Below are positions 1-64,000 of a DNA stretch of 64,000 bases, piece by piece. The notes below the pieces were generated by a model that was not told where the DNA came from, did not search any database, and worked only from the letters and a program-made list of their open reading frames with translations. Positions within the stretch are counted from its first letter, which is position 1. Each line of letters starts with the position of its first letter. Made by a program: the position numbers and the translations under genes. Source of the DNA: Lysobacterales bacterium (GTDB lineage: Bacteria > Pseudomonadota > Gammaproteobacteria > Xanthomonadales > Wenzhouxiangellaceae); contig PBLG01000002.1 in assembly GCA_002722315.1 (NCBI GenBank), forward strand, positions 89,949 through 153,948, in the 5' to 3' direction.

Positions 1-24
1 TCCCTGTTGCGTACCGGGCCGGCC

Positions 25-732
25 TCAGGCCAGCGTATGAAGTTCTCCGGGCGGCAGGTGCGCGACGCAGTTCAGTCGCGATACCGACCAGCGGCCCGAA
101 TCAGTCGGATGACCATCCACCCTCAATTCCGTTATCGACGCATTGTACAACGTCACATTCAACTGACGCTGCCAGGCCAGGTCGTGTCCCAGCAGACTTG
201 CGGCCAGCGTGCTGATGACGCCGGCCGAAGTCACTGCAACCACCGTGCCGGCCTCGTCGAACATCAGCGACATCCGGCGCCCAGCCGCGTCGACGCGCTG
301 GCTGAAGGCGCTCCAGCGCCCGTTCACCGAGCAGTCCAGTCTCTCCGTCTGCCACGCCTCGAGAACGCGCGGAAAAAGCGCCAGGAAGGTTTCCAGGTAA
401 GCGACCGGATCGGCAAGCGCCGCTGGCCCGGGGGCATCCAGCGCCAACTCGTCGGCCCGCAGAAACGCCGCCTCGAGCAGGCCATCGACACGGTATTCGT
501 TCAGGTCGGGGTCCGTTCTGCATGCGCCCAGGGCGCCAAGGTAATCGGCAGTCTGGCGGTGACGCTTCAGTTCGCCCCGGACCATTGCTGCGGTTTCGAT
601 CTCCGCCTCGAGGTGCCGACCGACGTGCTCGGCCTGCCTGAAGCCGATCTTCGAAAGCCGGTCGTAATCATCGGTACCCAGCGAACCCTGGGCGTGGCGC
701 ACGAGCAGCAATCTGCGATTCGATTCAGACAT
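25..732 (-). CDS. Histidine phosphatase (phosphoglycerate mutase-like) family protein
   Basis: N-terminal LLLVRHAQ (RHG-like) motif, LxRHRQTA, LNEY, VTSAGVI and C-terminal LNCVAHL are typical of the family. Confidence 0.85.
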   Translation of the reverse strand: MSESNRRLLLVRHAQGSLGTDDYDRLSKIGFRQAEHVGRHLEAEIETAAMVRGELKRHRQTADYLGALGACRTDPDLNEYRVDGLLEAAFLRADELALDAPGPAALADPVAYLETFLALFPRVLEAWQTERLDCSVNGRWSAFSQRVDAAGRRMSLMFDEAGTVVAVTSAGVISTLAASLLGHDLAWQRQLNVTLYNASITELRVDGHPTDSGRWSVSRLNCVAHLPPGELHTLA

Positions 733-871
733 TCGGCATTCCGGTTTAGGTGGTGCAAGACGCCCGCTACAGCCGGAATTCTAGCCTATGCATGCGGTGA
801 TCTTGCGAGCGCGCTTCGATCACCCGACACGGCAATGACGCGAAGCTTGATTGAGCTCACACAATCGCTGC

Positions 872-900
872 TTGACGTTGCTCGGGCATGGTTGTAATTT
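872..900 (+). promoter_or_regulatory. Putative sigma70 promoter for the bactofilin gene
   Basis: TTGACG (872-877), 17-bp spacer, TAATTT (895-900), 35 bp upstream of ATG 936. Confidence 0.45.
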
Positions 901-935
901 GGATGGTTCCCCTTCCCCCAAACCGAGATATCCCG

Positions 936-1553
936 ATGTTCAACAAACGCGAAAGCAACGAATCAGAATCCGCCGGTCGTTCCGGATCCGATCAGCAGTC
1001 AGCCACGGCCAGCCCGGCGCCGGCCAGAAGCACCAGTGCCACCGGCGGGGCCGCGACCATCGGCCCTTCCATTTCGATCGACGGTCAGCTCAAGGGGGAA
1101 GAAGACCTGGTCGTCGAGGGCCGCATCAAGGGGACGGTGGAATTGAAGAACAACACGCTCACGGTGGGCACCCAGGGAACGCTGGATGCCGAAGTCTTCG
1201 CGCACACCATTTTTGTCGAGGGTACCGTCAACGGCGACCTGTATGCCTCAGAGCGCATCAGCATCCGCAAGAGCGCTAGAATCCGGGGCAACATTCTCGC
1301 CCCGAGAATCAGCCTCGAAGACGGCGCCAAGTTCCGTGGTTCGATCGACATGGATGCCGATTCCGAAGCCTTCCGCAAGGCGTTCGGCGGCAAGGCGTCG
1401 GCTGCATCGAGCCCTGCCGGCAAGCCGGCATCGGCGCCGAGTGCCGTCGACAGCCAGAAGGAAAAGCCGCCACAGGGGTCTCAATCGTCTTCCGGCGGAG
1501 GCAACAACACGGCAACGCAACAGACAGGCAATACCGGGTCGTCGGCCGCCTGA
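936..1553 (+). CDS. Bactofilin (polymer-forming cytoskeletal protein, CcmA/DUF583)
   Basis: ATIGPSISIDGQLKGEEDLVVEGRIKG...RISLEDGAKFRGSIDM beta-helix core flanked by low-complexity tails; start taken at MFNKRE. Confidence 0.92.
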   Translation: MFNKRESNESESAGRSGSDQQSATASPAPARSTSATGGAATIGPSISIDGQLKGEEDLVVEGRIKGTVELKNNTLTVGTQGTLDAEVFAHTIFVEGTVNGDLYASERISIRKSARIRGNILAPRISLEDGAKFRGSIDMDADSEAFRKAFGGKASAASSPAGKPASAPSAVDSQKEKPPQGSQSSSGGGNNTATQQTGNTGSSAA

Positions 1554-1571
1554 CGCGACAGCACCGATCTC

Positions 1572-2174
1572 ATGTCGAATGCCGCAGCAAGCCTGGCCGG
1601 GCAAGACCCCGGCCACACGGCCGAGCGGGTCAAGGTTCCGCTGCTCGTCGAGCTTCTGTCCCGCGAAGTCGGCGACCGTCGCCGCGTATGGGCCGACCTC
1701 GGCAGCGCGCAATCCGGACTGGTGCAACGACTCACCGGCGGCCACAATCGCCTGATCGTGGCCGACCTGCCGGGCGCGCTTGAAGGCGGCGACGCGAACT
1801 GGCATCGCCCTGACAAGGTGCTCGACGAGAAATTCTGGGCCGAGCCGATCGATTGTTTCCTGTGCTGGGATCTGCTCAACTACATGCACCCCGAGCAACT
1901 CGGCGATCTGTCGAGTCGGATTTCACGCCGGGCCCGCGCAGGAGCCTGCATTCACGCATTGATTCAGTACTCGGGCACCTCGATGAGCGAGACGCCGGGA
2001 CGATACGGCATGAATGACGATGGCCAACTGACCGTCGTACCGGCCGACGCGCCTTCGGCAAAAACGCCGAGATACAGCCCCAAGGCGCTGGAGAAGGCCA
2101 TGCCGGAACTTCGCGTGGAACGGACCATGCTGCTCAACAACGGCATGCAGGAATTCATCTTCGGCGTTCGCTGA
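1572..2174 (+). CDS. Hypothetical protein with degenerate class I SAM-methyltransferase-like fold
   Basis: VWADLGSA (motif I-like), LIVADL and DCFLCWDLLNYM (motif IV-like); 18 bp downstream of the bactofilin gene. Confidence 0.6.
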   Translation: MSNAAASLAGQDPGHTAERVKVPLLVELLSREVGDRRRVWADLGSAQSGLVQRLTGGHNRLIVADLPGALEGGDANWHRPDKVLDEKFWAEPIDCFLCWDLLNYMHPEQLGDLSSRISRRARAGACIHALIQYSGTSMSETPGRYGMNDDGQLTVVPADAPSAKTPRYSPKALEKAMPELRVERTMLLNNGMQEFIFGVR

Positions 2175-2235
2175 ATCCGGGATCCTTTCAGCGGTGCTGC
2201 ACCTGCGCAGAGGCAGCCAGAGCTTCCCTGGGCGT

Positions 2236-2267
2236 AAAAAAGGGAGCACCGATCGCTCGATGCTCCC
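2236..2267 (-). terminator. Rho-independent terminator of ibpA
   Basis: Minus strand reads GGGAGCATCGAGCGATCGGTGCTCCC followed by TTTTTT. Confidence 0.8.
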
Positions 2268-2313
2268 CCTGGCTGATGATTGCCTGTCGCGGCTGTCAGC
2301 CGTCAAGCGACGA

Positions 2314-2811
2314 TCAGGCCGCCTTGCTTTCGTCGCTTTCGATCTGCGTTGAACGATTCGACTCGGTTGTCGAGTCGATCGCGGAGCGCCCTTCGCCGAT
2401 CTCGATGCGACGCGGCTTCATCTTTTCCGGCAGTTCGCGCTGCAGTTCGATATGAAGCAGGCCGTTTTCGAGCTTGGCCGAGACAACCCGCACGTGATCG
2501 GCGAGCTGGAAGCGGCGCTCGAACGAGCGGGTCGCGATGCCCCTGTAGAGGAACTCGCGGTCTTCGCGCTGCTCGTCACCGGCCTTCTGACCGGAAACGG
2601 TGAGCGTGTTCTGCTCGGTCACGATATCGAGCTCGGATTCCGAAAAGCCGGCGACGGCCATCGAAATGCGATATTGATCTTCACCGCGGGCCTCGATGTT
2701 GTAGGGCGGATAACCGTTGCCGTCCACGCGCGATGCGTTGGAAAGCATGTCGGCCAGCCGATCGAAACCGATTGCGGTGCGGTACAGGGGTGAAAGATCG
2801 AACGTGGTCAT
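2314..2811 (-). CDS. ibpA: Small heat shock protein IbpA/IbpB (Hsp20)
   Basis: FDLSPLYRTAIGFDRL, GYPPYNIE, FLYRGIATRSFERRFQLADHV, LENGLLHIEL. Confidence 0.96.
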   Translation of the reverse strand: MTTFDLSPLYRTAIGFDRLADMLSNASRVDGNGYPPYNIEARGEDQYRISMAVAGFSESELDIVTEQNTLTVSGQKAGDEQREDREFLYRGIATRSFERRFQLADHVRVVSAKLENGLLHIELQRELPEKMKPRRIEIGEGRSAIDSTTESNRSTQIESDESKAA

Positions 2812-2907
2812 AACACTATCCTCCAGAATTGAGCAATAGATTGAGTTGAACAGCCCTGCCTTATGGCCAGAACCGGAGGCCCCGCTTCATGTATCAGGCG
2901 GCCTCGA
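2812..2907 (-). promoter_or_regulatory. ROSE-like RNA thermometer in the ibpA 5' UTR
   Basis: Minus-strand hairpin CTATTGCTC-AATTCTG-GAGGATAG (2816-2839) places the U(U/C)GCU motif opposite the SD sequence; two further hairpins lie upstream. Confidence 0.75.
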
Positions 2908-2913
2908 AACTTG

Positions 2914-2941
2914 ATCTAGGGACAGTTGACGAGTTTTCAAG
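2914..2941 (-). promoter_or_regulatory. Sigma32 (RpoH) promoter of ibpA
   Basis: Minus strand CTTGAAA, 13-nt spacer, CCCTAGAT, close to the CTTGAAA-N13/14-CCCCATNT consensus. Confidence 0.7.
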
Positions 2942-2999
2942 TCGCAGAACCGAAATTCTGCTCGTCGGGATGACGGACCGGGGGCCGCGAACTCCCCCG

Positions 3000-4394
3000 T
3001 TATCGCTTGCGGATGCGTTGGCGCCGCTTGACCTGCCGCGGCGTCAGCTTGTTTCGCCTGCCGGCGTAGGGGTTTTCCGAGTCACGGAAGATCAGCTGGA
3101 TGGGCACGCCCACCAGGTCGAACTCGCTGCGAAATCGATTGATCAGGAACCGCTGGTACGCCGGTGGTACGTGCTCGGTCCGGTTGCCGTGGATCACGAC
3201 ACGGGTCGGAAAGTTGCCGCCCGGATGCGCATAACGCAGCTTGGCCGCGAACCTGTTCACGACCGGCGGCGAATGCGCTTCGACGGCCTTGGTGAGCACG
3301 CGGCTGAGTCGGCCGGAGGACAGCTTGAGACAAGCCGCGTCGTAAACGGTTTCTATCGCGTCGAACAGTTCGGCCAGGCCGCTGCCGTGCAACGCCGACA
3401 GGATCACGACCGGCGCCCAGGCGACGAATTTCAGCTTCTCGCCGGCATCCTGAAGACAGGTTTTTCGCTGCCGTTCGTCGATCCCGTCCCACTTGTTGAA
3501 CACGATGATGAGCGCCCTGCCGGCGTCAGCCGCGTGCCCGGCAAGCCGGGCGTCCTGGTCGGTAATGCCCTCGCCGGCGTCGAGCAACAGGCAAACCACG
3601 TCGGCCTGCTGCATGGCCTGCATCGCCTTGAGCGTACTCAGCGACTCGACTTCTTCGTGCCTGTGGCGCTTGCGGCGGATGCCGGCGGTATCGACCAGCC
3701 GATAGTGACGTCCGTCGCGGTCGATCTCGGCGGCGATCGGATCGCGCGTGGTTCCCGGCATGTCGGCCGTGACGGCCCGCTCGTCGCCGGTCAGGCGGTT
3801 GAGCAAGGTGGACTTGCCTACGTTGGGTCTGCCGATCAGCGCCAGTCGAATGGTGTCCTGGGTATCGCGGGTTTCGACATCGTCCGCCTGCCCGGGGAGT
3901 TCGGCGGCAATCACCGCGCCAAGATGGTCCAGGCCACGCCTGTGCGCGGCGGCGATGGGTACCGGCTCGGAGAGGCCCAGTACCGCGAATTCCGAGGTTG
4001 CGGTATCGACGTCGATGCCGTCGGTCTTGTTGACCACAAGAACCACCGATTTTCCCAGCTGGCGAAGTCGGGCGGCGATTTCGAAATCTTCCGACGTCAC
4101 CGCACCGCGGCCGTCGACGACGAATGCAATCACGTCGGCTTCCTCCAGCGCGAACTGGGTCTGCCGGCCGACGCCGCGCACCAGCGAGTCCGGATCAGGA
4201 TCCAGGCCACCTGTATCGACCAGCACCACCTCGGTGCCGTCGATCACGGCGCGGCCGTAGATGCGATCTCGGGTCACGCCCGGCTGGTCGGCCACCAGCG
4301 CGTCGCGCGTTCGGGTCAGCGCGTTGAACAGCGTCGACTTGCCGACATTCGGGCGCCCGGCAATCACCACGATTGGCAGTGCCGAACGATTCAT
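3000..4394 (-). CDS. der: Ribosome biogenesis GTPase Der (EngA)
   Basis: Two GRPNVGKST G-domains, DTGG/DTAG, NKTD/NKWD, KH-like C-terminus. Confidence 0.98.
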   Translation of the reverse strand: MNRSALPIVVIAGRPNVGKSTLFNALTRTRDALVADQPGVTRDRIYGRAVIDGTEVVLVDTGGLDPDPDSLVRGVGRQTQFALEEADVIAFVVDGRGAVTSEDFEIAARLRQLGKSVVLVVNKTDGIDVDTATSEFAVLGLSEPVPIAAAHRRGLDHLGAVIAAELPGQADDVETRDTQDTIRLALIGRPNVGKSTLLNRLTGDERAVTADMPGTTRDPIAAEIDRDGRHYRLVDTAGIRRKRHRHEEVESLSTLKAMQAMQQADVVCLLLDAGEGITDQDARLAGHAADAGRALIIVFNKWDGIDERQRKTCLQDAGEKLKFVAWAPVVILSALHGSGLAELFDAIETVYDAACLKLSSGRLSRVLTKAVEAHSPPVVNRFAAKLRYAHPGGNFPTRVVIHGNRTEHVPPAYQRFLINRFRSEFDLVGVPIQLIFRDSENPYAGRRNKLTPRQVKRRQRIRKR

Positions 4395-4410
4395 CGCGGC
4401 GGGCACTGGA

Positions 4411-5571
4411 TTACGAGGAGGCGCCTACGCGCCAGGCCGAAAGCTTGCCGTCCACATCCAGCACAAACAGAACATTGCCGACAACCAGCGGCGCGCCGGC
4501 CGGTGCATCCTTGGACGCTCGCTCGCGCGCGACGAATTCGCCGGTATCGGCGTCCAGCCAGTGCACGTAGCCCTCCTTGTCGGCCACGGCAACGAATCCG
4601 CCCTGAAGCACGGGACGACTCAAGCCGCGACGAAGAAGCTGCTCGTTGCTCCACCCGGTTGAACCGCTGCGCCGGTCGAGCATCCAGATCCTGTCCTCGG
4701 AATCGGCCAATACCATCTGCGTTCGGGCGACGGTCAGCCCGGAATTCGATCCGACTTCCTTGACCCAGAGCAGGCGCCCGGAGTCAAGCGCGACGGACGC
4801 CATGCGATCGTGCTCGCTGATGGCGTAGATGTCCAGGCCGACGATCTCCATGTGGCCGTCGATGTCGGCCAGTCGATCGAGCTGGGTCCGCCCTTCCGGG
4901 GTGCCCACGCGCTGCTCCCACAACAGCTGGCCGTCGGCAAGACTGAGCGCCGTCAGGGCACCGTCGTCATGGCCTACGAAGACCTGGCCGCCGCGAATCA
5001 CGGGGGCCGAGTTGCCTCGCAGCGTCAACAGCGGCACGCTGCGGTCGTAGACCCATTCCCGGAGACCGGTATCCGCATTCAAGCCAAAGACCCGGCCGTC
5101 GATGCAGCGAACGACGATCACGCCGTCGCGCTGCAGGGGTGGGGCAAGAATCTCGGAGGAAAGCTGCGCCCGCCAGTCGATCGCTCCGGTATTACGGTCG
5201 AGCACAAGGATCTGTCCGTTCATGGTGCCCAGCAGCACGCGCTGGCCGACCACTGTGGGACCGGCAGACAGGTCCATTTCGAGATCGAATCGACGCAGGC
5301 GGTCGCCCGATGCGGCGTCGATGACCGTCAAGCGCCCCTTGTGGTCGGCGGTCCAGATCTCCCCATCGATGTGAAAGGGCATCAGACCCGGAGCACTCTT
5401 GCCCAGGCCGCTTCCGGTCGAGGTGCTCCAAAGCTTGCTTACCTTCAGCCGCTCGTCGATATCGGTCAATTCCATCGGATCCCGTTCGGGATCCTTCTTG
5501 CCGAACATGCCGCAACCGCCCAGCACGACCGCCAGCGCGACCAGCAGGACGTTACGGTACACGGCTATCAT
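4411..5571 (-). CDS. bamB: Outer membrane protein assembly factor BamB
   Basis: Lipobox LGGC, PQQ-like beta-propeller repeats, LTLRGNSAP; lies between yfgM and der; start at MIAVYR overlaps the yfgM stop. Confidence 0.95.
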   Translation of the reverse strand: MIAVYRNVLLVALAVVLGGCGMFGKKDPERDPMELTDIDERLKVSKLWSTSTGSGLGKSAPGLMPFHIDGEIWTADHKGRLTVIDAASGDRLRRFDLEMDLSAGPTVVGQRVLLGTMNGQILVLDRNTGAIDWRAQLSSEILAPPLQRDGVIVVRCIDGRVFGLNADTGLREWVYDRSVPLLTLRGNSAPVIRGGQVFVGHDDGALTALSLADGQLLWEQRVGTPEGRTQLDRLADIDGHMEIVGLDIYAISEHDRMASVALDSGRLLWVKEVGSNSGLTVARTQMVLADSEDRIWMLDRRSGSTGWSNEQLLRRGLSRPVLQGGFVAVADKEGYVHWLDADTGEFVARERASKDAPAGAPLVVGNVLFVLDVDGKLSAWRVGASS

Positions 5572-6239
5572 GAATTCTCCGGGCCGTCGATCGCGGCACG
5601 TCCGATCGCCGACTGAACCGCATCCAGCTTGGTCTCGGCCTGCCGAAAATCCCGACCCTCGCCACGCAGCTGGGTCACCGCAGCGGCGTAGGCGTCCGCG
5701 GCCTCGTCGAACCGCGCCATGTCGAAAAGGATGTCGCCGCGGGTTTCCAGCCACAGGCCCTGGTACCCGGCCGGCACCTCGCCCTGCAGCAACGCAAGCG
5801 CCGCGTCGCCGCGGTCCCGGGCGATTTCGATCAGCGCCAGCCTGAGCCGGATCAGCGGCTTCAGCGATGCCCACTTGCCGGAATCGAGCAGCGAAGAATA
5901 AATCTCGCCGGCCTTATCGACTTCGCCCTCGTCGGTCAACGCGGATGCGACCAGCATGCCCGAAAGCGCGACGTAGGCATGCTCGCCCACGCCCTCGCGC
6001 ATTGCAGCGAACTGCTCGGCCGCGGCCTGCGTGCTGCCGGCATCCAGTTCCTGCTGGATCGCGGCGTAATACTCGTTGGCCAGCATGGCCTGGCCGGACT
6101 GGTAGTCCTGCCACTGCCGCCAGCCGAAAATGCCGGCCAGCGCCAGGGCCACGCCCATGAGTATGGAAACACCGTTTTCGCGCAGCCAGTTGCGTACGCG
6201 TTCGCTTTGTTCGTGTTCGTCGTAGAGCTCTACGGCCAT
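5568..6239 (-). CDS. yfgM: YfgM ancillary SecYEG translocon subunit (TPR)
   Basis: DEHEQSERVRNWLRENG, one TM helix, RLRLA, ETRGDIL; conserved synteny. Confidence 0.93.
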   Translation of the reverse strand: MAVELYDEHEQSERVRNWLRENGVSILMGVALALAGIFGWRQWQDYQSGQAMLANEYYAAIQQELDAGSTQAAAEQFAAMREGVGEHAYVALSGMLVASALTDEGEVDKAGEIYSSLLDSGKWASLKPLIRLRLALIEIARDRGDAALALLQGEVPAGYQGLWLETRGDILFDMARFDEAADAYAAAVTQLRGEGRDFRQAETKLDAVQSAIGRAAIDGPENS

Positions 6240-6291
6240 CGGGTCACTCGCTTGCTCGAAAAAGGCAAAAGTTATGAATGCGGATGATAAA

Positions 6292-7578
6292 TCACTTGCT
6301 CGGCGAGTGTACCCCGCCGTCGAAGTAGCGGCACAGCCAGTCTCCCAGCGCCTGACGCGCCACGGTCTCCTGGGGCGCATCGCCCTTGAGGTCCTTCACG
6401 CTGACGGTGCCGGCCTCCAGCTCCTGTTCGCCGAGCACCAGAGCCAGGCGAGCGCCGGAGCGATCGGCGCGCTTGAACTGCGCCTTGAAGCTGCCCCCCT
6501 GCAGATCTGTGACCAGCCTCAGCCCCGGCCAGCTGTCCCGGAGCGCTTCAGCCAGGCCCAGCCGCGCAGCCACGGGCTCGGTGCCCAGCAGGAAGGCGTG
6601 AGGATCGTTCGCGAACTGCTTTCCTTCGGCCTTGACCAGCTCCAGCAACCGCTCCATGCCCATGGCGAATCCGATGCCGGGGGTCGGCTTGCCGCCCTGT
6701 ATTTCGACCAGGTCGTCGTAGCGCCCGCCGGCGCAGATCGTGCCCTGCGCGCCCAGCGCCGTGGTTGTCCATTCGAACACGGTCCGACAGTAATAATCCA
6801 GACCGCGCACCAGGCCCGGATTGATCCGGTAAGCAATGCCTTCGGCGTCCAGCATGTCTGTCAGCGACCGAAAATGCTCGCGCGCGCCATCGCCGATGTG
6901 GTCGATCAGGCGCGGCGCGCTCTCAAGCAGGGCCTGGGTCGTCGGCACCTTGCTGTCGAAGATCCGAAGCGGATTGGTCTCCAGCCGGCGACGGCTGTCC
7001 TCGTCGAGCTGGTCGCGCACCGGCTCCAGAAAGGCGACCAGCGCCTCGCGGTAACGGGCCCGGTCGTCGCGATCGCCCAGCGAGTTGAGCTCCAGCTCCA
7101 CGTGACGCTCTATCCCGAGCTCGCGCCACAGGCGAGTCCCCAGTGCAATGAGCTCCGCATCCACGGCGGGCGCGTCCAGTCCGAACACTTCGGCGCCGGT
7201 CTGGTGAAACTGGCGCTGGCGGCCCTTCTGAGGCCGCTCATGCCGGAACATCGGGCCCGAGTACCAGACCTTGAGACCCGGTGGGTTCAGCAGGCCGTGC
7301 TGAAGCACCGCCCGCACAACGCCAGCCGTGCCTTCGGGTCGCAGACACAAGCTATCGCCGTTGCGATCGTCGAAGGCGTACATTTCCTTCTCGACCACGT
7401 CGGTGCCCTGCCCGATTGCGCGCGTGAACAACTCGGTCTTCTCGACCAGCGGAATACGGATTTCGGCGAAGCCGTAACGATCCATCAGCGTCGCTACCCG
7501 CTCCTCCAGCCACTGCCAGGCGGCCACGTCGGAAGGAAGAATGTCGTGCATTCCCCGGACCGATTGCAGGGATTTCAT
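6292..7578 (-). CDS. hisS: Histidine--tRNA ligase
   Basis: VRGMHDILP, LRPEGTAG, MFRHERPQKGRQRQFHQ, LVRGLDYY, AGGRYD. Confidence 0.99.
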   Translation of the reverse strand: MKSLQSVRGMHDILPSDVAAWQWLEERVATLMDRYGFAEIRIPLVEKTELFTRAIGQGTDVVEKEMYAFDDRNGDSLCLRPEGTAGVVRAVLQHGLLNPPGLKVWYSGPMFRHERPQKGRQRQFHQTGAEVFGLDAPAVDAELIALGTRLWRELGIERHVELELNSLGDRDDRARYREALVAFLEPVRDQLDEDSRRRLETNPLRIFDSKVPTTQALLESAPRLIDHIGDGAREHFRSLTDMLDAEGIAYRINPGLVRGLDYYCRTVFEWTTTALGAQGTICAGGRYDDLVEIQGGKPTPGIGFAMGMERLLELVKAEGKQFANDPHAFLLGTEPVAARLGLAEALRDSWPGLRLVTDLQGGSFKAQFKRADRSGARLALVLGEQELEAGTVSVKDLKGDAPQETVARQALGDWLCRYFDGGVHSPSK

Positions 7579-7597
7579 ATCTTGAATCTCCAGAACA

Positions 7598-7633
7598 GAA
7601 AACGGCCGGCATCGCGCTGTGCGCGACCCGGCC
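7598..7633 (-). terminator. Putative terminator hairpin between rodZ and hisS
   Basis: Minus strand GGCCGGGTCGCGC-ACA-GCGCGATGCCGGCC followed by GTTTTC. Confidence 0.5.
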
Positions 7634-7676
7634 TCGAAACGCAGTGCCCGCCGACGGCTCGATGCCGCGGGGACAA

Positions 7677-8615
7677 TTACTCGGTTGACGGCCGGTCGTC
7701 AGCGGGTCCCGCCGCAGGTTCACCGATCACCAGTTCGGCAACACCGGCCTGGTCCTGACCCTCGAAGGCCACCGGTTGTCCGTCCAGGCTCAGCGACACG
7801 GCGCTTGCGCGTCCCAGCAGGAGCCTGAACGGGGCCAGCCCGGTGTACTGCCTGGCTTCTCCGGAACGAATCAGGTCGAATTCCAGCCGCTGGCCGTCGG
7901 CGCTTTCGATCTCGATCCAGCTGTCGTCGCTCAGCGCCAGCTCCAGCCGCGCAGTCGAATCCACTTCCGGTGATTGATCCACGACCGGCGTGCCACTGTC
8001 CGGCTCGGTGACCGGTTCCAGCTGCGGCGCGGTGCGAATCGGGTTCATTGGCAATGCCGAAGCGGAGAGATGCGACGCGTCGTTGCGGGTGGCCTCGGGT
8101 GGCTGAACCGCCAGCGCATCGGCGAATCGCTCTCTATACCCGGGCTTTTGCGTATCCGGGGATACCAGGTCACTGCCGTCGGTAGAACGTGAAACCACTT
8201 CCGATTCGAAAAGGCGCGCTCCGCCCAATACGAAGAAATACACCAGCGGCGGCACGATCATCGTCGTCACGAGCGCATAAGTGGCGAACTTCAGAAATCT
8301 GTCGAAGCGCTGCGGCTTGGAAGAAATCGGCAGCACCGCGCGCAGCGGCTCCGGCTCCAGTTCGCCCATGTGCTCCAGCAATGGCTGGGGATCGAGGTCG
8401 ACCAGGCGCGCATAGTTGACGATATAGCCGCGCCGGTAGATCGGCGCTATGCGATCGAACTGATCGGCCTCGATGTGCTCGATCGTCTTTCGCTGCAGTT
8501 TCAGCTGGCTGGCGGCCTCGGCCACAGTCAGCTGGCGAGCCTGGCGCGCGCGGGAAAGCACGGCGCCGGGAGACAGGTGCGAGTCTGATTTTTCGGGGGT
8601 TTCGGCTTCTGTCAT
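7677..8615 (-). CDS. rodZ: Cytoskeleton protein RodZ
   Basis: N-terminal HTH (PGAVLSRARQARQLT...RGYIVNYARLV), TM helix, DUF4115 C-terminus (DSWIEIESADG). Confidence 0.92.
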   Translation of the reverse strand: MTEAETPEKSDSHLSPGAVLSRARQARQLTVAEAASQLKLQRKTIEHIEADQFDRIAPIYRRGYIVNYARLVDLDPQPLLEHMGELEPEPLRAVLPISSKPQRFDRFLKFATYALVTTMIVPPLVYFFVLGGARLFESEVVSRSTDGSDLVSPDTQKPGYRERFADALAVQPPEATRNDASHLSASALPMNPIRTAPQLEPVTEPDSGTPVVDQSPEVDSTARLELALSDDSWIEIESADGQRLEFDLIRSGEARQYTGLAPFRLLLGRASAVSLSLDGQPVAFEGQDQAGVAELVIGEPAAGPADDRPSTE

Positions 8616-8628
8616 TTCGTTTGTGGTC

Positions 8629-9426
8629 TTATGGCCTCACCTGGGAGGCTTGGGGTGAATCTGGGTACCGTTCGATCAAGGTCCTTGCGTACTCCTGGGC
8701 AATCGCTTCGCTGCCGAGGGATCGCTCGACCTGCACGGCGAGCAGCAGTGCTCGCGCGCCAAGCCCGCCCACGGCTTCCAGCCGCTGCAGGAAGGCGCGA
8801 GCTCGCAGGCCCTCACCCCGCTCGAACGACAGGCCGGCGAGGTTGAACAAGGCGGTCCGGCTTTGCGGATCGTACTCCAGCGCCTCTCTCAAGTAGCGCT
8901 CCGCCTCTTCGTCGCGGCCGTCGCGGCGGGCGCACGAGCCGGCGTTGGCCAGCGCCACGCCGGGCGTCGAGTAAAACGGATCGTTCAGCGCCGCACGGAA
9001 ATGCTTGTCGGCCTCGGCATAACGACCAACCTCGCACAGCAACGCAGCATAGCTATTGTGCGCTCCCCCGTCTTCCGGCGCAAGCTCGACGGCGGTTTTT
9101 AGATGCCCCAGGGCTTGCTCGTTGCGGTTGATCGACTGGTACACGATGCCCAGCGCGAGATGGGCCGGAACGTGCTTGGGATCCTGATGCACCGCAAGCT
9201 CGAGCTTTTCCATGGCCACCTGCAGATCTCCGCGTTCCAGGTAACCCACGCCCAGCCGCGTGTTGATTTCCGCGGCCCTGACGGGGCTGACGCGATCAAC
9301 CGCCGAACCGCTGCGCCTGGGATCTGTTTCGGAGGAATTCGTGGTGGCGCAGCCGGCCAGCGCGGCCGCCAGGACGAGTGTCGAGACAAGTGTCGAGACA
9401 ATCGTGGCGGCACCGCGCAGATTCAT
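8629..9426 (-). CDS. pilW: Type IV pilus biogenesis/stability TPR lipoprotein PilW/PilF
   Basis: Lipobox [18 protein letters not shown] repeats, [10 protein letters not shown]; lies between rlmN and rodZ. Confidence 0.92.
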
Positions 9427-10529
9427 GCCAGCGCCTGCCGGGCCAGTTGCTGCTGCACCAGCATCCGCCGCTGGCTGGTCGAAAGCACCTTGCCGACAAG
9501 CTGGCCGCAGGCGGCGTCGATGTCGTCTCCCCGCGTGCGCCTGACCGTCGCGATCAAACCGCCGGCGCGAAGGATTTCCTGGAATTTCAACATGTTCTCG
9601 TTGCTGCTGCAATGGAACGGTGTGCCGGGATACGGATTGAACGGGATCAGGTTGACCTTGGCCGGCAAATCCGAAAGCAGCCTGCGGAGCTGCCGGGCCG
9701 CTTCGGGGCTGTCGTTGACCCCGTCGATCATGGTGTATTCGAACGTGATCGACTGCTTGCTGTTGCAGCCCTTCAGGTAACGTTTGCAGGCGGCCATGAG
9801 TTCCGCGATCGGATACTTGCGATTGAGCGGAACAAGCCGACTGCGCAGCGCGTCGTTCGGGGCATGCAGCGAAACGGCCAGGGCGATCGGTGGAAACTCG
9901 TGCAACGCATCGATGCCAGGGACGACGCCGGCGGTGGACACCGTGACCCGCCTGGCCGCCAATCCGTATGCGAGATCCTCGCGCAGAAGCTCCAGTGCCG
10001 GCCCCACCTGGTCGAGATTGAGCAAGGGTTCGCCCATGCCCATCAGTACCACGTTGCTGATTCTCCGATCACCGGTCCTGCGGTCGGCGAGCCAGACCTG
10101 GCCGATGATCTCGGCGGCCGAAAGATTGCGACTGAATCCCTGCATCGCGGTCGAGCAGAAGGTGCAGTTGAGCATGCAGCCGACCTGCGACGAAATGCAC
10201 AGCGTGGCGCGGTCGGGTTCGGGGATGAAGACCGTTTCGACCGCGTTCCCGCCGGGCAGCGAAAGCAGCCACTTGATCGTGCCATCGGCCGACTTCTGCT
10301 CGCTGAGAATCTCGGGCGGCCGTATCTCGGCGGCCTCGACCAGGCGCTCGCGCAGTTTCTGGCTCAGGTCGGTCATCAGCGCGAAGTCGGTCACCCCGCG
10401 CTGGTAGATCCACTGCAGAAGCTGCCGCGCACGGAACGGCTTTTCCCCCAACGAGGAAAAATACCGCTCCAGACCTTCACGGCTCATGCCGAGCAGGTTC
10501 GTCTTTGGGGCAACTTCAGCCATGGACAT
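9423..10529 (-). CDS. rlmN: 23S rRNA/tRNA A2503/A37 C2-methyltransferase RlmN
   Basis: [17 protein letters not shown] radical SAM motif, [14 protein letters not shown]. Confidence 0.98.
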
Positions 10530-10541
10530 CAAGCCTTTGAA

Positions 10542-10961
10542 TCAGCGCGAGTATATCTCATCGTCACCGAAGAAAAAGCCGATTTCCTGGGCGGCCGTGT
10601 CTTCACCGTCCGATCCGTGAACGGCGTTGGCGTCGATGCTGGAGGCAAAATCGGCCCGAATGGTTCCGGGCGCTGCCTGGCGCGGGTCCGTGGCGCCCAT
10701 CAGCTCGCGGTTCCTCGCGATTGCATCCTCGCCTTCGAGCACCTGGATCATCACCGGGCCCGACATCATGAACTCGACCAGGTCCTTGAAGAAGGGCCGC
10801 TCGCTATGCACCGCATAGAAGCCTTCGGCCTGCTCGCGTGAAAGATGCATCATCCGCGCGGCGACGATCTTGAGACCGGCGCGCTCGAAACGCGTAAAGA
10901 TTTCTCCGATGACGTTCTTGGCCACGGCATCGGGCTTGATGATGGAAAGGGTTCGCTGCAT
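10542..10961 (-). CDS. ndk: Nucleoside diphosphate kinase
   Basis: [18 protein letters not shown]. Confidence 0.99.
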
Positions 10962-11137
10962 TGGAAATCACTCCTGAAATCGAAAATTCGTGAAATTCTT
11001 GCCTGGAAATCGGCGGCATTCGAAACGACCGCCCGAACCGCCAGGGACCGCGACGGCCCATACGGTTCGGGCAAGCCGGCAATTGTATCCCGTCGGCCAC
11101 GCCAGTGCAGGTTTTCAGTGCGATTCCGCGGGCACCG

Positions 11138-11572
11138 CTACTGCCATTCGGCAGAAATCAGCATCCATTCGTCGCCGTCCCGGCGCCACCCCGTTTCGAC
11201 CTTCCAGAACCGCCCCTCGTCGGGCAGAAGCCCCGTCCCGCCGGTCGCCAGGGCACGGAAAGACACGACCGCCCGGGCATCTCCGATGATCCGGACCCGG
11301 GTATCCAGGCGCTGAATGCCGATGGCATCGCGCGCCAGCCGTTCGCGGCGGACGAGCAGCCCGAGCGCGCGCCGGTCCAGGCGCCCGTTGACCGCGACGA
11401 AATCTTCTGCCACCGGCGCCATGAAATCGGAAACGTCGCCCGTCTCCAGCGCCAGCGTCATCTCTTCGATGGTCCGCTCGATGCGCGCCCGGTCGTCGAG
11501 TTCGGGCCCGCATGCCGCAAGAATCAGGACCAGGCAGCAGGCGCTCGCCAGTCGGAACGCGTCACTCGACAT
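11138..11572 (-). CDS. Putative lipoprotein, NTF2/SnoaL-like (DUF4440-like)
   Basis: Lipobox LAAC, helix followed by beta-strands ending WRRDGDEWMLISAEWQ; overlaps the upstream stop. Confidence 0.65.
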   Translation of the reverse strand: MSSDAFRLASACCLVLILAACGPELDDRARIERTIEEMTLALETGDVSDFMAPVAEDFVAVNGRLDRRALGLLVRRERLARDAIGIQRLDTRVRIIGDARAVVSFRALATGGTGLLPDEGRFWKVETGWRRDGDEWMLISAEWQ

Positions 11573-13478
11573 CGAGCACGGATTCGAGCAGCCGGGAGGC
11601 GACCACGATGAGGTCGTACTCGGTGACCAGCCCGACAAGCTTTCCGTTCTCGGTCACCGGCAGGCAGCTGAGCTTGTTCTCGCGCATCAGGCGAATCGCC
11701 TCCACGGTCGTCGTTTCGGGTCCAATGGACTTCGGGTCCGGGCGCATGATGTCGCGCACCATGACCGGGCCCGTTTCCTTGTCCAGGCCGCGCGCGATCA
11801 GGCGCAACAGCTGACGGTGGCTGATCAGCCCCAGCAGCCGGCCGGCATCGTCCTCCACCGGCACGTGCCGGACGTAGCGCCACTCCATCAGGCTGGCGGC
11901 AAAGTCGACGATGTCGTCGGGCCGGACCGTGAACAGGTCGGTCGCCATGAACTGCCCCACCGTCCGGTAGCTCTCGCGCCAGTCCTGGCTGCCGCAGAAT
12001 TCGGCCAGCGACCACTCGGCCACGGGCTTGCCGGTCTGCTGTTGCTGCACCATGCTTGCAGTCAGTGCGCGCAGCCGCTCGTGAAGGCTGCCGGTGGATT
12101 TCATGTGTTCCAGCGAATCGAGCTGCCAGCGCGCGCCGGTACGCCGGGATTCGACGCGCTTTTCGATCACGCCCAGGTACCGCTCGATGTCGGCCGAGTC
12201 GATCGATGCCTCGCGCAGTCCCTGCTCGGCCAGCGGCAGGAGTTCCTTGAGGATGAGTTCCTGGGCCGGCATCTGGCGTTCGTCGAACCAGACCTGCTGG
12301 GCGCGCAGACCGTCTCGCGCGGCCGACATGAAATTGCTCTTGATGTCGGAGAAGTTGAAATGCTCTCGGATGTCCTCGATGCTGTGAGACAGTCGCGACA
12401 TCATGCCGAAGAAGAACGCGGCGTTGGCGATCTCGTCGAGCACCGTGGGACCCGAAGGGATCACCCGGTTCTCGATCCTCAGATGCGGCTTGCCGTTGTC
12501 GGAGATGCCGTAGCAGGCCCGGTTCCAGCGATAGACGGTGCCGTTGTGCAGTCGCAGCGCATTGAGCTTCGGAATCTCGCCGCGCCCGACCATGCCAAGC
12601 GGATCGTCCTCGAACTCGGTGGTCAGGATGACCCGGAAACGCGCGATGTCTTCCTTGAAGATCTCGATCACCGACTTGTCGATCCAGTGGTCGCCGAAAT
12701 GCACGCGCGGTTGAAGACCGCGGGCGGCCAGGGCCTCCGAGCGGGCGTCGATGGAGTTCTCGAAGACCGCGATGCGGCTCTCGTGCCAAAGGCGCTTGCC
12801 CAGCAGTATGGGAGAGTTCACGCACGCCGCCAGCAACGGGCCGGTAACGGCCTGGGCGACGTTGTAGAGCGACGCGAACTCTTCGGCGCCGACCTGGAAA
12901 TGCACCTGGTAGCTGGTGTTGCAGGCCTCCAGCATCAGGTTGTCGTGCTGGAAGTTGAGCTGGTCGATGCCCTTGATCGCGAACTGGAAGTCCGATCCCC
13001 GCAAACGCCGCAGCGCTTCGTTGAGCGCGAAATACCTCGCCGTCGGCACCATCGCGTTCAGGCTGAGGTGATCGCGCGTGAGCGTGGGCAGGATGCCCAC
13101 CAGCGCGACCTGGGAGCCCACCTTGTCGGCGCGTTCGCGCGCAATCTTCAGCACCTCGTCGGTCTCGGCCTCCAGCCGACTCAGGCAGTCGCCGCCCAGC
13201 TCCAGGGGCGAGAGATTGGCCTCGAGATTGAACAGCCCCAGCTCGTGCGTGAAGCGCGGATCGTCCATCCCCTCCAGCATCTGCATGGCTGTCATTGCCG
13301 GCCGATACGCACGGTCGACCAGGAACATCTCCTGCTCGGCGCCGATTCGCCTGATGTCGCGCTCGAACATCCCGGCGTCCAGCATTTCCTCCATCGCCCG
13401 GACTTCATTAAGCAGCGCCTTCATGAACGCGCGGCGTGTGGCCTCGTCGCTGTTCTGCTCTACGTTCTGCTCACCCAT
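11562..13478 (-). CDS. Glutamate--cysteine ligase family 2 (GCS2-like) protein fused to a C-terminal CBS pair
   Basis: IGAEQEMFLVD, ELGLFNLE, EACNTSYQVHFQV, HNGTVYRWNR, HLRIENR; CBS pair VGQFMATDLFTV...RHVPV and VRDIM...LPVTENGKLVGLVTEYDL. Confidence 0.85.
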   Translation of the reverse strand: MGEQNVEQNSDEATRRAFMKALLNEVRAMEEMLDAGMFERDIRRIGAEQEMFLVDRAYRPAMTAMQMLEGMDDPRFTHELGLFNLEANLSPLELGGDCLSRLEAETDEVLKIARERADKVGSQVALVGILPTLTRDHLSLNAMVPTARYFALNEALRRLRGSDFQFAIKGIDQLNFQHDNLMLEACNTSYQVHFQVGAEEFASLYNVAQAVTGPLLAACVNSPILLGKRLWHESRIAVFENSIDARSEALAARGLQPRVHFGDHWIDKSVIEIFKEDIARFRVILTTEFEDDPLGMVGRGEIPKLNALRLHNGTVYRWNRACYGISDNGKPHLRIENRVIPSGPTVLDEIANAAFFFGMMSRLSHSIEDIREHFNFSDIKSNFMSAARDGLRAQQVWFDERQMPAQELILKELLPLAEQGLREASIDSADIERYLGVIEKRVESRRTGARWQLDSLEHMKSTGSLHERLRALTASMVQQQQTGKPVAEWSLAEFCGSQDWRESYRTVGQFMATDLFTVRPDDIVDFAASLMEWRYVRHVPVEDDAGRLLGLISHRQLLRLIARGLDKETGPVMVRDIMRPDPKSIGPETTTVEAIRLMRENKLSCLPVTENGKLVGLVTEYDLIVVASRLLESVLDVE

Positions 13479-13652
13479 GGCGATTCCCGAATGAATGGAT
13501 CGACCGGGCGCGCTCGGCTGCGCGATGCAGCAAGCCCGACCCGTGTCCGGATGATATACGCCACGGCCGGTGGCGGCAAACACACTTGTATGTGCTCATG
13601 ACCTGTGAGAATCTACGCACAGGGTAGATCAAATCAAGAGAAACAATCCACA

Positions 13653-15335
13653 ATGACTGAAAAAACCTGGCTGAACGAATATTCCAAGGGGGTTCCGGCC
13701 GAAATCGACATGTCCGAGTTCGATTCGGTGGTCGACATCCTCGAACAGAGTTGCGAACAGTATGCCGACCAGACCGCGTTCGTCAATTTCGGGCGCGAGC
13801 TGAGCTACGCCGAACTGGACAAGCAAAGCCGTGCGTTCGGCGCTCGACTGCAGGCGCTGGGGCTCAAGCGCGGGGACCGGGTGGCCATAATGCTCCCGAA
13901 CCTGCTGCAATACCCGATAGCGCTGTTCGGGATTCTCAGGGCCGGCATGGTGGTGGTCAATACCAACCCGCTCTACACGGCGCGCGAACTCAAGCACCAG
14001 CTCAACGACTCCGGGGCGAAAGCCATCCTGGTACTGGAAAATTTCGCCCATACGCTGGCCAGCGTCATCGACGACTGCCCGATCGAACACGTCTTCGTAA
14101 CCGGCGTCGGCGACCTTCTAGGCTTTCCGAAGGGCACGTTCATCAACTTCGCGCTTCGCTACATCAAGAAGGAAGTCCCGGCCTATGACCTGCCGGGCGC
14201 GGTGCGCTTCAATGACGCGCTCAAGGCCGGCGATCCCGGCAAACTGGAGCGGCCGAAACTCGGCCACGACGACCTGGCGTTTCTGCAGTACACCGGCGGC
14301 ACGACCGGGGTTTCGAAAGGCGCCATGCTGACCCACGGCAACATCGTGGCCAACGTTCAGCAGTCCTCGGCCTGGATGAATCAGCTGATCGAGTACGGAC
14401 GCGAAATCATCGTCACGGCGTTGCCGCTCTATCACATCTTCGCGCTTACGGCCAACTGCCTGGTGTTCATCAAGTTCGGCGGGAGAAACCTGCTCATCAC
14501 CAACCCGCGCGACATGAACGGCTTCATCAAGGAGCTGGGCAAGGAGAAATTCACCGCGATCACCGGCGTCAACACCTTGTTCAACGGACTGCTCAACACG
14601 CCGTCGTTCGAAAACCTCGATTTCAGCCCGCTTCGCCTGACCCTCGGCGGCGGCATGGCGGTGCAGCGCGCGGTGGCCGAGCGCTGGAAAGCTGCCACCG
14701 GCGTACCTTTGATCGAAGCCTACGGCCTCACCGAAACCTCGCCGGCCGCGTGCATCAACCCGATGGACCTGGAGGACTACAACGGTGCCATCGGGCTGCC
14801 CATTCCGTCGACCGAATGCAAGGTCATCGATGCCGAGGGCAACGAGGTATCGACCGGCGAACCAGGCGAATTGTGCATACGCGGTCCGCAGGTGATGAAG
14901 GGGTACTGGAACCGTCCCGAAGAAACCGCAAAGGTTCTCGACGGCGAGGGCTGGCTGAAGACCGGCGACATGGCCTGCCGCGACGAAAAGGGCTATTTCT
15001 TCATCGTCGATCGCAAGAAGGACATGATCCTGGTGTCGGGCTTCAACGTCTACCCCAACGAGATCGAGGACGTCATCGCCGGGCACCCCAAGGTACTGGA
15101 AGTCGGGGCCATTGGCGTCGAGGACGAAAAGTCCGGCGAACTGGTCAAGGCCGTGGTGGTTCGCAAGGACGATTCGCTGACTGTCGAGGAACTGCGAGAG
15201 CACTGCAAGAAGGAACTGACCGGCTACAAGGTGCCCCGCTACATCGAGTTCGTCGATGAACTGCCGAAGACAAATGTCGGCAAGATCCTGCGGCGCGAAC
15301 TACGCGACCAGTACGGCGAGCCCAGAAGTAGCTGA
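13653..15335 (+). CDS. fadD: Long-chain fatty acid--CoA ligase
   Basis: [57 protein letters not shown]. Confidence 0.96.
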
Positions 15336-15352
15336 CAATAGCAGTTGAACGC

Positions 15353-16441
15353 TCACCCGGACAGCAGCTGTCCGGGATCCGGCCGCGACGCCAGCGCCGC
15401 CACGCCGACGCCGATCAGCCTGACCCCCACCCGTGACTGATAGCGCGCCCACTCGTTCGCCAGTTCGACGGCGGCGTCGGCGATTCTGGCCGGCGAGCGC
15501 GTATACCCAGACAGCGTGCGGCTGCGGGTCAGGGTCGAAAAACCGCCGGACCTCAGCTTCAGATGCACGGAGCGCGCGTAAAGCCCGCGGTCCGAAAGGC
15601 GCTGTGCGCACCTCGAAGCCTGCTGCCTGATGACCTCCTCGATCTCGTCCATGTCGTGCAGATCACGCTCGAAGGTCGATTCCTGGCTGATCGAGCGCCG
15701 CGTGCGCTCGACGCTCACTGCACGTTCGTCGATGCCGGCCGCGCGCTGGCGGAAGCCTGACGCCTGGCGTCCGAGCACCGGCGCAAGCCAGTCCAGCGGC
15801 GCGCGTCGCAGCTGACCGATGGTGAGAATCCCCGCATCCTGCAGGCGTGCCGCAGTACTTGGGCCCACGCCGGGCAACCGTCGCACCGGCTGCGGATCCA
15901 GAAACTGCCGGACCTGGTCGGGCCGGATCCAGGTCAGTCCATCCGGCTTGTCGTAGGCCGAGGCCAGCTTGGCCACCAGCTTGCTGTTGCCTATCCCGAT
16001 CGACGCGGTCAGGCCCACTTCGACCGAGATTCGCCGCTTCAACCGGCGCGCCAGGACCAGCACGTCCTCGTCGCGCGCCGCTTCGCTCATGTCGATGAAG
16101 GCCTCGTCCAGGCTCAATCCTTCGACCAGGGGCGAGAAGTCGGCGAAGATCTCGAATATCCGGCCGGAGACCTCGCGGTAAAGCGCGTGGCGGGGGCGCA
16201 CGAACACCGCGTGCGGGCACAGGCGCCTGGCCCGCCCGGCCGGCATCGCCGAGCGCACCCCGTAAAGACGTGCCTCGTAGCTTGCCGCGGCCACCACCCC
16301 GCGGCGTCCGTCGCCGCCTACAATGACCGCTTTACCACGCAGTTCCGGGCGATCACGCTGTTCGACGCTGGCAAAAAAGGCGTCCATGTCGCAGTGAAAG
16401 ACGACGCGCCGGACTGAAACGGAATCGGAACCCTGGCTCAT
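15353..16441 (-). CDS. dinB: DNA polymerase IV
   Basis: HCDMDAFFASVE, ASYEAR, SLDEAFID, KLASAYDKPDG. Confidence 0.95.
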   Translation of the reverse strand: MSQGSDSVSVRRVVFHCDMDAFFASVEQRDRPELRGKAVIVGGDGRRGVVAAASYEARLYGVRSAMPAGRARRLCPHAVFVRPRHALYREVSGRIFEIFADFSPLVEGLSLDEAFIDMSEAARDEDVLVLARRLKRRISVEVGLTASIGIGNSKLVAKLASAYDKPDGLTWIRPDQVRQFLDPQPVRRLPGVGPSTAARLQDAGILTIGQLRRAPLDWLAPVLGRQASGFRQRAAGIDERAVSVERTRRSISQESTFERDLHDMDEIEEVIRQQASRCAQRLSDRGLYARSVHLKLRSGGFSTLTRSRTLSGYTRSPARIADAAVELANEWARYQSRVGVRLIGVGVAALASRPDPGQLLSG

Positions 16442-17576
16442 GAATTACCGCGAAACGTTTCCCGTCATCGATCGTCACACCTGGTTGAACCACGCCGCGA
16501 TTTCGCCCTGGCCGGCCGCAGTCGGCGCCGCGATGCGGGGATTCGTGGAACAGAATGTCGCGCATGGCCCGCTGGGCTATCCAAAGTGGCTGGACACGGA
16601 ACAGCGCCTCCGAAAGCGCGGGGCCGATCTTCTCGGCGCCGCCGAAGATGATCTTGCGCTGGTCAAGAATACATCAGAGGGCCTGAGCCTGATCGCCGCC
16701 GGACTGGACTGGCAACCCGGTGATGCGCTGGTCTGCTGTTCCGGCGATTTCCCCAGCAACCTGATGCCGTGGCACCAGCTGGTCCCGGATTTCGTCGATG
16801 TCCGCGAAGTCCCGTTCGACGATCGGGATCCCGAGACCGGCCTGATCGACTCGTTGAGCGACGACGTCCGGTTGCTCGCCGTAAGCTCGGTGCGCTACGA
16901 CTCCGGTGTGCGACTGGATCTGGACCGGCTTGGCCGGGCCGCGCACGAGATCGGCGCGCTGGTGGTGGTGGACGCGATTCAGCACCTCGGCGCATTGCCG
17001 CTGGACGTCGCCACCGCGCCGGTGGATTTCGTGGTCGGCGGCAGTCACAAGTGGCTGCTGGCCCCGGAGGGCCTCGCGCTGTTCTGGTCCCGGCCCTCGG
17101 CGCGAAACCGGTTGCGCACCATGCAGACCGGCTGGCGGATGTGGCCGGACATGTTCAATTTCGAGCGGTCCGACTGGACGCGGCCCGAAAGCGCTCGTCG
17201 TTTCGAGCCCGGCACACTCAACATGGCCGGCATTCACGGACTTGAAGCCTCGCTCGAGCTTCTGCAGGGAATCGATCCGGAGACGCGAGCCGGACAGTTG
17301 CTCGATCGCACGGGGTGGCTTATCGACGGCCTCGAGCGAATGCCTGGCGTTGACATCGTCACGCCCGTCGAACGCGGCCGGCGGGCGGGCATCGTCTGCT
17401 TCGTTCCTGCCGGCCTGGATCCCGACGCGGTGCTGAAACAACTGGCGTCGCGCTCGATCTTCGCCGCCCGGCGGGGGCGGTCGGTACGGCTGTCGCCCAA
17501 CTTCTACACACCCGAGGATCAGATCGCACGGGCGCTGGAAGTGATCGGGGGCATCATCGCGCATGGCGCGACCTGA
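16440..17576 (+). CDS. Aminotransferase class V (cysteine desulfurase/selenocysteine lyase-like) PLP enzyme
   Basis: WLNHAAISP, NTSEGL, VDAIQHLG, SHKWLLAPEG, RFEPGT, VRLSPNFY. Confidence 0.88.
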   Translation: MNYRETFPVIDRHTWLNHAAISPWPAAVGAAMRGFVEQNVAHGPLGYPKWLDTEQRLRKRGADLLGAAEDDLALVKNTSEGLSLIAAGLDWQPGDALVCCSGDFPSNLMPWHQLVPDFVDVREVPFDDRDPETGLIDSLSDDVRLLAVSSVRYDSGVRLDLDRLGRAAHEIGALVVVDAIQHLGALPLDVATAPVDFVVGGSHKWLLAPEGLALFWSRPSARNRLRTMQTGWRMWPDMFNFERSDWTRPESARRFEPGTLNMAGIHGLEASLELLQGIDPETRAGQLLDRTGWLIDGLERMPGVDIVTPVERGRRAGIVCFVPAGLDPDAVLKQLASRSIFAARRGRSVRLSPNFYTPEDQIARALEVIGGIIAHGAT

Positions 17577-17616
17577 GCAGGCATCTACCGGATCGGCGGA
17601 TCCATCCCTTCGTCGA

Positions 17617-18096
17617 TCACGCCGAACATACCCGACCGTGCTTTTCGAGATAGCGCTGATGATATTCCTCGGCGCGCCAGAATGTCTCCGCGGGCCCGAT
17701 CTCGGTCGCAATCGGACCGCTGACCCGGCCTGACGCCTGCAGTTCGTCGCGCGAGCGCCTGGCCGCGGCCAGCTGCTCGTCATCGTGAGTGAAGATTGCG
17801 CTGCGGTACTGTGACCCGACGTCCACGCCCTGACGATTGCGCTGGGTCGGATCGTGCATGTCCCAGAAGGCGTTCAGCAGGTCATCGAAGCTGATCGTCG
17901 CCGGGTCATAGGTCACGCGAACGGCTTCGGCGTGCCCGGTGTCGCCGCGGCATACCGAGCGATAGTCCGGGTTTTCGACGCTGCCGCCGGTGTAGCCGAC
18001 TTCGGCATCGAGCACGCCGTCCAGCGCGCGGAACCGCGCCTCCGGACCCCAGAAGCATCCGGCGGCAAAGGTTGCAGTCTTTTGGCTCATCGACAT
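17617..18096 (-). CDS. msrA: Peptide methionine sulfoxide reductase MsrA
   Basis: [34 protein letters not shown]; AGGAG RBS. Confidence 0.97.
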
Positions 18097-18235
18097 GGCT
18101 CCTTTCTGAACGGGTTGAAGCGGAATTTGCGATTTTCAGGTCGTCCGGTTGCCTGAATACTCTCTGCAATATACGCCTTGGCCGTGAAGCGATGCTCGAC
18201 TGGAATTCGTGCCCGATGCGCGCGACAATGCAACG

Positions 18236-19675
18236 ATGACTTCCGAAACCTTTCTTTGGCACGACTACGAGACCTTCGGCGCCGATCCCCGGCGCGACCG
18301 ACCCTGCCAGTTCGCGGCGCTCAGGACCGATGCAGAGCTGAACGTCGTCGGCGAGCCGGTCGTCTGGTACTGCAAGCCGACCGACGACATGCTGCCCTCG
18401 CCCGACGCCTGCCTGATCACGGGCATAACCCCGCAGACAGCCGATCGGCTTGGCGTGCCCGAACCGGAGTTTGCCAACCGCATCTTCGAAGTGATGAGCG
18501 AGCCCGGAACCTGCGCCGTGGGCTACAACAACTTCAGGTTCGACGACGAGGTCTCGCGCTTCATGTTCTGGCGCAATTTCATCGACCCTTACGCCAGAGA
18601 ATTCAGAAACGGCAACAGCCGCTTCGACCTGATCGACCTGCTCCGCATGACCGCCGCGCTGCGACCCGAGGGAATCCACTGGCCCGAGCGCGAGGACGGC
18701 AGCCCGAGCTTTCGGCTCGAAGACCTGGCCCGAGCCAACGGTTTTTCGACCGAAAACGCGCACGACGCCCTGGCCGACGTCGAAAACACCCTGGGCATGG
18801 CGCGCCGGGTCCGTCAGCACCAGCCGAGGCTCTGGAACTGGGGGCTGGGCCTGCGGGCCAGGCACGCGGTCGAGCAGCTGGTTGAAAAGCGCGAAGTGCT
18901 GCTGCACGCCTCCAGCCGGTTTCCCGCGTCCCAGGCCTGCATCGCGCCGGTGCTGCCGCTTTTCCGGCATCCCGCCATCAAGAGCCAGTGGCTGGTCTGG
19001 AACCTGCGCGAAGATCCGGCGCCGTTTACCGAGTTCGACGCCGAAATGCTGGCCGACCTGTACTGGACCCCGAATGCCGACCTGCCCGAGGGGTTGAAAC
19101 GCCTGCCGGTCAAATGGATTCGGACAAACCGCAGCCCCATGCTGTCGCCGACCGGCGTGCTCGATGCCGCCGCCGCCGAGCGGACGCAGATCGATCTCGA
19201 CCAGGCAGACGCACACGCATTGAAGCTGGCCGATGACTCTGCATTCGTCGCCGCCCTTCTGGAAATCTTTACAAGCCCCCGTGCGGCCGAGTCCTTCGAC
19301 GCCGATACGGCGCTCTACGACGGGTTCGTGCCGGACAGCGATAGACGGGTCGCTGAACGAATTCGAAACCAGCCGCCGGAACAGGCCGCCGCCCTCCTGT
19401 CCGCCTCGCCTGGCCCGTTTTCGGACGAACGCATGGCCGAGCTTCTTCTGCACTACGCAGGCCGCCACGCGACCTCCAGCCTGGAGGGTCCGCAGCGGGA
19501 GGCCTGGCGCGCCTACCGGCGACGCAGGCTCATCGACGACCCGGAGCTTGCAAGCGTGCAGTTGCCCGGATACCTGGCACGAATCGAGCAGCTCAGGGCC
19601 GAACGTCCGGATTGTGCCGGATTGCTTGACGAACTCGCCGCATGGCCTGCGCATATCGGAATCGACGGTCTATAG
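18236..19675 (+). CDS. sbcB: Exodeoxyribonuclease I
   Basis: FLWHDYETFG, DRPCQFA, GYNNFRFDDE, FRLEDLARANG, AHDALADV. Confidence 0.96.
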   Translation: MTSETFLWHDYETFGADPRRDRPCQFAALRTDAELNVVGEPVVWYCKPTDDMLPSPDACLITGITPQTADRLGVPEPEFANRIFEVMSEPGTCAVGYNNFRFDDEVSRFMFWRNFIDPYAREFRNGNSRFDLIDLLRMTAALRPEGIHWPEREDGSPSFRLEDLARANGFSTENAHDALADVENTLGMARRVRQHQPRLWNWGLGLRARHAVEQLVEKREVLLHASSRFPASQACIAPVLPLFRHPAIKSQWLVWNLREDPAPFTEFDAEMLADLYWTPNADLPEGLKRLPVKWIRTNRSPMLSPTGVLDAAAAERTQIDLDQADAHALKLADDSAFVAALLEIFTSPRAAESFDADTALYDGFVPDSDRRVAERIRNQPPEQAAALLSASPGPFSDERMAELLLHYAGRHATSSLEGPQREAWRAYRRRRLIDDPELASVQLPGYLARIEQLRAERPDCAGLLDELAAWPAHIGIDGL

Positions 19676-19686
19676 CCAAAACAGAA

Positions 19687-19930
19687 AATCAATGACTTGA
19701 AGCGCTTTCCAAGAATCTACATCCGAGTGTTATGCACAATCCATTGATTTGTCGATTGACACTTTCTTTACACCGAATTTTTCCACGGGCACACAAAAAA
19801 ATTCGCCTAGGCCATTGTTTATTATAGTTATTTGTAATTTGATCAATTATTGTTCATTCCTGTGACGCCCAGACCGCGATGGGCCGCGCGCCAGGTTGCA
19901 CACAGAGTTTTCCACAGCAACTGTGGATAA
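19687..19930. promoter_or_regulatory. DnaA-box cluster with IHF sites and an AT-rich tract (DARS-like element)
   Basis: TTGCACACA-3bp-TTTTCCACA-5bp-TGTGGATAA (19896-19930); TTATGCACA (19730-19738); TTTTCCACG (19779-19787); two perfect WATCAANNNNTTR matches (19687-19699 on plus, 19737-19749 on minus); AT-rich 19814-19858. Confidence 0.7.
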
Positions 19931-19988
19931 GCGAGTTGGACGCCTCCCACAGCGCTCTCTCGGACCGGATCGAGGGCGACGCCGCGCA

Positions 19989-20249
19989 TCACATGACGGC
20001 CAGGGCCAGCTGATCGGGACACTGAGCCGACCCGCCGCGCCCCTGGCGCCGGGTCTGGTCGATGGCGTTCTTGAGCACGCGATCGCTGCGTGGCGAGACG
20101 AACTCGATGACGCTGCCGTCGTCGAACTGGAGCATCATCACCATGGGCGGTTCGCCGTTGCGACCGGGGCGGGCAATGACGCCGCTGATGCATTTTCCGA
20201 CGATTTCATTTCGAACTGCGCGGCTGGAGCGGGTCTTGGTGGTTGCCAT
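19989..20249 (-). CDS. Small hypothetical protein (86 aa)
   Basis: Protein-like composition (EIVGKCISGVIA...MMLQFDDGSVIEFVSP), fills the gap after recR, CAGG before the ATG. Confidence 0.6.
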   Translation of the reverse strand: MATTKTRSSRAVRNEIVGKCISGVIARPGRNGEPPMVMMLQFDDGSVIEFVSPRSDRVLKNAIDQTRRQGRGGSAQCPDQLALAVM

Positions 20250-20363
20250 CCTGGAGATCCTGTGATTCGGTTCAGGGTGATTGAACCACGGGGATTTCTC
20301 AAAACCTGAGAAGCAGTTTGGAAAGCCGCACCCGTTCCCGACGCTCGCGACAAGGCGACGGAT

Positions 20364-20963
20364 TCAGTCCGGAACCGGAAGCCTCGAGGCGAAGGCGTGG
20401 GCCAGCGTGCCCTGGTCGGTGTGCTCCAGCTCTCCCCCCAGGGGCACGCCCTGCGCCAGGCGCGAAAGGCGAATTCCGTGGCGACCGGCCAGTCCGGCGA
20501 TGTAATGCGCGGTGGCTTCACCTTCGACGGTCGAATTGGTCGCCACGATCACCTCTTCGATCGGCTCGTCGGCGAAACGGCGCTCGAGCTGGTCAAGCCC
20601 TATGTCCTCCGGCCCGACGCCGTCCAGAGGGGACAGTCTGCCCAGCAGCACGAAGTAACGCCCGTCGAAGCCGGTGGCCTGCTCTATTGCAAGCACGTCG
20701 CCCGGCGTTTCGACCACGCACAGGGTGTGATCCGAACGTCGGCTACTGGCGCATATTTCGCAAATTTCCGCCGAAGTGAAGTTGCGGCAGCGATCGCAGC
20801 GCCGGATATCGCGCATCGCCGTGCCGAGCACGTCGGCCAGCCGCTGCCCGCCTCGCCGGTCCCGCTCAAGCAGGTGCAGCGCCATGCGCTGCGCCGTTCG
20901 CGAGCCGACGCCGGGCAGGCATCGCAGCGCTTGCAGCAATTCGTCGATGAGCGGGTCGTTCAC
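20364..20963 (-). CDS. recR: Recombination mediator RecR
   Basis: [12 protein letters not shown]4 zinc finger CDRC..CEIC, Toprim [20 protein letters not shown]. Confidence 0.98.
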
Positions 20964-20994
20964 GGCGCCGTTCCCGAGGCCTTCCCGGGCTCGT

Positions 20995-21312
20995 TCAAGG
21001 CAGCGTGAAACCCGGCGGCATCGGCATGCCGCCGGTCAGGCCGGACATCTTCTCCTGGCTGACCTGCTGGACCCGGTTGACGGCATCGTTGAACGCGGCC
21101 GCGATCAGGTCCTCGAGCATTTCCATGTCGTCGCCGACGCTCGGGTCGATGTGAATCCTGCGCACCTCGTGGCGACCGCTCAAGGTGACCTCCACCATGC
21201 CGCCGCCGGACTGGCCGGTCACTTCCAGGTTGGCCAGTTCGGCCTGGGCCTGCTTGAGGCCTTCCTGCATCTTCTGCGCCTGCTGCATCAGTTGCGCGAT
21301 ATTGCCTTTCAT
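20995..21312 (-). CDS. ybaB: Nucleoid-associated protein YbaB/EbfC
   Basis: [34 protein letters not shown]. Confidence 0.97.
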
Positions 21313-23012
21313 TGTTTACTCCGGGAATTGGGGTCACTCGGTGAATCGGCGGGCCGAACCGAGCCGGGCACGATTTCGGCGTCGAATTTTTCCTGCATCC
21401 TTTTGACGACCGGGTCCTCGGCCACCGCAGCTTCGGCATCGGCCTGAGCGCGGGCACGAGCGTCGTTGTCCAGCCTGGCAGGCGTCAGCAAATCGGCATC
21501 CTCGCTGACCGGTTTGAAATCCAGCTTGCGGTCGAGTCCCGAATAATCCTGCAGCGCCCTGGCAAGGCTCGCCTTGAATCGATCGGTCACCAGCATCAGA
21601 TCGTCCCGACCGAGCCGGAATTCAACCCGCTGGTCGTCGACATCGCCAACCGCAAGCATCCCTGCGACCGCCTTGACCGAACCATTGAGTGCCAGCGCCC
21701 CGAGCACGCGCGGCCACGACTCGGCGCTGAGCGCCTCCGCTTTTTCGGGCGCAGGTGTGCCGTCGGTCGCCGCCGCCTGCGACGGCTTCACCGTGCTCGG
21801 CCGTTCTGGCGGCGTCTCCCGGACGGCCGCGGCGGGCGCGGCTTCGGCGCCCGATGCTGAGGCGGCGGTTGGCGTTTCAACCGACGCGACGGCACCCGAA
21901 TTCGGCGGCGGTGCCGGATCGGACGCCGTGGCGGGCTGGAACGCGAACATTCTCAGAATGGTCATCTCGCAGCCGCTGCGGTCGGACGGCGCCAGTCCGA
22001 GGTCGCGCCGGCCGGTGACCGCGATCTGGTAATGCAACTGAACGTCTTCCGGGTCCATGCGGCCGGCATAATCGACCAGGTTTTCCCAGTCGGTGCGGCT
22101 GTCGTCACGGTAGTCCGGCACCTGCTGGATAAGCGCTATGCGGTGCAGCATCTCGGCCAGGTCCGCCAGCAGCCGCGACAGGTCGCGGGCCAGTCCGAAG
22201 ACTTCGGCCACCGCGGCCAGCGCCGCGGCGGGATTTCTTTCTATCAGCGCCTCGACGATGGTATTCAGGTGGCGCTGCTCGACCGTGCCCAGCATGTCCT
22301 CTACCGCCGCGTATTCAAGCTTTCCACTGCCGGCTGCGAGCGCCTGGTCGAGGAGGCTGAGCCCGTCGCGCATGCTGCCGTCAGCGGCCCTGGCCAGCAG
22401 TGCCAGCGCGGCATGCTCGTATTCGAGCTGCTCCCGGCTCAGGATGAACTCGATCTGGCCCGAGATTTCCTCGACGCTCAAGCGTCGCAGATTGAACTGC
22501 ATGCAGCGCGACAGGATGGTCACCGGGATCTTCTGCGGATCGGTGGTGGCCAGCACGAACTTGACGTGCTCGGGCGGCTCTTCCAGCGTCTTCAGCAGCG
22601 CGTTGAAGCTGTGGGTGGAGAGCATGTGTACCTCGTCGATCAGGTACACCTTGAAACGGCCGCGCGCCGGTGCATACTGCACGTTGTCGAGAATTTCCCG
22701 GGTATCGTCTACCTTGGTGCGCGAGGCGGCATCGATCTCGAGCAGGTCGACGAACCGGCCTTCGTCGATCGCCTTGCAATGCGCGCACTGGCCACAGGGA
22801 CTGGCCGAAACGCCGGCCTCGCAATTCAGTGACTTGGCCAGGATCCGGGCGATCGTCGTCTTGCCGACGCCGCGCGTGCCGGTAAACAGGAATGCATGGT
22901 GCAGCCGGCCTTCGTTGAGGCCGTTGGTCAGCGCCCGGACGACATGCTCCTGCCCGACCAGGCCGGAGAAGTCCCGGGGCCTCCATTTTCGCGCAAGTAC
23001 TTGATAACTCAA
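21309..23012 (-). CDS. dnaX: DNA polymerase III subunit gamma/tau
   Basis: [35 protein letters not shown]; TTG start preceded by AAGGA. Confidence 0.97.
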
Positions 23013-23151
23013 ATTAAATCCTTTTACCGTCGAGCGCCGCGCAGTGCAACGCGAGGCGCCGATCCGCTTCGGTTGGACGCAATGGAAGTCTACACCACCG
23101 AGCGTAGTTCCGCGTTTTGCAACCCTCGAGCCGCCCGCCGTTCGGCGCGCC

Positions 23152-24003
23152 TCAGCGCTCGTCGGCCAGCAGCCGACGCTTCCGCTCAAGGCCCCAGCGA
23201 TAGCCGCCCAGCTGGCCGTCGCTTCTCAGTACGCGGTGGCAGGGAATCAGCAGCGCAATCCGGTTGGCGGCGCACGCCCCGGCCACGGCGCGGACCGCCG
23301 TGGGCCGCCCTACCCCGGCCGCGACCTCGCTGTAGCTCGCCGTCACGCCCCGCTCCAGGCCGGACAGGAACCGCCAGGTCCGTATCTGCAGCGCGGTGCC
23401 GAACACGTGCAACGGGATGTCCGGTCCGGGCGCGCCGTTATCGATGGTCGCCTCCAGGGCATCCATCCAGCCGTCCAGTGCCGGGCTTCGCTCGGCCGGC
23501 GAGCGCCGGATATCGGCCCGGCCGAATTCCTCGAAAAGGGCCGATTCGGCCAGGGCCCGCTGGTCGCCGAACTGCGCGTAGCACACACCCCTGGAGGTCG
23601 CAGCCATGGTCAGCCAGCCCAGCCCGGTGCGGCGGCTGGCGAACCTTATCTGCTCGCCCTCGCCGAACCGTCGGTATTTCAGCGGCGTCATGCCAAGAGC
23701 ACTGGGCGAAAGATCGTAAAAACGGCTCAGGGCACCGAAACCGGCCTCGAAAACGGCGCCCGCCACGTCGCGACCGGCCCGGAGTTCCCGCTTGACCCTG
23801 CGCACGCGCGCTGCGCGCTGGTACTGACTGGGCGTGACGCCGAGCGCGGCACGGAAGCGTCGCTGCAGCGCGTAGCGACTCAAACCCACCCGTCGCCCCA
23901 GCTGCTCCAGGGTCATCGGTTCATCCGCGTTCGCCTCTATCCATTCGGCCAACTGCGCCATCTCCCGGTCGGTTGCGCCGGAGTCACTCATCGACGGTTC
24001 CAT
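23152..24003 (-). CDS. ada: Ada-like AraC-HTH plus methylated-DNA--protein-cysteine methyltransferase
   Basis: AraC HTH (LEQLGRRVGLSRYALQRRF), GTALQ, AVRAVAGACAAN, active site IPCHRV; no N-terminal Zn domain visible. Confidence 0.85.
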   Translation of the reverse strand: MEPSMSDSGATDREMAQLAEWIEANADEPMTLEQLGRRVGLSRYALQRRFRAALGVTPSQYQRAARVRRVKRELRAGRDVAGAVFEAGFGALSRFYDLSPSALGMTPLKYRRFGEGEQIRFASRRTGLGWLTMAATSRGVCYAQFGDQRALAESALFEEFGRADIRRSPAERSPALDGWMDALEATIDNGAPGPDIPLHVFGTALQIRTWRFLSGLERGVTASYSEVAAGVGRPTAVRAVAGACAANRIALLIPCHRVLRSDGQLGGYRWGLERKRRLLADER

Positions 24004-24111
24004 CTCGATTCTTGCCTGCACGAAGCTTACGCCAATCAGTCGATCCGTCTTCCCGGAAATTGCGGCGGGCGAGCAACCAGCCGCCATGCGCTGACGGATA
24101 CACTTGCATCC

Positions 24112-24831
24112 GTGGAGATCCAACCGTCGCTGAGTATCGTCATTCCCGTCGGTCCCGGCGAGACCGAGCATCTGCAGCTTCTGCAACGCCTGGCCGAGTT
24201 TCCCGCAATCCGATCCGGGACGACCTGCGAGATCGTCCTCAGCGGCTGCGAATCTCCCCAGTCGCCTGCCGTACCGCCCCAGGAGATCGATTGCACCCGG
24301 ATCACAGGTCCGGCCGGGCGAGCCGCTCAGCTCAACCGCGGCGTTGCCGCCGCCTCGGGACGCTGCCTGTGGCTACTCCACGCCGACAGTCTTCCCGGGC
24401 CCGCCGCCATGGACCGCGCAGCGGCGTTTGCGGCAACCCTGCACGACCCCGACGCGCCCGGTGTGCTGGGCTGGTTTCCGCTGTCGTTTGCACCCGGCGG
24501 CCCGCCGCTTGCGGCGCTGAATGCTTTCGGCGCCAACCTGCGCTCGCGGATCCTGAAGCTTCCGTTCGGCGACCAGGGCTGGCTGTTGCGGCGCGACACG
24601 TTCGAATCGCTCGGGGGCTTCGACGAGCAGTTCGGCCTCGGGGAAGACCTGGATTTCATTCACCGCGCCCGGCGCAGTGGCATCCGGCTCTGCCGCCAGG
24701 ATGCGTTGATCGCGACCTCGGCGCGCAGGTACCGCGAGCGCGGCTGGCTGCGCACGACGCTTGCACACCTGTGGCTTACGCTGCGGCTGTGGAACAAATC
24801 CGGCCGAAAGCTCCGGGAGACGTCGAATTGA
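24112..24831 (+). CDS. GT2 glycosyltransferase, TIGR04283-like
   Basis: LSIVIP, GRAAQLNRG, LLHADS, LPFGDQG, LGGF, EDL, TSARRY; GTG start. Confidence 0.85.
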   Translation: MEIQPSLSIVIPVGPGETEHLQLLQRLAEFPAIRSGTTCEIVLSGCESPQSPAVPPQEIDCTRITGPAGRAAQLNRGVAAASGRCLWLLHADSLPGPAAMDRAAAFAATLHDPDAPGVLGWFPLSFAPGGPPLAALNAFGANLRSRILKLPFGDQGWLLRRDTFESLGGFDEQFGLGEDLDFIHRARRSGIRLCRQDALIATSARRYRERGWLRTTLAHLWLTLRLWNKSGRKLRETSN

Positions 24832-25493
24832 CGCCGGCCATCGCAATTTTCGTCAAGACCCCCGGACTGTCGCCGATCAAGACCCGCCTGGGAAGCAGCG
24901 TCGGCCGGCGAATCGCCGAGGAATGGCATCGCCGCGCCGCCGCGTGTGTCGCCATCAGCGCCTGCGCCACCAACCTGCCAGTCTACTGGGCGGTAGCCGA
25001 GGCCGACGGCATGCAGCACCCGCTTTGGCAGGGACTGCCGCGCATCGGCCAGGGCGAAGGCGGCCTGGGCGCCCGGATGGCCCGTATGCATACCGAAATC
25101 GTGCAGCGGCACGGTGCCGGCATCCTGGTCGGCGCCGACCTGCCGCAGATCGAGACGCGGCATCTCGAGGCGGCAGCAACCTGGCTGGATTCCCCGGATG
25201 CAAGGCACGTGCTGGGCCCGGCCCGGGACGGCGGTTTCTGGCTGTTCGGCGCCAACCGTGCACTGCCCACGTCCACTTGGGAATCGGTAACGTACAGCCG
25301 CGACGACACGGCGCGTCGCTTCATCGACGCGGTGGGTGCATCCAGCTGGGAATTTCTCCAGATCATGACCGATCTCGATCGGGCCAGCGACCTGCAAGCC
25401 GTACTCGATGAGCTCGATTCGCTCCGGAAACCATCGGCCGAGCAGCGGGCGCTGGCGCGATGGATCGAGACCCAGATCGAACCGGACGCGTGA
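24828..25493 (+). CDS. DUF2064/TIGR04282-like (CofC-like) transferase
   Basis: IFVKTPG...KTRL, QGEGGLGARM, VGADLP, VLGPARDGGFWLFG, DLD; TTGA overlap with the upstream stop. Confidence 0.85.
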   Translation: MTPAIAIFVKTPGLSPIKTRLGSSVGRRIAEEWHRRAAACVAISACATNLPVYWAVAEADGMQHPLWQGLPRIGQGEGGLGARMARMHTEIVQRHGAGILVGADLPQIETRHLEAAATWLDSPDARHVLGPARDGGFWLFGANRALPTSTWESVTYSRDDTARRFIDAVGASSWEFLQIMTDLDRASDLQAVLDELDSLRKPSAEQRALARWIETQIEPDA

Positions 25494-25632
25494 ATCCTGC
25501 TGCTCCGCGACAACGCCTCGAGTGGCGGCCGTAGCCGAATCGACGTTTTCAACCGGTCTTTTCTGCATGACCTTGCTGGCATCGAACGCGTAGAATTGCG
25601 GGATTCCATCACACTTTGAAAGGGGCTTGGCA

Positions 25633-28266
25633 ATGCTTCTCAGATTGACTCTTCTGCTCGCACTGGCCCAGTGCCTGCCCACCATGGCCATGGGCCAGGT
25701 CGACGACGAGGGAACGCCTGCAAGTCGGGCCGGCACGCCAACCTTCCATTTCATCGGCGACCGCTACCGCATCGGCATCGGGCTGGACAGCGAGTTCGAC
25801 GTCGTCGGCGAGATCGAGGCATCCCTCTACGAATCGCAGCGCTCCAGCTTCGTCGGCGACGGCTGGCTGGGCCGCGAGGGCGCCGGCGGCGTCAAGCTCA
25901 ACTATCACTGGCTGGTCAACGAAACCGCCGAAGACGGCCCCGACGGCCCGGTCTACACGGACGGCAGCGTCGCCAAGCTTTTCGTCGCCGCCGACCAGAA
26001 CCAGTTCGACGACCGCAAGCTGACCTTCGGCGGCGGCTGGGAAGGCCGCAACTGGGCATTTTCCGGTTATGGCATGTCGGCCCTGTCCGACGAGCGGCTG
26101 GTCGACCGGACGCGCTCCATCGAGGAGATGCTGATTACCGGCGTGATCGACGGCCGCGCCTTTACGCGCGTCGATACGATCGAAACCATCACCGACCTTT
26201 TCGAAGAGCCCTACGACTGGGGCCTGGGCCTGCGCGCCGAGCGCTTCTTCGACAATCCGCTCATTCGCCTGCGCGGCGGACTCGACTACGAGGAGGGCGA
26301 TTTCAGTTCCTCCCAGGTGACCGCTTCTCTGTCGCTGGACAAACGCTTTTACGATTCGCCGCACGGCCTGAGCTTCCGCACCAGCTATGCGCGCAAGGAC
26401 GGCGATTTCGTGACTGACGAGAACGACCTTCGCGGTAGCGTGATCTACAGCTTCAGCTTCGGCGCCGCGGGCAACGCCTTCCGCCAGGGCCGCCAGTACC
26501 GGGAAGTCGAGGTCGAAGTCCCCGGTGAACCCAAGACCGAGGAGCGGGCGGTGGCCAGCAGAGTCACGCTGGCCGATCACACGACTTTCGGTCTGGACAG
26601 CTCCACCCTCAAGCCGGCAGCCGAAAGCACGCTGGACGAACTTTTGGCCGTGATCGAGGACGGCGGCCTGGTCGGCGATATTCAGGTCGTCGGCCACACC
26701 TGCGACCTCGGCACGGAAGCCTATAACCAGGACCTTAGCGAGCGACGAGCCCGCTCGGTGGTCCAGTATCTGACTGCGCAGGGGATCGACGCCGCTCAGA
26801 TCGACTGGCGCGGCGAAGGCGAGACAGAGCCGCGCTTTCCCAATGACGGTGACCAGAATCGCAGCCGAAATCGCCGCGTGGAAATCACTTTCGTCACCGA
26901 GCGAACCAGCATGAAGACGGTGACCGTCGGTTCGGATGAGCCGGCCACCGAAATCCGCCGGGTCCAGATTCCGGTGGAAGCGCCATGGATTCGCCGCGCG
27001 CTTCGCAATCCGGTCCGCCACAAGCGAATCGTCGATTACTACCGCTACCAGCAAAGCACCGCCAACGTGACCGAGGGCGAAATCGAATTCGTCAACGACG
27101 CGCCGCAGGCCGCGGACGACCAGTTCTCGGTCGATGCCGATTCGGCCGACAATACGCTGGATGTTCTGGCCAACGACACCGATGCCGACGGCGACTCACT
27201 GACGATCACCGGCGTCGGCGAACCGGCGAACGGCCAGGCATCGGTCAGCGGTAGCAGCGTGATCTACACGCCTGAACCGGGCTTCACGGGTACCGACAGT
27301 TTCACCTACGCAGTCGAGGACGGCTTCGAAGGCCAGGATACCGCCACCGTGACGGTCACCGTGCAGTCGACCAACGAGCCGCCGATCGTCGGCGATCTGG
27401 ACGCCGAGACGCTTCGCAATCAGCCCGTGGAGATCGATGTGCTGGCCGGTGCCAGCGATCCCGACGGCGACCCGCTGAACATCGCCTCGTTCACCCAGCC
27501 GGGCAACGGCACGGTGACGCAGGCGGGGAATCTGCTGCGCTACCAGCCCGATGAACAGTTCGTCGGCAGCGACAATTTCACCTTCACGGTCGCCGACGGC
27601 CGCGGCGGCGAAGCCAGCGCCAGCGTAACCGTCACGGTGCAGTCGGACAACGGGGCGCCGGTGGTCGGCGACCTGAGCGCCGAGACGCTTCGCAATCAGC
27701 CCGTGGAGATCGATGTACTCGCAGGCGCCAGCGATCCCGACGGCGACGAATTGAGCATCGCCTCGTTCACCCAGCCGGGCAACGGCACGGTGACGCAGAC
27801 CGGCAACGCCTTGCGTTATCAACCCTCCAACGAGTTCGTCGGCAGCGACAGCTTCACATTCACGATCAGTGACGGGCGCGGCGGCGAAGCGACCGGCTCC
27901 GTCGTGGTCGATGTCGAATTCGTGAACCGTTCGCCGGTGGCCAACCCCGACGGCGCCACGACCGCCGCCGGCGAACCCGTGACCGTCGACGTGCTGGCCA
28001 ACGACTTCGATCCCGACGGGGATCCGATCGAAATCGTGGATGTTGTCCAGTGGTACGGCAGGCCTGCACAGGCAACGGTGAACGGCGATGGAACCATCAC
28101 TTTCGAGGTCAGCGGATGGTGCCACGGGCGAAACGACTTCCGGTACACCATTTCGGACCCGTTCGGCGCGACCGCACAGGCCAACGTCACGATCTTTCGG
28201 CCCGGGGAATCGGTGGACGCGGAATCTCCGGACGCGTCCACCGAGTGTGTCGTCGATCCTTCGTAG
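25633..28266 (+). CDS. Outer-membrane adhesin: signal peptide, beta-barrel, OmpA_C domain and four Ig/cadherin-like repeats (probable inverse autotransporter)
   Basis: Signal peptide; amphipathic beta-strands; OmpA_C motifs GHTC, YNQDLSERRA, GEGE, RNRRVEI; repeats NDAPQAADD/DVLANDTDADGD/GTDSFTY. Confidence 0.85.
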   Translation: MLLRLTLLLALAQCLPTMAMGQVDDEGTPASRAGTPTFHFIGDRYRIGIGLDSEFDVVGEIEASLYESQRSSFVGDGWLGREGAGGVKLNYHWLVNETAEDGPDGPVYTDGSVAKLFVAADQNQFDDRKLTFGGGWEGRNWAFSGYGMSALSDERLVDRTRSIEEMLITGVIDGRAFTRVDTIETITDLFEEPYDWGLGLRAERFFDNPLIRLRGGLDYEEGDFSSSQVTASLSLDKRFYDSPHGLSFRTSYARKDGDFVTDENDLRGSVIYSFSFGAAGNAFRQGRQYREVEVEVPGEPKTEERAVASRVTLADHTTFGLDSSTLKPAAESTLDELLAVIEDGGLVGDIQVVGHTCDLGTEAYNQDLSERRARSVVQYLTAQGIDAAQIDWRGEGETEPRFPNDGDQNRSRNRRVEITFVTERTSMKTVTVGSDEPATEIRRVQIPVEAPWIRRALRNPVRHKRIVDYYRYQQSTANVTEGEIEFVNDAPQAADDQFSVDADSADNTLDVLANDTDADGDSLTITGVGEPANGQASVSGSSVIYTPEPGFTGTDSFTYAVEDGFEGQDTATVTVTVQSTNEPPIVGDLDAETLRNQPVEIDVLAGASDPDGDPLNIASFTQPGNGTVTQAGNLLRYQPDEQFVGSDNFTFTVADGRGGEASASVTVTVQSDNGAPVVGDLSAETLRNQPVEIDVLAGASDPDGDELSIASFTQPGNGTVTQTGNALRYQPSNEFVGSDSFTFTISDGRGGEATGSVVVDVEFVNRSPVANPDGATTAAGEPVTVDVLANDFDPDGDPIEIVDVVQWYGRPAQATVNGDGTITFEVSGWCHGRNDFRYTISDPFGATAQANVTIFRPGESVDAESPDASTECVVDPS
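27385..27900 (+). repeat. Near-identical intragenic duplication (276-bp period) of an Ig-like module
   Basis: GCCGAGACGCTTCGCAATCAGCCCGTGGAGATCGATGT occurs at 27403 and 27679; ATCGCCTCGTTCACCCAGCCGGGCAACGGCACGGTGACGCAG occurs twice. Confidence 0.9.
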
Positions 28267-28362
28267 CGGGCCGATGATTCTCGATGGCCTTGTCCCGGGC
28301 ATGAGTTCGATCGCGCCGGTCGGCCTGCAGCGCCGGCCAGGCCTTCGGATCGAGCAGGCCGG

Positions 28363-29163
28363 ATGAATTTCCTGCTCGAGCACGAGGCGTCCATCCGGCT
28401 GGGAGGCTTCGGCGCCGCGCTGGTCCTGCTGGGCATGCTGCAGTGGCGCTTCGGCCTGCGCGGTGACGGCCGCCCCGCCCGGCGCCAACTGACCAACATC
28501 GCAATGGTGATCATCGATACGCTGGTCCTGCGCCTCGCCTTCCCGGTACTGGCGGTGGCCTTCGCGGCCTCCGTGCATGGGTCGGGCACGGGACTGCTCG
28601 GTGCCGCCGACGCGCCGTTCTGGCTCGAGTTCACGCTTGCGGTGCTGGTCCTTGACCTGGCGATCTACTGGCAGCACCGGCTGTTCCACAAGATCCCGTT
28701 GTTCTGGCGGTTCCACCGCGTGCACCACGCAGACCGGGCTTTCGACCTGACCACGGGGGTTCGCTTCCACCCGGTCGAGATCGCGCTTTCGATGCTGATC
28801 AAGTTCGGCGTCATCTGGCTGATCGGCGCCCACCCGGCCGCAGTCCTGGTGTTCGAAATCGTGCTCAACCTGGGCTCGCTCTGGACGCACACCGACCTTG
28901 CACTGCCGTCAAGAATCGACCGGCGCCTTCGCTGGCTGGTCGTCACGCCGTCGATGCACCGGATTCACCATTCGACCTTGAGGCATGAAACCGATTCCAA
29001 CTACGGCTTCCACCTTTCGCTCTGGGACCGGCTGTTCGCCAGCTATACAGAGAATCCGGAGCGCCCGGAAAAGACCATGCCGATCGGCCTGGACCAGTAT
29101 CGCAGCGACAACGACCAAACCCTCACGGCGCTGTTGCTCAATCCTTTCAAAAGCAAAAGCTGA
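28363..29163 (+). CDS. Sterol desaturase / fatty acid hydroxylase family protein
   Basis: His boxes YWQHRLFH, FHRVHH, RFHP, HRIHH, and SNYG..WDRLF; several TM segments. Confidence 0.9.
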   Translation: MNFLLEHEASIRLGGFGAALVLLGMLQWRFGLRGDGRPARRQLTNIAMVIIDTLVLRLAFPVLAVAFAASVHGSGTGLLGAADAPFWLEFTLAVLVLDLAIYWQHRLFHKIPLFWRFHRVHHADRAFDLTTGVRFHPVEIALSMLIKFGVIWLIGAHPAAVLVFEIVLNLGSLWTHTDLALPSRIDRRLRWLVVTPSMHRIHHSTLRHETDSNYGFHLSLWDRLFASYTENPERPEKTMPIGLDQYRSDNDQTLTALLLNPFKSKS

Positions 29164-29194
29164 GGTTTACGGTTTGACGCTTTACGGTTGACGC

Positions 29195-29662
29195 AAGCGC
29201 GGCGTCCGGGGCCACCGCAGTAGCGCCAGCCCCCGATCGCCACCTTCCTGATCGGCCGCCCGCTCGTCGCGAGGCGTTTCAATAGAAAACGCATGCACGA
29301 CAGTCGTCGTCCATAGTCCAGGGAAGACCAAGCGCTCCGATCGGGGGCTGGCGCGTCGCGAGGCGGTTCCGGATGGCGTGATTTCGGCGATTTGGGACCG
29401 AGCGACCCGCAGGCGTAGCCAAAGCTACGTCGAGGATTCGCGACAGAGCAAAGCGCCGAAAGCGCGGCGTCCGGGGCCGCCGCAGTAGCGCCAGCCCATG
29501 ATCGCTACCTTCCTGATCGGCCGCCCCCTCGTCGCGAGGCGTTTCCAGGTGCCGTGAATGCGGCGTTTTGCGACCGAGCGCACCGCAGGCGTAGCCAAAG
29601 CTACGTCGAGGATGCGCGACCGAGCAAAACGCCGCAGTAGAGCGGGTGACCGATCAGGAAGG
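29195..29662. repeat. Cluster of long imperfect palindromic repeats (MITE/ERIC/REP-like)
   Basis: ~86-bp direct repeat 29195-29280 vs 29460-29545; core CCGCAGGCGTAGCCAAAGCTACGTCGAGGAT occurs twice; hairpins 29338-29504 and 29508-29662. Confidence 0.85.
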
Positions 29663-29664
29663 TC

Positions 29665-30432
29665 CTATAAAAACTGCTCGTTGAGGATACGTTCGTCCAG
29701 CGAATGCTCGGGATCGAACAGAAGCTTGTGTCGCACGCTGCGAGCCTGGCGAACGACCACCCGGCACACGTCCCTGACCTCGTCGTAGTCGGCCGTGGCA
29801 CTGACCGGCCGGCGCTCGGCATTGAGTACCTGGAATTCGACCTCGACCGCCGCCGGCAGCACCGCACCGTTCCAGCGGCGCGGACGAAACGGGCTGATCG
29901 GGGTCAGCACGACGGCTTCGGTCCCCAGCGGCAGGATGGGGCCGTGCGCCGATAGGTTGTAGGCGGTCGAGCCGGCCGCGGTCGCCAGCAGCACACCGTC
30001 GGCCACCAGCCGCTCCACCCGCTCGGTACCGTTGACCAGGATCCTGATATGCGCGGCCTGGTTGGTCTGACGCAGAAGCGCGACCTCGTTGATCGCGAGT
30101 CCTTTGCGCGTTTCGCCGTGGATGGTTTCGGCGTGCATCCTGAGCGGGGCCAGGCTGAAACTCGACGCGTCGGCGATTCGCTGCTGCAGCTCGTCCTCGC
30201 TGTAACGGTTCATCAAAAAGCCCACTTCGCCCAGGTGCATGCCGAACACCGGCAGGTTCCGGTCGCTGTTCTCGTGCAGCGTATGCAGCATGAAGCCGTC
30301 TCCGCCCAGCGGTACCAGGACGTCGGCCTCGTTGCGCGATACGTCGCCATAGCGTTCGGTGAGCCGGGCCAGCGCTTCGCGCGCCCGCGGATGCTGGCTG
30401 GCGGTGAAGGCGATGCGCGGCGACTCGGGCAT
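29665..30432 (-). CDS. nadK: NAD kinase
   Basis: LGGDGFML, GFLMN, AINEV, DGVLLATAAGSTAYNLSAHGP. Confidence 0.95.
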   Translation of the reverse strand: MPESPRIAFTASQHPRAREALARLTERYGDVSRNEADVLVPLGGDGFMLHTLHENSDRNLPVFGMHLGEVGFLMNRYSEDELQQRIADASSFSLAPLRMHAETIHGETRKGLAINEVALLRQTNQAAHIRILVNGTERVERLVADGVLLATAAGSTAYNLSAHGPILPLGTEAVVLTPISPFRPRRWNGAVLPAAVEVEFQVLNAERRPVSATADYDEVRDVCRVVVRQARSVRHKLLFDPEHSLDERILNEQFL

Positions 30433-30438
30433 CCGCGG

Positions 30439-33400
30439 CTACCCGGTCGCGCTCATGAGCTGGCCCAGCCCGTGAATCGCGACCTGCATGGTGGCGAAAT
30501 CCACCGTGGACGTCGCGCGCATCTCCTCGAGCATCGCCCGGGTGCGGGAAACCGCACCGGCGTGCTTGTCGAACCAGGCCTCAACGGGGTCCTCGCGGTC
30601 CCGGTGCTCGGTAAGAATCCGGCGCACCAGTATCCGGTGATGACTGAACAGCTCATCGCGAAGGTTGCCCCTGGCGTGCGCGTGCCATTGCTTTTCGACA
30701 GACAGGCTTTCGACGGTCTCGCGCAGCCAGCGAAGGCAGAGGCGATCCAGGAGTCCGAAATACACGCGGCCGACTTCGACCACTTCCAGGTCCAGCCCGC
30801 GCGCCTCGTCCACGATGTCCAGTGCCGAATACATCCAGCCGAGCGCCGCAAGGCGCCTGGCAAAATCCGAATCGAATCCGGCCTCTTCGAGTTCGCGGCG
30901 TCGTTCCTGAAGCGCCTCGCGCTCGACATCGGTAAGAATATTCGGCAAGGCCTCGCGAAAATCCTTCATGCCCGGCCCGAACCGGTTGACCTTGCTGGAA
31001 ATATCGATGGAGAAACCACCCGGAAGCGTGATCAGGCGCCGGGTACTCTGGCGCATCAGGTTCCAGATTTCCAGGTACATACGGTTCTGCAGGTCGGCCG
31101 GAACGGTGGCGTCGTAACGCTCCAGTTCATGCCAGTAGCAGCGCGCCTCGAAGATCTCCCTGGCCACCGTGTAGGCCTTGGCCACGGTGGCCGAGCTGGC
31201 GCCGGTGTCTTCCTTGATGCGCATGGCGAAGTACGCGCCCATGCGATTGACCAGGTTGTTGGTCACCCGGGTCGCGATGATCTCGCGCTTGAGCTTGTGC
31301 TCCGGCATCAGGTCGGCGAACTCTTCGCGCAGCGGCTTGGGGAAATAGTCCTCCAGCTCGCGCGACAGGTAGGGATCCTCGGGCACTTCGGAGGCCACCA
31401 GGTCCTGGTATAGCGTGATCTTGCTGAACGAGAACAGCACGGCGAGCTCCGGCCGCATGAGCCCGAGCCCGCGCGCCACCCGATCCCGCAGTTGTTCTTC
31501 GTCCGGCAGATCCTCTAGGTCGCGGTCGATGAGACCCTGGTGCTCGAGCATGGTAATGAAATGCGCCTCGGCCCCCAGCCGGGTGGAAGTGAGCGATTCC
31601 ATCATGCTCAGCGCCTGGGTCTGAAGGTAGTTGCTGCGCAGCACGAGGTGCTCGACCTCGTCGCTCATTTCGCCGAGCAGCCGGTTGCGGTGGGCCCGGT
31701 CTATACGCCCGGAATCCACGGCCTGGTCCAGCAGGATCTTGATGTTGACCTCATGGTCGGAGCAGTCGACCCCGGCCGAGTTGTCGATGAAATCGGTGTT
31801 GATCCGGCCGCCGTTCATCGCATACTCGATCCTGCCCTTCTGGGTCAGACCGAGGTTGCCGCCCTCGCCCACGACGCGACACTGCAATTCGCGCCCGTCG
31901 ACCCTGACCGGGTTGTTGGCCAGGTCGCCGACGTCGGAATGGGTCTCGCCGGAGGCCTTGACGTAAGTGCCGATACCGCCGTTCCAGAGCAGATCGTACT
32001 CGGCCCGGAGAATGGCCCTGATCAGCGCCTGCGGCGAAAGCTCATCTTCTTCCGTCCCCAGCCATTCGCGTACATTCGGCTGGATCTTGATCGACTTGGA
32101 TTGGCGCGAGAATACGCCGCCACCTTCTGAAATGAGGCTCTGATCGTAATCCGACCAGCTTGATCGACCGAGCCCGAACAAGCGCTGGCGCTCGGCAAAG
32201 CCGGCCTCCGGATCCGGCTCCGGGTCGATGAAGATGTGCATGTGGTTGAACGCGGCCTTCAGGCGAATATGGCGCGACAGAAGCATGCCGTTGCCGAACA
32301 CGTCCCCGGACATGTCGCCTATGCCGACGACGTCGAAAGTCTCGCTCTGGGTATCCAGCCCCAGTTCGCGGAAGTGACGCTTGACCGATTCCCAGGCGCC
32401 CTTGGCGGTAATGCCCATCTTTTTGTGGTCATAGCCGTTGGACCCGCCGGAAGCGAAAGCGTCGCCGAGCCAGAAACCGTGCTCTACCGAGATCGCGTTG
32501 GCGATATCGGAGAACGTTGCCGTCCCCTTGTCCGCCGCGACCACGAGGTAGGGATCGTCGTCGTCGTGCCGGACGACGTCCTTCGGGACTCGAATCGAGT
32601 CGCCGTCGAGGTTGTCGGTGATGTCGAGAAGCCCGTTGATGAACGAGCGATAGCAGTAGACCACCTCCGCCATGATCTCGTCGCGGTCTTCGGTTTCGGG
32701 CAGGTTCTTGACGAAGAACCCGCCCTTGGCGCCGACCGGCACGATCATGGTGTTCTTGACGGTCTGGGCTTTCATCAGCCCGAGCACCTCGGTGCGGAAA
32801 TCCTCCCGACGATCCGACCAGCGAAGACCGCCGCGGGCGACTTTGCCGCCCCTGAGATGGACGCCCTCGACCCGCGGCGAATAGACCCAGACCTCGCGGA
32901 AAGGCCGAGGCTTGGGCAGATCCGGCAGAGCCCTTGAATCGAATTTGAAGCTCATGTACTCGTGATGCTGGCCGCGCGCATCACGCTGGAAGAAACTGGT
33001 TCTCAGCATCGCCCGGATCGTGTCGCTGAAGGCCCTGAGAATCCGGTCCTGGTCGGCGCTGGCCACCGAGTCGAGAATGCGCAACAAGGCCTTGCGCACC
33101 GCAGTCGCGTCGTCGTCCCGGCCCTCGGTCTCGCGCGCGAGGTAGACGTCCTCGAGAAACTCGTGCAGCACGGCATCGTTGATGCCCTCGGCAAGCTCAA
33201 CGCACTGGTGGCGCAGGTGCTTGCGCGCCGCGACGCGTCGGGCGCGCTTTTCTTCGCTTCGCTCGGGATCGAAACGCGCTTCGAAATACTCGACCAGCAG
33301 GCGCGCCGCCAGCGGCCAGGCCGCCAGGGTCTGCTCCATGTAATTCTGCGAGAAAGGCGACCCGGTCTGCTGCAGGAACTTGGCACAGGCGCGCAACATG

Positions 33401-35367
33401 CATGCCTGGCGCCAATCCAGCCGGGCCAGGAGTATCAATCGATTGAAACCGTCGTTTTCGTTGTGGCCGCGCCAGGTCTGCTCGAAGGCTTCCTGGAAAT
33501 GGCTGCGAATGAGGTCCAGGTCGAGCCCGTCGGAGACCGGCGGCTGCATGTCGAAATCCTGGATCCAGATGCAGTTGCCGTCGGAAAGCTTCAACTCGTA
33601 GGGACGCTCGGAAACGATCCGCATGCCGAGGTTTTCGAGCATGGGGAGCACGTCGGAAAGCGGAATCGGCTCGTTGTACTTGAACAGCTTGAAGCGGAGA
33701 ATGCCCTGTACCCGGCGCTTGGGCTTGTAGAGGCTCATCTGCAGGTCTTCGACGTTGCGAAGGCTTGCCGCGGTCAATACGTCGAAGCTGGCCACGTGCG
33801 GCGCCACGTCGCCCTGGTAGCTCAGGGGGAAGGCATTGCCAAAACGCCTGAGCAGTTCCAGCCCCTTTTCTTCCCCGCACTTGCGAATCAGGATCTCGCC
33901 GAGTTCATCATCCCAGCTCCGGATCGCTTCCTTGATGCGCGACTCGATGTCGGAGACGTTGAAATCGATCTCTCGATCGGCCCGCGGACGAATGATGAGA
34001 TGCATGCGGGCCAGTTTGGACTCGCCGACCTGAACCGAAAAATCGAGCCTTTCACCCTTGAGCGCCCGCTTGAGTATCGCCTGAACCTTCTGCCGGTTCT
34101 CGGTGTTGAAGCGGTCCCTGGGAATGAACACCATGCACGAGTAGAACCGGCCGAAGCGCTCGCGGCGAATGAACAGGCGGGTCTGGGCGCGCTCCTGCAG
34201 GTCGAGAATGCCGACGCTGAGTTCCAGCAGGTCGTCTATGCCGGCCTGGAAGAGTTCGTCGCGCGGCAGCGTCTCGAGTCTGTGCATCAGCGCCTTGCCG
34301 GCGTGCGATCCAGGTCGCAGGCCGGATTGCGCGAGCACCCGGTCGACCTTGATTCTCACAAGCGGGGTGTCGTGGCAACGGCGGATATAGGCCCCGGAGG
34401 TGAACAGGCCGATGATGCGCTTCTCCCCGCTCACCCGTCCGGAATCGTCGAACCGGAGGACCGAGATGTAATCCATGTAGCCGTCGCGGTGAACGGTGGC
34501 CCGACCATTCGTCTTGGTGATGATGATGGGATGGATTTCGCCGCTGATGCCGCGCGAGTCACCCGAAAGATCGCTTATGAGGCGCGACGGCGACTTGCGG
34601 TGGCTGTCGCGCATCAGGCCCAGACCGCTCTCGTCGACGGGCTCCAGCACGCGTCCCTCGCCGCTCTCCGAGATCAGGTATTCGCGGTAGCCCAGAAAGG
34701 TGAAATGGTCATCGGCCAGCCACTTGAAGAACTCACGCGCTTCGGCCAGTTCATCGGCATCCAGTCCCGACTTGCTCTCGGCGAGTTCGTCGGCGATTTC
34801 CAGCGCCTTGCGGGTCATTTTCTGCCAGTCGCGGACGGCAACGCGCACGTCGGCCAGCGCCGAGCGGATGCGGCGCTCGATTCGCGCCAGCGCATCCGGC
34901 GACGTCTGGCGATCGATGCGAATATGGATCAACGACTCTGCGGCTGCCTGTTCGGCCTCGTCGTCTCCCGCCATTGCGAGGAAATGCCCGCCCTGGTCGC
35001 GCTTCAGCCGAACCACGGGGTGGATGATCAGGTGTACGCCGATGTCGAGACGGGACAACGCGAGAACGACCGAATCGACCAGGAACGGCATATCGTCGTT
35101 GACCATCTCGACGACGGTGTGGCTCGACGACCAGCCGTTGGCTTGCGCGGTCGGGTTGTAAACCCTGATCAGCAGCTCACCGGGGCGACGCTGTCGAAGG
35201 AAATCGAAAAACCCGGAAATCATGCGTGCCTGCTGCACCGCCGAATCCTCGTCTTCCTCGATCGCCGGATAATGGCGCAGGAACTGGCGTGCAAATGCCT
35301 TTTCCGGTTCGGGCGTCTGGGGCCCGAATCCTTCGAGCACTTCGTCGATCTTCTTCTTGTTGTTCAT
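30439..35367 (-). CDS. gdhB: Large NAD-specific glutamate dehydrogenase
   Basis: 1642 aa; DDMPFLVDS, GVHLRGGKVARGGLRWSDR, VVAADKGTATFSD, GYDHK, GIGDMSGDVFGNGM, DNSAGVDCSDHEVNIKI. Confidence 0.97.
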   Translation of the reverse strand: MNNKKKIDEVLEGFGPQTPEPEKAFARQFLRHYPAIEEDEDSAVQQARMISGFFDFLRQRRPGELLIRVYNPTAQANGWSSSHTVVEMVNDDMPFLVDSVVLALSRLDIGVHLIIHPVVRLKRDQGGHFLAMAGDDEAEQAAAESLIHIRIDRQTSPDALARIERRIRSALADVRVAVRDWQKMTRKALEIADELAESKSGLDADELAEAREFFKWLADDHFTFLGYREYLISESGEGRVLEPVDESGLGLMRDSHRKSPSRLISDLSGDSRGISGEIHPIIITKTNGRATVHRDGYMDYISVLRFDDSGRVSGEKRIIGLFTSGAYIRRCHDTPLVRIKVDRVLAQSGLRPGSHAGKALMHRLETLPRDELFQAGIDDLLELSVGILDLQERAQTRLFIRRERFGRFYSCMVFIPRDRFNTENRQKVQAILKRALKGERLDFSVQVGESKLARMHLIIRPRADREIDFNVSDIESRIKEAIRSWDDELGEILIRKCGEEKGLELLRRFGNAFPLSYQGDVAPHVASFDVLTAASLRNVEDLQMSLYKPKRRVQGILRFKLFKYNEPIPLSDVLPMLENLGMRIVSERPYELKLSDGNCIWIQDFDMQPPVSDGLDLDLIRSHFQEAFEQTWRGHNENDGFNRLILLARLDWRQACMLRACAKFLQQTGSPFSQNYMEQTLAAWPLAARLLVEYFEARFDPERSEEKRARRVAARKHLRHQCVELAEGINDAVLHEFLEDVYLARETEGRDDDATAVRKALLRILDSVASADQDRILRAFSDTIRAMLRTSFFQRDARGQHHEYMSFKFDSRALPDLPKPRPFREVWVYSPRVEGVHLRGGKVARGGLRWSDRREDFRTEVLGLMKAQTVKNTMIVPVGAKGGFFVKNLPETEDRDEIMAEVVYCYRSFINGLLDITDNLDGDSIRVPKDVVRHDDDDPYLVVAADKGTATFSDIANAISVEHGFWLGDAFASGGSNGYDHKKMGITAKGAWESVKRHFRELGLDTQSETFDVVGIGDMSGDVFGNGMLLSRHIRLKAAFNHMHIFIDPEPDPEAGFAERQRLFGLGRSSWSDYDQSLISEGGGVFSRQSKSIKIQPNVREWLGTEEDELSPQALIRAILRAEYDLLWNGGIGTYVKASGETHSDVGDLANNPVRVDGRELQCRVVGEGGNLGLTQKGRIEYAMNGGRINTDFIDNSAGVDCSDHEVNIKILLDQAVDSGRIDRAHRNRLLGEMSDEVEHLVLRSNYLQTQALSMMESLTSTRLGAEAHFITMLEHQGLIDRDLEDLPDEEQLRDRVARGLGLMRPELAVLFSFSKITLYQDLVASEVPEDPYLSRELEDYFPKPLREEFADLMPEHKLKREIIATRVTNNLVNRMGAYFAMRIKEDTGASSATVAKAYTVAREIFEARCYWHELERYDATVPADLQNRMYLEIWNLMRQSTRRLITLPGGFSIDISSKVNRFGPGMKDFREALPNILTDVEREALQERRRELEEAGFDSDFARRLAALGWMYSALDIVDEARGLDLEVVEVGRVYFGLLDRLCLRWLRETVESLSVEKQWHAHARGNLRDELFSHHRILVRRILTEHRDREDPVEAWFDKHAGAVSRTRAMLEEMRATSTVDFATMQVAIHGLGQLMSATG

Positions 35368-35395
35368 ACAGCTACCCCGAGCAGTCGCCTGTTAC

Positions 35396-35435
35396 TCCCG
35401 TCGGCACCGAGCCTCGACGCCCGGTGCCGACGGGA
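35396..35435. other. Strong intergenic hairpin between the acyl-CoA dehydrogenase gene and gdhB
   Basis: TCCCGTCGGCACCG / CGGTGCCGACGGGA perfect 14-bp inverted repeat, with no U-tract. Confidence 0.6.
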
Positions 35436-35442
35436 CCGTTCG

Positions 35443-36606
35443 TCAGCGCAGTCCCGTTTCCAGCCGGCCAATCACCATCCGCTGAATTTCGCTGGTGCCT
35501 TCGTAGATTTCGGTGATCTTGGCGTCGCGAAAATACCGTTCCACCGGCAATTCCTTGCTGTAGCCCATGCCGCCGTGAATCTGGACGGCCTGGTGTGTGA
35601 TCCACATTGCCGACTCGGAAGCCACCAGCTTGGCCATGGAGCCGTCGACGGTGAAGCGCGCCCCGCTGGCCTGGGACTGTTGCTTGACCCAGGCCGCTCG
35701 CAGCGTGAGCAGTCGGGCGGCCTCGAGACGCGACTTCATGTCGGCGATCTTGGCCTGGATCATCTGGAAGCTTCCGATCTCCCGACCGAATGCCTTGCGC
35801 TCGCGCGCGTAGGCGACGCTGGCCTCGTAGGCCGCCTGGGCGATGCCCACGGCCTGCGCGGCGATGCCGATGCGTCCCGCGTCGAGCACACCCATCGCGA
35901 TCTTGAAGCCCTCGCCTTCGGCACCGAGCAGGCAGTCCGCGGGGCACTTGTAGTCGTCGAGTTCGATCTCGCAGGTGGCCGAGGCGCGGATGCCGAGCTT
36001 GGGCTCGGTCTTGCCGCGGCTGAAGCCTTCGACTTCGGTATCGATGATGAAGGCCGATACGCCCTTCGCGCCGGCATCCGGATCGGTCATCGCGAACAAC
36101 ACGATATAGCGCGCGTAAGGCCCGGAAGTGATCCAGGACTTGCGGGCGTTGATGACGTAGTGACTCCCGTCGTCGGACTTCACGGCACGCGACTTCATGT
36201 TGGAAGCATCTGACCCGGACTGTGGTTCGGTCAGCGCGTAGGCGCCGATTTCGGCCCCCGTGGCGATGGCACGGACGTACTTTTCCTTCTGTGCTTCCGT
36301 ACCGTGCTTGAGGATGCCGTTGCAGAACAGCGAATTATTGACACTCATGATGGTGCCGTGGGCGGCATCCGCGGCGCAAATCTCGATCATCGCCAGCACG
36401 TAGCCGATGGTGTCCAGGCCGGCGCCGCCATAGGCTTCGGGCACCTCGATGCCCATCAGGCCCAGTTCGCCCATGGCCCGAATATTCTCGAGCGGAAACT
36501 CACCGGACTGGTCGAAATCCGCCGCTACCGGCGCGATCCGCTCCCGGGCGAAATCGCGGGCGGCTGCCTGGATCATCTGCTGCTCTTCGGTCAAATTGAA
36601 ATTCAT
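35443..36606 (-). CDS. Acyl-CoA dehydrogenase (short/branched-chain type)
   Basis: YALTEPQSGSD, KSWIT, KLGIRAS, QIHGGMGY, IYEGTSEIQR. Confidence 0.93.
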   Translation of the reverse strand: MNFNLTEEQQMIQAAARDFARERIAPVAADFDQSGEFPLENIRAMGELGLMGIEVPEAYGGAGLDTIGYVLAMIEICAADAAHGTIMSVNNSLFCNGILKHGTEAQKEKYVRAIATGAEIGAYALTEPQSGSDASNMKSRAVKSDDGSHYVINARKSWITSGPYARYIVLFAMTDPDAGAKGVSAFIIDTEVEGFSRGKTEPKLGIRASATCEIELDDYKCPADCLLGAEGEGFKIAMGVLDAGRIGIAAQAVGIAQAAYEASVAYARERKAFGREIGSFQMIQAKIADMKSRLEAARLLTLRAAWVKQQSQASGARFTVDGSMAKLVASESAMWITHQAVQIHGGMGYSKELPVERYFRDAKITEIYEGTSEIQRMVIGRLETGLR

Positions 36607-36785
36607 GAAGAAACGTTTCCTCAAAAAAAGGTTTGAAAAACGGCCACGACGGCCGGGCCGAAGTGAGTCCCGGCAGTGACGAAAGCGCAAGAATCAATGA
36701 ACGGCGAGTATATCACCCGGGCGCGAATTTTCATTTGGCCGGCGCTGGAAGAACAGCCATTTCAGCAGTTTGTGAACCGGTTCTC

Positions 36786-36813
36786 TTGACACGGGCCCAC
36801 AGTACGCTAAACT
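36786..36813 (+). promoter_or_regulatory. Sigma70 promoter upstream of tRNA-Leu
   Basis: TTGACA (36786-36791), 16-bp spacer, TAAACT (36808-36813). Confidence 0.7.
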
Positions 36814-36818
36814 TGCAT

Positions 36819-36893
36819 TTCCGGTCTGGGGTTCCCCCCTTCCCCGTTCCGGATTGTGGCCGAGGTTCCCCCCTTGCCTCGGCCACTTCTTTT
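36819..36893 (+). ncRNA. Candidate small RNA or structured leader with two C-rich stem-loops
   Basis: Two hairpins each carry GGTTCCCCCCTT; the second has a perfect 10-bp stem followed by TTCTTTT; directly downstream of the promoter. Confidence 0.5.
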
Positions 36894-36895
36894 AT

Positions 36896-36982
<87 letters not shown>

Positions 36983-37114
36983 TCTTAAAGTTCGATCAGG
37001 CAACCTGGCCGAAACCACCGGAATAGCTGAATCGTTCCGGGCCAAGTACTGCAAGAAACCGCAAGAACATCAAAACCTGCGCGAACAGGCGCGCAGGTTA
37101 GAATGTGAACGCAT

Positions 37115-37199
37115 GCCGAGGTGGCGGAACTGGTAGACGCGCCAGGTTTAGGTCCTGGTGGGAATTCCCGTGGAGGTTCGAGTCCTCTCCTCGGCACCA
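37115..37199 (+). tRNA. tRNA-Leu (anticodon TAG)
   Basis: Same acceptor stem, anticodon arm CCAGG-TTTAGGT-CCTGG, long variable arm, T-loop, encoded CCA. Confidence 0.97.
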
Positions 37200-37275
37200 T
37201 CGCACCATCGCAGAAGCTCGCCGACCATATCCTTAGAAGTTCCGCACGGCAAGCGCCGCGCAGGACCGCCCGTCG

Positions 37276-38439
37276 TCAGAACGCGTTGATTCCGGTCAGT
37301 TCGCGGCCGACCACCAGCTGGTGGATGGTTTCCGTGCCCTCGTAGGTAATCACCGATTCCAGGTTGAGCATGTGCCGGATCGGCACGTACTCCAGGGTGA
37401 TACCGGATCCGCCCAGCACGTCGCGGCACTCGCGCGCGATGTCCAGCGCCATGCGCACGTTGTTCCACTTGGCCAGGCTGACCTGGGTGGGATGCATCTT
37501 GCCGGCATCCTTGAGCCGGCCGAGGTGCAACGCCATCAGCTGGGCCAGCGTGATCCGCCGACCCATGTCGGCCAGCTTGAGCTGCACCGCCTGGTTGGCC
37601 GCCAGCGGGCGCTTGAACAGCTCCCGGTCGGCCGTATAGTCCAGCGTCTCCGACAGGCAGGCGATCGCCGCCCCTATCGGCCCCCAGGTGATCCCGTAGC
37701 GGGCCTGGGTCAGGCACGAAAGCGGACCCTTGAGACCCTTGGCGCCCGGCAGGCGGTTGGCATCGGGCACCCTGACGTTGTCGAAGTAGAGTTCCGAGGT
37801 CACCGACGCCCTGAGCGACATCTTGGCCTTGATGTCGCGCGCCTCGAATCCCTTCGAGTCTGTTTCGACGATGAATCCCTGGATGCCGTCTTCGGTTCTC
37901 GCCCAGACGATAGCGATCTTCGCGATAGTGCCGTTGGTGATCCACATCTTGGCACCGTTGAGAATCCAGTCGTCACCGTCGCGCCTGGCGTGGGTCTTCA
38001 TGTTGGCCGGATCCGACCCGCCGTGCGGCTCGGTCAGGCCGAAACAGCCGATGATCTCGCCGGCGGCCATCCCGGGAAGCCAGGCCTCGCGCTGGGCCTC
38101 CGAGCCGAAGGCGTGAATCGGGTACATGCAAAGCGAAGACTGCACCGAGACGAAGCTTCGGAGGCCGGAATCGGCGCGCTCCAGTTCCTGGCAGATCAGA
38201 CCGTAGCTGACCGAATTCAGGCCGGCGCAGCCATAGCCCTCGAGGCTGGAGCCCAGCAACCCGAGATCCGCGATCTCCGGAATGAGTTCTTCGGGAAAAC
38301 GACCGGCGTCGAAGCACTCCGGAATGAGCGGCAGCGCGCGTTCGTCGACGAAGCGGGCGACCGATTCGCGAATCATGCGCTCTTCGTCGCTGAGCTCGTC
38401 GGAAATGTTGTAAAGATCAAGCGGATCGAGTTTTGACAT
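37276..38439 (-). CDS. gcdH: Glutaryl-CoA dehydrogenase
   Basis: YGLICQELERADSGLRSFVSVQSSL, GCFGLTEPHGGSDP, SLRASVT, NLESVITYEGT. Confidence 0.9.
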   Translation of the reverse strand: MSKLDPLDLYNISDELSDEERMIRESVARFVDERALPLIPECFDAGRFPEELIPEIADLGLLGSSLEGYGCAGLNSVSYGLICQELERADSGLRSFVSVQSSLCMYPIHAFGSEAQREAWLPGMAAGEIIGCFGLTEPHGGSDPANMKTHARRDGDDWILNGAKMWITNGTIAKIAIVWARTEDGIQGFIVETDSKGFEARDIKAKMSLRASVTSELYFDNVRVPDANRLPGAKGLKGPLSCLTQARYGITWGPIGAAIACLSETLDYTADRELFKRPLAANQAVQLKLADMGRRITLAQLMALHLGRLKDAGKMHPTQVSLAKWNNVRMALDIARECRDVLGGSGITLEYVPIRHMLNLESVITYEGTETIHQLVVGRELTGINAF

Positions 38440-38664
38440 GGAATCCTGAGTCTCGACTGTGAAAAGAATATTGGCTGCAGGCTAACCCGGCGCAGTGCGC
38501 ATCGCGAGAAGGCAACTCGACGCTCCCGGACCCCTGGCCGGCCGGGCATTCCGGGCGCGGTCCCAACGGCATGGGACGATTGCGCCGGATTGTACCAGCG
38601 CGGGCTCATCGAGGGCTCAAGGATCGCTATAATACCGGGCTGGATTTACCTGGATCGTATATTT

Positions 38665-38988
38665 ATGCGTCATACATGGATTGTGGCCGTAATGATCGCC
38701 CTGGCGCCGCTCGCTTCGTCGGCTCAGGGAGATCCCGAGCGCGGCAAGGTCATCGCCTATACCTGCACCGGATGTCACGGCATTCCGTTCTACAAGAACG
38801 TCTACCCGACCTACAGCGTGCCCAAGCTCGGCGGCCAGAACCAGGAATACCTGGTTTCGGCACTCAAGGCCTATCGGGAGGGCACGCGTCGCCACGCCAC
38901 AATGCAGGCGCAGGCCGCGACGCTTTCCGACCAGGACATCCTCGACGTGACAGCCTATTTCGTGAGCATTGGGGAGAACGGGTCATGA
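38665..38988 (+). CDS. Cytochrome c (c553/c4-like, monoheme)
   Basis: Signal peptide, CTGCH, YPTYSVPKLGGQ, axial Met (HATM). Confidence 0.92.
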   Translation: MRHTWIVAVMIALAPLASSAQGDPERGKVIAYTCTGCHGIPFYKNVYPTYSVPKLGGQNQEYLVSALKAYREGTRRHATMQAQAATLSDQDILDVTAYFVSIGENGS

Positions 38989-39329
38989 ATCGCCTTGCAT
39001 TTTCGATTCTCGTAATCCTGACGGCCATCATGGCCACGAGCAGCCTTGCGCATGCTGCCGGCGGCGACTACCGCCGTGGCCTGGAAAAATCGCAGGTTTG
39101 CCAGTCGTGCCACGGGCGGACCGGCAACGAAAGCCTGCAGCCCAGCTATCCCAGGCTGGCCGGCCAGCACGAGGACTACCTGGTGCACGCGCTCAAAAGC
39201 TATCGCGACGGCAGTCGGCAGAACGCGGTGATGGCCGGCTTCGCCGGCAATCTCAGCGACCAGGACATCGCCGACCTCGCCGCCTGGTATTCGCGTCAGG
39301 AAGGATTGCAGGACCTGGACGTCGAATAA
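38985..39329 (+). CDS. Cytochrome c (c553/c4-like, monoheme)
   Basis: Signal peptide, CQSCH, YPRLAGQH, NAVM; ATGA overlap with the previous gene. Confidence 0.92.
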   Translation: MNRLAFSILVILTAIMATSSLAHAAGGDYRRGLEKSQVCQSCHGRTGNESLQPSYPRLAGQHEDYLVHALKSYRDGSRQNAVMAGFAGNLSDQDIADLAAWYSRQEGLQDLDVE

Positions 39330-39383
39330 GCGATTGCCCTGGCCGCTCGGCCCCGCCGTGCGGCCTTCGCTGACGATCGCTCT

Positions 39384-39962
39384 CTACTCGTAGTAAGGAT
39401 TCTTGCCGGTATCGTGATTGGTACCGTCGGTGACGTTGCGGATTTCGGGCACCAGTTCGCGCAACTGCGTCTCGATACCCTGGCGCAGCGTCACGTCGAC
39501 CATGCCACAGCCGTGGCAACCGCCGCCGAAGCGGAGAATGACGTCGTTTTCATCGGTCACGTCGACCAGCGATACCACGCCGCCGTGCGAGGCGACCATC
39601 GGATTGATGCGTGATTCGAGTACCCAGGAGACGCGCTCGTGCATCGAGGCGTCCTCGCCCGGCGCCTGCCCCCTCAATCCCGGCGCCCTGATGCTCAGCT
39701 CGCCGCCGGTGGCAGAGGTCTCGAAATCGATCATCGCGCCGTCGAGGGCGTCCTTGCTGTCCCGCGAGACGAACAGCGTGAAGACCCCGCAGTCCACCGC
39801 CTGGTCGTCGGCCTGGTCCTCGCCGGGCGGGCAGAAGTTCAGGCTTACGTCGGCGGCCGGCGTCCCCGCCTGGCGCGTGGACAAGCGAAGCTGCGTGCCT
39901 TCAGGCTGGTCTTCGAGGAGTTTTGCGAAATAGTCGCGTGCGGTCGGCGTAACTGTGAGCAT
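39384..39962 (-). CDS. nfuA: Fe-S biogenesis protein NfuA
   Basis: Degenerate A-type N-terminal domain (GTPAAD..FCPPG), INPMVASHGG, FGGGCHGC. Confidence 0.95.
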   Translation of the reverse strand: MLTVTPTARDYFAKLLEDQPEGTQLRLSTRQAGTPAADVSLNFCPPGEDQADDQAVDCGVFTLFVSRDSKDALDGAMIDFETSATGGELSIRAPGLRGQAPGEDASMHERVSWVLESRINPMVASHGGVVSLVDVTDENDVILRFGGGCHGCGMVDVTLRQGIETQLRELVPEIRNVTDGTNHDTGKNPYYE

Positions 39963-39996
39963 GCCCATTACCATCGGTGGAATCAGTTACGAAAGT

Positions 39997-40021
39997 ATAT
40001 CGCACTGAATCGGTCCTGTTT
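39997..40021 (-). promoter_or_regulatory. Candidate IscR type-1 site upstream of nfuA
   Basis: Minus strand AAACAGGACCGATTCAGTGCGATAT matches 18/25 positions of ATASYYGACTRWWWYAGTCRRSTAT; nfuA is an IscR target in E. coli. Confidence 0.4.
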
Positions 40022-40076
40022 CAAGTCGCGACCGCCAGGAGCGACTCTGCGCCTACACCCGCGGACCTGACCGCGA

Positions 40077-41132
40077 TCAGCCGGTCTCAAGTCGCGCAAG
40101 CAACCACGGCAGCGAATGATCCAGGCGCCAGTCCATGCCGCTGTGGTTGCCGTCGAACTCGACGTAATGATGGTCCACGCCGGCAGCCGACAGGCGAGCG
40201 GCAAACTCGCGGGTTCCGTAGTGAATGAAGTACTGGTCGCGGTTGCCCGCGTCCACCCAGAGCCCGCGCAGCTGCTTCAGCGCATCGAACGCCTCGCTCG
40301 AGTATTGAACGGGGTCGAAATCCAGCCAGCGCTGCCATACCGCATCGTCGACCCTCGCAGTAAACGGATCGAACGGCAATTCGAGATTCAGCGGCCGACC
40401 CGGTGCCGGCGAATAGCTGGCCGCCAGGCAAAGCACCATCAACGCATGAAATGCGCGGCCCGACGGCTTGCGGGCGCGCCAGAATGCCGAGACGAATGCC
40501 TCGCAGTCGCCGTCCCATGCCGCCAATTCGTCGCAACAGGCCACGAAATCGCGCTGGTATACACGGTCGAATCCACAGTCGCCCGCATGGCTGGCCACGC
40601 CACCGAACACGCCCGGGAACCGAACCGCCAGGTGCAGCCCGCCGAAGCCGCCCGACGACTTGCCGAAAGCCCCGCGCGCTTCCGGACGCGCGATGGTTCG
40701 AAATCGGCGATCGACTTCCGGGACAAGTTCCTCGACGATATGCCGGGCGTAGTAGCCCAGCGCCGGAGAATCGACGAACTGGTTGCCGCCCAGCGAGGTA
40801 AAACTGTCGGGCATCACCACGATTGACGGGGCCATCGATTCGGAAGAAATCAAGCGATCCAGCCGCTGCGGGAGATTCTCGCCGTGGTTGCGCCATGCCA
40901 CCTGCGCCGGGCCGGAACTGGTGTAGGCCGGCAGGCTCCAGAGCACCGGGTAGCTGCGCTCGCGTTCGCGCTCATAGCCGGGTGGCAGGTATACCAGTAC
41001 GTCACGGCAGGTCTGGTCGCCGAGCGGATTGGCTTGCGCCAGTAATGCGGAGTCGAACGCGAACGACTCGACGACGCCGCGCGCCTCGGGCCGGGGTGGG
41101 CGCAAGGGACCGGTGCCTGGATAATCTCTCAT
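40077..41132 (-). CDS. Alpha/beta hydrolase, Fes (enterochelin esterase)-like
   Basis: VYLPPGY, GKSSGG nucleophile elbow, DAGNRD, FDGNH. Confidence 0.85.
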   Translation of the reverse strand: MRDYPGTGPLRPPRPEARGVVESFAFDSALLAQANPLGDQTCRDVLVYLPPGYERERERSYPVLWSLPAYTSSGPAQVAWRNHGENLPQRLDRLISSESMAPSIVVMPDSFTSLGGNQFVDSPALGYYARHIVEELVPEVDRRFRTIARPEARGAFGKSSGGFGGLHLAVRFPGVFGGVASHAGDCGFDRVYQRDFVACCDELAAWDGDCEAFVSAFWRARKPSGRAFHALMVLCLAASYSPAPGRPLNLELPFDPFTARVDDAVWQRWLDFDPVQYSSEAFDALKQLRGLWVDAGNRDQYFIHYGTREFAARLSAAGVDHHYVEFDGNHSGMDWRLDHSLPWLLARLETG

Positions 41133-43021
41133 GCCTGCTTGAGGGGAACGACCTTGCGCTCCTTCGGCGGCACGCGGCCCATTTCGGGCACCAGGCGCGT
41201 CAGGATCTCGCGCAGCTCGGCGGAGTCGTATCGCTGAACGGCACGTTCTGCGCGCTGAATGGTGGCCTCCAGGTCCTTGACGACGCCGACACCGTTGCGT
41301 GCCAGCAGGATTTTCTGGTGGCCGGTGCTGGCATAGGACTCGTGCGCGTGGAACAGCTCCTCGAACAGCTTTTCACCCGGTCGAAGACCCGTGTAGACGA
41401 TCTCGATGTCGCGACCCGGCTCCTTGCCGGCCAGCCGGATCAACTGTTCGGCCAGGTAGCTGATCCGCACCGGCTGACCCATGTCGAGTACGAAAACCTC
41501 GCCGCCCCGGCCAAGCACCGCTGCCTGCAGGATCAATTGTCCCGCCTCTGCAATGGTCATGAAATAGCGCGAAATCTCGGGATGCGTGACGGTGACCGGC
41601 CCGCCCTTGCGAATCTGCTCGTTGAACAGCGGCACCACAGAACCGGTGGAATTCAGGACGTTGCCGAAGCGCACGGTAATGAACCGCGTATCGGCGCGCG
41701 AATCGACCTGCTGGCAATAGAGTTCGGCGATTCGCTTGGTCGCCCCCATGACGTTGCATGGATTGACCGCCTTGTCGGTGGAGATCAGCACAAAGGTGCT
41801 GACCGCATGGCGCGCCGCGGCTTCGGCCATCCGCATGGTGCCGACGACGTTGTTCCGGAACGCTTCGCGAACCTGGTTCTGCAACATCGGCAGGTGCTTG
41901 TAGGCGGCCGCGTGGAAGATGACGTCCGGGCGATGACGTGCAACCACGGTCTCCACTGTCGCCGGGTCGCAGACATCGCCGAGCACCGAATCCATGATCA
42001 GGTCGTGGAACTCTCCGCGAAGGTCGTAATCGATGCGGTAGAGGTTGTACTCCGAGCTGTCCAGGACCACCAGCCCGGCCGGATCCAGGCGCGCAATCTG
42101 GCGGCAGAGTTCGGCGCCTATGGAACCGCCCCCGCCGGTGACCAGCACTCGCTTCCCGGTCAGTCCGGAGCGAATCGCATTCCAGTCCAGCGAAACCGGA
42201 TCCCGTCCCAGCAGGTCGTCGATCGCCACCGGCTTCAGGTCCTCGAACCTTGTGATGCTGGCCCCGAGTTCCTTCAGCGTCGGCAGGGTCTTGAACTCCA
42301 CGCCGGATTCCTCGCACAGCGCCACGACGCGCTGCATCTGGTTGTTGGTCGCCGAAGGAATCGCGATGACCGCCAGGTCGATCGCCGCCTCGCGCACGAT
42401 CCTGGGAAGTCTCTGAATATTCCCCAGCACCGGCACGCCGTCGATCTCGGTGCCCTTGAGCCTGGTGCTGTCGTCCAGGAATCCGACCAGTTCGAATCCG
42501 CCGCGGCGGCGCAGCTCGGGCAACAGCAGGCGTCCGGAGCGGCCGGCCCCGATGATCAGGGTTCGCTGGCTGGTGCGCCGCCACCGCACCTCGGTGCGCA
42601 TGTCCCTGAACGTGCGAAATGCGAGCCGCGGAAGCCCCAGCGACAACAACAGGATCAAGGGATACAGCCAGAGCATGGGGGCGACGATCTCGACGCCATG
42701 CTCCATGATCAGCAGCACCGCGCCTATGGCCACGGAGCCGAGCAGCGAAGCACGAACGAGATTGCCAAGGTCGGGCAAGCTGGCAAAGCGCCACAAGCCC
42801 CGATAGAGACCTATGCGCCAGTAGACGAAGCCCTGGATGGCCATCAGCAGCAGGCCCTCGATGAACAGGCTCAGCGGCGGCGGCCACGACGCGCCGAACA
42901 GGGCCTGCGCGCACCAGCGCGCCAGCAGCCATGCAATCCCGGCGACGAGCAGGTCGTGAATCACGACGAGAGTGCGGATGTTCTGGTATCGCGGCGCGCG
43001 CTTCAGGACACGGAAATTCAT
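41129..43021 (-). CDS. Polysaccharide biosynthesis nucleotide-sugar dehydratase (WbpM/CapD/PglF-like)
   Basis: N-terminal TMs, IIGAG, DLLGR, VTGGGGSIGAEL, HAAAYKH, ISTDKAV, MGATKR, VRFGNV, GLRPGEKL. Confidence 0.93.
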   Translation of the reverse strand: MNFRVLKRAPRYQNIRTLVVIHDLLVAGIAWLLARWCAQALFGASWPPPLSLFIEGLLLMAIQGFVYWRIGLYRGLWRFASLPDLGNLVRASLLGSVAIGAVLLIMEHGVEIVAPMLWLYPLILLLSLGLPRLAFRTFRDMRTEVRWRRTSQRTLIIGAGRSGRLLLPELRRRGGFELVGFLDDSTRLKGTEIDGVPVLGNIQRLPRIVREAAIDLAVIAIPSATNNQMQRVVALCEESGVEFKTLPTLKELGASITRFEDLKPVAIDDLLGRDPVSLDWNAIRSGLTGKRVLVTGGGGSIGAELCRQIARLDPAGLVVLDSSEYNLYRIDYDLRGEFHDLIMDSVLGDVCDPATVETVVARHRPDVIFHAAAYKHLPMLQNQVREAFRNNVVGTMRMAEAAARHAVSTFVLISTDKAVNPCNVMGATKRIAELYCQQVDSRADTRFITVRFGNVLNSTGSVVPLFNEQIRKGGPVTVTHPEISRYFMTIAEAGQLILQAAVLGRGGEVFVLDMGQPVRISYLAEQLIRLAGKEPGRDIEIVYTGLRPGEKLFEELFHAHESYASTGHQKILLARNGVGVVKDLEATIQRAERAVQRYDSAELREILTRLVPEMGRVPPKERKVVPLKQA

Positions 43022-44037
43022 GTCGTCACGCGCTCCTTGGCAACAACGAAATGAACAAGGTACCAGGCTCCCGCAAGGATGACTGTCAACACCGCGGCCA
43101 CCCCCAGATCCGCCTGCGGTTTCCAAAGCGCCACGGCCGTGGCCGGCACGACCAGCAGGCCGTTGAGCGCAATCCAGGCCAGGAGCACTCTGCCATGGCC
43201 CCAGCCAAGCCGGATCAGGTACTGGTATGCATGATCCGCGTGGGGAGTATACCACCGCTCCCCCCGGATCAACCTCCAGCAAAGCGTGAGCGTCGCATCG
43301 GTCACGAATGGCGAAACGATGATGAACGAAACCCAAACGGAAAAACTGTCGGCCAGCGTACCGGCCAGCGCGAGCCCTCCCGCGCACCATCCAAGAAGCA
43401 ATGAACCCGAATCGCCGAGGAAGATGCTGGCGGTCGGGCGATTCCACAAAAGGAACCCCAACGACGCGCCCGCCGCCACCGCGGCGAGCCAGGCGCCCGT
43501 AGCATCCCCGGCCAGCCCGAATGCTGCCGCGAACAAGGCAAAGCTGATGGCCGCCTGCGACGAAGCCAGGCCGTCCGATCCATCCATGAAATTGAACAGA
43601 TTGATCAGCCAGATGATCGCCACGACCGCCATGGGGGTCCACAGCCACCCGGCCGAAACCTCGCGGTCGCCGATGCTTATCGATTCGACCGGGCCAAGCC
43701 AGGCAACGATTCCGACGGCAGCGAGAAGCTGGATGCCCAGGCGCCAGCCAACGCTCAACGGCGCGTGATCATCGACCCAGCCCAGCAGCGACACGACGGC
43801 GGCACCGCCGACCAAGGGCGCTACCAGTGCGCCGTTCGGTGCGAACGCGACCGCGGTCGCCACCAGCGAAATGCCGATCGCCAGTCCACCGCCACGGGCG
43901 ACAGGCGACGCATGACTGCGTCGGGCGCCCGGTTGGTCGATCAGGCCGCGAGCATGCGAATAGCGGCGCATCACGGGGGTCAGGGCGCATGCCAGGATCA
44001 GCGCGATTCCGGCGGCTTGCCAGGCATCGGGGCTCAT
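43018..44037 (-). CDS. MraY/WecA family (GT4) initiating transferase, WbpL-like
   Basis: DQPGARRSH..RGGG, GWVDD, NLFNFMDGSDG, IFLGDSGS, HAYQ. Confidence 0.9.
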   Translation of the reverse strand: MSPDAWQAAGIALILACALTPVMRRYSHARGLIDQPGARRSHASPVARGGGLAIGISLVATAVAFAPNGALVAPLVGGAAVVSLLGWVDDHAPLSVGWRLGIQLLAAVGIVAWLGPVESISIGDREVSAGWLWTPMAVVAIIWLINLFNFMDGSDGLASSQAAISFALFAAAFGLAGDATGAWLAAVAAGASLGFLLWNRPTASIFLGDSGSLLLGWCAGGLALAGTLADSFSVWVSFIIVSPFVTDATLTLCWRLIRGERWYTPHADHAYQYLIRLGWGHGRVLLAWIALNGLLVVPATAVALWKPQADLGVAAVLTVILAGAWYLVHFVVAKERVTT

Positions 44038-45206
44038 TCGCCGAGTACGCCGATGACCGGCCGGGTCGTCTCCCATTCACGGCAGCTGGGGCATTGCCAA
44101 TGCCAGGTCTGGCCGCTGAAGCCGCACTGTCGGCACCTGAAGCGCGGCTGGTCGTCGAGCAGCCGGTGCATGAGGTTACGCAGCAGCGCCGGATCGATCT
44201 CGTCGATCCGGTGACCGTGCCGGTGCATCAGCTCCAGCAACTGGTAAAGCCCACGCGCGGTCGGTCGCCGCTGCAGCTGTTCGAGCAGGAAATCGATGGC
44301 ACTGCCCGGGTCGCTTTCGGCCCGGATCGCGGCAAACGCCAGTACCGGGGCAAGCGTTGCGCCACGATTGACCAGCTGCTCCAGCCAGTCAAGCAATTCG
44401 GGCTCCCGCCCGAGTTCAGAAAAGCAGCGCGACAGGCTTTCGACCACCAGCACGGAGATGTCGGGATCCAGTTGGCAGGCCTGCTGGTATTTCCCGGCCG
44501 CGTCCGCCCACTTGCCCTGCGCGACGTCCAGGTCAGCTTCAAGCAGATACGCGCGGGTGCACTCGGGATGATGGTTGCGCGCCGTCGCCAGGTGACGGCG
44601 CGCGTTTTCGCGGTCCCCGCCCTGTTCGGCTTCGGCGGCAAGTTCGCAGTGGAACTGAGCGATCAGCGACGAGGAATCGCCATCGCTGACATGCTCGAGT
44701 TGGCGGGCCTGGATGATCGCGTTCTTCCAGTCCTTTTCCTGCTGATAGATGGAAAGAAGGCTGCGGATCGCGACCTCAGAATACCGCCCGTCCTCGGCGA
44801 GCTCGCTGAACAGCTTCTCGGCCCGGTCCAGCAGACCCGCGCGCATGTAATCCTCGCCGAGTTCCAGCAGCGCCTGCGTGCGGTGCTGCTCGCTCAGGTT
44901 CGAGCGGCTGATGATATGGCGGTGAAAGCGGATGGCCTTGTCGACTTCGCCCCTGCGGCGAAACAGGTTGCCGAGCGCCAGGTGGGTCTCCGCCGTCTCG
45001 GTATTGATCTCGGCAAGTTTAAGAAATACCTCGATGGCCTTGTCGGGCTGCTCGTTGAGGAGGTAATTGAGGCCCTTGAAGTAGTTCGACGAGATGGCAT
45101 GCTGCTGACGTCGCTCATCGCGGCGATAGGCGCGCGACGCCGCCCACCATCCCGACCATGCGGCTACCGGCAGAAGTACCAGCACAAGCCATGAAGGCTC
45201 AGGCAT
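44034..45206 (-). CDS. lapB: LPS assembly protein LapB
   Basis: YFKGLNYLLNEQPDKAI, TPR repeats, rubredoxin-like CRQCGF...CPSC. Confidence 0.96.
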   Translation of the reverse strand: MPEPSWLVLVLLPVAAWSGWWAASRAYRRDERRQQHAISSNYFKGLNYLLNEQPDKAIEVFLKLAEINTETAETHLALGNLFRRRGEVDKAIRFHRHIISRSNLSEQHRTQALLELGEDYMRAGLLDRAEKLFSELAEDGRYSEVAIRSLLSIYQQEKDWKNAIIQARQLEHVSDGDSSSLIAQFHCELAAEAEQGGDRENARRHLATARNHHPECTRAYLLEADLDVAQGKWADAAGKYQQACQLDPDISVLVVESLSRCFSELGREPELLDWLEQLVNRGATLAPVLAFAAIRAESDPGSAIDFLLEQLQRRPTARGLYQLLELMHRHGHRIDEIDPALLRNLMHRLLDDQPRFRCRQCGFSGQTWHWQCPSCREWETTRPVIGVLGE

Positions 45207-45465
45207 CGGTCAGGCTCTTGCTTGCCTCCGGCGTTCTGGCGGGCGCCGTCTGCCGCGAACGACGGCGGAACAGCATGAGCATGGCGGCAAACGCAAAGCC
45301 GAGTGCCAGGCCGGCGCTTGCCGACAGCGCAACGACCGCGCCCAGCGAAGCGGTCCACTGGAAGAAGACGAGTTCGAGGGTAACGGGTTCCGGGTTGAGC
45401 GCACCCAGGAAAATGCCGATCACGGCGCCCATGATCACCGCAAGGCCGAGCAACCAGCGCCACAT
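45199..45465 (-). CDS. lapA: LPS assembly protein LapA
   Basis: TM-N..V.L-TM pattern, located between ihfB and lapB. Confidence 0.8.
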   Translation of the reverse strand: MWRWLLGLAVIMGAVIGIFLGALNPEPVTLELVFFQWTASLGAVVALSASAGLALGFAFAAMLMLFRRRSRQTAPARTPEASKSLTDA

Positions 45466-45469
45466 GGGA

Positions 45470-45760
45470 TCAGTCTCCCGCGGCCTGGTTCACGCGCTCG
45501 CGGAGTTCCTTTCCGGGTTTGAAATGCGGCACGTGCTTGCCGGGAAGTGCGACCGATTCGCCGGTCTTGGGGTTGCGGCCGATTCGGGGCGGCCGGAAGT
45601 GCAGGCAAAAGCTGCCGAATCCACGGATTTCGATGCGGTCTCCACTGGCCAGCGCCGCGCTCATCTGCTCGATGATCGAGCGAACCGCGAGATCGACGTC
45701 GGTCTGACTGAGATGTTGTTGCTGGTCGGCCAGCTTTTCGATCAGCTCGGACTTGGTCAT
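45470..45760 (-). CDS. ihfB: Integration host factor subunit beta
   Basis: [39 protein letters not shown]. Confidence 0.98.
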
Positions 45761-45779
45761 GCCGTCACTCCGTGACTGT

Positions 45780-45802
45780 GCGGCGGACCCGGGGTCCGCC
45801 GC
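45780..45802. other. GC-rich hairpin between rpsA and ihfB
   Basis: GCGGCGGACC-CGG-GGTCCGCCGC perfect 10-bp stem. Confidence 0.55.
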
Positions 45803-45818
45803 GTTGATCACAATCGGA

Positions 45819-47486
45819 TCAGTCCTTGCCAAGCTGCTCACGCAGCAATTCGCCGAGCTTGGTGCCGCCGGACTTGGGCTGCTGGTACTGATCAACAGCA
45901 TCGGCGAGCTCGTCATCGTCCTTGGCCCGGATCGAAAGCGTCAGGTTGCGCGTCTTGCGATCCAATGCAACGAACTTGGCTTCGACTTCGTCGCCGACGC
46001 TGAATATCCTGGTCGCGTCGTCGACACGCTCCTTGGCCATGTCGTTGGCCTTGAGGTAGCCGTCAACGCCGTCGGCGAGTTCAACGACCGCGCCCTTGGC
46101 ATCGATTTCCCGGACCTTGCCGTTCACGATGGAACCGCGGGGATGCTCGGCCATGTAGGTCGCGAACGGATCCTGGTCGAGCTGCTTGATGCCAAGCGAA
46201 ATGCGCTCGCGCTCGGGATCCACGGCCAGCACGACCGCCTCGACTTCCTCGCCCTTGCGGAAGTTGCGAATGGCTTCTTCGCCCGGCGTCATCCAGGAGA
46301 TGTCGGACAGGTGAACCAGGCCGTCGATGTCGCCTTCCAGGCCGATGAAGATTCCGAAATCGGTAATCGACTTGATCGTGCCGGAGACCTTGTCGCCCTT
46401 GTTGTGCAGGGCTGCGAAGGCTTCCCACGGATTCGGCCGAACCTGCTTCATGCCCATGGAGATTCGACGGCGTTCGCCATCGACGTCCAGGACCATGACT
46501 TCGACTTCCTCGCCGATGTGAACGACCTTGTTCGGGTTGACGTTCTTGTTGGTCCAGTCCATTTCGGATACGTGCACAAGACCTTCGACGCCATCCTCGA
46601 TCTCGACGAAACAGCCGTAGTCAGTGATGTTGGTCACCCGGCCGAACAGGCGCGAGCCCGGCGGATAGCGACGGTCGATGTTGTCCCACGGATCTTCGCC
46701 GAGCTGCTTGAGACCCAGCGAGACGCGCATGCGCTCGCGGTCGAAGCGCAGCACGCGCACTTCGAGTTCGTCGCCGACTTCGACGACTTCCGACGGATGG
46801 CGAACGCGCTTCCAGGCCATGTCGGTGATATGCAGCAGGCCGTCGATGCCGCCCAGATCAAGGAACGCACCGTAGTCGGTGAGGTTCTTGACCACACCCT
46901 TGACCACTGCGCCTTCCTCGAGGCGGTCGATCAGGTCTTCGCGCTCGGCAGCGAATTCGTGTTCCACGACCGCGCGGCGCGAAACCACCAGGTTGTTGCG
47001 GCGCCGATCGAGCTTGATGATCTTGAATTCGAGGTCCTTGCCTTCGAGATAGCTCGGATCGCGAACCGGCCGAACGTCGACCAGCGAACCGGGAAGGAAC
47101 GCGCGGATGCCGTCGATGCTGACGGTAAAACCACCCTTGACCTTGCCGGAAATCTGGCCGATCACGTTTTCCTCGGCCTCGCTGGCGGTTTCCAGCTTGT
47201 CCCAGATGCGGGCGCGCTTGGCCTTTTCGCGAGAAAGGCGGGTCTCTCCGAAGCCGTCCTCGACCGCGTCGAGCGAGACTTCGACCTCGTCGCCGACTTC
47301 CACTTCGAGCTCGCCGTCGTCATTCTGGAACTGGTGGATGGGAACAATGCCCTCCGACTTCAGTCCGGCATTGACGACAACGACGTCTTCGCGGATTTCG
47401 ACGACTCGCCCGGTGACGATCGCACCTGGGCGGAGTTTGGATTCATCTAGACTCTGTTCAAACAGTTCGGCAAATGATTCGGTCAT
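45819..47486 (-). CDS. rpsA: 30S ribosomal protein S1
   Basis: [10 protein letters not shown], six S1 repeats ([19 protein letters not shown]). Confidence 0.99.
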
Positions 47487-47639
47487 CGAAGTGCTTGATT
47501 CCTGCACGGCTGGGGAAGCTGCTGTACTCAAAATTGGTGTCCCGTGGGTTTCTGTCATCTGCATCCGCAAGGCGGACGCTCGTTAATGAAATACACCGCC
47601 GCCCTGTTGGATCCGGGCCTTACGGTGAACGATTGTGCG

Positions 47640-48359
47640 TTACTGATTTTCGTCTTTCGGCACCTGATCGCCGAACCGCTCGCGGGCAAGCCCGACCACA
47701 TGTCCGATGACCTCGTCCAGCGACAGGTGAGTCGAATCGACCACTGCCGCATCGGCGGCAGGCACCGTGGGAGCGACCGATCGTTCCCGGTCGCGCCTGT
47801 CGCGGGCCTGCATATCCCGAAAAAGACGGGAAAGAATAACACTTTCTCCTTTTTCCTTCAACTGGTTATACCGTCTTTTCGCGCGCTCCTCGACGCTGGC
47901 CTCAAGAAAGACCTTCAATTCGGCGTCGGGGAACACGATGGTCCCCATGTCCCGTCCGTCGGCCACCAGGCCCGGCATGACCCGATAGGCCCGCTGAAGC
48001 TCCAGCAATGCGGCTCGGACGGCCGGAATCGCGGCGACCCGGGAAGCCATCACGCTGACCTCCTCGGTACGCAACGAACCTCCGACTTCGCGATCTCCCA
48101 GGAAAACGCCGATACCATCACTGCCAGCCCGGAAGGTCAGATCAACGTTGCGCGTCAGTTCGACAAGGGCCTGCTCGTCATCCGCGGCAACGCCGCGCTC
48201 GAGCGCGGCCAGCGCCACCGAACGATATACCGCGCCGGAGTCCAGCGCATTCCAGCCCAGGCGTCGCGCCACCGCCGCCGAGACCGCGCCCTTTCCGGCG
48301 CCCGATGGGCCGTCTATGGTCAGCACCGGCGGCCTGGATTCATTCTTCGTCAGCGCCAT
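47640..48359 (-). CDS. cmk: Cytidylate kinase
   Basis: TIDGPSGAGKG, LDSGAVYR, ADGRDMGTIVFP. Confidence 0.97.
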   Translation of the reverse strand: MALTKNESRPPVLTIDGPSGAGKGAVSAAVARRLGWNALDSGAVYRSVALAALERGVAADDEQALVELTRNVDLTFRAGSDGIGVFLGDREVGGSLRTEEVSVMASRVAAIPAVRAALLELQRAYRVMPGLVADGRDMGTIVFPDAELKVFLEASVEERAKRRYNQLKEKGESVILSRLFRDMQARDRRDRERSVAPTVPAADAAVVDSTHLSLDEVIGHVVGLARERFGDQVPKDENQ

Positions 48360-49657
48360 TGCAGTCGCGCTCCCAATGATTCGAGATCCTGTGCGAAGGC
48401 CGGGTAGCTGGTGCGAATCCATTCGGCGCCATCGATTTCCACCGGGCCGTCGGCCACCAGCGCCAGCACCGCCAGGCTCATCGCGATCCGGTGGTCGCCT
48501 TCGGATTCGACCCGGCCGCCTGAAACACGCCCGCCCCGCACCGTCGCACCGTCCGGCCGTTCTTCGACGTCGACGCCAAGCCGCCTGAGCTGACGGCTCA
48601 TCACCGCCAGGCGATCGGATTCCTTGACCCTCAATTCCGCGGCCCCGGAAATCACGGTCTCGCCCTGCCCGGCCGCGGCCAATGCCATGACCAGCGGAAA
48701 CTCGTCGATCGCCAGCGGCACCCATTCGGCCGGTATCGGCGATCCGACCAGCTGCGCCGGGCAGGTGACATCGAGGATCGCGACCGGCTCTGCGCCGGCG
48801 CTCGCATCTTCGGTCGCGCGCCGCTCGACGGCGCCAGGCGCCATCCGCTCGAGAATTCGCAGAAAACCGTCCCGGGTCGGATTGACCCCCACCGGACCTA
48901 TGCTGATCTTCGAGCCCGGCACAAGCGCCGCCGCCGCGATCATGAACGCCGCCGACGACAGATCGCCCGGAACCTTTATTCGGGCGGCCTTCAGGCGCAC
49001 CGGGCCGCGCAGCCGCGCCTCGCCTTCGGCCCGGTCCACGGCCACGCCGAAGGCCGGCAAAAGTCGTTCGGTATGGTCCCGCGACACCCCGGGTTCGACG
49101 ACTCGGGTCTCGCCGGCGGCGTTGAGTCCGGCCAGCAGGATGGCCGACTTGACCTGGGCGCTGGCCACCTTCAGTTCGCGGTCCAGCGGCTTCAGCTGTC
49201 GCGGCTCGACAACCAGCGGTGCGTGTCCGTCGCTGCTTTCGATGCGCGCGCCCATCGCGCCCAGGGGCTCGATGATTCGCTGCATCGGGCGGCGCGAAAG
49301 CGAAGCGTCGCCGATCACCTCCACCCGCGCGCCGAACAGGTCCGGATGTCCGCACAGTGCCCCGGTGAGCAGACGCATGCCGGTGCCGGAGTTGCCCATG
49401 TCCAGCGGCTTCGACGGCGCGCCCAGCCGGCCGCCGTCGATCCGCACCCGACCGCCATCGCGCGTCACGCGGGCGCCCAGGGACGACATGGCAGCCAGCG
49501 TGGCCAGCGTATCCTCCGCTTCCAGGAATCCCTCGATGTGTGTCGTGCCCTCGGCCAGGCCGCCGAAGATCGCCGCGCGATGGGACACCGACTTGTCGCC
49601 GGGCGGCGTGACCCGACCGGTCAACGGCGAAGCGGCGGGATGAACCGTCAGCTTCAC
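48350..49657 (-). CDS. aroA: 3-phosphoshikimate 1-carboxyvinyltransferase (EPSP synthase)
   Basis: PGDKSVSHR, DMGNSGTGMRL, ASAQVKSA, SRDHTE, ELRVKESDR, DHRIAM; GTG start. Confidence 0.96.
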   Translation of the reverse strand: MKLTVHPAASPLTGRVTPPGDKSVSHRAAIFGGLAEGTTHIEGFLEAEDTLATLAAMSSLGARVTRDGGRVRIDGGRLGAPSKPLDMGNSGTGMRLLTGALCGHPDLFGARVEVIGDASLSRRPMQRIIEPLGAMGARIESSDGHAPLVVEPRQLKPLDRELKVASAQVKSAILLAGLNAAGETRVVEPGVSRDHTERLLPAFGVAVDRAEGEARLRGPVRLKAARIKVPGDLSSAAFMIAAAALVPGSKISIGPVGVNPTRDGFLRILERMAPGAVERRATEDASAGAEPVAILDVTCPAQLVGSPIPAEWVPLAIDEFPLVMALAAAGQGETVISGAAELRVKESDRLAVMSRQLRRLGVDVEERPDGATVRGGRVSGGRVESEGDHRIAMSLAVLALVADGPVEIDGAEWIRTSYPAFAQDLESLGARLQWR

Positions 49658-50781
49658 TTTCCGAGGATCTCGGCCAGCGCCTTCAGCAGCCGGCGGTTCT
49701 GCGCCGCGGTACCGACCGTGATCCGCAGGTAGTTGTCCAGGCCGTAATTGCCGACCGGACGCACGATCACCCCCAGCCGCAGCAACTCCTCGTTCAGGTC
49801 TGCGCCTGCACGGTCGAATCGGGCCAGGACGAAATTTGCCGCCGACGGAATGACCGCGGCCCCGAGTTCGGCCAGTCCCTCGCGAAGCTGCACCAACCCG
49901 GCGCTGTTCATTTCGCGCGAGCGGCGGATGAAGTCCTGGTCCGCCAGCGCGGCGCGCGCCGCCACCAGGGCCAGAGAGTTGACGTTGAACGCCGGACGAA
50001 CGCGGTTGAGCAGGTCGGCGATGCCGGGGTTGGAAAGCGCATAACCCACCCGCAGTCCGGCCAGCCCGTAGGCCTTGGAAAACGTCCGGGTCACGACCAG
50101 GTTGGGGAAGCGCTCCAGCCACTGCGAGGCGTCGCCCAGCTTGTCCGACTCGGCGTATTCGGTATAGGCCTCGTCGACCACGCAGATCACGTGTCCCGGC
50201 AGGGACGCCAGAAAATCCTGAACCCGCTTGCCGTCCAGCCAGGTGCCGGTCGGGTTGTTCGGGTTGGCGATCCAGACCATCCGGGTATCCGGCCCGATAC
50301 GCTCGTAAAGCGCCCTCAGATCGTGACCCAGCGGCATCGCCGGATGATCCTCGGGCAGGGCCGGCGCCACGACCGCTTCGGCGCCGACCATCTGCGTGGC
50401 GATCGGGTAGACGGCGAAGCAATACTGGGAAAACAGCGATTGCAGGCCCGGCTGCAGGAATACCTGGGCCAGGAACACCAGCACGTCGTTGGACCCGTTG
50501 CCCAGCGTGATGCAGTCGGTGGAAACGCCATGGCGCTCGGCCAGCGCCGACTTCAGGTGAAAACCGTTGGCGTCGGGGTACAGCCAGACATCTTCGAGCG
50601 CGGCGCGCACTGCGGCAAGCGCATCCGGACTGGCGCCCAGCGGATTCTCGTTCGATGCCAGCTTGATCGAGTCTCTGACGCCGTATTCGCGCTCGAGTTC
50701 GTCGATCGGCTTGCCCGGCGTATAAGGCTTGAGTTCGCGCACGCCGGGTACGGCGAGTCCAGTGTAATCGAGCAATTCCAT
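49654..50781 (-). CDS. hisC: Histidinol-phosphate/aromatic aminotransferase
   Basis: KLASNENP, GNGSND, ANPNNPTG, DEAY, RTFSKAYGLAGLRVGY. Confidence 0.93.
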   Translation of the reverse strand: MELLDYTGLAVPGVRELKPYTPGKPIDELEREYGVRDSIKLASNENPLGASPDALAAVRAALEDVWLYPDANGFHLKSALAERHGVSTDCITLGNGSNDVLVFLAQVFLQPGLQSLFSQYCFAVYPIATQMVGAEAVVAPALPEDHPAMPLGHDLRALYERIGPDTRMVWIANPNNPTGTWLDGKRVQDFLASLPGHVICVVDEAYTEYAESDKLGDASQWLERFPNLVVTRTFSKAYGLAGLRVGYALSNPGIADLLNRVRPAFNVNSLALVAARAALADQDFIRRSREMNSAGLVQLREGLAELGAAVIPSAANFVLARFDRAGADLNEELLRLGVIVRPVGNYGLDNYLRITVGTAAQNRRLLKALAEILGK

Positions 50782-51782
50782 TATTCGTTTTCCGCTTTGG
50801 GCTCTCGTTCCATCAGCACCTTGACGCCCTTGGCCGCGCTCCAGCCGCGGTAGAGAATGCCGTGCACCTGCTCGGATATCGGCATTTCGACGCCGGCGCG
50901 GTCGGCCGCTCGCATCACTTCTTCTGCTGCGTGATAACCCTCGACCACCTGGCCGATGGTCTTCATGGCCTCGTCGGGCGTTTCACCGCGACCCAGCGCC
51001 AGGCCGAACTGACGGTTGCGAGAGGCGTCGCCGGTGCATGTCAGCACCAGGTCGCCGAGGCCGGCCAGCCCCATCAGCGTGCGACCCTCGGCGCCCATCG
51101 CCTCTCCCAGCCGCATCAACTCGGCAAGGCCGCGGGTAATCAGGGCGGCGCGGGTGTTGTTGCCCAGGCCCAGCCCGTCGGCCATCCCGCAGGCGATCGC
51201 CAGCACGTTCTTGACCGCTCCGCCGAGCTGGGCGCCGACCAGGTCGGCGGTGTAGTAGGCGCGGAAACTGCTGCCGTGCAGAAGTGCCGCCCAGGCGCGG
51301 CCGAAATCCGGGTCGGAAGCCCCCACCGTCACCGCGGTCGGCAGCCCCAGCGCGACTTCGCCGGCAAACGAAGGACCAGTCACCGCGGCAAGCGGCATCG
51401 AGCTCCCTAGCCGCTCGCGGGCGCACTCCGACAACAGACGACCGGTGCCGGGCTCGAATCCCTTGGTGGCCCAGGCCAGCCCACGCCCGGCGTCCAGCCG
51501 GTCGCCGATTTCGTCCAGCACGTCGACAAAAGCCGAGCTGGGCACCGCCAGGAGGATTCGATCAGCGCCTTGCAGCGCAAGCGCGAGCTCCGAGGTCGGT
51601 TCGATGGCATCGCCCAGCGGGCGACCGGGCAGATAGCGTGCATTTTCCCCGGACGCCTTCATCGCCTCGACGTGCGAGGCATCGCGCGCCCAAAGCGCCA
51701 CGGAATGCCCGACCCGCGCCAGCTGCATGGCGAGCGCGGTTCCCCAGGAACCCGCGCCCAGAACGGCTATGCGGCTGCTCAT
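50781..51782 (-). CDS. gpsA: Glycerol-3-phosphate dehydrogenase (NAD(P)+)
   Basis: GAGSWGTALA, GPSFA, GAVKNV, GLGDLVLTC, SRN. Confidence 0.97.
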   Translation of the reverse strand: MSSRIAVLGAGSWGTALAMQLARVGHSVALWARDASHVEAMKASGENARYLPGRPLGDAIEPTSELALALQGADRILLAVPSSAFVDVLDEIGDRLDAGRGLAWATKGFEPGTGRLLSECARERLGSSMPLAAVTGPSFAGEVALGLPTAVTVGASDPDFGRAWAALLHGSSFRAYYTADLVGAQLGGAVKNVLAIACGMADGLGLGNNTRAALITRGLAELMRLGEAMGAEGRTLMGLAGLGDLVLTCTGDASRNRQFGLALGRGETPDEAMKTIGQVVEGYHAAEEVMRAADRAGVEMPISEQVHGILYRGWSAAKGVKVLMEREPKAENE

Positions 51783-51797
51783 TGCCTCCGGCTCGGC

Positions 51798-52313
51798 TTA
51801 TTGCGCGGTCGGTTCGCCCGCGGCACCGTCCGGCGCAGCGCCGGCCTGCTGCTGCTGTTCAGCGACGCGCTGGGCGAAGATGGCTTCGAAGTTGATCGGC
51901 TGCAGCGGCGGGGTGAAGAAGCCGCCGGCCGCGATCAGATTGGCAATCTGCGACCGCGCGTACGGGTAAAGCACGTTCGGGCAGTGCACGTTGATCACGT
52001 AGGGCAGCTGCTGCTCGCTGAAGCCCTGCAGCAGGAAAATGCCGCCGTAGTGGACTTCTGCGATGAATGCCGTGGTCTCGCCCTGCTTGGCCGTAACGGT
52101 AACGGTCAGCACGACTTCGTAGCGACCCTCGCCGTGCTGGTTGACCCGCTGGGAGAGGTTCATGTTCATGTCCGGCTGGCCTTCGGACTGGTCCAGCCCG
52201 AGTGCACCCGGCGCTTCGAATGAACAGTCCTTCAGAAATACGTGCTGAAGGGTCATCGAGGGTTGCTGGGTGTCCTGTCCGTTTGCTGCTGCATCAAGCT
52301 GTTCTTCAGCCAT
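51798..52313 (-). CDS. secB: Protein-export chaperone SecB
   Basis: FLKDCSFEAP, CPNVLYPYAR, LQPINFEA. Confidence 0.96.
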   Translation of the reverse strand: MAEEQLDAAANGQDTQQPSMTLQHVFLKDCSFEAPGALGLDQSEGQPDMNMNLSQRVNQHGEGRYEVVLTVTVTAKQGETTAFIAEVHYGGIFLLQGFSEQQLPYVINVHCPNVLYPYARSQIANLIAAGGFFTPPLQPINFEAIFAQRVAEQQQQAGAAPDGAAGEPTAQ

Positions 52314-52434
52314 GTCTATACCTGCTTTCGTGTTCAGTGGTTGATGAATATGGCGACGCCCGGGGTGCTTTTCACCCTCACGCCGCCGCATGTGGAGCCT
52401 TTGGTGGAGCCATTGCAGGCAGGCCCGGCAGCCA

Positions 52435-53019
52435 TCATTCCTGCCGCGCTTCGCCCTCGCCCCTGGCGCTGCCCTCGACCGGCTGCGATTCGGACGAGGC
52501 ATCGGTTTCGGATTTCCTGCCCTGCTTGCCGCGCTTGCCGCCGGAGCCCTTGCCGCCTGATCCCTTGCCACCCGAACCCTTGGGCTTGCCCTGCTTGCCG
52601 CGGGCGACAGGCTGCTGATCGCTGATCCACTGCGCCAACCCGCCTCTGAGCAGGTTGACGTCCTCGAACCCGAGCTTGGTCAGGCGAGTGGCCATCTGCG
52701 GCGAAACCTGGCCGTTCTTGCAATACACGAGCACCGGACGATCCGACTTTTTCAGCAACTGGCTGTTTCCGGACTCTATACGCGAAGGCGGCATGTGCTC
52801 GGCGTTGAGAATATGCCCGTTGGCATAGTCGGTACTGTTGGAAACATCGAGAATCAGCGGGTCTCGCCGATTGATCAGCAGGATGGCCTGCGTCGTATCC
52901 AGCTCTTTCCAGCGCCGCGTCATGCGCGCGAACTCGGTCGCGATCAGGGCGGCCAGCACCACGGCGAACGCCCCGACCAGTATCGGGTGGTTGGCGATGA
53001 ACGTGAGCAACTGTTCCAT
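52435..53019 (-). CDS. Rhodanese-like protein (YibN-like) with a Gly/Lys-rich tail
   Basis: MEQLLTFIANHP plus TM helix, GHILNA, VYCKNG, LRGGLAQW; adjacent to secB and divergent from gpmI. Confidence 0.9.
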   Translation of the reverse strand: MEQLLTFIANHPILVGAFAVVLAALIATEFARMTRRWKELDTTQAILLINRRDPLILDVSNSTDYANGHILNAEHMPPSRIESGNSQLLKKSDRPVLVYCKNGQVSPQMATRLTKLGFEDVNLLRGGLAQWISDQQPVARGKQGKPKGSGGKGSGGKGSGGKRGKQGRKSETDASSESQPVEGSARGEGEARQE

Positions 53020-53236
53020 GGTGCGTATTCGATCCGGATTGCGGCAAAACGCGCATTATCCCGCATTCTGACTCGCCCTGCTACACCGTCGCGGCCTTGC
53101 CCGACCAATCCGGAGTGGCGTATCCCGCCTCATTCACCACCCTTGCTGCCGCGGCGCCGCCAGCCCCTTGCAACGGAAGGGCGGTGAAAAAGGCCGGGTA
53201 TGGGATAATGGCGATTCGCTTCGAACGGAATAGCCG

Positions 53237-54814
53237 ATGGAACGCCGAACTCCGCTTTTGCTGCTCATCCTGGACGGCTGGGGCGTGCGCGAAGCCGCGC
53301 CGGACAACGCCATTGCCGCCGGCAACACACCGAACTGGGACCGACTGTGGCGAGAATGCCCGCACAGCCTGCTTCAGACCTCGGGTGAAGCGGTCGGCCT
53401 GCCGGCCGGCCAGATGGGCAATTCCGAGGTCGGCCACATGAACATCGGCGCCGGCAGGATCGTCTACCAGGAGCTGACCAGGATCACCCGGGCGATAGAG
53501 GAAGGCGAATTCGACGCCAACCCTGCGCTCACCGATGCCATCGACGGGGCCGGCGACGGGACGGTTCACGTCATGGGGCTGCTCTCCGACGGCGGCGTGC
53601 ACAGCCACGAGGACCACTTTCTCGCAACAATTGCGCTGGCGGCGCGCCGACACGAAGGCAGCGTTGCCGTGCACGTCTTCCTCGACGGGCGCGATACGCC
53701 ACCCCGGAGTGCGCGCGACTCCCTGGCGCGGCTTCAGCGGCGGGTCGACGAACTGGACGGCGTGCGCGTCGCCTCGGTCAGCGGACGCTACTGGGCCATG
53801 GACCGCGACCAGCGATGGGACCGGATCGAACGCGCCTGGAACGCTATCGTCCACGCCCGTGCCGAGTTCGCAGCGGATGATGCGATTGCAGCGCTGGACG
53901 CCGCCTACGCCCGTGGCGAAAACGACGAATTCGTCCAGCCCACGGTGATCGCCGACGGCAAGAAGATGGAAGACGGCGACAGCGCCATCTTCATCAACTT
54001 TCGCGCCGACCGGGCACGCCAGCTCAGCCGCGCCCTCGTCGATCCCGAATTCGACCATTTCGAGCGCCAGCGCCCGAAGCTCGCGGCTTTCGCGACGATG
54101 ACCCAATACGAGTCCGATCTCGACGCCCGGGTGGCTTTTCCGCCGACCCGAATGGAACACCTGTTCGGCGAAGTGCTCGCCGACGCCGGCCTGGCCCAGC
54201 TCCGCATCGCCGAAACCGAGAAGTACGCGCACGTCACCTATTTCTTCAACGGTGGTCGCGAGCAGGTCTTCGAAGGCGAGGACCGCAAGCTCATCCCCTC
54301 GCCGGACGTCGCCACATACGACCTGCAGCCCGAGATGAGCGCGCCCGCCCTGACCCGCGAACTCGTCGCGGCGATCGGCGCCGGCAAGTGGCCCGTCATC
54401 GTTTGCAACGTCGCCAACCCCGATATGGTGGGCCACTCCGGCATCTTCGACGCCGCGGTCGAGGCGGTCGAGGCGGTCGACCGGCTGCTGGGAGAAGTCC
54501 GGAAAGCGGTAGCCGAGGCCGGCGGCGAAATGCTGGTCACAGCCGATCACGGCAACGTCGAACAGATGTCGGACCCGGAAACCGGTCAGCCGCACACAGC
54601 GCACACGACCAATCCCGTCCCGCTGGTGTTCGTCGGCCGTTCGGCGCGAATGGAAGACGAAGGCAGTCTGCGCGACATCGCCCCGACCATGCTCGACCTG
54701 CTGGGAATCGAGATTCCCGGCGAGATGACCGGGCGGCCTCTGGTTCACCTCGAATCCCGGGATGGGTCGAACCGTCGTCGGAGCGGTGCCGCGACCGAAA
54801 ATGCGGTCGGCTGA
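53237..54814 (+). CDS. gpmI: 2,3-bisphosphoglycerate-independent phosphoglycerate mutase
   Basis: ILDGWG, QMGNSEVGH, SDGGVHSH, GRYWAMDRD, ETEKYAHVT, TADHGN. Confidence 0.98.
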   Translation: MERRTPLLLLILDGWGVREAAPDNAIAAGNTPNWDRLWRECPHSLLQTSGEAVGLPAGQMGNSEVGHMNIGAGRIVYQELTRITRAIEEGEFDANPALTDAIDGAGDGTVHVMGLLSDGGVHSHEDHFLATIALAARRHEGSVAVHVFLDGRDTPPRSARDSLARLQRRVDELDGVRVASVSGRYWAMDRDQRWDRIERAWNAIVHARAEFAADDAIAALDAAYARGENDEFVQPTVIADGKKMEDGDSAIFINFRADRARQLSRALVDPEFDHFERQRPKLAAFATMTQYESDLDARVAFPPTRMEHLFGEVLADAGLAQLRIAETEKYAHVTYFFNGGREQVFEGEDRKLIPSPDVATYDLQPEMSAPALTRELVAAIGAGKWPVIVCNVANPDMVGHSGIFDAAVEAVEAVDRLLGEVRKAVAEAGGEMLVTADHGNVEQMSDPETGQPHTAHTTNPVPLVFVGRSARMEDEGSLRDIAPTMLDLLGIEIPGEMTGRPLVHLESRDGSNRRRSGAATENAVG

Positions 54815-56012
54815 CGACCTGGACGGTTCCGGCCGACATCGCCTTCGGCACCGGAGTGCTGCCCCGGGCGCCTTTTCGGCTGCTGTTCTCCTGTTCGGGA
54901 TCCTGCTGCTCGTCGCTTCCGAGCCTTATGCCCAGACCCCGACTTCCGAGGACGTACAGGCCGAACTCGACGCGCTCAAGCAGAACATCGAAAGCATCAG
55001 TCTGCGGCTGGAATCCGAGCGCGCCCGGCGCAAGAGCGAACAGGCCGCACTGGCCAGGACCGAGCAGGAACTGGCAACTATCGCGCTGGAACTGCGCAGC
55101 ACCCGGGCCGAGCTCCAACAGGCCCGCGCGCGCGAGCGCGAGCTGCAGGACCGGGCGGAAGAACTCGAAACGGCCGTCGAGGCTCGACGCCAGGCGCTTG
55201 CCGAGCAGCTGCAGATCGCCTACCGGGTCGGCCGCCGATCACGGCTCAAGGCGCTACTGAACCAGCAAGACCCGGCCGAGATCAGCCGCGTGCTCGCCCT
55301 GCACGGCTATCTCGGACGGGCCCGACTCGACGCGATCGCGGCGCTGGGCGAAGAGCTGCAGCGGCTCGAGGCGGTTCGGGCCGAACAGCAGCAGGTGGCC
55401 TCGAGGCTCCAGTCGCTTGCCCAGCGGCAAGCCGCCGCCAAGGCCGGCCAGGACGAGGCGCTGGCAAGAAGACAGGCGGCGCTGGAGGCGCTGGATGACA
55501 GTATCCGCGACCAGGCCGAGCGCCTGGCCGAGATGCAGGAGGCGGCCGCGGAGCTGGAAACGCTGCTGGGCGAACTGGCCAGTGCGCTGGCCGACATTCC
55601 TCCGGAAACCGCGATCGCGCCGTTCGCCGAGCTTCGCGGACGCCTGCCCATGCCGGTGAAAGCCCCGGTGCGCGCGGCCTTTTCCGACATTCGCAGCGGC
55701 AACGTGACCTGGCAGGGCTGGCTGATCGAAACCGAGGTCGGCGCGCCGGTGCAGGCCGTCGCCTATGGGCGCGTTGCCTATGCCGACTGGCTACGCGGCT
55801 ACGGCATGATGCTGATCGTCGACCACGGCGACGGCTTCATGACGCTTTATGGCCAGAATCAGAGCCTGATCGCCGAGGTCGGAGACTGGGTCGCCCCGGG
55901 CGACGTCGTCGCGCTGGCCGGCAACACCGGGGGCAACAGCGCTCCCGGCCTGTACTTCCAGATCCGGCACGAGGGTCAGCCGGTCGACCCGGCCGGCTGG
56001 GTCGACCGCTGA
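54801..56012 (+). CDS. envC: Murein hydrolase activator EnvC
   Basis: Signal/TM segment, long coiled coil, degenerate M23 domain (WLRGYG...LYGQN...LYFQIR); exact start uncertain. Confidence 0.9.
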   Translation: MRSADDLDGSGRHRLRHRSAAPGAFSAAVLLFGILLLVASEPYAQTPTSEDVQAELDALKQNIESISLRLESERARRKSEQAALARTEQELATIALELRSTRAELQQARARERELQDRAEELETAVEARRQALAEQLQIAYRVGRRSRLKALLNQQDPAEISRVLALHGYLGRARLDAIAALGEELQRLEAVRAEQQQVASRLQSLAQRQAAAKAGQDEALARRQAALEALDDSIRDQAERLAEMQEAAAELETLLGELASALADIPPETAIAPFAELRGRLPMPVKAPVRAAFSDIRSGNVTWQGWLIETEVGAPVQAVAYGRVAYADWLRGYGMMLIVDHGDGFMTLYGQNQSLIAEVGDWVAPGDVVALAGNTGGNSAPGLYFQIRHEGQPVDPAGWVDR

Positions 56013-56081
56013 GCCGGCGGTCAGCCGCGCCGCCGTTGCCGATCTCTCGGACCCGAAGCCGGCCCGCCGCGCCTGTTCGAC

Positions 56082-57656
56082 TTATGGGTATACGTAACTC
56101 GACTGAAGGCCCAGCGGCAGACCGATCATCCAGTACAGCAGCAGGAAGATGGTCCATCCCACCGCCAGCGCAACCGCATAAGGCAGCATCATCGAGATCA
56201 GTGTCCCGATTCCCGCACCCTTGAAGTAACGCTTGCAGAACACCACGATCAGCGGGAAATACGGCAGCAGCGGCGTAACGATATTCGAACTGGAATCGCC
56301 GACGCGGTAGGCTGCCTGGGTCAATCCCGGCCCGATGCCCAGTTCCATCAGCATGGGCACGAAGATCGGCGCGATGATCAGCCACTTGGCCGACGCCGAG
56401 CCGACGAACAGGTTGACGAAGGCAGTCAGGCCGATGATGCCGACGATGGTGAGCTGCGGCGGCATGTCGAATTGCGACAGCCAGGCCGCCCCGTTGACCG
56501 CGATCAGGATGCCCAGGTTGGAGCTGGAGAAAGCGGCGATGAACTGCGCGGCGAAGAACGCCATGACGATGTAGTAGCCCATGGACTCCATCGACTTGCT
56601 CATGCCGGTGATCAGGTCCCGGTGGCCTTCGATGGTGCCGGCCGCGTAGCCGTAGACCGCGCCGGGAATCAGGAACAGGATGAAGATCAACGGCACGATG
56701 GACCGCATCAGCGGGGCGCCGAACGAGGTGATGCTTTCATGGAAAGCCAGCGCAGGGTTCGGATCGCGCAGCGGCGAGTCCGGCAACAGGACCCCTATCG
56801 CGAGCAGCGCGATGGCCAGCAAGATGCTTCCCAGCGCCCAGTTCAGGCCGCGGCGCTCGTTGTCGGCCAGCGGCTCGAGTTTGGGCATGTCCGACATGTC
56901 GCCGTCGACCGGCGTTTCGCGCGCCAGCCTGGGCTCGACCACCTTGTCGGTCAGCCACCAGCCGATACCGATGACCAGCAGGCTGGAAGCGCCCATGAAG
57001 AACCAGTTGACCAGCGGGTTGATCGCCACCGAAGGATCGAGCACGCGCGCGGCCTCTTCGGTAATACCGGCCAGCATCGGGTCGATCGCCGACGGGATGA
57101 AGTTGGCCGAGAAGCCACCGGAGACACCGGCGAACGCGGCGGCAATCCCGGCCAGCGGATGGCGACCGGCGGCGTAGAAGATCACCGCGCCCAGCGGAAT
57201 GACGACCACGTACCCCGCGTCGGCCGCGGTGTGCGAAACGATCGCCACGAGGATGAGCATAGGCGTTAGCAGCCGCGGCGAGGTGACCCCGAGCATCTTG
57301 CGCAGCGCGGCATTGATGAAGCCGGTGTGCTCGGCCACGCCCACGCCCAGCATCGCCACCAGCACGATGCCCAGCGGGGCGAAGCTGGTGAACACGGTCA
57401 CCATCTGGCTGAGGAAACGCGCAAGCTCGCTGCCGGCCAGCTGGTTGACCACCTGGATCGGCTCGCCGGTCTGGGGATGCAACGCGCTGAACTGGATCGG
57501 TGCCAGCACCGCCGAAAGCGCCCAGACCACCAGCATCAGCAGGAAGAAAAGCACCGCCGGGTCGGGCAGACGGTTGCCCACCCGCTCGATGACGTCCAGG
57601 CCGCGGTAAAGCCAGCGTCGGCCGGCGGTCGGTTCGGGTATGGGTTGTTCGCTCAA
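56082..57656 (-). CDS. abgT: AbgT family transporter
   Basis: ERVGNRLPDP, FAPLG, GRHPLAG, GSASAKW, AYRVGDS; TTG start with GGAG RBS. Confidence 0.92.
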   Translation of the reverse strand: MSEQPIPEPTAGRRWLYRGLDVIERVGNRLPDPAVLFFLLMLVVWALSAVLAPIQFSALHPQTGEPIQVVNQLAGSELARFLSQMVTVFTSFAPLGIVLVAMLGVGVAEHTGFINAALRKMLGVTSPRLLTPMLILVAIVSHTAADAGYVVVIPLGAVIFYAAGRHPLAGIAAAFAGVSGGFSANFIPSAIDPMLAGITEEAARVLDPSVAINPLVNWFFMGASSLLVIGIGWWLTDKVVEPRLARETPVDGDMSDMPKLEPLADNERRGLNWALGSILLAIALLAIGVLLPDSPLRDPNPALAFHESITSFGAPLMRSIVPLIFILFLIPGAVYGYAAGTIEGHRDLITGMSKSMESMGYYIVMAFFAAQFIAAFSSSNLGILIAVNGAAWLSQFDMPPQLTIVGIIGLTAFVNLFVGSASAKWLIIAPIFVPMLMELGIGPGLTQAAYRVGDSSSNIVTPLLPYFPLIVVFCKRYFKGAGIGTLISMMLPYAVALAVGWTIFLLLYWMIGLPLGLQSSYVYP

Positions 57657-57702
57657 GATTGAATCTCCCTGGTTATTCTGTTTCTTGTCGATTTTCGCGC
57701 CG

Positions 57703-58062
57703 TCAGGACTTGCGGCCCGGCCCGTCCAGCGGCAGCTGCGTGACCTTCTCGCCGGTGCCGCGATCACGAATCACGCATTTGCCGCGCTTCTTGACCTGTT
57801 CTATCCGGATCACCGACTGCAGCGGAAGCAGCAGCTTCTCGGTATCGGCGAATTCCGCGCGCAGCCGTTCCTCGGTCGGGTCGACGACCACCTTCGAATC
57901 GGTATCGAAAATCAGCCCCGCCGCTTCGACGAAGCCGTACAGGTGACTCGAATCCACGCGCTCGGCAAAAAGCTCGTAGACCTTGCCCTGGTTGAAAAAG
58001 ATCACCTTGTACAAGCGATGCCTCGACAGGCTCGAATTCAGCGCCTCATTATGCACTGACAC
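57703..58062 (-). CDS. DUF1820 family protein
   Basis: LYKVIFFNQGKVYELFA, VVVDPTEERLRAEF, IRIEQVKKRG; start uncertain. Confidence 0.85.
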   Translation of the reverse strand: MSVHNEALNSSLSRHRLYKVIFFNQGKVYELFAERVDSSHLYGFVEAAGLIFDTDSKVVVDPTEERLRAEFADTEKLLLPLQSVIRIEQVKKRGKCVIRDRGTGEKVTQLPLDGPGRKS

Positions 58063-58080
58063 GATCAGGGTTTTTAACTA

Positions 58081-58785
58081 TCAGTCGCCGCTGCCGGCGT
58101 AGGCGACGCTGCCCGAGAAAAGGCGAATCGCCAACGCAACCAGCACGCCGGCCACGAACCCGGCCACGTGGGTTCGCCAGGCCACCGCGTCGGACATGGG
58201 GCCGAACACGGTGTAGAGCACCTGCAGCGTGAACCAGGACCCGATGACCAGCAGCGCGGGAATGCGCGCGAACTGCAGGAACAGGCCCAGCGGCAGCCAC
58301 AGCCCGATCCGGCGCGCCGGAAAAAGCCCGAGGTAGACACCGATGATGGCCGAAACGCCACCGCTTGCGCCAATGATGGTGCGGTCGAGCTCGGGAATGT
58401 GCAGCGCCACGAACAGGTTGGCCAGCGCGCCCAACAGCAGGAACAGGCCAATGAACCTCAGGTGCCCCAGCGCGCGCTCGACCGGAATGCCGAACACCCA
58501 CAGATAGGCAATGTTGCCCGCCAGGTGCAGCCAGGTGGAATGGGCGAAAAGCGCGCCGACCAGCCCGGCCAGCCCGACGCTGTCGCGCAGGCTCGGATCG
58601 CCCGACAGCAACTCGGAAATTCGCGATGGCTTGAAACCCCAGAATTCGATCCAGCCGCCACCCATCGCTTCGGGCACCAGAAGCGTGCTGGTCATGACGG
58701 CAAGCGCCAGCGCGCTGATCACGATAACCATCCATGGATTGGCCGCGCCGGACCTGGCAGGCCCGGTTCGAACCACCCAGTTCAC
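58081..58785 (-). CDS. Rhomboid family intramembrane serine protease
   Basis: HxxWxHLAGN, GASGG catalytic Ser, AWRTHVAG catalytic His. Confidence 0.92.
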   Translation of the reverse strand: MNWVVRTGPARSGAANPWMVIVISALALAVMTSTLLVPEAMGGGWIEFWGFKPSRISELLSGDPSLRDSVGLAGLVGALFAHSTWLHLAGNIAYLWVFGIPVERALGHLRFIGLFLLLGALANLFVALHIPELDRTIIGASGGVSAIIGVYLGLFPARRIGLWLPLGLFLQFARIPALLVIGSWFTLQVLYTVFGPMSDAVAWRTHVAGFVAGVLVALAIRLFSGSVAYAGSGD

Positions 58786-59660
58786 TCGATCAGCACCCGG
58801 TAGCTGCCGAACTCGACCACCGCGCCACGCTGTCTGATCTCGGCCAGCGTGGTCCCCGGTCCGACGCGCTGGCCTTCCCGGTAGCGTTCGCCGTTGATCA
58901 GCACGAATCGGTCGGCGGCGCGTTCAGCGTAAAAATGAACGGTCAGCCTGAGCTCGGGAAACTCGGCCCGCTGCGCCTGGGGCAGTTCCCATGGGCGAAT
59001 GAAATTGTCCGCCGGGCCCGCGGGCGGAGCCGCCGGCTCCGGGGGCTTCTGCGCGTCGACCTGCGGCTGCTGTTGCTGCTGGCGAGCCTGCACCATCCGT
59101 CGCATCTCCTCCATCGAAGGCCCGGGGTTCGACTCCGAGGCCTCGGCCGCCGCATCGCCGGTGTTCGACTCGACGGAATCGGAAGCGCCGGCCGCATCGC
59201 CGGAACGCTGGGCGGAATCGTCCCCGGCTCGCGCCGGATCCTGCCCTGCCCCGTCGCCCGGCATCGTGTCGACGGCGGCGACGCGCCGCGGGCTGGAGGC
59301 GCCGGCCACCGGCGCAGGTGCAGACTGCAGCGCGGGAACCGCGGCGCCGGCTTCATCCCCGGCACTCGGCGCGGCGACCGTTTCCGAACCCCCGTCCGGC
59401 GGCGCGGCCGTGTCAGCCTCGGCCAGCGCAGCGGAATCGCCGGTATCACCCCGGCGTTGCTCCATCCAGCCCGACACCTTCGGCCACAGCCACGGCGCGG
59501 CGGCGGCCAGCAACACTACGACCAGCAAGAGCGGCATCCACCGCAAACCGGGCCGACGCCGGCTTCCGGACGGCGGCGTTCTGGTGAGGTCGATCGTCGG
59601 CGACGTTCCGCGCCGACGCTGGGCTTCAGATTTTTTCAGTGCATCGAGCAAAAGCGACAT
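58782..59660 (-). CDS. gspB: General secretion pathway protein B (ExeB/GspB)
   Basis: MSLLLDALKKSEAQR, TM helix, low-complexity linker, T2SSB domain (VHFYAE..RFVLING..REG). Confidence 0.9.
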   Translation of the reverse strand: MSLLLDALKKSEAQRRRGTSPTIDLTRTPPSGSRRRPGLRWMPLLLVVVLLAAAAPWLWPKVSGWMEQRRGDTGDSAALAEADTAAPPDGGSETVAAPSAGDEAGAAVPALQSAPAPVAGASSPRRVAAVDTMPGDGAGQDPARAGDDSAQRSGDAAGASDSVESNTGDAAAEASESNPGPSMEEMRRMVQARQQQQQPQVDAQKPPEPAAPPAGPADNFIRPWELPQAQRAEFPELRLTVHFYAERAADRFVLINGERYREGQRVGPGTTLAEIRQRGAVVEFGSYRVLIE

Positions 59661-59661
59661 T

Positions 59662-61209
59662 TCAGTCCGACGGGTCAGTAGTGGCTTCGGCGCTTGCCGA
59701 GCGCGCGCCTAGCGTTGAAAGAAACAGCCGGGTGACCGGACCGGCCATGCCGTCCTGGCGCAGCCCGTTGCGCAGCTGGAAATCGCGTATCCAGCGCTGG
59801 AAATCGGGGCCGTAGCGCGTGTCCATGGCGCCGGACCACGGCCGATCCGGGTCCTGCGCCGCGAGACGCTTGAGCTCGCTGATGGCCGCATCGTCGTCGC
59901 CGGTCTGCCATACGCTCCCCAGGTCCGGCCAGACGGCGTAGAAATCGCCCAGCCAGCGCGCGTCCAGCTGCGCGATAGGCACCTGGAAATCCTGCCCGGA
60001 CTGGCGTGCCAGCACGCTGTCAAGCCCGACCTCGACGGCAAGCACATGACCGCCCCTGGGCTCATCCAGTCTCAGCACCACGGGCCGTCCCAGCTTGCGC
60101 AGCAGCGCCCAGCTGCCGCGCAGGCGATGGCAGGCGAACCCCTCGAACTGGCCTTCGGTGCAGGCCTCGGCAATCATCTCCGGATCGGCCGCCGGGTAAA
60201 GCGCCGCCGCCTCTCGCCAGGCCAGCCGATCGCTGGATTCGGCGAGCATCTGGCGCCATAGCGGCTGCCCCACCTCTTCGGCCTGCTCCGGCAACGAATT
60301 CAGCGACCAGATCATGCCGCCGGCGACCGCCAGGACGACCACGATGGCCAGCACCGACAGCACCGCACCGAAACCCCGGCCGCTGCCGGCTTCGTCTCCG
60401 ACCACGACCTCGCCGGCCGCCTTGCGAATCATCGCCGGGGTGATCCGGTCGGCCTCGCGCGCGTAGCCGGCCATCAGTGCGCGGTCGGCGATGATGTTGA
60501 TCAGCCTGGGCACCCCGCCCGAGACGTGATGCAGCGTGCGCAGCGCCGAAGATGAAAACGGGCAGCGTGCGCCGCCGGCAATCTGGATTCGGTGCCGCAC
60601 GTACTCGGCCGTTTCCTGCTGACCCAGCGGAGCCAGGTGATAGCGCGCCGTGATTCGCTGGGCGAGCTGGCGCAGAGAAGGCCGGCTCAGCAGTTCGCGC
60701 AGCTCCGGCTGGCCCAGCAGGATGATCTGCAGCAGCTTGTCGGTGGCGGTCTCCAGGTTGGTCAGCAGGCGGACCTGCTCCAGCGTCTCGCGCGACATGT
60801 TCTGGGCTTCGTCGATGATCAGCACCGCGCGCTCGCCGGCCGCATGGATTTCCAGCAGGCGCTGGTTCAGGCACTGGCCCAGGGCTTCGAGGCCGGTCTC
60901 GCCGTCGGGCGGCTCGACCTCGAGCTCGCGGCAGATCGCGCGCAGCAGCTCGCGCGGTTCGAGCATCGGGTTGAGAATCAGCGCGATGCGCGTATGCTCC
61001 GGCACCTGCTCGAGCATCAGTCGACACAACGTGGTCTTGCCGGTGCCGACCTCGCCGGTCAGCTGAACGAACCCGCCGCTTCCGCCGCGCCCGACGCCGT
61101 ACAACAGGTGCGCCAGCGCATCCTGGTGCCGCTGGCTCAGGAAAACGAAGCGCGGGTCCGGCGTAATCGAAAAAGGCCGCTCTTCCAGTCCGTAGAATTG
61201 CTCGTACAT
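59662..61209 (-). CDS. gspA: General secretion pathway protein A (ExeA/GspA ATPase with PG-binding domain)
   Basis: PFSITPDP, GEVGTGKTT, IDEAQN, GQPEL, GGVPRLIN; C-terminal FQLRNGLRQDGMAGP. Confidence 0.93.
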   Translation of the reverse strand: MYEQFYGLEERPFSITPDPRFVFLSQRHQDALAHLLYGVGRGGSGGFVQLTGEVGTGKTTLCRLMLEQVPEHTRIALILNPMLEPRELLRAICRELEVEPPDGETGLEALGQCLNQRLLEIHAAGERAVLIIDEAQNMSRETLEQVRLLTNLETATDKLLQIILLGQPELRELLSRPSLRQLAQRITARYHLAPLGQQETAEYVRHRIQIAGGARCPFSSSALRTLHHVSGGVPRLINIIADRALMAGYAREADRITPAMIRKAAGEVVVGDEAGSGRGFGAVLSVLAIVVVLAVAGGMIWSLNSLPEQAEEVGQPLWRQMLAESSDRLAWREAAALYPAADPEMIAEACTEGQFEGFACHRLRGSWALLRKLGRPVVLRLDEPRGGHVLAVEVGLDSVLARQSGQDFQVPIAQLDARWLGDFYAVWPDLGSVWQTGDDDAAISELKRLAAQDPDRPWSGAMDTRYGPDFQRWIRDFQLRNGLRQDGMAGPVTRLFLSTLGARSASAEATTDPSD

Positions 61210-61321
61210 ACTGCCTCGGTTTGGGCGGGACCCGTCATGCACAGGCACCGCCGGCGAATCGATTGCCGCGACGAGGCGGCCCGTGAATATTACTCGTATC
61301 CGAGCCGCGATTCGAACGCAT

Positions 61322-64000
61322 TCAGTCCGACAGCACCATCAGTGAAGCGTTGCCGCCCACCGCCGCGGTATTGATCGTGCGGGTGCGCTCCACTGCGAAA
61401 CGCTGCAGGTAGTTGGGACCTCCTGCCTTGGGGCCGGTTCCGGAAAGGCCTTCGCCGCCGAACGGCTGCACGCCGACCACGGCGCCTGTCATGTTGCGGT
61501 TGACGTAGGCGTTGCCGGCATGAACGTTGCGAATCACGTGCTGCTGAACCTTGTCGATGCGGCTGTGGCAACCCACAGTCAGTCCGTAGCCCGTGCCGTT
61601 GATTTCGTCGATCACCCGGTCGAGATCGCGGGCCCTGTAGCGAACCACGTGCAGTATCGGACCGAACACCTCGCCGTCGAGCTGGTCGATGGATTCGAGC
61701 TCGAACGCGCGCGGGGCGAACCAGAAACCGTCGCCGGCGTCGATCGGGTCCGGCACCCGTGCGATCGGCCGCGCCTCGCGCTCCATGCGCTCGCCATGAC
61801 GCTGAAGCATCTCGAACTGGGCCTGGTCGATGACCGGTCCGATGTCTGTGGACAGGCGGCCCGGCCACCCGACCCTCAGTTCCTGCATGGCCCCGGCCAG
61901 CATCTCCAGCACGTGGTCGGCGACGTCGCGCTGTATATAAAGAACGCGAAGCGCGGAGCAGCGCTGGCCGGCCGACAGGAACGACGAGTTGATCACGTCG
62001 CGCACCACCTGTTCGGCCAGCGCCGAGGAATCGACCACCATCGCGTTCTGGCCGCCGGTCTCGGCGATCAGGGTGGCGATCGGGCCGTCGCGCTCGGCGA
62101 GCTTGCGGTTGATCGTCCGCGCGGTTTCTGTCGAGCCGGTAAAGGCCACCCCTGCGATTCGCGGATCGGCCGTCAGCGCGGCGCCCACGCGACCGTCGCC
62201 GGGCAGCATCTGCAGCACGCCCCTGGGAATGCCGGCCTGGTAGAACAGTTCGATCGTGCGCGCGGCCACAAGCGGCGTCTGCTCGGCCGGCTTGGCGATC
62301 GCCGCGTTGCCCGAAGCCAGCGCGGCGGCGACCTGGCCGGTGAAGATCGCCACCGGAAAATTCCACGGGCTGATGCACACGAACACGCCCTTGCCGTGCA
62401 GCGAGATCTCGTTGTGCTCGCCGGTCGGGCCCGCCAGCACTTCGGCCTGGCCGAAGTGACGGCGCGCCATCTGGGCGTAATAGCGACAGAAATCGGCGGC
62501 TTCGCGCACTTCGTTGATGCCGTCGATCAGCGTCTTGCCGGCCTCGCGCACGCACAGCGCCATCAGTTCGGCGCGATTGTCCTCGAGCAGGTCGGCCATG
62601 CGCTCCAGGCACTCGGCGCGCTCGCCGGCCGGCGTCGCGTCCCAGCCGGGCTGGGCGCGTCGGGCATTTTCGACCGCGGTTGCGGCCGCCGCAGGATCGG
62701 CAACCGTCACCGATCCGACCACGTCGTCGCGATCGGCCGGCGAACGCGCCTCCACCGTCTCGCCCGTCGCCAGGCCGTCGGCACCGGCGGGGGCCGCCTT
62801 CCAGCGACAGTCGCGATAAGCCGACATGCGCGCGGCCAGTTCCTTTTGCTGCGACTCGGCGGCGAAATTGATGCCGCGCGAATTTCGCCGCTGGCCGGCG
62901 AAGATGTCGGCCGGCAGCGGAATCTTCGGGTGGGCGTACTGCTCGAAGCGCTGGACGACTTCCACCGGGTCCGAAACCACCTCCCTTGCAGGAAGCTTTT
63001 CGTCGACGATCCGGTTGACGAAGGAGCTGTTTGCGCCGTTTTCCAGCAGCCGGCGGACCAGGTAGGGCAGCAGGTCCCGGTGATCGCCGACCGGCGCATA
63101 GACCCGGCAGTGGCCGTTGAAGTCACCGCTGTCGAGAACCTCCTCGTAAAGATCGCGCCCCATCCCGTGCAGGCGCTGGTACTCGAAATCCTCCCTGTCG
63201 CCGGCCAGCTGGTTGATGGCGCAGATGGTGTGGGCATTGTGGGTGGCGAACTGCGGGTAGAACTCGTCCCTGAGGCCGAGCACGCGCGCGGCGCACGCCA
63301 GGTAGGACACATCGGTATTCGGCTTGCGCGTGAACACCGGATAGTCTTCGTGACCCTCGAGCTGGGCCAGCTTGATCTCGGTATCCCAGTAAGCGCCCTT
63401 GACCAGCCGTACCGGGATCCGGTGGCCGGTGTTGCGGGCCAGTTCGGCCAACCAGTCGATCGCCGCCCAGCCGCGCCTGAGATAGACCTGCAGCGCCAGG
63501 CCGAAGCCGTCCCAGCCTTCGAGCTGCTCGTCGCCCAGCACTTTCGCGAAGACGTCGAGCTGCAGCATCAGGCGCGCAGCCTCCTCGGCGTCGACGGTCA
63601 GCGCGATGCCAGCGTTGCGGGCGCGCACGGCAAGATCGCGCAGCACCGGGACCAGTTCCGTCATCACGCGTTCGCGCTGGGCGGTCTCGTAGCGCGGGTG
63701 CAGCGCCGAGAGCTTCACCGAAATGCTGGGCGCGTCGAAGATGTCGCTGCCGTCGGCGGCCTGGCCGATCGCGTCGATGGCAGCGGCGTAGGCATCGCGA
63801 TAGCGTCGCGCGTCGGTCGCCGTCAGCGCCGCCTCGCCCAGCATGTCGAACGAATAGCGATAGCGCTTGTTGGCCTTGTTGCGCGAGCGCTCCATGGCCG
63901 ACTTGATGTCGCGGCCCATGACGTACTGGTGACCCATGATGCGCATGGCCTGCCGGATCGCCAGCCGCACCACCGGTTCGCCGGACTTGTTGGCCAGCCT
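61322..64000 (-). CDS. putA: Bifunctional proline dehydrogenase/P5C dehydrogenase PutA (5' end outside the window)
   Basis: SFDMLGE, VRLVKGAYWD, FATHNA, YLVRRLLENGAN, ISPWNFP, AETGG, SAGQRCSALR, GTGPKAGG. Confidence 0.97.
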   Translation of the reverse strand, partial: RLANKSGEPVVRLAIRQAMRIMGHQYVMGRDIKSAMERSRNKANKRYRYSFDMLGEAALTATDARRYRDAYAAAIDAIGQAADGSDIFDAPSISVKLSALHPRYETAQRERVMTELVPVLRDLAVRARNAGIALTVDAEEAARLMLQLDVFAKVLGDEQLEGWDGFGLALQVYLRRGWAAIDWLAELARNTGHRIPVRLVKGAYWDTEIKLAQLEGHEDYPVFTRKPNTDVSYLACAARVLGLRDEFYPQFATHNAHTICAINQLAGDREDFEYQRLHGMGRDLYEEVLDSGDFNGHCRVYAPVGDHRDLLPYLVRRLLENGANSSFVNRIVDEKLPAREVVSDPVEVVQRFEQYAHPKIPLPADIFAGQRRNSRGINFAAESQQKELAARMSAYRDCRWKAAPAGADGLATGETVEARSPADRDDVVGSVTVADPAAAATAVENARRAQPGWDATPAGERAECLERMADLLEDNRAELMALCVREAGKTLIDGINEVREAADFCRYYAQMARRHFGQAEVLAGPTGEHNEISLHGKGVFVCISPWNFPVAIFTGQVAAALASGNAAIAKPAEQTPLVAARTIELFYQAGIPRGVLQMLPGDGRVGAALTADPRIAGVAFTGSTETARTINRKLAERDGPIATLIAETGGQNAMVVDSSALAEQVVRDVINSSFLSAGQRCSALRVLYIQRDVADHVLEMLAGAMQELRVGWPGRLSTDIGPVIDQAQFEMLQRHGERMEREARPIARVPDPIDAGDGFWFAPRAFELESIDQLDGEVFGPILHVVRYRARDLDRVIDEINGTGYGLTVGCHSRIDKVQQHVIRNVHAGNAYVNRNMTGAVVGVQPFGGEGLSGTGPKAGGPNYLQRFAVERTRTINTAAVGGNASLMVLSD

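Follow-up and report, generated by a model that had tools for sequence, protein, structure and literature searches.

Domain layout of the gene

Within the window, that is, the whole 64,000-nucleotide stretch analysed, the open reading frame at 25633–28266 translates into a protein of 877 residues, whose signal peptide is followed by a barrel, an OmpA_C domain, a conserved segment and, at the C-terminal end, four Big_9 repeats. An AGGGG resembling a ribosome-binding site lies 7 nt upstream of the ATG at 25633, and an alternative TTG start is open at 25627. Judged by inspection, the hydrophobic residues 1–21 have the character of a signal peptide, and in homologues the same hydrophobic stretch closes with A-x-A/G ahead of a Q. 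The features referred to below, all on the forward strand, are:

25633..25695, +, signal peptide, residues 1–21 (inspection; cleavage likely before Q22)
25738..26463, +, predicted 12-stranded outer-membrane β-barrel, residues 36–277 (AlphaFold2 model, VIA-align, ESM Atlas)
26083..26217, +, long extracellular loop 4 β-hairpin, residues 151–195 (model strands, couplings)
26464..26982, +, predicted periplasmic insert (stalk arm, OmpA_C, stalk arm), residues 278–450 (missing in OmpA-less homologues)
26479..26565, +, outgoing stalk arm, residues 283–311 (model strands, R290–V444 coupling)
26566..26898, +, OmpA_C (OmpA-like) domain, residues 312–422 (Pfam PF00691, structure match)
26701..26703, +, Cys357 (GHTC) where the canonical diaminopimelate-binding Asp (GHTD) sits (alignment counts)
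26899..26982, +, returning stalk arm, residues 423–450 (model strands, weak couplings)
26983..27042, +, plug helix and predicted pore-threading linker, residues 451–470 (conservation, model, couplings)
27037..27093, +, exit strand and connector to the first Ig domain, residues 469–487 (model strand, couplings)
27094..28212, +, four Big_9/cadherin-like Ig repeats, the passenger (Pfam Big_9)

The original prediction read this gene as an inverse autotransporter with an OmpA_C domain spliced between barrel and linker. Every motif that it quoted was found in the translation at the positions given, including ENDLRGSVIYSFSFG (residues 263–277, 26419–26463) and APWIRRALRNPVRHKRIVDYYRYQQ (residues 450–474, 26980–27054). 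Pfam likewise recovered the complete OmpA_C domain that it described, with OmpA at residues 318–414 (PF00691, E = 3.8e-21, 75.7 bits, cut-off 27.2), and the four Ig/cadherin-like repeats, as four Big_9 stretches starting at residue 488 (E = 4.9e-87). With approximate boundaries, repeats 2 and 3 are ~76% identical and repeat 4 is divergent. Relatives carry 1–14 repeats, and no lectin tip was detected in the passenger.

The barrel–OmpA–linker–Ig order is conserved and is no assembly artefact: OmpA follows the barrel in 45 of the 50 loci fetched, and the linker is also present in 44 of these 45, the remaining one stopping at a contig edge. The neighbouring genes encode a glycosyltransferase, a DUF2064 protein and a fatty-acid hydroxylase. 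None of them recurs within the short flanks of the homologue loci, so nothing points to an operon or a partner gene. The sequence shows a single promoter-like site (0.4 expected) and no terminator; neither result is informative. Short, low-depth contigs from three RNA runs (two studies) lie over the gene; DNA carry-over is possible, and two of the three runs also cover its flanks.

The barrel is predicted to be of the intimin/invasin type

AlphaFold2 generated a 559-residue model (model residue 451 is protein residue 472) with an overall pLDDT of 93, a pTM of 0.71 and values of 95–99 in the barrel strands. The N-terminal region models as 12 strands, and its alignment columns alternate between polar and hydrophobic. 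Among 48,161 representative chains compared using VIA-align, independently of Foldseek, the best matches were intimin (5G26/4E1S; Z 18.5, rmsd 3.1–3.2, 210 residues aligned) and invasin (4E1T; Z 18.3), at a structural-alignment identity of only 8–13%. The other listed barrels were EstA (Z 15.1), KdgM (15.1) and NanC (14.7), whose alignments stop at the last strand (model 255–258), whereas the intimin alignment extends beyond the OmpA domain, as far as the end of the linker that threads the intimin pore (model 21/23..451 against 210..449 of the intimin/invasin structures). A model of the OmpA-less homologue L033 (pLDDT 96.6, pTM 0.88) returned the same top three structures (5G26, 4E1S and 4E1T) and the same alignment end point. 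Using ESM Atlas, residues 30–290 gave IAT_beta in 29 of 30 matches (score 0.94), while residues 22–490 returned OmpA families, below 0.9. In a Foldseek search with the 559-residue model, OmpA domains rank first and intimin appears 35th and 50th. In intimin, the lumenal R288 is reported as completely conserved. As a prediction, these results bear out the intimin/invasin-type barrel originally proposed: the modelled fold is 12-stranded and intimin-like rather than an 8-stranded OmpA-type or unrelated barrel.

Profile searches gave a different outcome. The comparison with IAT_beta (PF11924) that had been suggested matched none of 44 barrel sequences, and profile–profile scores were weak: hhalign against an 18-row IAT alignment gave a probability of 6.6% (E = 0.0056) and 0.7% (E = 0.082), neither significant. 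PF11924 also had no match in a search of this genome or in 42 further relatives. Pfam leaves the barrel unrecognised, and Pfam and NCBIfam on the protein offer no route to IAT_beta. By sequence profile, the protein falls below the gathering threshold of PF11924 and is not assignable to it. Searches of PDB sequences using phmmer and a barrel profile yielded an ice-binding protein at a best E of 0.17, which we attribute to chance.

The segment after the OmpA domain is predicted to thread the barrel

The OmpA domain is followed by W-x2-RAL-x-NP-x2-HKR-x-VD-x-Y, in which W452, R455, A456, L457, H463, V467 and Y470 are each at least 90% conserved (Y470 in 97% of 145 rows). In the model, this region (pLDDT 98) forms a helix at residues 451–458 and a coil at residues 459–468, and the exit strand (model 448–459) runs in antiparallel register with loop 4, whose strands lie at model 134–151 and 154–172. 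Model residue 451 superposes on intimin residue 449. Going by spacing, the W452–R455 helix apparently corresponds to the last part of the intimin helical turn near R434, with 15 residues from Arg to Tyr here and 14 in intimin.

Covariation points the same way. Pairs linking residues 451–470 to lumen-like barrel positions make up 6 of the top 100 (0.81 expected); none link this segment to the OmpA domain (1.48 expected). Couplings of the linker include V58–R465, S251–I466, E220–K464, G197–K464, E67–R454 and H92–N459. Residues 469–487 contribute four pairs with loop 4 (0.51 expected), and control segments in the same count gave 1 and 0; couplings between loop 4 and the exit region include E191–R471, R179–G482, R175–F486 and I172–I484. 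When only OmpA-bearing rows were used, linker–lumen pairs fell to 3 in the top 100, and the top 300 contained 8 of them (2.43 expected). The couplings and the AlphaFold2 model were built on one alignment and are not independent; threading was deduced jointly from where the alignments end, the secondary structure and the couplings. The barrel-threading linker of the original proposal thus stands as a prediction, superposing on the intimin linker end and covarying with lumen residues.

The OmpA module behaves as a removable cassette

Of 201 genomes in the source's order, 89 encode the barrel. Among the 150 representatives listed, 98 carry OmpA and the linker, 12 carry the linker without OmpA, and six have OmpA but no linker match. 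Homologues lacking the ~170-residue insert join the barrel straight to the linker: in rows where the motif was found, the distance from barrel end to linker Trp is 153–260 residues in 89 of the 98 OmpA-bearing representatives and 11–50 residues in 10 of the 12 OmpA-less ones. These OmpA-less homologues fix the insertion site and substantiate the proposed splice between barrel and linker. The barrel tree requires at least 7 changes of OmpA state, and the insert therefore behaves as a removable cassette. Family OmpA domains fall on one side of a branch with an SH-aLRT of 87. The GC content of the insert (0.649) is close to that of the barrel (0.64), so recent horizontal gain is not indicated. 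A word-based search with the IAT alignment retrieved 73 long proteins, and a precomputed OmpA domain was present in none of them; from this small and biased sample there is weak evidence that the insert may be confined to the barrel family described here.

Structurally, the OmpA domain matches that of A. baumannii (3TD3/3TD5) with a Z of 17.2. The R290–V444 coupling between the stalk arms ranks 26 of 153,181 pairs. In the outgoing arm, pLDDT drops to 67 around residues 302–311; in the returning arm it is 60–77 at residues 422–441, and couplings to the outgoing arm are weak.

As had been anticipated, databases label this widespread family merely as OmpA or Ig proteins. The literature that we searched contained no description of the arrangement, and we take the architecture to be a new variant of type Ve secretion.

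A cysteine replaces the canonical aspartate of the peptidoglycan pocket

The original prediction treated the OmpA domain as a peptidoglycan anchor and overlooked one substitution: the Asp of the canonical G-H-T-D motif is Cys357 here. Aligned across 113 family domains, Cys occupies this position in 109, and some family members do carry Asp. By comparison, this genome encodes five further OmpA domains, all with Asp, and among 48 OmpA domains outside the family, taken from eight related genomes, 46 have Asp. Elsewhere the pocket is preserved, with R372 kept in 111, N365 in 99, L368 in 108, F319 in 112 and Y364 in 80 of the 113 domains. These residues correspond to the contacts Arg591, Asn584, Ile587, Phe541 and Tyr583 given for PorE in the available text of PMC7192894. 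With Cys in place of the canonical Asp, the anchor claim is less certain than first proposed: judging from the retained pocket residues, the domain likely grips peptidoglycan.

This substitution underlies the best placed of the alternatives, which we regard as unlikely: that the topology is indeed that of type Ve, with the insert turned by Cys into a dimerisation, spacing or partner-binding module. Such near-uniform Cys indicates selection for Cys rather than decay, the available part of PMC12108004 credits the Asp as one of two residues binding diaminopimelate in A. baumannii OmpA, and the module is dispensable in several lineages; set against this are the otherwise intact, PorE-like pocket and the family members that retain Asp. 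An elaboration of the anchor is also doubtful, namely that a length-variable stalk sets the distance between outer membrane and wall while Cys lets the anchor grip covalently or in a redox-switchable manner, or makes it prefer cross-linked stems. If true, the adhesin's wall tether could be switched on and off.

A probable type Ve adhesin with a likely built-in wall anchor

We assign a probability of about 80% to the reading that the protein is an inverse autotransporter (type Ve) whose inserted OmpA domain holds peptidoglycan and whose Ig repeats are displayed outside as an adhesin stalk. The original interpretation is supported in that all three of the outcomes it named as fatal, where accessible to computation, are predicted to fall in its favour. 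From what is established for type Ve systems, Sec would export the protein and BAM would insert the barrel. The predicted topology has strand 12 ending in the periplasm, which would place the insert there. The stalk arms are predicted to pair as a β-ribbon that returns the chain to the barrel mouth, so that the insert would act like an enlarged intimin helical turn. The W452–R455 helix would then plug the pore, residues 459–468 would cross it and residues 469–487 would pair with loop 4 outside, as model and covariation suggest. By analogy with intimin, the Ig repeats may be drawn out from N to C terminus through sequential folding. In the periplasm, the OmpA domain would bind the stem peptide through R372, N365, Y364, L368 and F319, with Cys357 probably altering affinity or specificity.

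It is improbable that export proceeds as in intimin from a barrel that arose independently, by convergence, from another 12-stranded family. Profile comparisons are not significant and 12-stranded barrels reach Z 13–15 among themselves, but the lead over the next barrel is ~3 in the models of both the full protein and L033, the ESM Atlas language-model features choose IAT_beta, the weak hhalign matches lie in the expected register, and strand order, long loop 4, plug helix, Arg-to-Tyr spacing and exit point agree with intimin. Convergence would deny the protein common descent with inverse autotransporters, altering the label and not the mechanism. Less probable still is an OmpA/OprF-like anchor in which a porin-type barrel precedes a wholly periplasmic OmpA_C and Ig tail and the repeats stay unexported: barrels followed by OmpA_C are very widespread, homologues are called 'OmpA family protein' in databases and IAT_beta is not matched, but the post-OmpA segment is the protein's most conserved part, survives OmpA loss, covaries with the lumen and an extracellular loop and superposes on the intimin linker, the six linker-less representatives end early or look frameshifted, and 1–14 repeats would be hard to fit in the periplasm.

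On the type Ve reading, BAM likely copes with a barrel whose last strand leads into a folded domain and, beyond it, an exported chain. According to the available text of PMC13078405, it is unknown how inverse autotransporters initially form their export hairpin; the same text reports that substituting a short flexible stretch for the intimin helical turn (412–430) lowered display only modestly. A gap of ~150–260 residues between last strand and linker, together with natural insert-free controls, offers a way to test which of the two linker capture requires, a short tether or a stalk that is already folded. The Asp-to-Cys pocket lends itself directly to testing OmpA_C ligand chemistry. The analysis also brings to light ~200 sequence clusters, which go unrecognised by Pfam as autotransporters.

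Comparison with known systems

The wall tether of enterobacterial inverse autotransporters is an N-terminal LysM domain. Here, the OmpA anchor would replace it, giving a second route for tying a type Ve adhesin to the wall. With intimin (4E1S/5G26), invasin (4E1T) and YeeJ (PF11924), the protein shares a predicted N-terminal 12-stranded barrel, a predicted periplasmic helical plug and linker through the lumen, an exit strand predicted to pair with loop 4, the conserved Tyr and a C-terminal Ig-like passenger. It differs in carrying a folded domain of ~170 residues between strand 12 and linker, where theirs is a 19-residue turn, and in being missed by PF11924 at 8–13% structural-alignment identity. 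Its passenger is Big_9/cadherin-like, and most members have a long hairpin as loop 4. Unlike in intimin and YeeJ, the barrel begins ~15 residues past the signal peptide, and no LysM match was found in the protein or in 42 further relatives.

Among OmpA_C proteins (PF00691: A. baumannii OmpA, Pal, the C-terminal domain of PorE, and OprF), the fold (Z ~17) and the pocket Arg, Asn, Tyr, Leu and Phe are shared. In contrast to these proteins, the domain has Cys for the canonical Asp, follows a 12-stranded rather than an 8-stranded barrel, and is internal, with both ends extending into a predicted two-stranded stalk. According to the available text of two preprints (bioRxiv 10.64898/2026.01.22.700529 and 10.1101/2020.04.15.042101), Streptobacillus trimeric autotransporters with OmpA domains, and AtaA with its helper TpgA, are likewise type V adhesins tied to peptidoglycan via an OmpA domain, as we infer here. 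Those systems are type Vc, with OmpA at the extreme C terminus or on a separate protein, whereas the OmpA domain described here lies within a monomeric type Ve chain, N-terminal to the part predicted to be exported.

Domain architecture and genomic context

Translation of the open reading frame at 25633–28266 yielded an 877-residue protein carrying all of the motifs quoted in the original prediction, each at the position given there. Pfam placed an OmpA domain at residues 318–414, followed by a run of four Big_9 repeats that starts at residue 488, while no Pfam family matched residues 22–300, with a consistent NCBIfam result. The features of the locus are as follows:

25633–28266, plus strand: signal peptide, barrel, insert (residues 278–450: stalk arm, OmpA_C, stalk arm), conserved linker (residues ~451–470), exit strand (469–487) and Ig repeats
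25915–25965: family-variable turn joining strands 4 and 5 on the periplasmic side (residues 95–111)
27928–28266: divergent last Ig repeat containing Cys830, and tail containing Cys872
23152–25493 and 28363–29163: Ada-like AraC/methyltransferase regulator, glycosyltransferase family 2 and DUF2064 pair, and fatty-acid hydroxylase family gene

These neighbours showed no conservation beside homologues, within the flanks of the homologue loci. As both Cys830 and Cys872 are kept in close homologues, the last repeat and tail suggest a disulfide-capped tip, which may be the binding end. Five further long ORFs in the source genome (contigs C34, C38, C14 (two) and C41; 753–1986 amino acids, stop to stop) carry the same Ig repeat type without the intimin-like barrel.

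An intimin-like barrel fold is predicted from structure but not recovered by sequence profile

A link to IAT_beta (PF11924), the intimin/invasin barrel family, was not borne out by sequence profile. None of 44 barrel sequences scored, placing the protein outside this family by score, and hhalign matched the barrel profile only weakly to an 18-row IAT barrel alignment that itself recovers invasin and intimin. Using language-model features of residues 30–290, IAT_beta clusters made up 29 of 30 matches (score 0.94). An AlphaFold2 model of residues 22–580 from a 145-row alignment (pLDDT 93.1, pTM 0.71) was read as a barrel of twelve strands in the membrane, with loop 4 drawn out into a long hairpin, and two stalk arms flanking the OmpA domain, followed by a helix (451–458), coil (459–468) and strand (469–480). 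VIA-align ranked intimin first (Z 18.5, r.m.s.d. 3.1–3.2, 210 aligned) and invasin close behind (Z 18.3), and intimin was again top in an unbiased search of 48,161 chains. By Foldseek on the same model, OmpA domains led and intimin appeared at ranks 35 and 50. With twelve modelled strands and intimin and invasin as best structural matches, the proposal of an intimin/invasin-type barrel held at the level of prediction, and we regard the family as intimin-like by predicted structure rather than by HMM. The strand 4/5 turn is modelled as an extended β-hairpin in this lineage and as a short helix in L033, an OmpA-less homologue.

The linker is predicted to thread the barrel

The VIA-align match to intimin and invasin covered model residues 21/23–451 and intimin 210–449, whereas the remaining barrels listed in the 48,161-chain search stopped at model residues 255–258. 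In protein numbering, model residue 451 corresponds to residue 472, past the OmpA domain, and intimin 446–449 is described as forming the strand of the linker's extracellular tip (PMC13078405). From these end points we infer that the linker passes through the barrel.

Covariation was assessed from the alignment used for the AlphaFold2 model, and is thus not independent of it. The top 100 of 153,181 ranked pairs included 6 linker-to-lumen pairs (0.81 expected), 1 linker-to-lipid-face pair (0.86 expected) and no linker-to-OmpA-domain pairs (1.48 expected); two control segments gave 1 and 0. Residues 469–487 coupled to loop 4 in 4 pairs (0.51 expected), three sharing one antiparallel register, consistent with the predicted loop-4 sheet. 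With the 129 OmpA-bearing rows alone, the top 100 contained 3 linker–lumen pairs, and the top 300 contained 8, against 2.43 expected. One coupled pair, E67–R454, may echo the contact of intimin R434 with E238 in periplasmic turn 1 (PMC13078405). Together, the end points and couplings favour the prediction that the post-OmpA segment re-enters the barrel, with a plug. Couplings support the predicted stalk pairing more thinly, with R290–V444 at rank 26 and further stalk pairs beyond 280.

Distribution and conservation of the architecture

A search with residues 22–490 found 479 relatives among 7,992 scored candidates. All 120 relatives among the matches listed combined OmpA with Ig families, and wherever a taxon was named it was Wenzhouxiangella, Xanthomonadales or Gammaproteobacteria. 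With the barrel alone as query, matches came from 89 of 201 sampled genomes of the order, spanning 29 of 74 genera. In the class, 3 of 400 sampled genomes matched, with a further genome unscored, and in the phylum 2 of 401 did so; the source genome is counted in each figure.

The 44-row barrel profile retrieved 203 clusters among 1.84 billion representatives. Among the 150 listed, 98 had OmpA followed by the linker motif and 12 had the linker without OmpA. Six had OmpA without a linker match, all of which end early or appear frameshifted, and five had neither; on visual inspection two of these five carry a divergent linker, and the remainder are short or apparently frameshifted. The barrel end was missing from 28, and one stopped just after the barrel. 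The family has one member from Thiotrichaceae, P0221, named 'T1SS secreted agglutinin RTX' at source yet carrying barrel, OmpA and linker; the name is likely a misannotation. Four representatives (P0165, P0178, P0175 and P0216) have 300–590 extra residues N-terminal to the barrel, with TPR matches in P0165 and P0178, and thus the family may also include large N-terminal periplasmic domains.

The OmpA insert is naturally present or absent

In 5 of 50 fetched loci, 20 of which were hand-picked and included the weakest full-length matches, the last strand is followed by ~ten residues, the same helix–linker motif and Ig repeats, with no OmpA. A scan seeded by these five found 22 loci (one truncated, several repeating the seeds; names including Dokdonella, Pseudofulvimonas and Lysobacterales), none with OmpA after the barrel. 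The model of L033 (pLDDT 96.6, pTM 0.88) was again led by invasin and intimin (Z 17.9–18.1), with the match ending at intimin 449. Genome G002 encodes both types (L033 and the OmpA-bearing L050); G054 and G184 have two full-length matches each, and the OmpA-less copy was fetched from both.

A quick, unrooted tree built from the barrel alone (110 rows, of which 96 carry OmpA and 14 lack it; fragments excluded) showed 7 changes between OmpA presence and absence, each of them required by starred branches. In an unrooted OmpA-domain tree with few columns, a branch with SH-aLRT 87 separated the family domains (59 rows, every second representative) from 46 OmpA domains outside the family. A single gain followed by repeated loss would be the simplest reading, taken as provisional because the trees are unrooted. 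Insert length ranged from 153 to 260 residues.

A cysteine replaces the canonical aspartate in the OmpA pocket

In OmpA_C structures, Asp, Asn and Arg bind diaminopimelate (PMC7192894; PMC12108004). The proposed peptidoglycan anchor is likely, though less firmly so than first suggested: R372, N365, Y364, L368 and F319 are retained, but the canonical Asp is Cys357. Across 113 aligned family domains this position is Cys in 109, Asp in 3 and a gap in 1. Among 48 OmpA domains outside the family, drawn from eight related genomes, it is Asp in 46, Ser in 1 and a gap in 1, and the source genome's own five further OmpA domains have Asp. A few members (L020, L028, L035, P0125 and P0148) carry GHTD rather than GHTC and offer natural controls for the role of the Cys. 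For 75 of the 98 members examined, the equivalent of Cys357 is the sole Cys from barrel start to linker, so a conserved partner for it within the chain is not apparent. Judged from sequence, the domain probably binds the wall, likely with altered affinity.

Proposed mechanism and comparison with known systems

The protein is predicted to work like intimin, with a periplasmic insert on a stalk. Estimated from the rise per residue of a β-strand, a stalk arm of ~28 residues could span at most ~9 nm at full extension. By analogy with intimin, BAM would insert the barrel, Ig folding would drive an export hairpin, as in the intimin model (PMC13078405; PMC6555100), and the passenger would mediate adhesion. 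Swapping the intimin helical turn left display largely intact by microscopy, with a modest, significant drop by flow cytometry (PMC13078405); the insertion site is thus a permissive position in intimin.

As originally anticipated, this architecture is apparently undescribed: a full-text literature search, covering few subscription papers and no supplements, found no account of the barrel–OmpA–linker–Ig order, and the word OmpA is absent from an inverse-autotransporter family survey (PMC4943183). These findings define a conserved, real variant of type Ve secretion in which the OmpA-type module is internal and removable, with an unusual pocket. Described inverse autotransporters bind the wall via an N-terminal LysM (PMC5595812; PMC6714894), whereas here an OmpA-type module lies inside the chain. 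In trimeric autotransporters, OmpA domains are reported at the C-terminus or on a helper (bioRxiv 10.64898/2026.01.22.700529; 10.1101/2020.04.15.042101), in contrast to the internal position found here.

Follow-up and report, generated by a model that had tools for sequence, protein, structure and literature searches.

The sRNA sX13 (RF02232) of the Xanthomonadaceae carries three hairpins with C-rich loops, is encoded after polA and represses mRNAs containing GGGG motifs without Hfq (PMC3771888). In that report, about 5% of Xanthomonas genes carry GGGG at the Shine-Dalgarno (SD) position, neither the position nor the flanks of the motifs are conserved among the regulated genes, and pairing of the loops with G-rich sites was shown; compensatory mutants failed, and an unknown factor was posited. 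The 6C RNA (B11; RF01066) of Actinobacteria binds G-rich 5′ UTRs without a chaperone (PMC6486639). The cuckoo RNAs (RSs0680, CcsR) of Alphaproteobacteria consist of two to four adjacent hairpins that present one repeated anti-SD-like loop on variable stems, and one cuckoo neighbourhood adjoins a leucine tRNA gene (PMC4615179). RNase P makes the 5′ ends of tRNAs, and the 3′ external spacer of E. coli leuZ (3′ETS-leuZ) acts together with Hfq as a sponge for the sRNAs RyhB and RybB (PMC8166272). The element described here lies directly before tRNA-Leu(CAG) in the window, by which we mean the whole 64,000-nt stretch of Lysobacterales DNA that was analysed, and represents a conserved, uncatalogued family of RNAs with C-rich loops that has no Rfam match.

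A two-hairpin RNA between a promoter and tRNA-Leu(CAG)

The locus begins with a sigma-70-type promoter on the + strand (36786–36813), in which TTGACA (36786–36791) and TAAACT (36808–36813) are separated by a 16-nt spacer. This promoter matched 10 of 12 consensus positions in a promoter scan, which called two promoter-like sites in 1.6 kb compared to 0.4 ± 0.6 in shuffled sequences. About 7 nt after the −10 box the hairpins start, and transcription probably begins at ~36819–36820. Hairpin 1 (36820–36853, +) has the loop UUCCCCCCUU at 36832–36841, and hairpin 2 (36856–36886, +) has the loop UCCCCCCUU at 36867–36875, closed by a U-G pair. A U-rich linker of 9 nt, TTCTTTTAT (36887–36895, +), ends in a predicted RNase P site and is directly followed by tRNA-Leu(CAG) (36896–36982, +). 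The neighbouring tRNA-Leu(TAG) (37115–37199, +) has its own TAGAAT box upstream and lies outside the two-hairpin RNA. Directly before this TAGAAT box, in the interval that separates the tRNA genes, an inverted repeat (37074–37099) is terminator-like on the − strand and lies 3′ of a convergent acyl-CoA dehydrogenase gene; genes of this type flank the locus in the window. Further upstream, a 1642-aa open reading frame (30439–35367, −) had no NCBIfam match at E ≤ 0.001; we take its motifs to resemble those of a large NAD-dependent glutamate dehydrogenase.

The region 36810–36900 folded at −40.2 kcal/mol (z = −5.46), and none of 200 shuffled sequences was equally stable. For the precursor of leader plus tRNA, one dominant fold was predicted that contained both hairpins and the cloverleaf, with no competing structure and with the C-loop bases ~0.9 unpaired. 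Only two exact copies of the 12-mer GGTTCCCCCCTT exist in the 3.5-Mb assembly, and both lie at this locus (36830 and 36864). An earlier note made from the sequence had placed the promoter, the two C6-loop hairpins and the tRNA at 36896 and had reported the exact repeat of the 12-mer, all of which proved correct. It had also called the RNA unannotated, and an Rfam scan of the element indeed returned no family at its gathering score, the best being SorY at 19.9 bits (cut-off 111) and sX13 at 16.1 bits (cut-off 50); only tRNA exceeded a cut-off in scans of the window region and 14 homologous loci. The U-rich stretch that the note had seen after hairpin 2 is present, but it is at most a weak terminator, since no terminator was called from hairpin 2 and TTCTTTTAT in a scan of the window region, and a U-tract is absent from most copies in a second family of the order (see below). 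The leader contains no ATG before 36894 and thus no leader peptide start. No description of a two-hairpin RNA linked to tRNA-Leu was found in the literature searched, for which supplements and most subscription papers were outside the scope, and a listing in a motif-discovery supplement is possible.

Conservation and covariation

Across 17 genomes of the same genus, the two-hairpin RNA was 96.0% identical and the tRNA 95.7%, compared to 58.9% for upstream DNA, 57.4% for the promoter spacer and 56.0% for downstream DNA. A collection of 72 distinct homologues was used to compare genera, and 70 of these had TTGAC within 80 nt upstream. CCCC was present in loop 1 of 72/72 and in loop 2 of 71/72 copies, counts that are partly given by construction because the copies were chosen by matching a C-rich pattern and by filtering on their fold. 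The loops read CCCC(C)UU across copies, while loop length (~4–13 nt in predicted folds), C-run length and stem geometry differ among genera.

In a plain MAFFT alignment of 33 copies, hairpin 2 showed compensatory changes at 6 of 11 pairs, and only its outermost pair was ever broken. RNAalifold did not recover hairpin 1 from the same alignment because its register shifts between genera; each copy folded singly forms both hairpins. A model-fitted alignment of 51 sequences showed two-sided changes at 10/10 pairs of hairpin 1 (81% paired) and 8/11 pairs of hairpin 2 (98% paired), and these 18 of 21 pairs varying on both sides exceeded all 500 shuffles and slid controls, although such an alignment leans towards structure, its members are kin rather than independent, and one paralogue is included. 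G-U and U-G pairs are tolerated when the RNA is read from the + strand, which favours this strand, and indels of one and two bases occur among the homologues. The earlier note had suggested aligning relatives for loop conservation with stem covariation, and this is the pattern obtained: the CCCC loops are kept and the stems covary.

Distribution in two families of one order

When 60 relatives were searched at the DNA level, the matches extended across the hairpins within the genus and the family. Two covariance models, R1 and R2, were then built in the analysis. In the following, f1 is the family of the window (Wenzhouxiangellaceae-type), f7 the second family of the same order, and g1–g7 are genera. 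R2 matched 19/19 f1 and 18/20 f7 genomes, and R1 matched 18/18 and 14/18, respectively. Inspection of the 18 f7 matches identified 15 as the tRNA-linked two-hairpin RNA and three as a three-hairpin relative only, which places the tRNA-linked form in 19/19 f1 and 15/20 f7 genomes. None of the other families sampled from the order yielded the two-hairpin RNA (0 of 7, 19, 2, 19, 16 and 18 genomes). Single matches in f2, f5 and f8 were rejected upon inspection; at the level of the order, the matches beyond f1 and f7 comprised three-hairpin sX13-like RNAs in f8, a long palindrome of no relation in G058 and a lone C-loop hairpin in G051. In the wider class, R2 matched one of 150 other genomes, with a three-hairpin RNA lacking a tRNA, in a search that scored 31 candidates per genome and can miss weak homologues.

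A GTDB pattern scan returned at least 119 loci, and the first 80 were scored with R2: 40 reached 36–92 bits, and for the other 40, mostly alphaproteobacterial promoters with chance C-runs, nothing exceeded 13 bits. Among the matches listed, the best R2 copies came from entries titled Wenzhouxiangella, Wenzhouxiangellaceae and Lysobacterales; other listed copies came from entries titled uncultured Gammaproteobacteria or Pseudomonadota, one Chromatiales and one Oceanospirillales, with titles unchecked. Overall, among the families searched, the RNA was recovered from two, both belonging to the same order.

Comparison with sX13 and other C-loop RNAs

Similar to sX13, the RNA belongs to the same order and forms a stable chain of hairpins with C-rich (4C/5C) apical loops, and its two hairpins align weakly with sX13 hairpins 2–3 (16.1 bits against a gathering cut-off of 50). 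However, sX13 has three stem-loops behind an unstructured 5′ region (~115 nt) and lies downstream of polA, whereas the element has two hairpins without an unstructured 5′ part and precedes tRNA-Leu(CAG), with polA on another contig. Its loops read CCCC(C)UU and it is mostly made as a tRNA leader, unlike sX13. A genome search with RF02232 gave no match at the tRNA-Leu locus; across the order it returned weaker three-hairpin RNAs, many of them located right after polA, and in f2 true sX13. Four f1 genomes (G022, G086, G095 and G126) carry a polA-linked three-hairpin RNA and, separately, the tRNA-linked RNA. All 16 sX13 or sX13-like loci scored with R2 reached 16–39 bits, but R2 scores on three-hairpin paralogues are inflated because R2, like alignment A2, includes the three-hairpin paralogue L119 and a few 3′ tRNA bases. 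Orthology with sX13 was rejected, given the co-occurrence of a separate sX13-like RNA in the same genomes; distant paralogy or convergence is possible.

The genome of the window itself contains a three-hairpin sX13-like RNA (L077; G000:C50, ~5555–5680, +), which is located ~1 kb from zapE and not after polA. Its loops contain CUCCC, UCCCC and CCUCCC, it ends in a U-tract, and it is unannotated and below the Rfam cut-off. A GAACTT-N16-GTC box precedes 12 of 23 three-hairpin sX13-like loci (L058–L061, L066, L077, L117, L121 and L482–L485) and was absent before three true Xanthomonadaceae sX13 loci; we presume that it resembles the sigma-E promoter consensus. Family f7 carries another conserved RNA with three or more hairpins and CCCCUU loops, mostly beside zapE (L111, L112, L118, L119, L474, L476, L478–L481 and L486–L491), which is possibly a further undescribed sibling. 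The third loop of the sX13-like RNAs of f8 (L117, L120 and L121) is close to the loop of the tRNA-linked RNA, and two of these three are followed by an extra terminator hairpin, as in g7. In another order of the class, L156 (G221:C25, ~17200–17320, −) is a three-hairpin C-loop RNA with a U-tract and a GAACTT-type box, which suggests that sX13-like RNAs extend beyond the order.

As in 6C, the element has two stem-loops, each of which presents about six C. 6C is found in high-GC Gram-positives, whereas the named carriers here are Gammaproteobacteria and the RNA is tRNA-linked. The 6C model (cut-off 47 bits) gave no match at E ≤ 10 at the locus in 5/5 genomes, a test of low sensitivity, as the Corynebacterium control also stayed under the cut-off; the resemblance is most likely convergent. 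As in the cuckoo/CcsR RNAs, adjacent hairpins carry the same loop on variable stems, but the cuckoo motif is CCUCCUCCC rather than CCCC(C)UU and belongs to a different bacterial class, and the cuckoo family was absent among the Rfam matches of the window region and 14 homologous loci. The element resembles 3′ETS-leuZ, as that RNA is described in PMC8166272, in its origin from a leucine tRNA precursor, and differs from it in being a strongly structured 5′ leader with gene-like conservation that can be its own transcription unit.

tRNA leader in most genomes, separate gene in others

The distance from the RNA end to the tRNA was ≤6 nt in 42 of the 72 distinct copies, 7–25 nt in 22 and >100 nt in eight, placing the RNA within 25 nt of the tRNA in 64/72. 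In 38/72 copies the linker was ≤6 nt with fewer than four T, i.e. without a U-tract; f7 linkers measured 3–6 nt and were mostly U-poor. A different arrangement was seen at 10 loci of g2 and g7, where both C-loops are retained and the RNA is followed by a third, 11–13-bp hairpin without a C-loop and a U-rich tail, and then by a new TATAAT box before the tRNA. One g6 genome has an insert of 201 nt and the g3 genome one of ~950 nt. Genome G161 carries a second copy (L471) with a promoter and a U-tract but no tRNA within the 3-kb locus. The terminator and tRNA promoter of g2 and g7 and the tRNA-free copy of G161 indicate that the RNA acts in its own right. Its neighbours vary as well: rnr lies 3′ of the tRNA in f7, g3, g4, g5 and g6 loci and not in g1, g2 and g7, where acyl-CoA dehydrogenase genes flank the locus, and purA lies upstream in two f7 loci. 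This exchange of rnr and acyl-CoA dehydrogenase genes suggests that the RNA is independent of the genes downstream.

In the assembly of the window (85% complete), tRNA-Leu(CAG) is the sole CAG tRNA and CUG accounts for 62% of the leucine codons (home-made gene calls), and read-through into the tRNA would therefore have to be substantial. Among RNA libraries, the element was covered by contigs of a single study, and two of these bridge the junction between RNA and tRNA, matching 36828–36955 (with four other letters) and 36835–37063 (with none); they carry no information on ends, strand or free RNA and imply neither a single transcript nor cleavage. The two runs concerned, X1 and X2, covered the element and left 36593–36809 without cover. 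Runs X3 and X4 of the same study had no listed piece over the element and X5 and X6 left it uncovered, gaps that prove nothing. The bridging contigs and the upstream gap fit transcription from the promoter.

Candidate targets

The 16S rRNA end, CCTCCTTT in 5/5 genomes, is the standard CCUCCUU, which excludes an altered anti-SD sequence. A loop reading CCCCCUU is thus one base off the anti-SD and would prefer AAGGGG over AAGGAG. GGGG was found in the SD window of 164 of 2744 predicted genes (home-made gene calls), compared to 66, 83 and 35 in control windows, a share similar to that given for sX13 in Xanthomonas. GGAG was far more enriched at this position (689 vs 83), and the enrichment of GGGG is explained by G-U wobble with the 16S rRNA; substrates for the loops therefore exist, which does not imply targets.

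Conservation of individual sites was low. AAGGGG stood at the start of pilU in two of 11 full-length f1 orthologues (one truncated locus was left out) and in 2/29 parsed f7 loci of the PilT/PilU type, and GGGG near the start of hfq, an sX13 target, in 0/30. A partial cross-genome screen found no shared orthologue among the first 30 of 46–96 AAGGGG-N-ATG sites per genome in six genomes (180 of 412 AAGGGG sites, 99 ORFs). Partners ranked by prediction in the genome of the window include galU-like and pilU-like genes, which are unvalidated and carry no evidential weight. Since the motifs of the genes regulated by sX13 are also described as unconserved in position or flanks (PMC3771888), these negative results weaken the pairing model without refuting it. 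A further point against the model is that the stems are as near-invariant as the loops within the genus, beyond what mRNA pairing needs.

Discussion

We consider it reasonably probable that the element is a trans-acting sRNA of ~70–76 nt; its loops are predicted to repress translation by pairing with G-rich ribosome-binding sites. Transcription would begin near 36820 and, here and in most relatives, continue into the tRNA; a cut by RNase P at 36896 would then free an RNA with a stable 3′ hairpin, and in g2 and g7 a separate terminator would take the place of this release. By analogy with sX13 and 6C, each CCCC(C)UU loop, a look-alike of the anti-SD (16S end CCUCCUU), would bind (A)AGGGG-type sites, and many mRNAs would be bound rather than one conserved target. 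The earlier note had left open whether the RNA is a trans-acting sRNA, freed by RNase P or termination, or an attenuator of tRNA-Leu. As far as the comparison reaches, its sRNA branch is supported by loop conservation with stem covariation, by independence from the tRNA in two genera and one duplicate, and by an f7 leader that lacks a terminator, while its attenuator branch is not.

An attenuator, adjusting the expression of tRNA-Leu(CAG) (and of rnr) by conditional termination at hairpin 2, would make sense of an RNA placed between the sole promoter and the tRNA and followed here by TTCTTTTAT, but it is improbable for several reasons: the U-tract is missing from the short, T-poor linkers of 38/72 copies, the real terminator at the 10 uncoupled loci is a third hairpin after which the tRNA has its own promoter and before which both C-loops are kept, the predicted fold of the precursor in the window shows no competing structure, its leader has no ATG before 36894, and at seven loci of other families a TTGACA promoter is followed immediately by tRNA-Leu(CAG), with no such hairpins between them. 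The uncoupling in g2, g7 and G161 likewise makes an attenuator unlikely. It also bears on a cis element for tRNA maturation or stability, whose leader would be degraded after RNase P cleavage, to which we give an equally small chance. The RNA is nearly always beside the tRNA, and the 7-bp core of hairpin 2 (GCCGAGG/CCTCGGC, from 36859–36865) has the same sequence as the acceptor stem of the tRNA-Leu beside it (36896–36902), the 5′ arm of the hairpin holding the first seven bases of the tRNA in 18 of 89 tabulated copies. However, the element is retained unchanged where it is uncoupled, relatives make the tRNA without it, and general acceptor-stem mimicry was rejected, as the match, seen in g1, g2 and part of g7 (both GCCCAGG there), fails in other genera and in f7. 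That the element is a chance or coding artefact, e.g. of the mechanically called 94-codon TTG frame (36633–36917) that overlaps it, is refuted by conservation and covariation: the fold has z = −5.46, homologues differ by indels and compensatory stem changes, and the frame runs into the tRNA.

Rsm/Csr RNAs titrate CsrA through repeated GGA loops, and two identical pyrimidine-rich loops at fixed spacing could likewise bind a dimeric or multi-domain RNA-binding protein. Such a protein decoy is rather unlikely, yet the strongest of the rivals: it would account for the identical loops, for conservation of the whole molecule at the level of the tRNA and for target tests that found no conserved mRNA, and the failure of the compensatory sX13 mutants, with the unknown factor posited in PMC3771888, points the same way. 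Against it, loop length, C-run length and stem geometry vary across genera, the loops lack GGA, no candidate protein gene is constant beside the RNA, and the structural analogues tested in PMC6486639 act on RNA. A sponge derived from the tRNA spacer, capturing another non-coding RNA whose seed is G-rich in the manner of the leuZ spacer, is only slightly more credible than the attenuator. Origin from a leucine tRNA precursor in most genomes, with the precedent in PMC8166272, and the presence of hfq in 31/31 family genomes searched agree with this explanation; however, the other conserved small RNAs seen there also have C-rich loops and could not pair, and the best loop complements outside the locus are scattered in the genome.

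Returning to the trans-acting sRNA, a more specific and tentative version, which we regard as possible but doubtful, would make it a growth-tied regulator. As part of the 5′ leader of the most used leucine tRNA, the RNA would be transcribed from a stable-RNA promoter in equal numbers with the tRNA; RNase P would release it, and the level of the RNA would track growth rate; beside it, a separately controlled sX13-like sibling (often with a sigma-E-like box, and with other loops) would provide a stress channel next to the growth channel for mRNAs with G-rich ribosome-binding sites, and related genera would show the steps from leader to gene.

The finding adds an uncatalogued, strongly conserved RNA family from environmental bacteria. 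Its notable feature is the tRNA-leader arrangement, as the loop chemistry has several known precedents, which limits the surprise. The family offers a natural series: some genera keep the RNA as a leader of the tRNA, others encode it as a gene with its own terminator, and one genome has a free duplicate. It also provides a minimal two-loop system for the question raised by sX13, whether C-loops pair directly with G-rich ribosome-binding sites or require another factor. Should RNase P indeed free the leader, and should the freed RNA regulate mRNAs, then tRNA 5′ leaders would give rise to trans-acting regulators whose production is coupled to tRNA synthesis.
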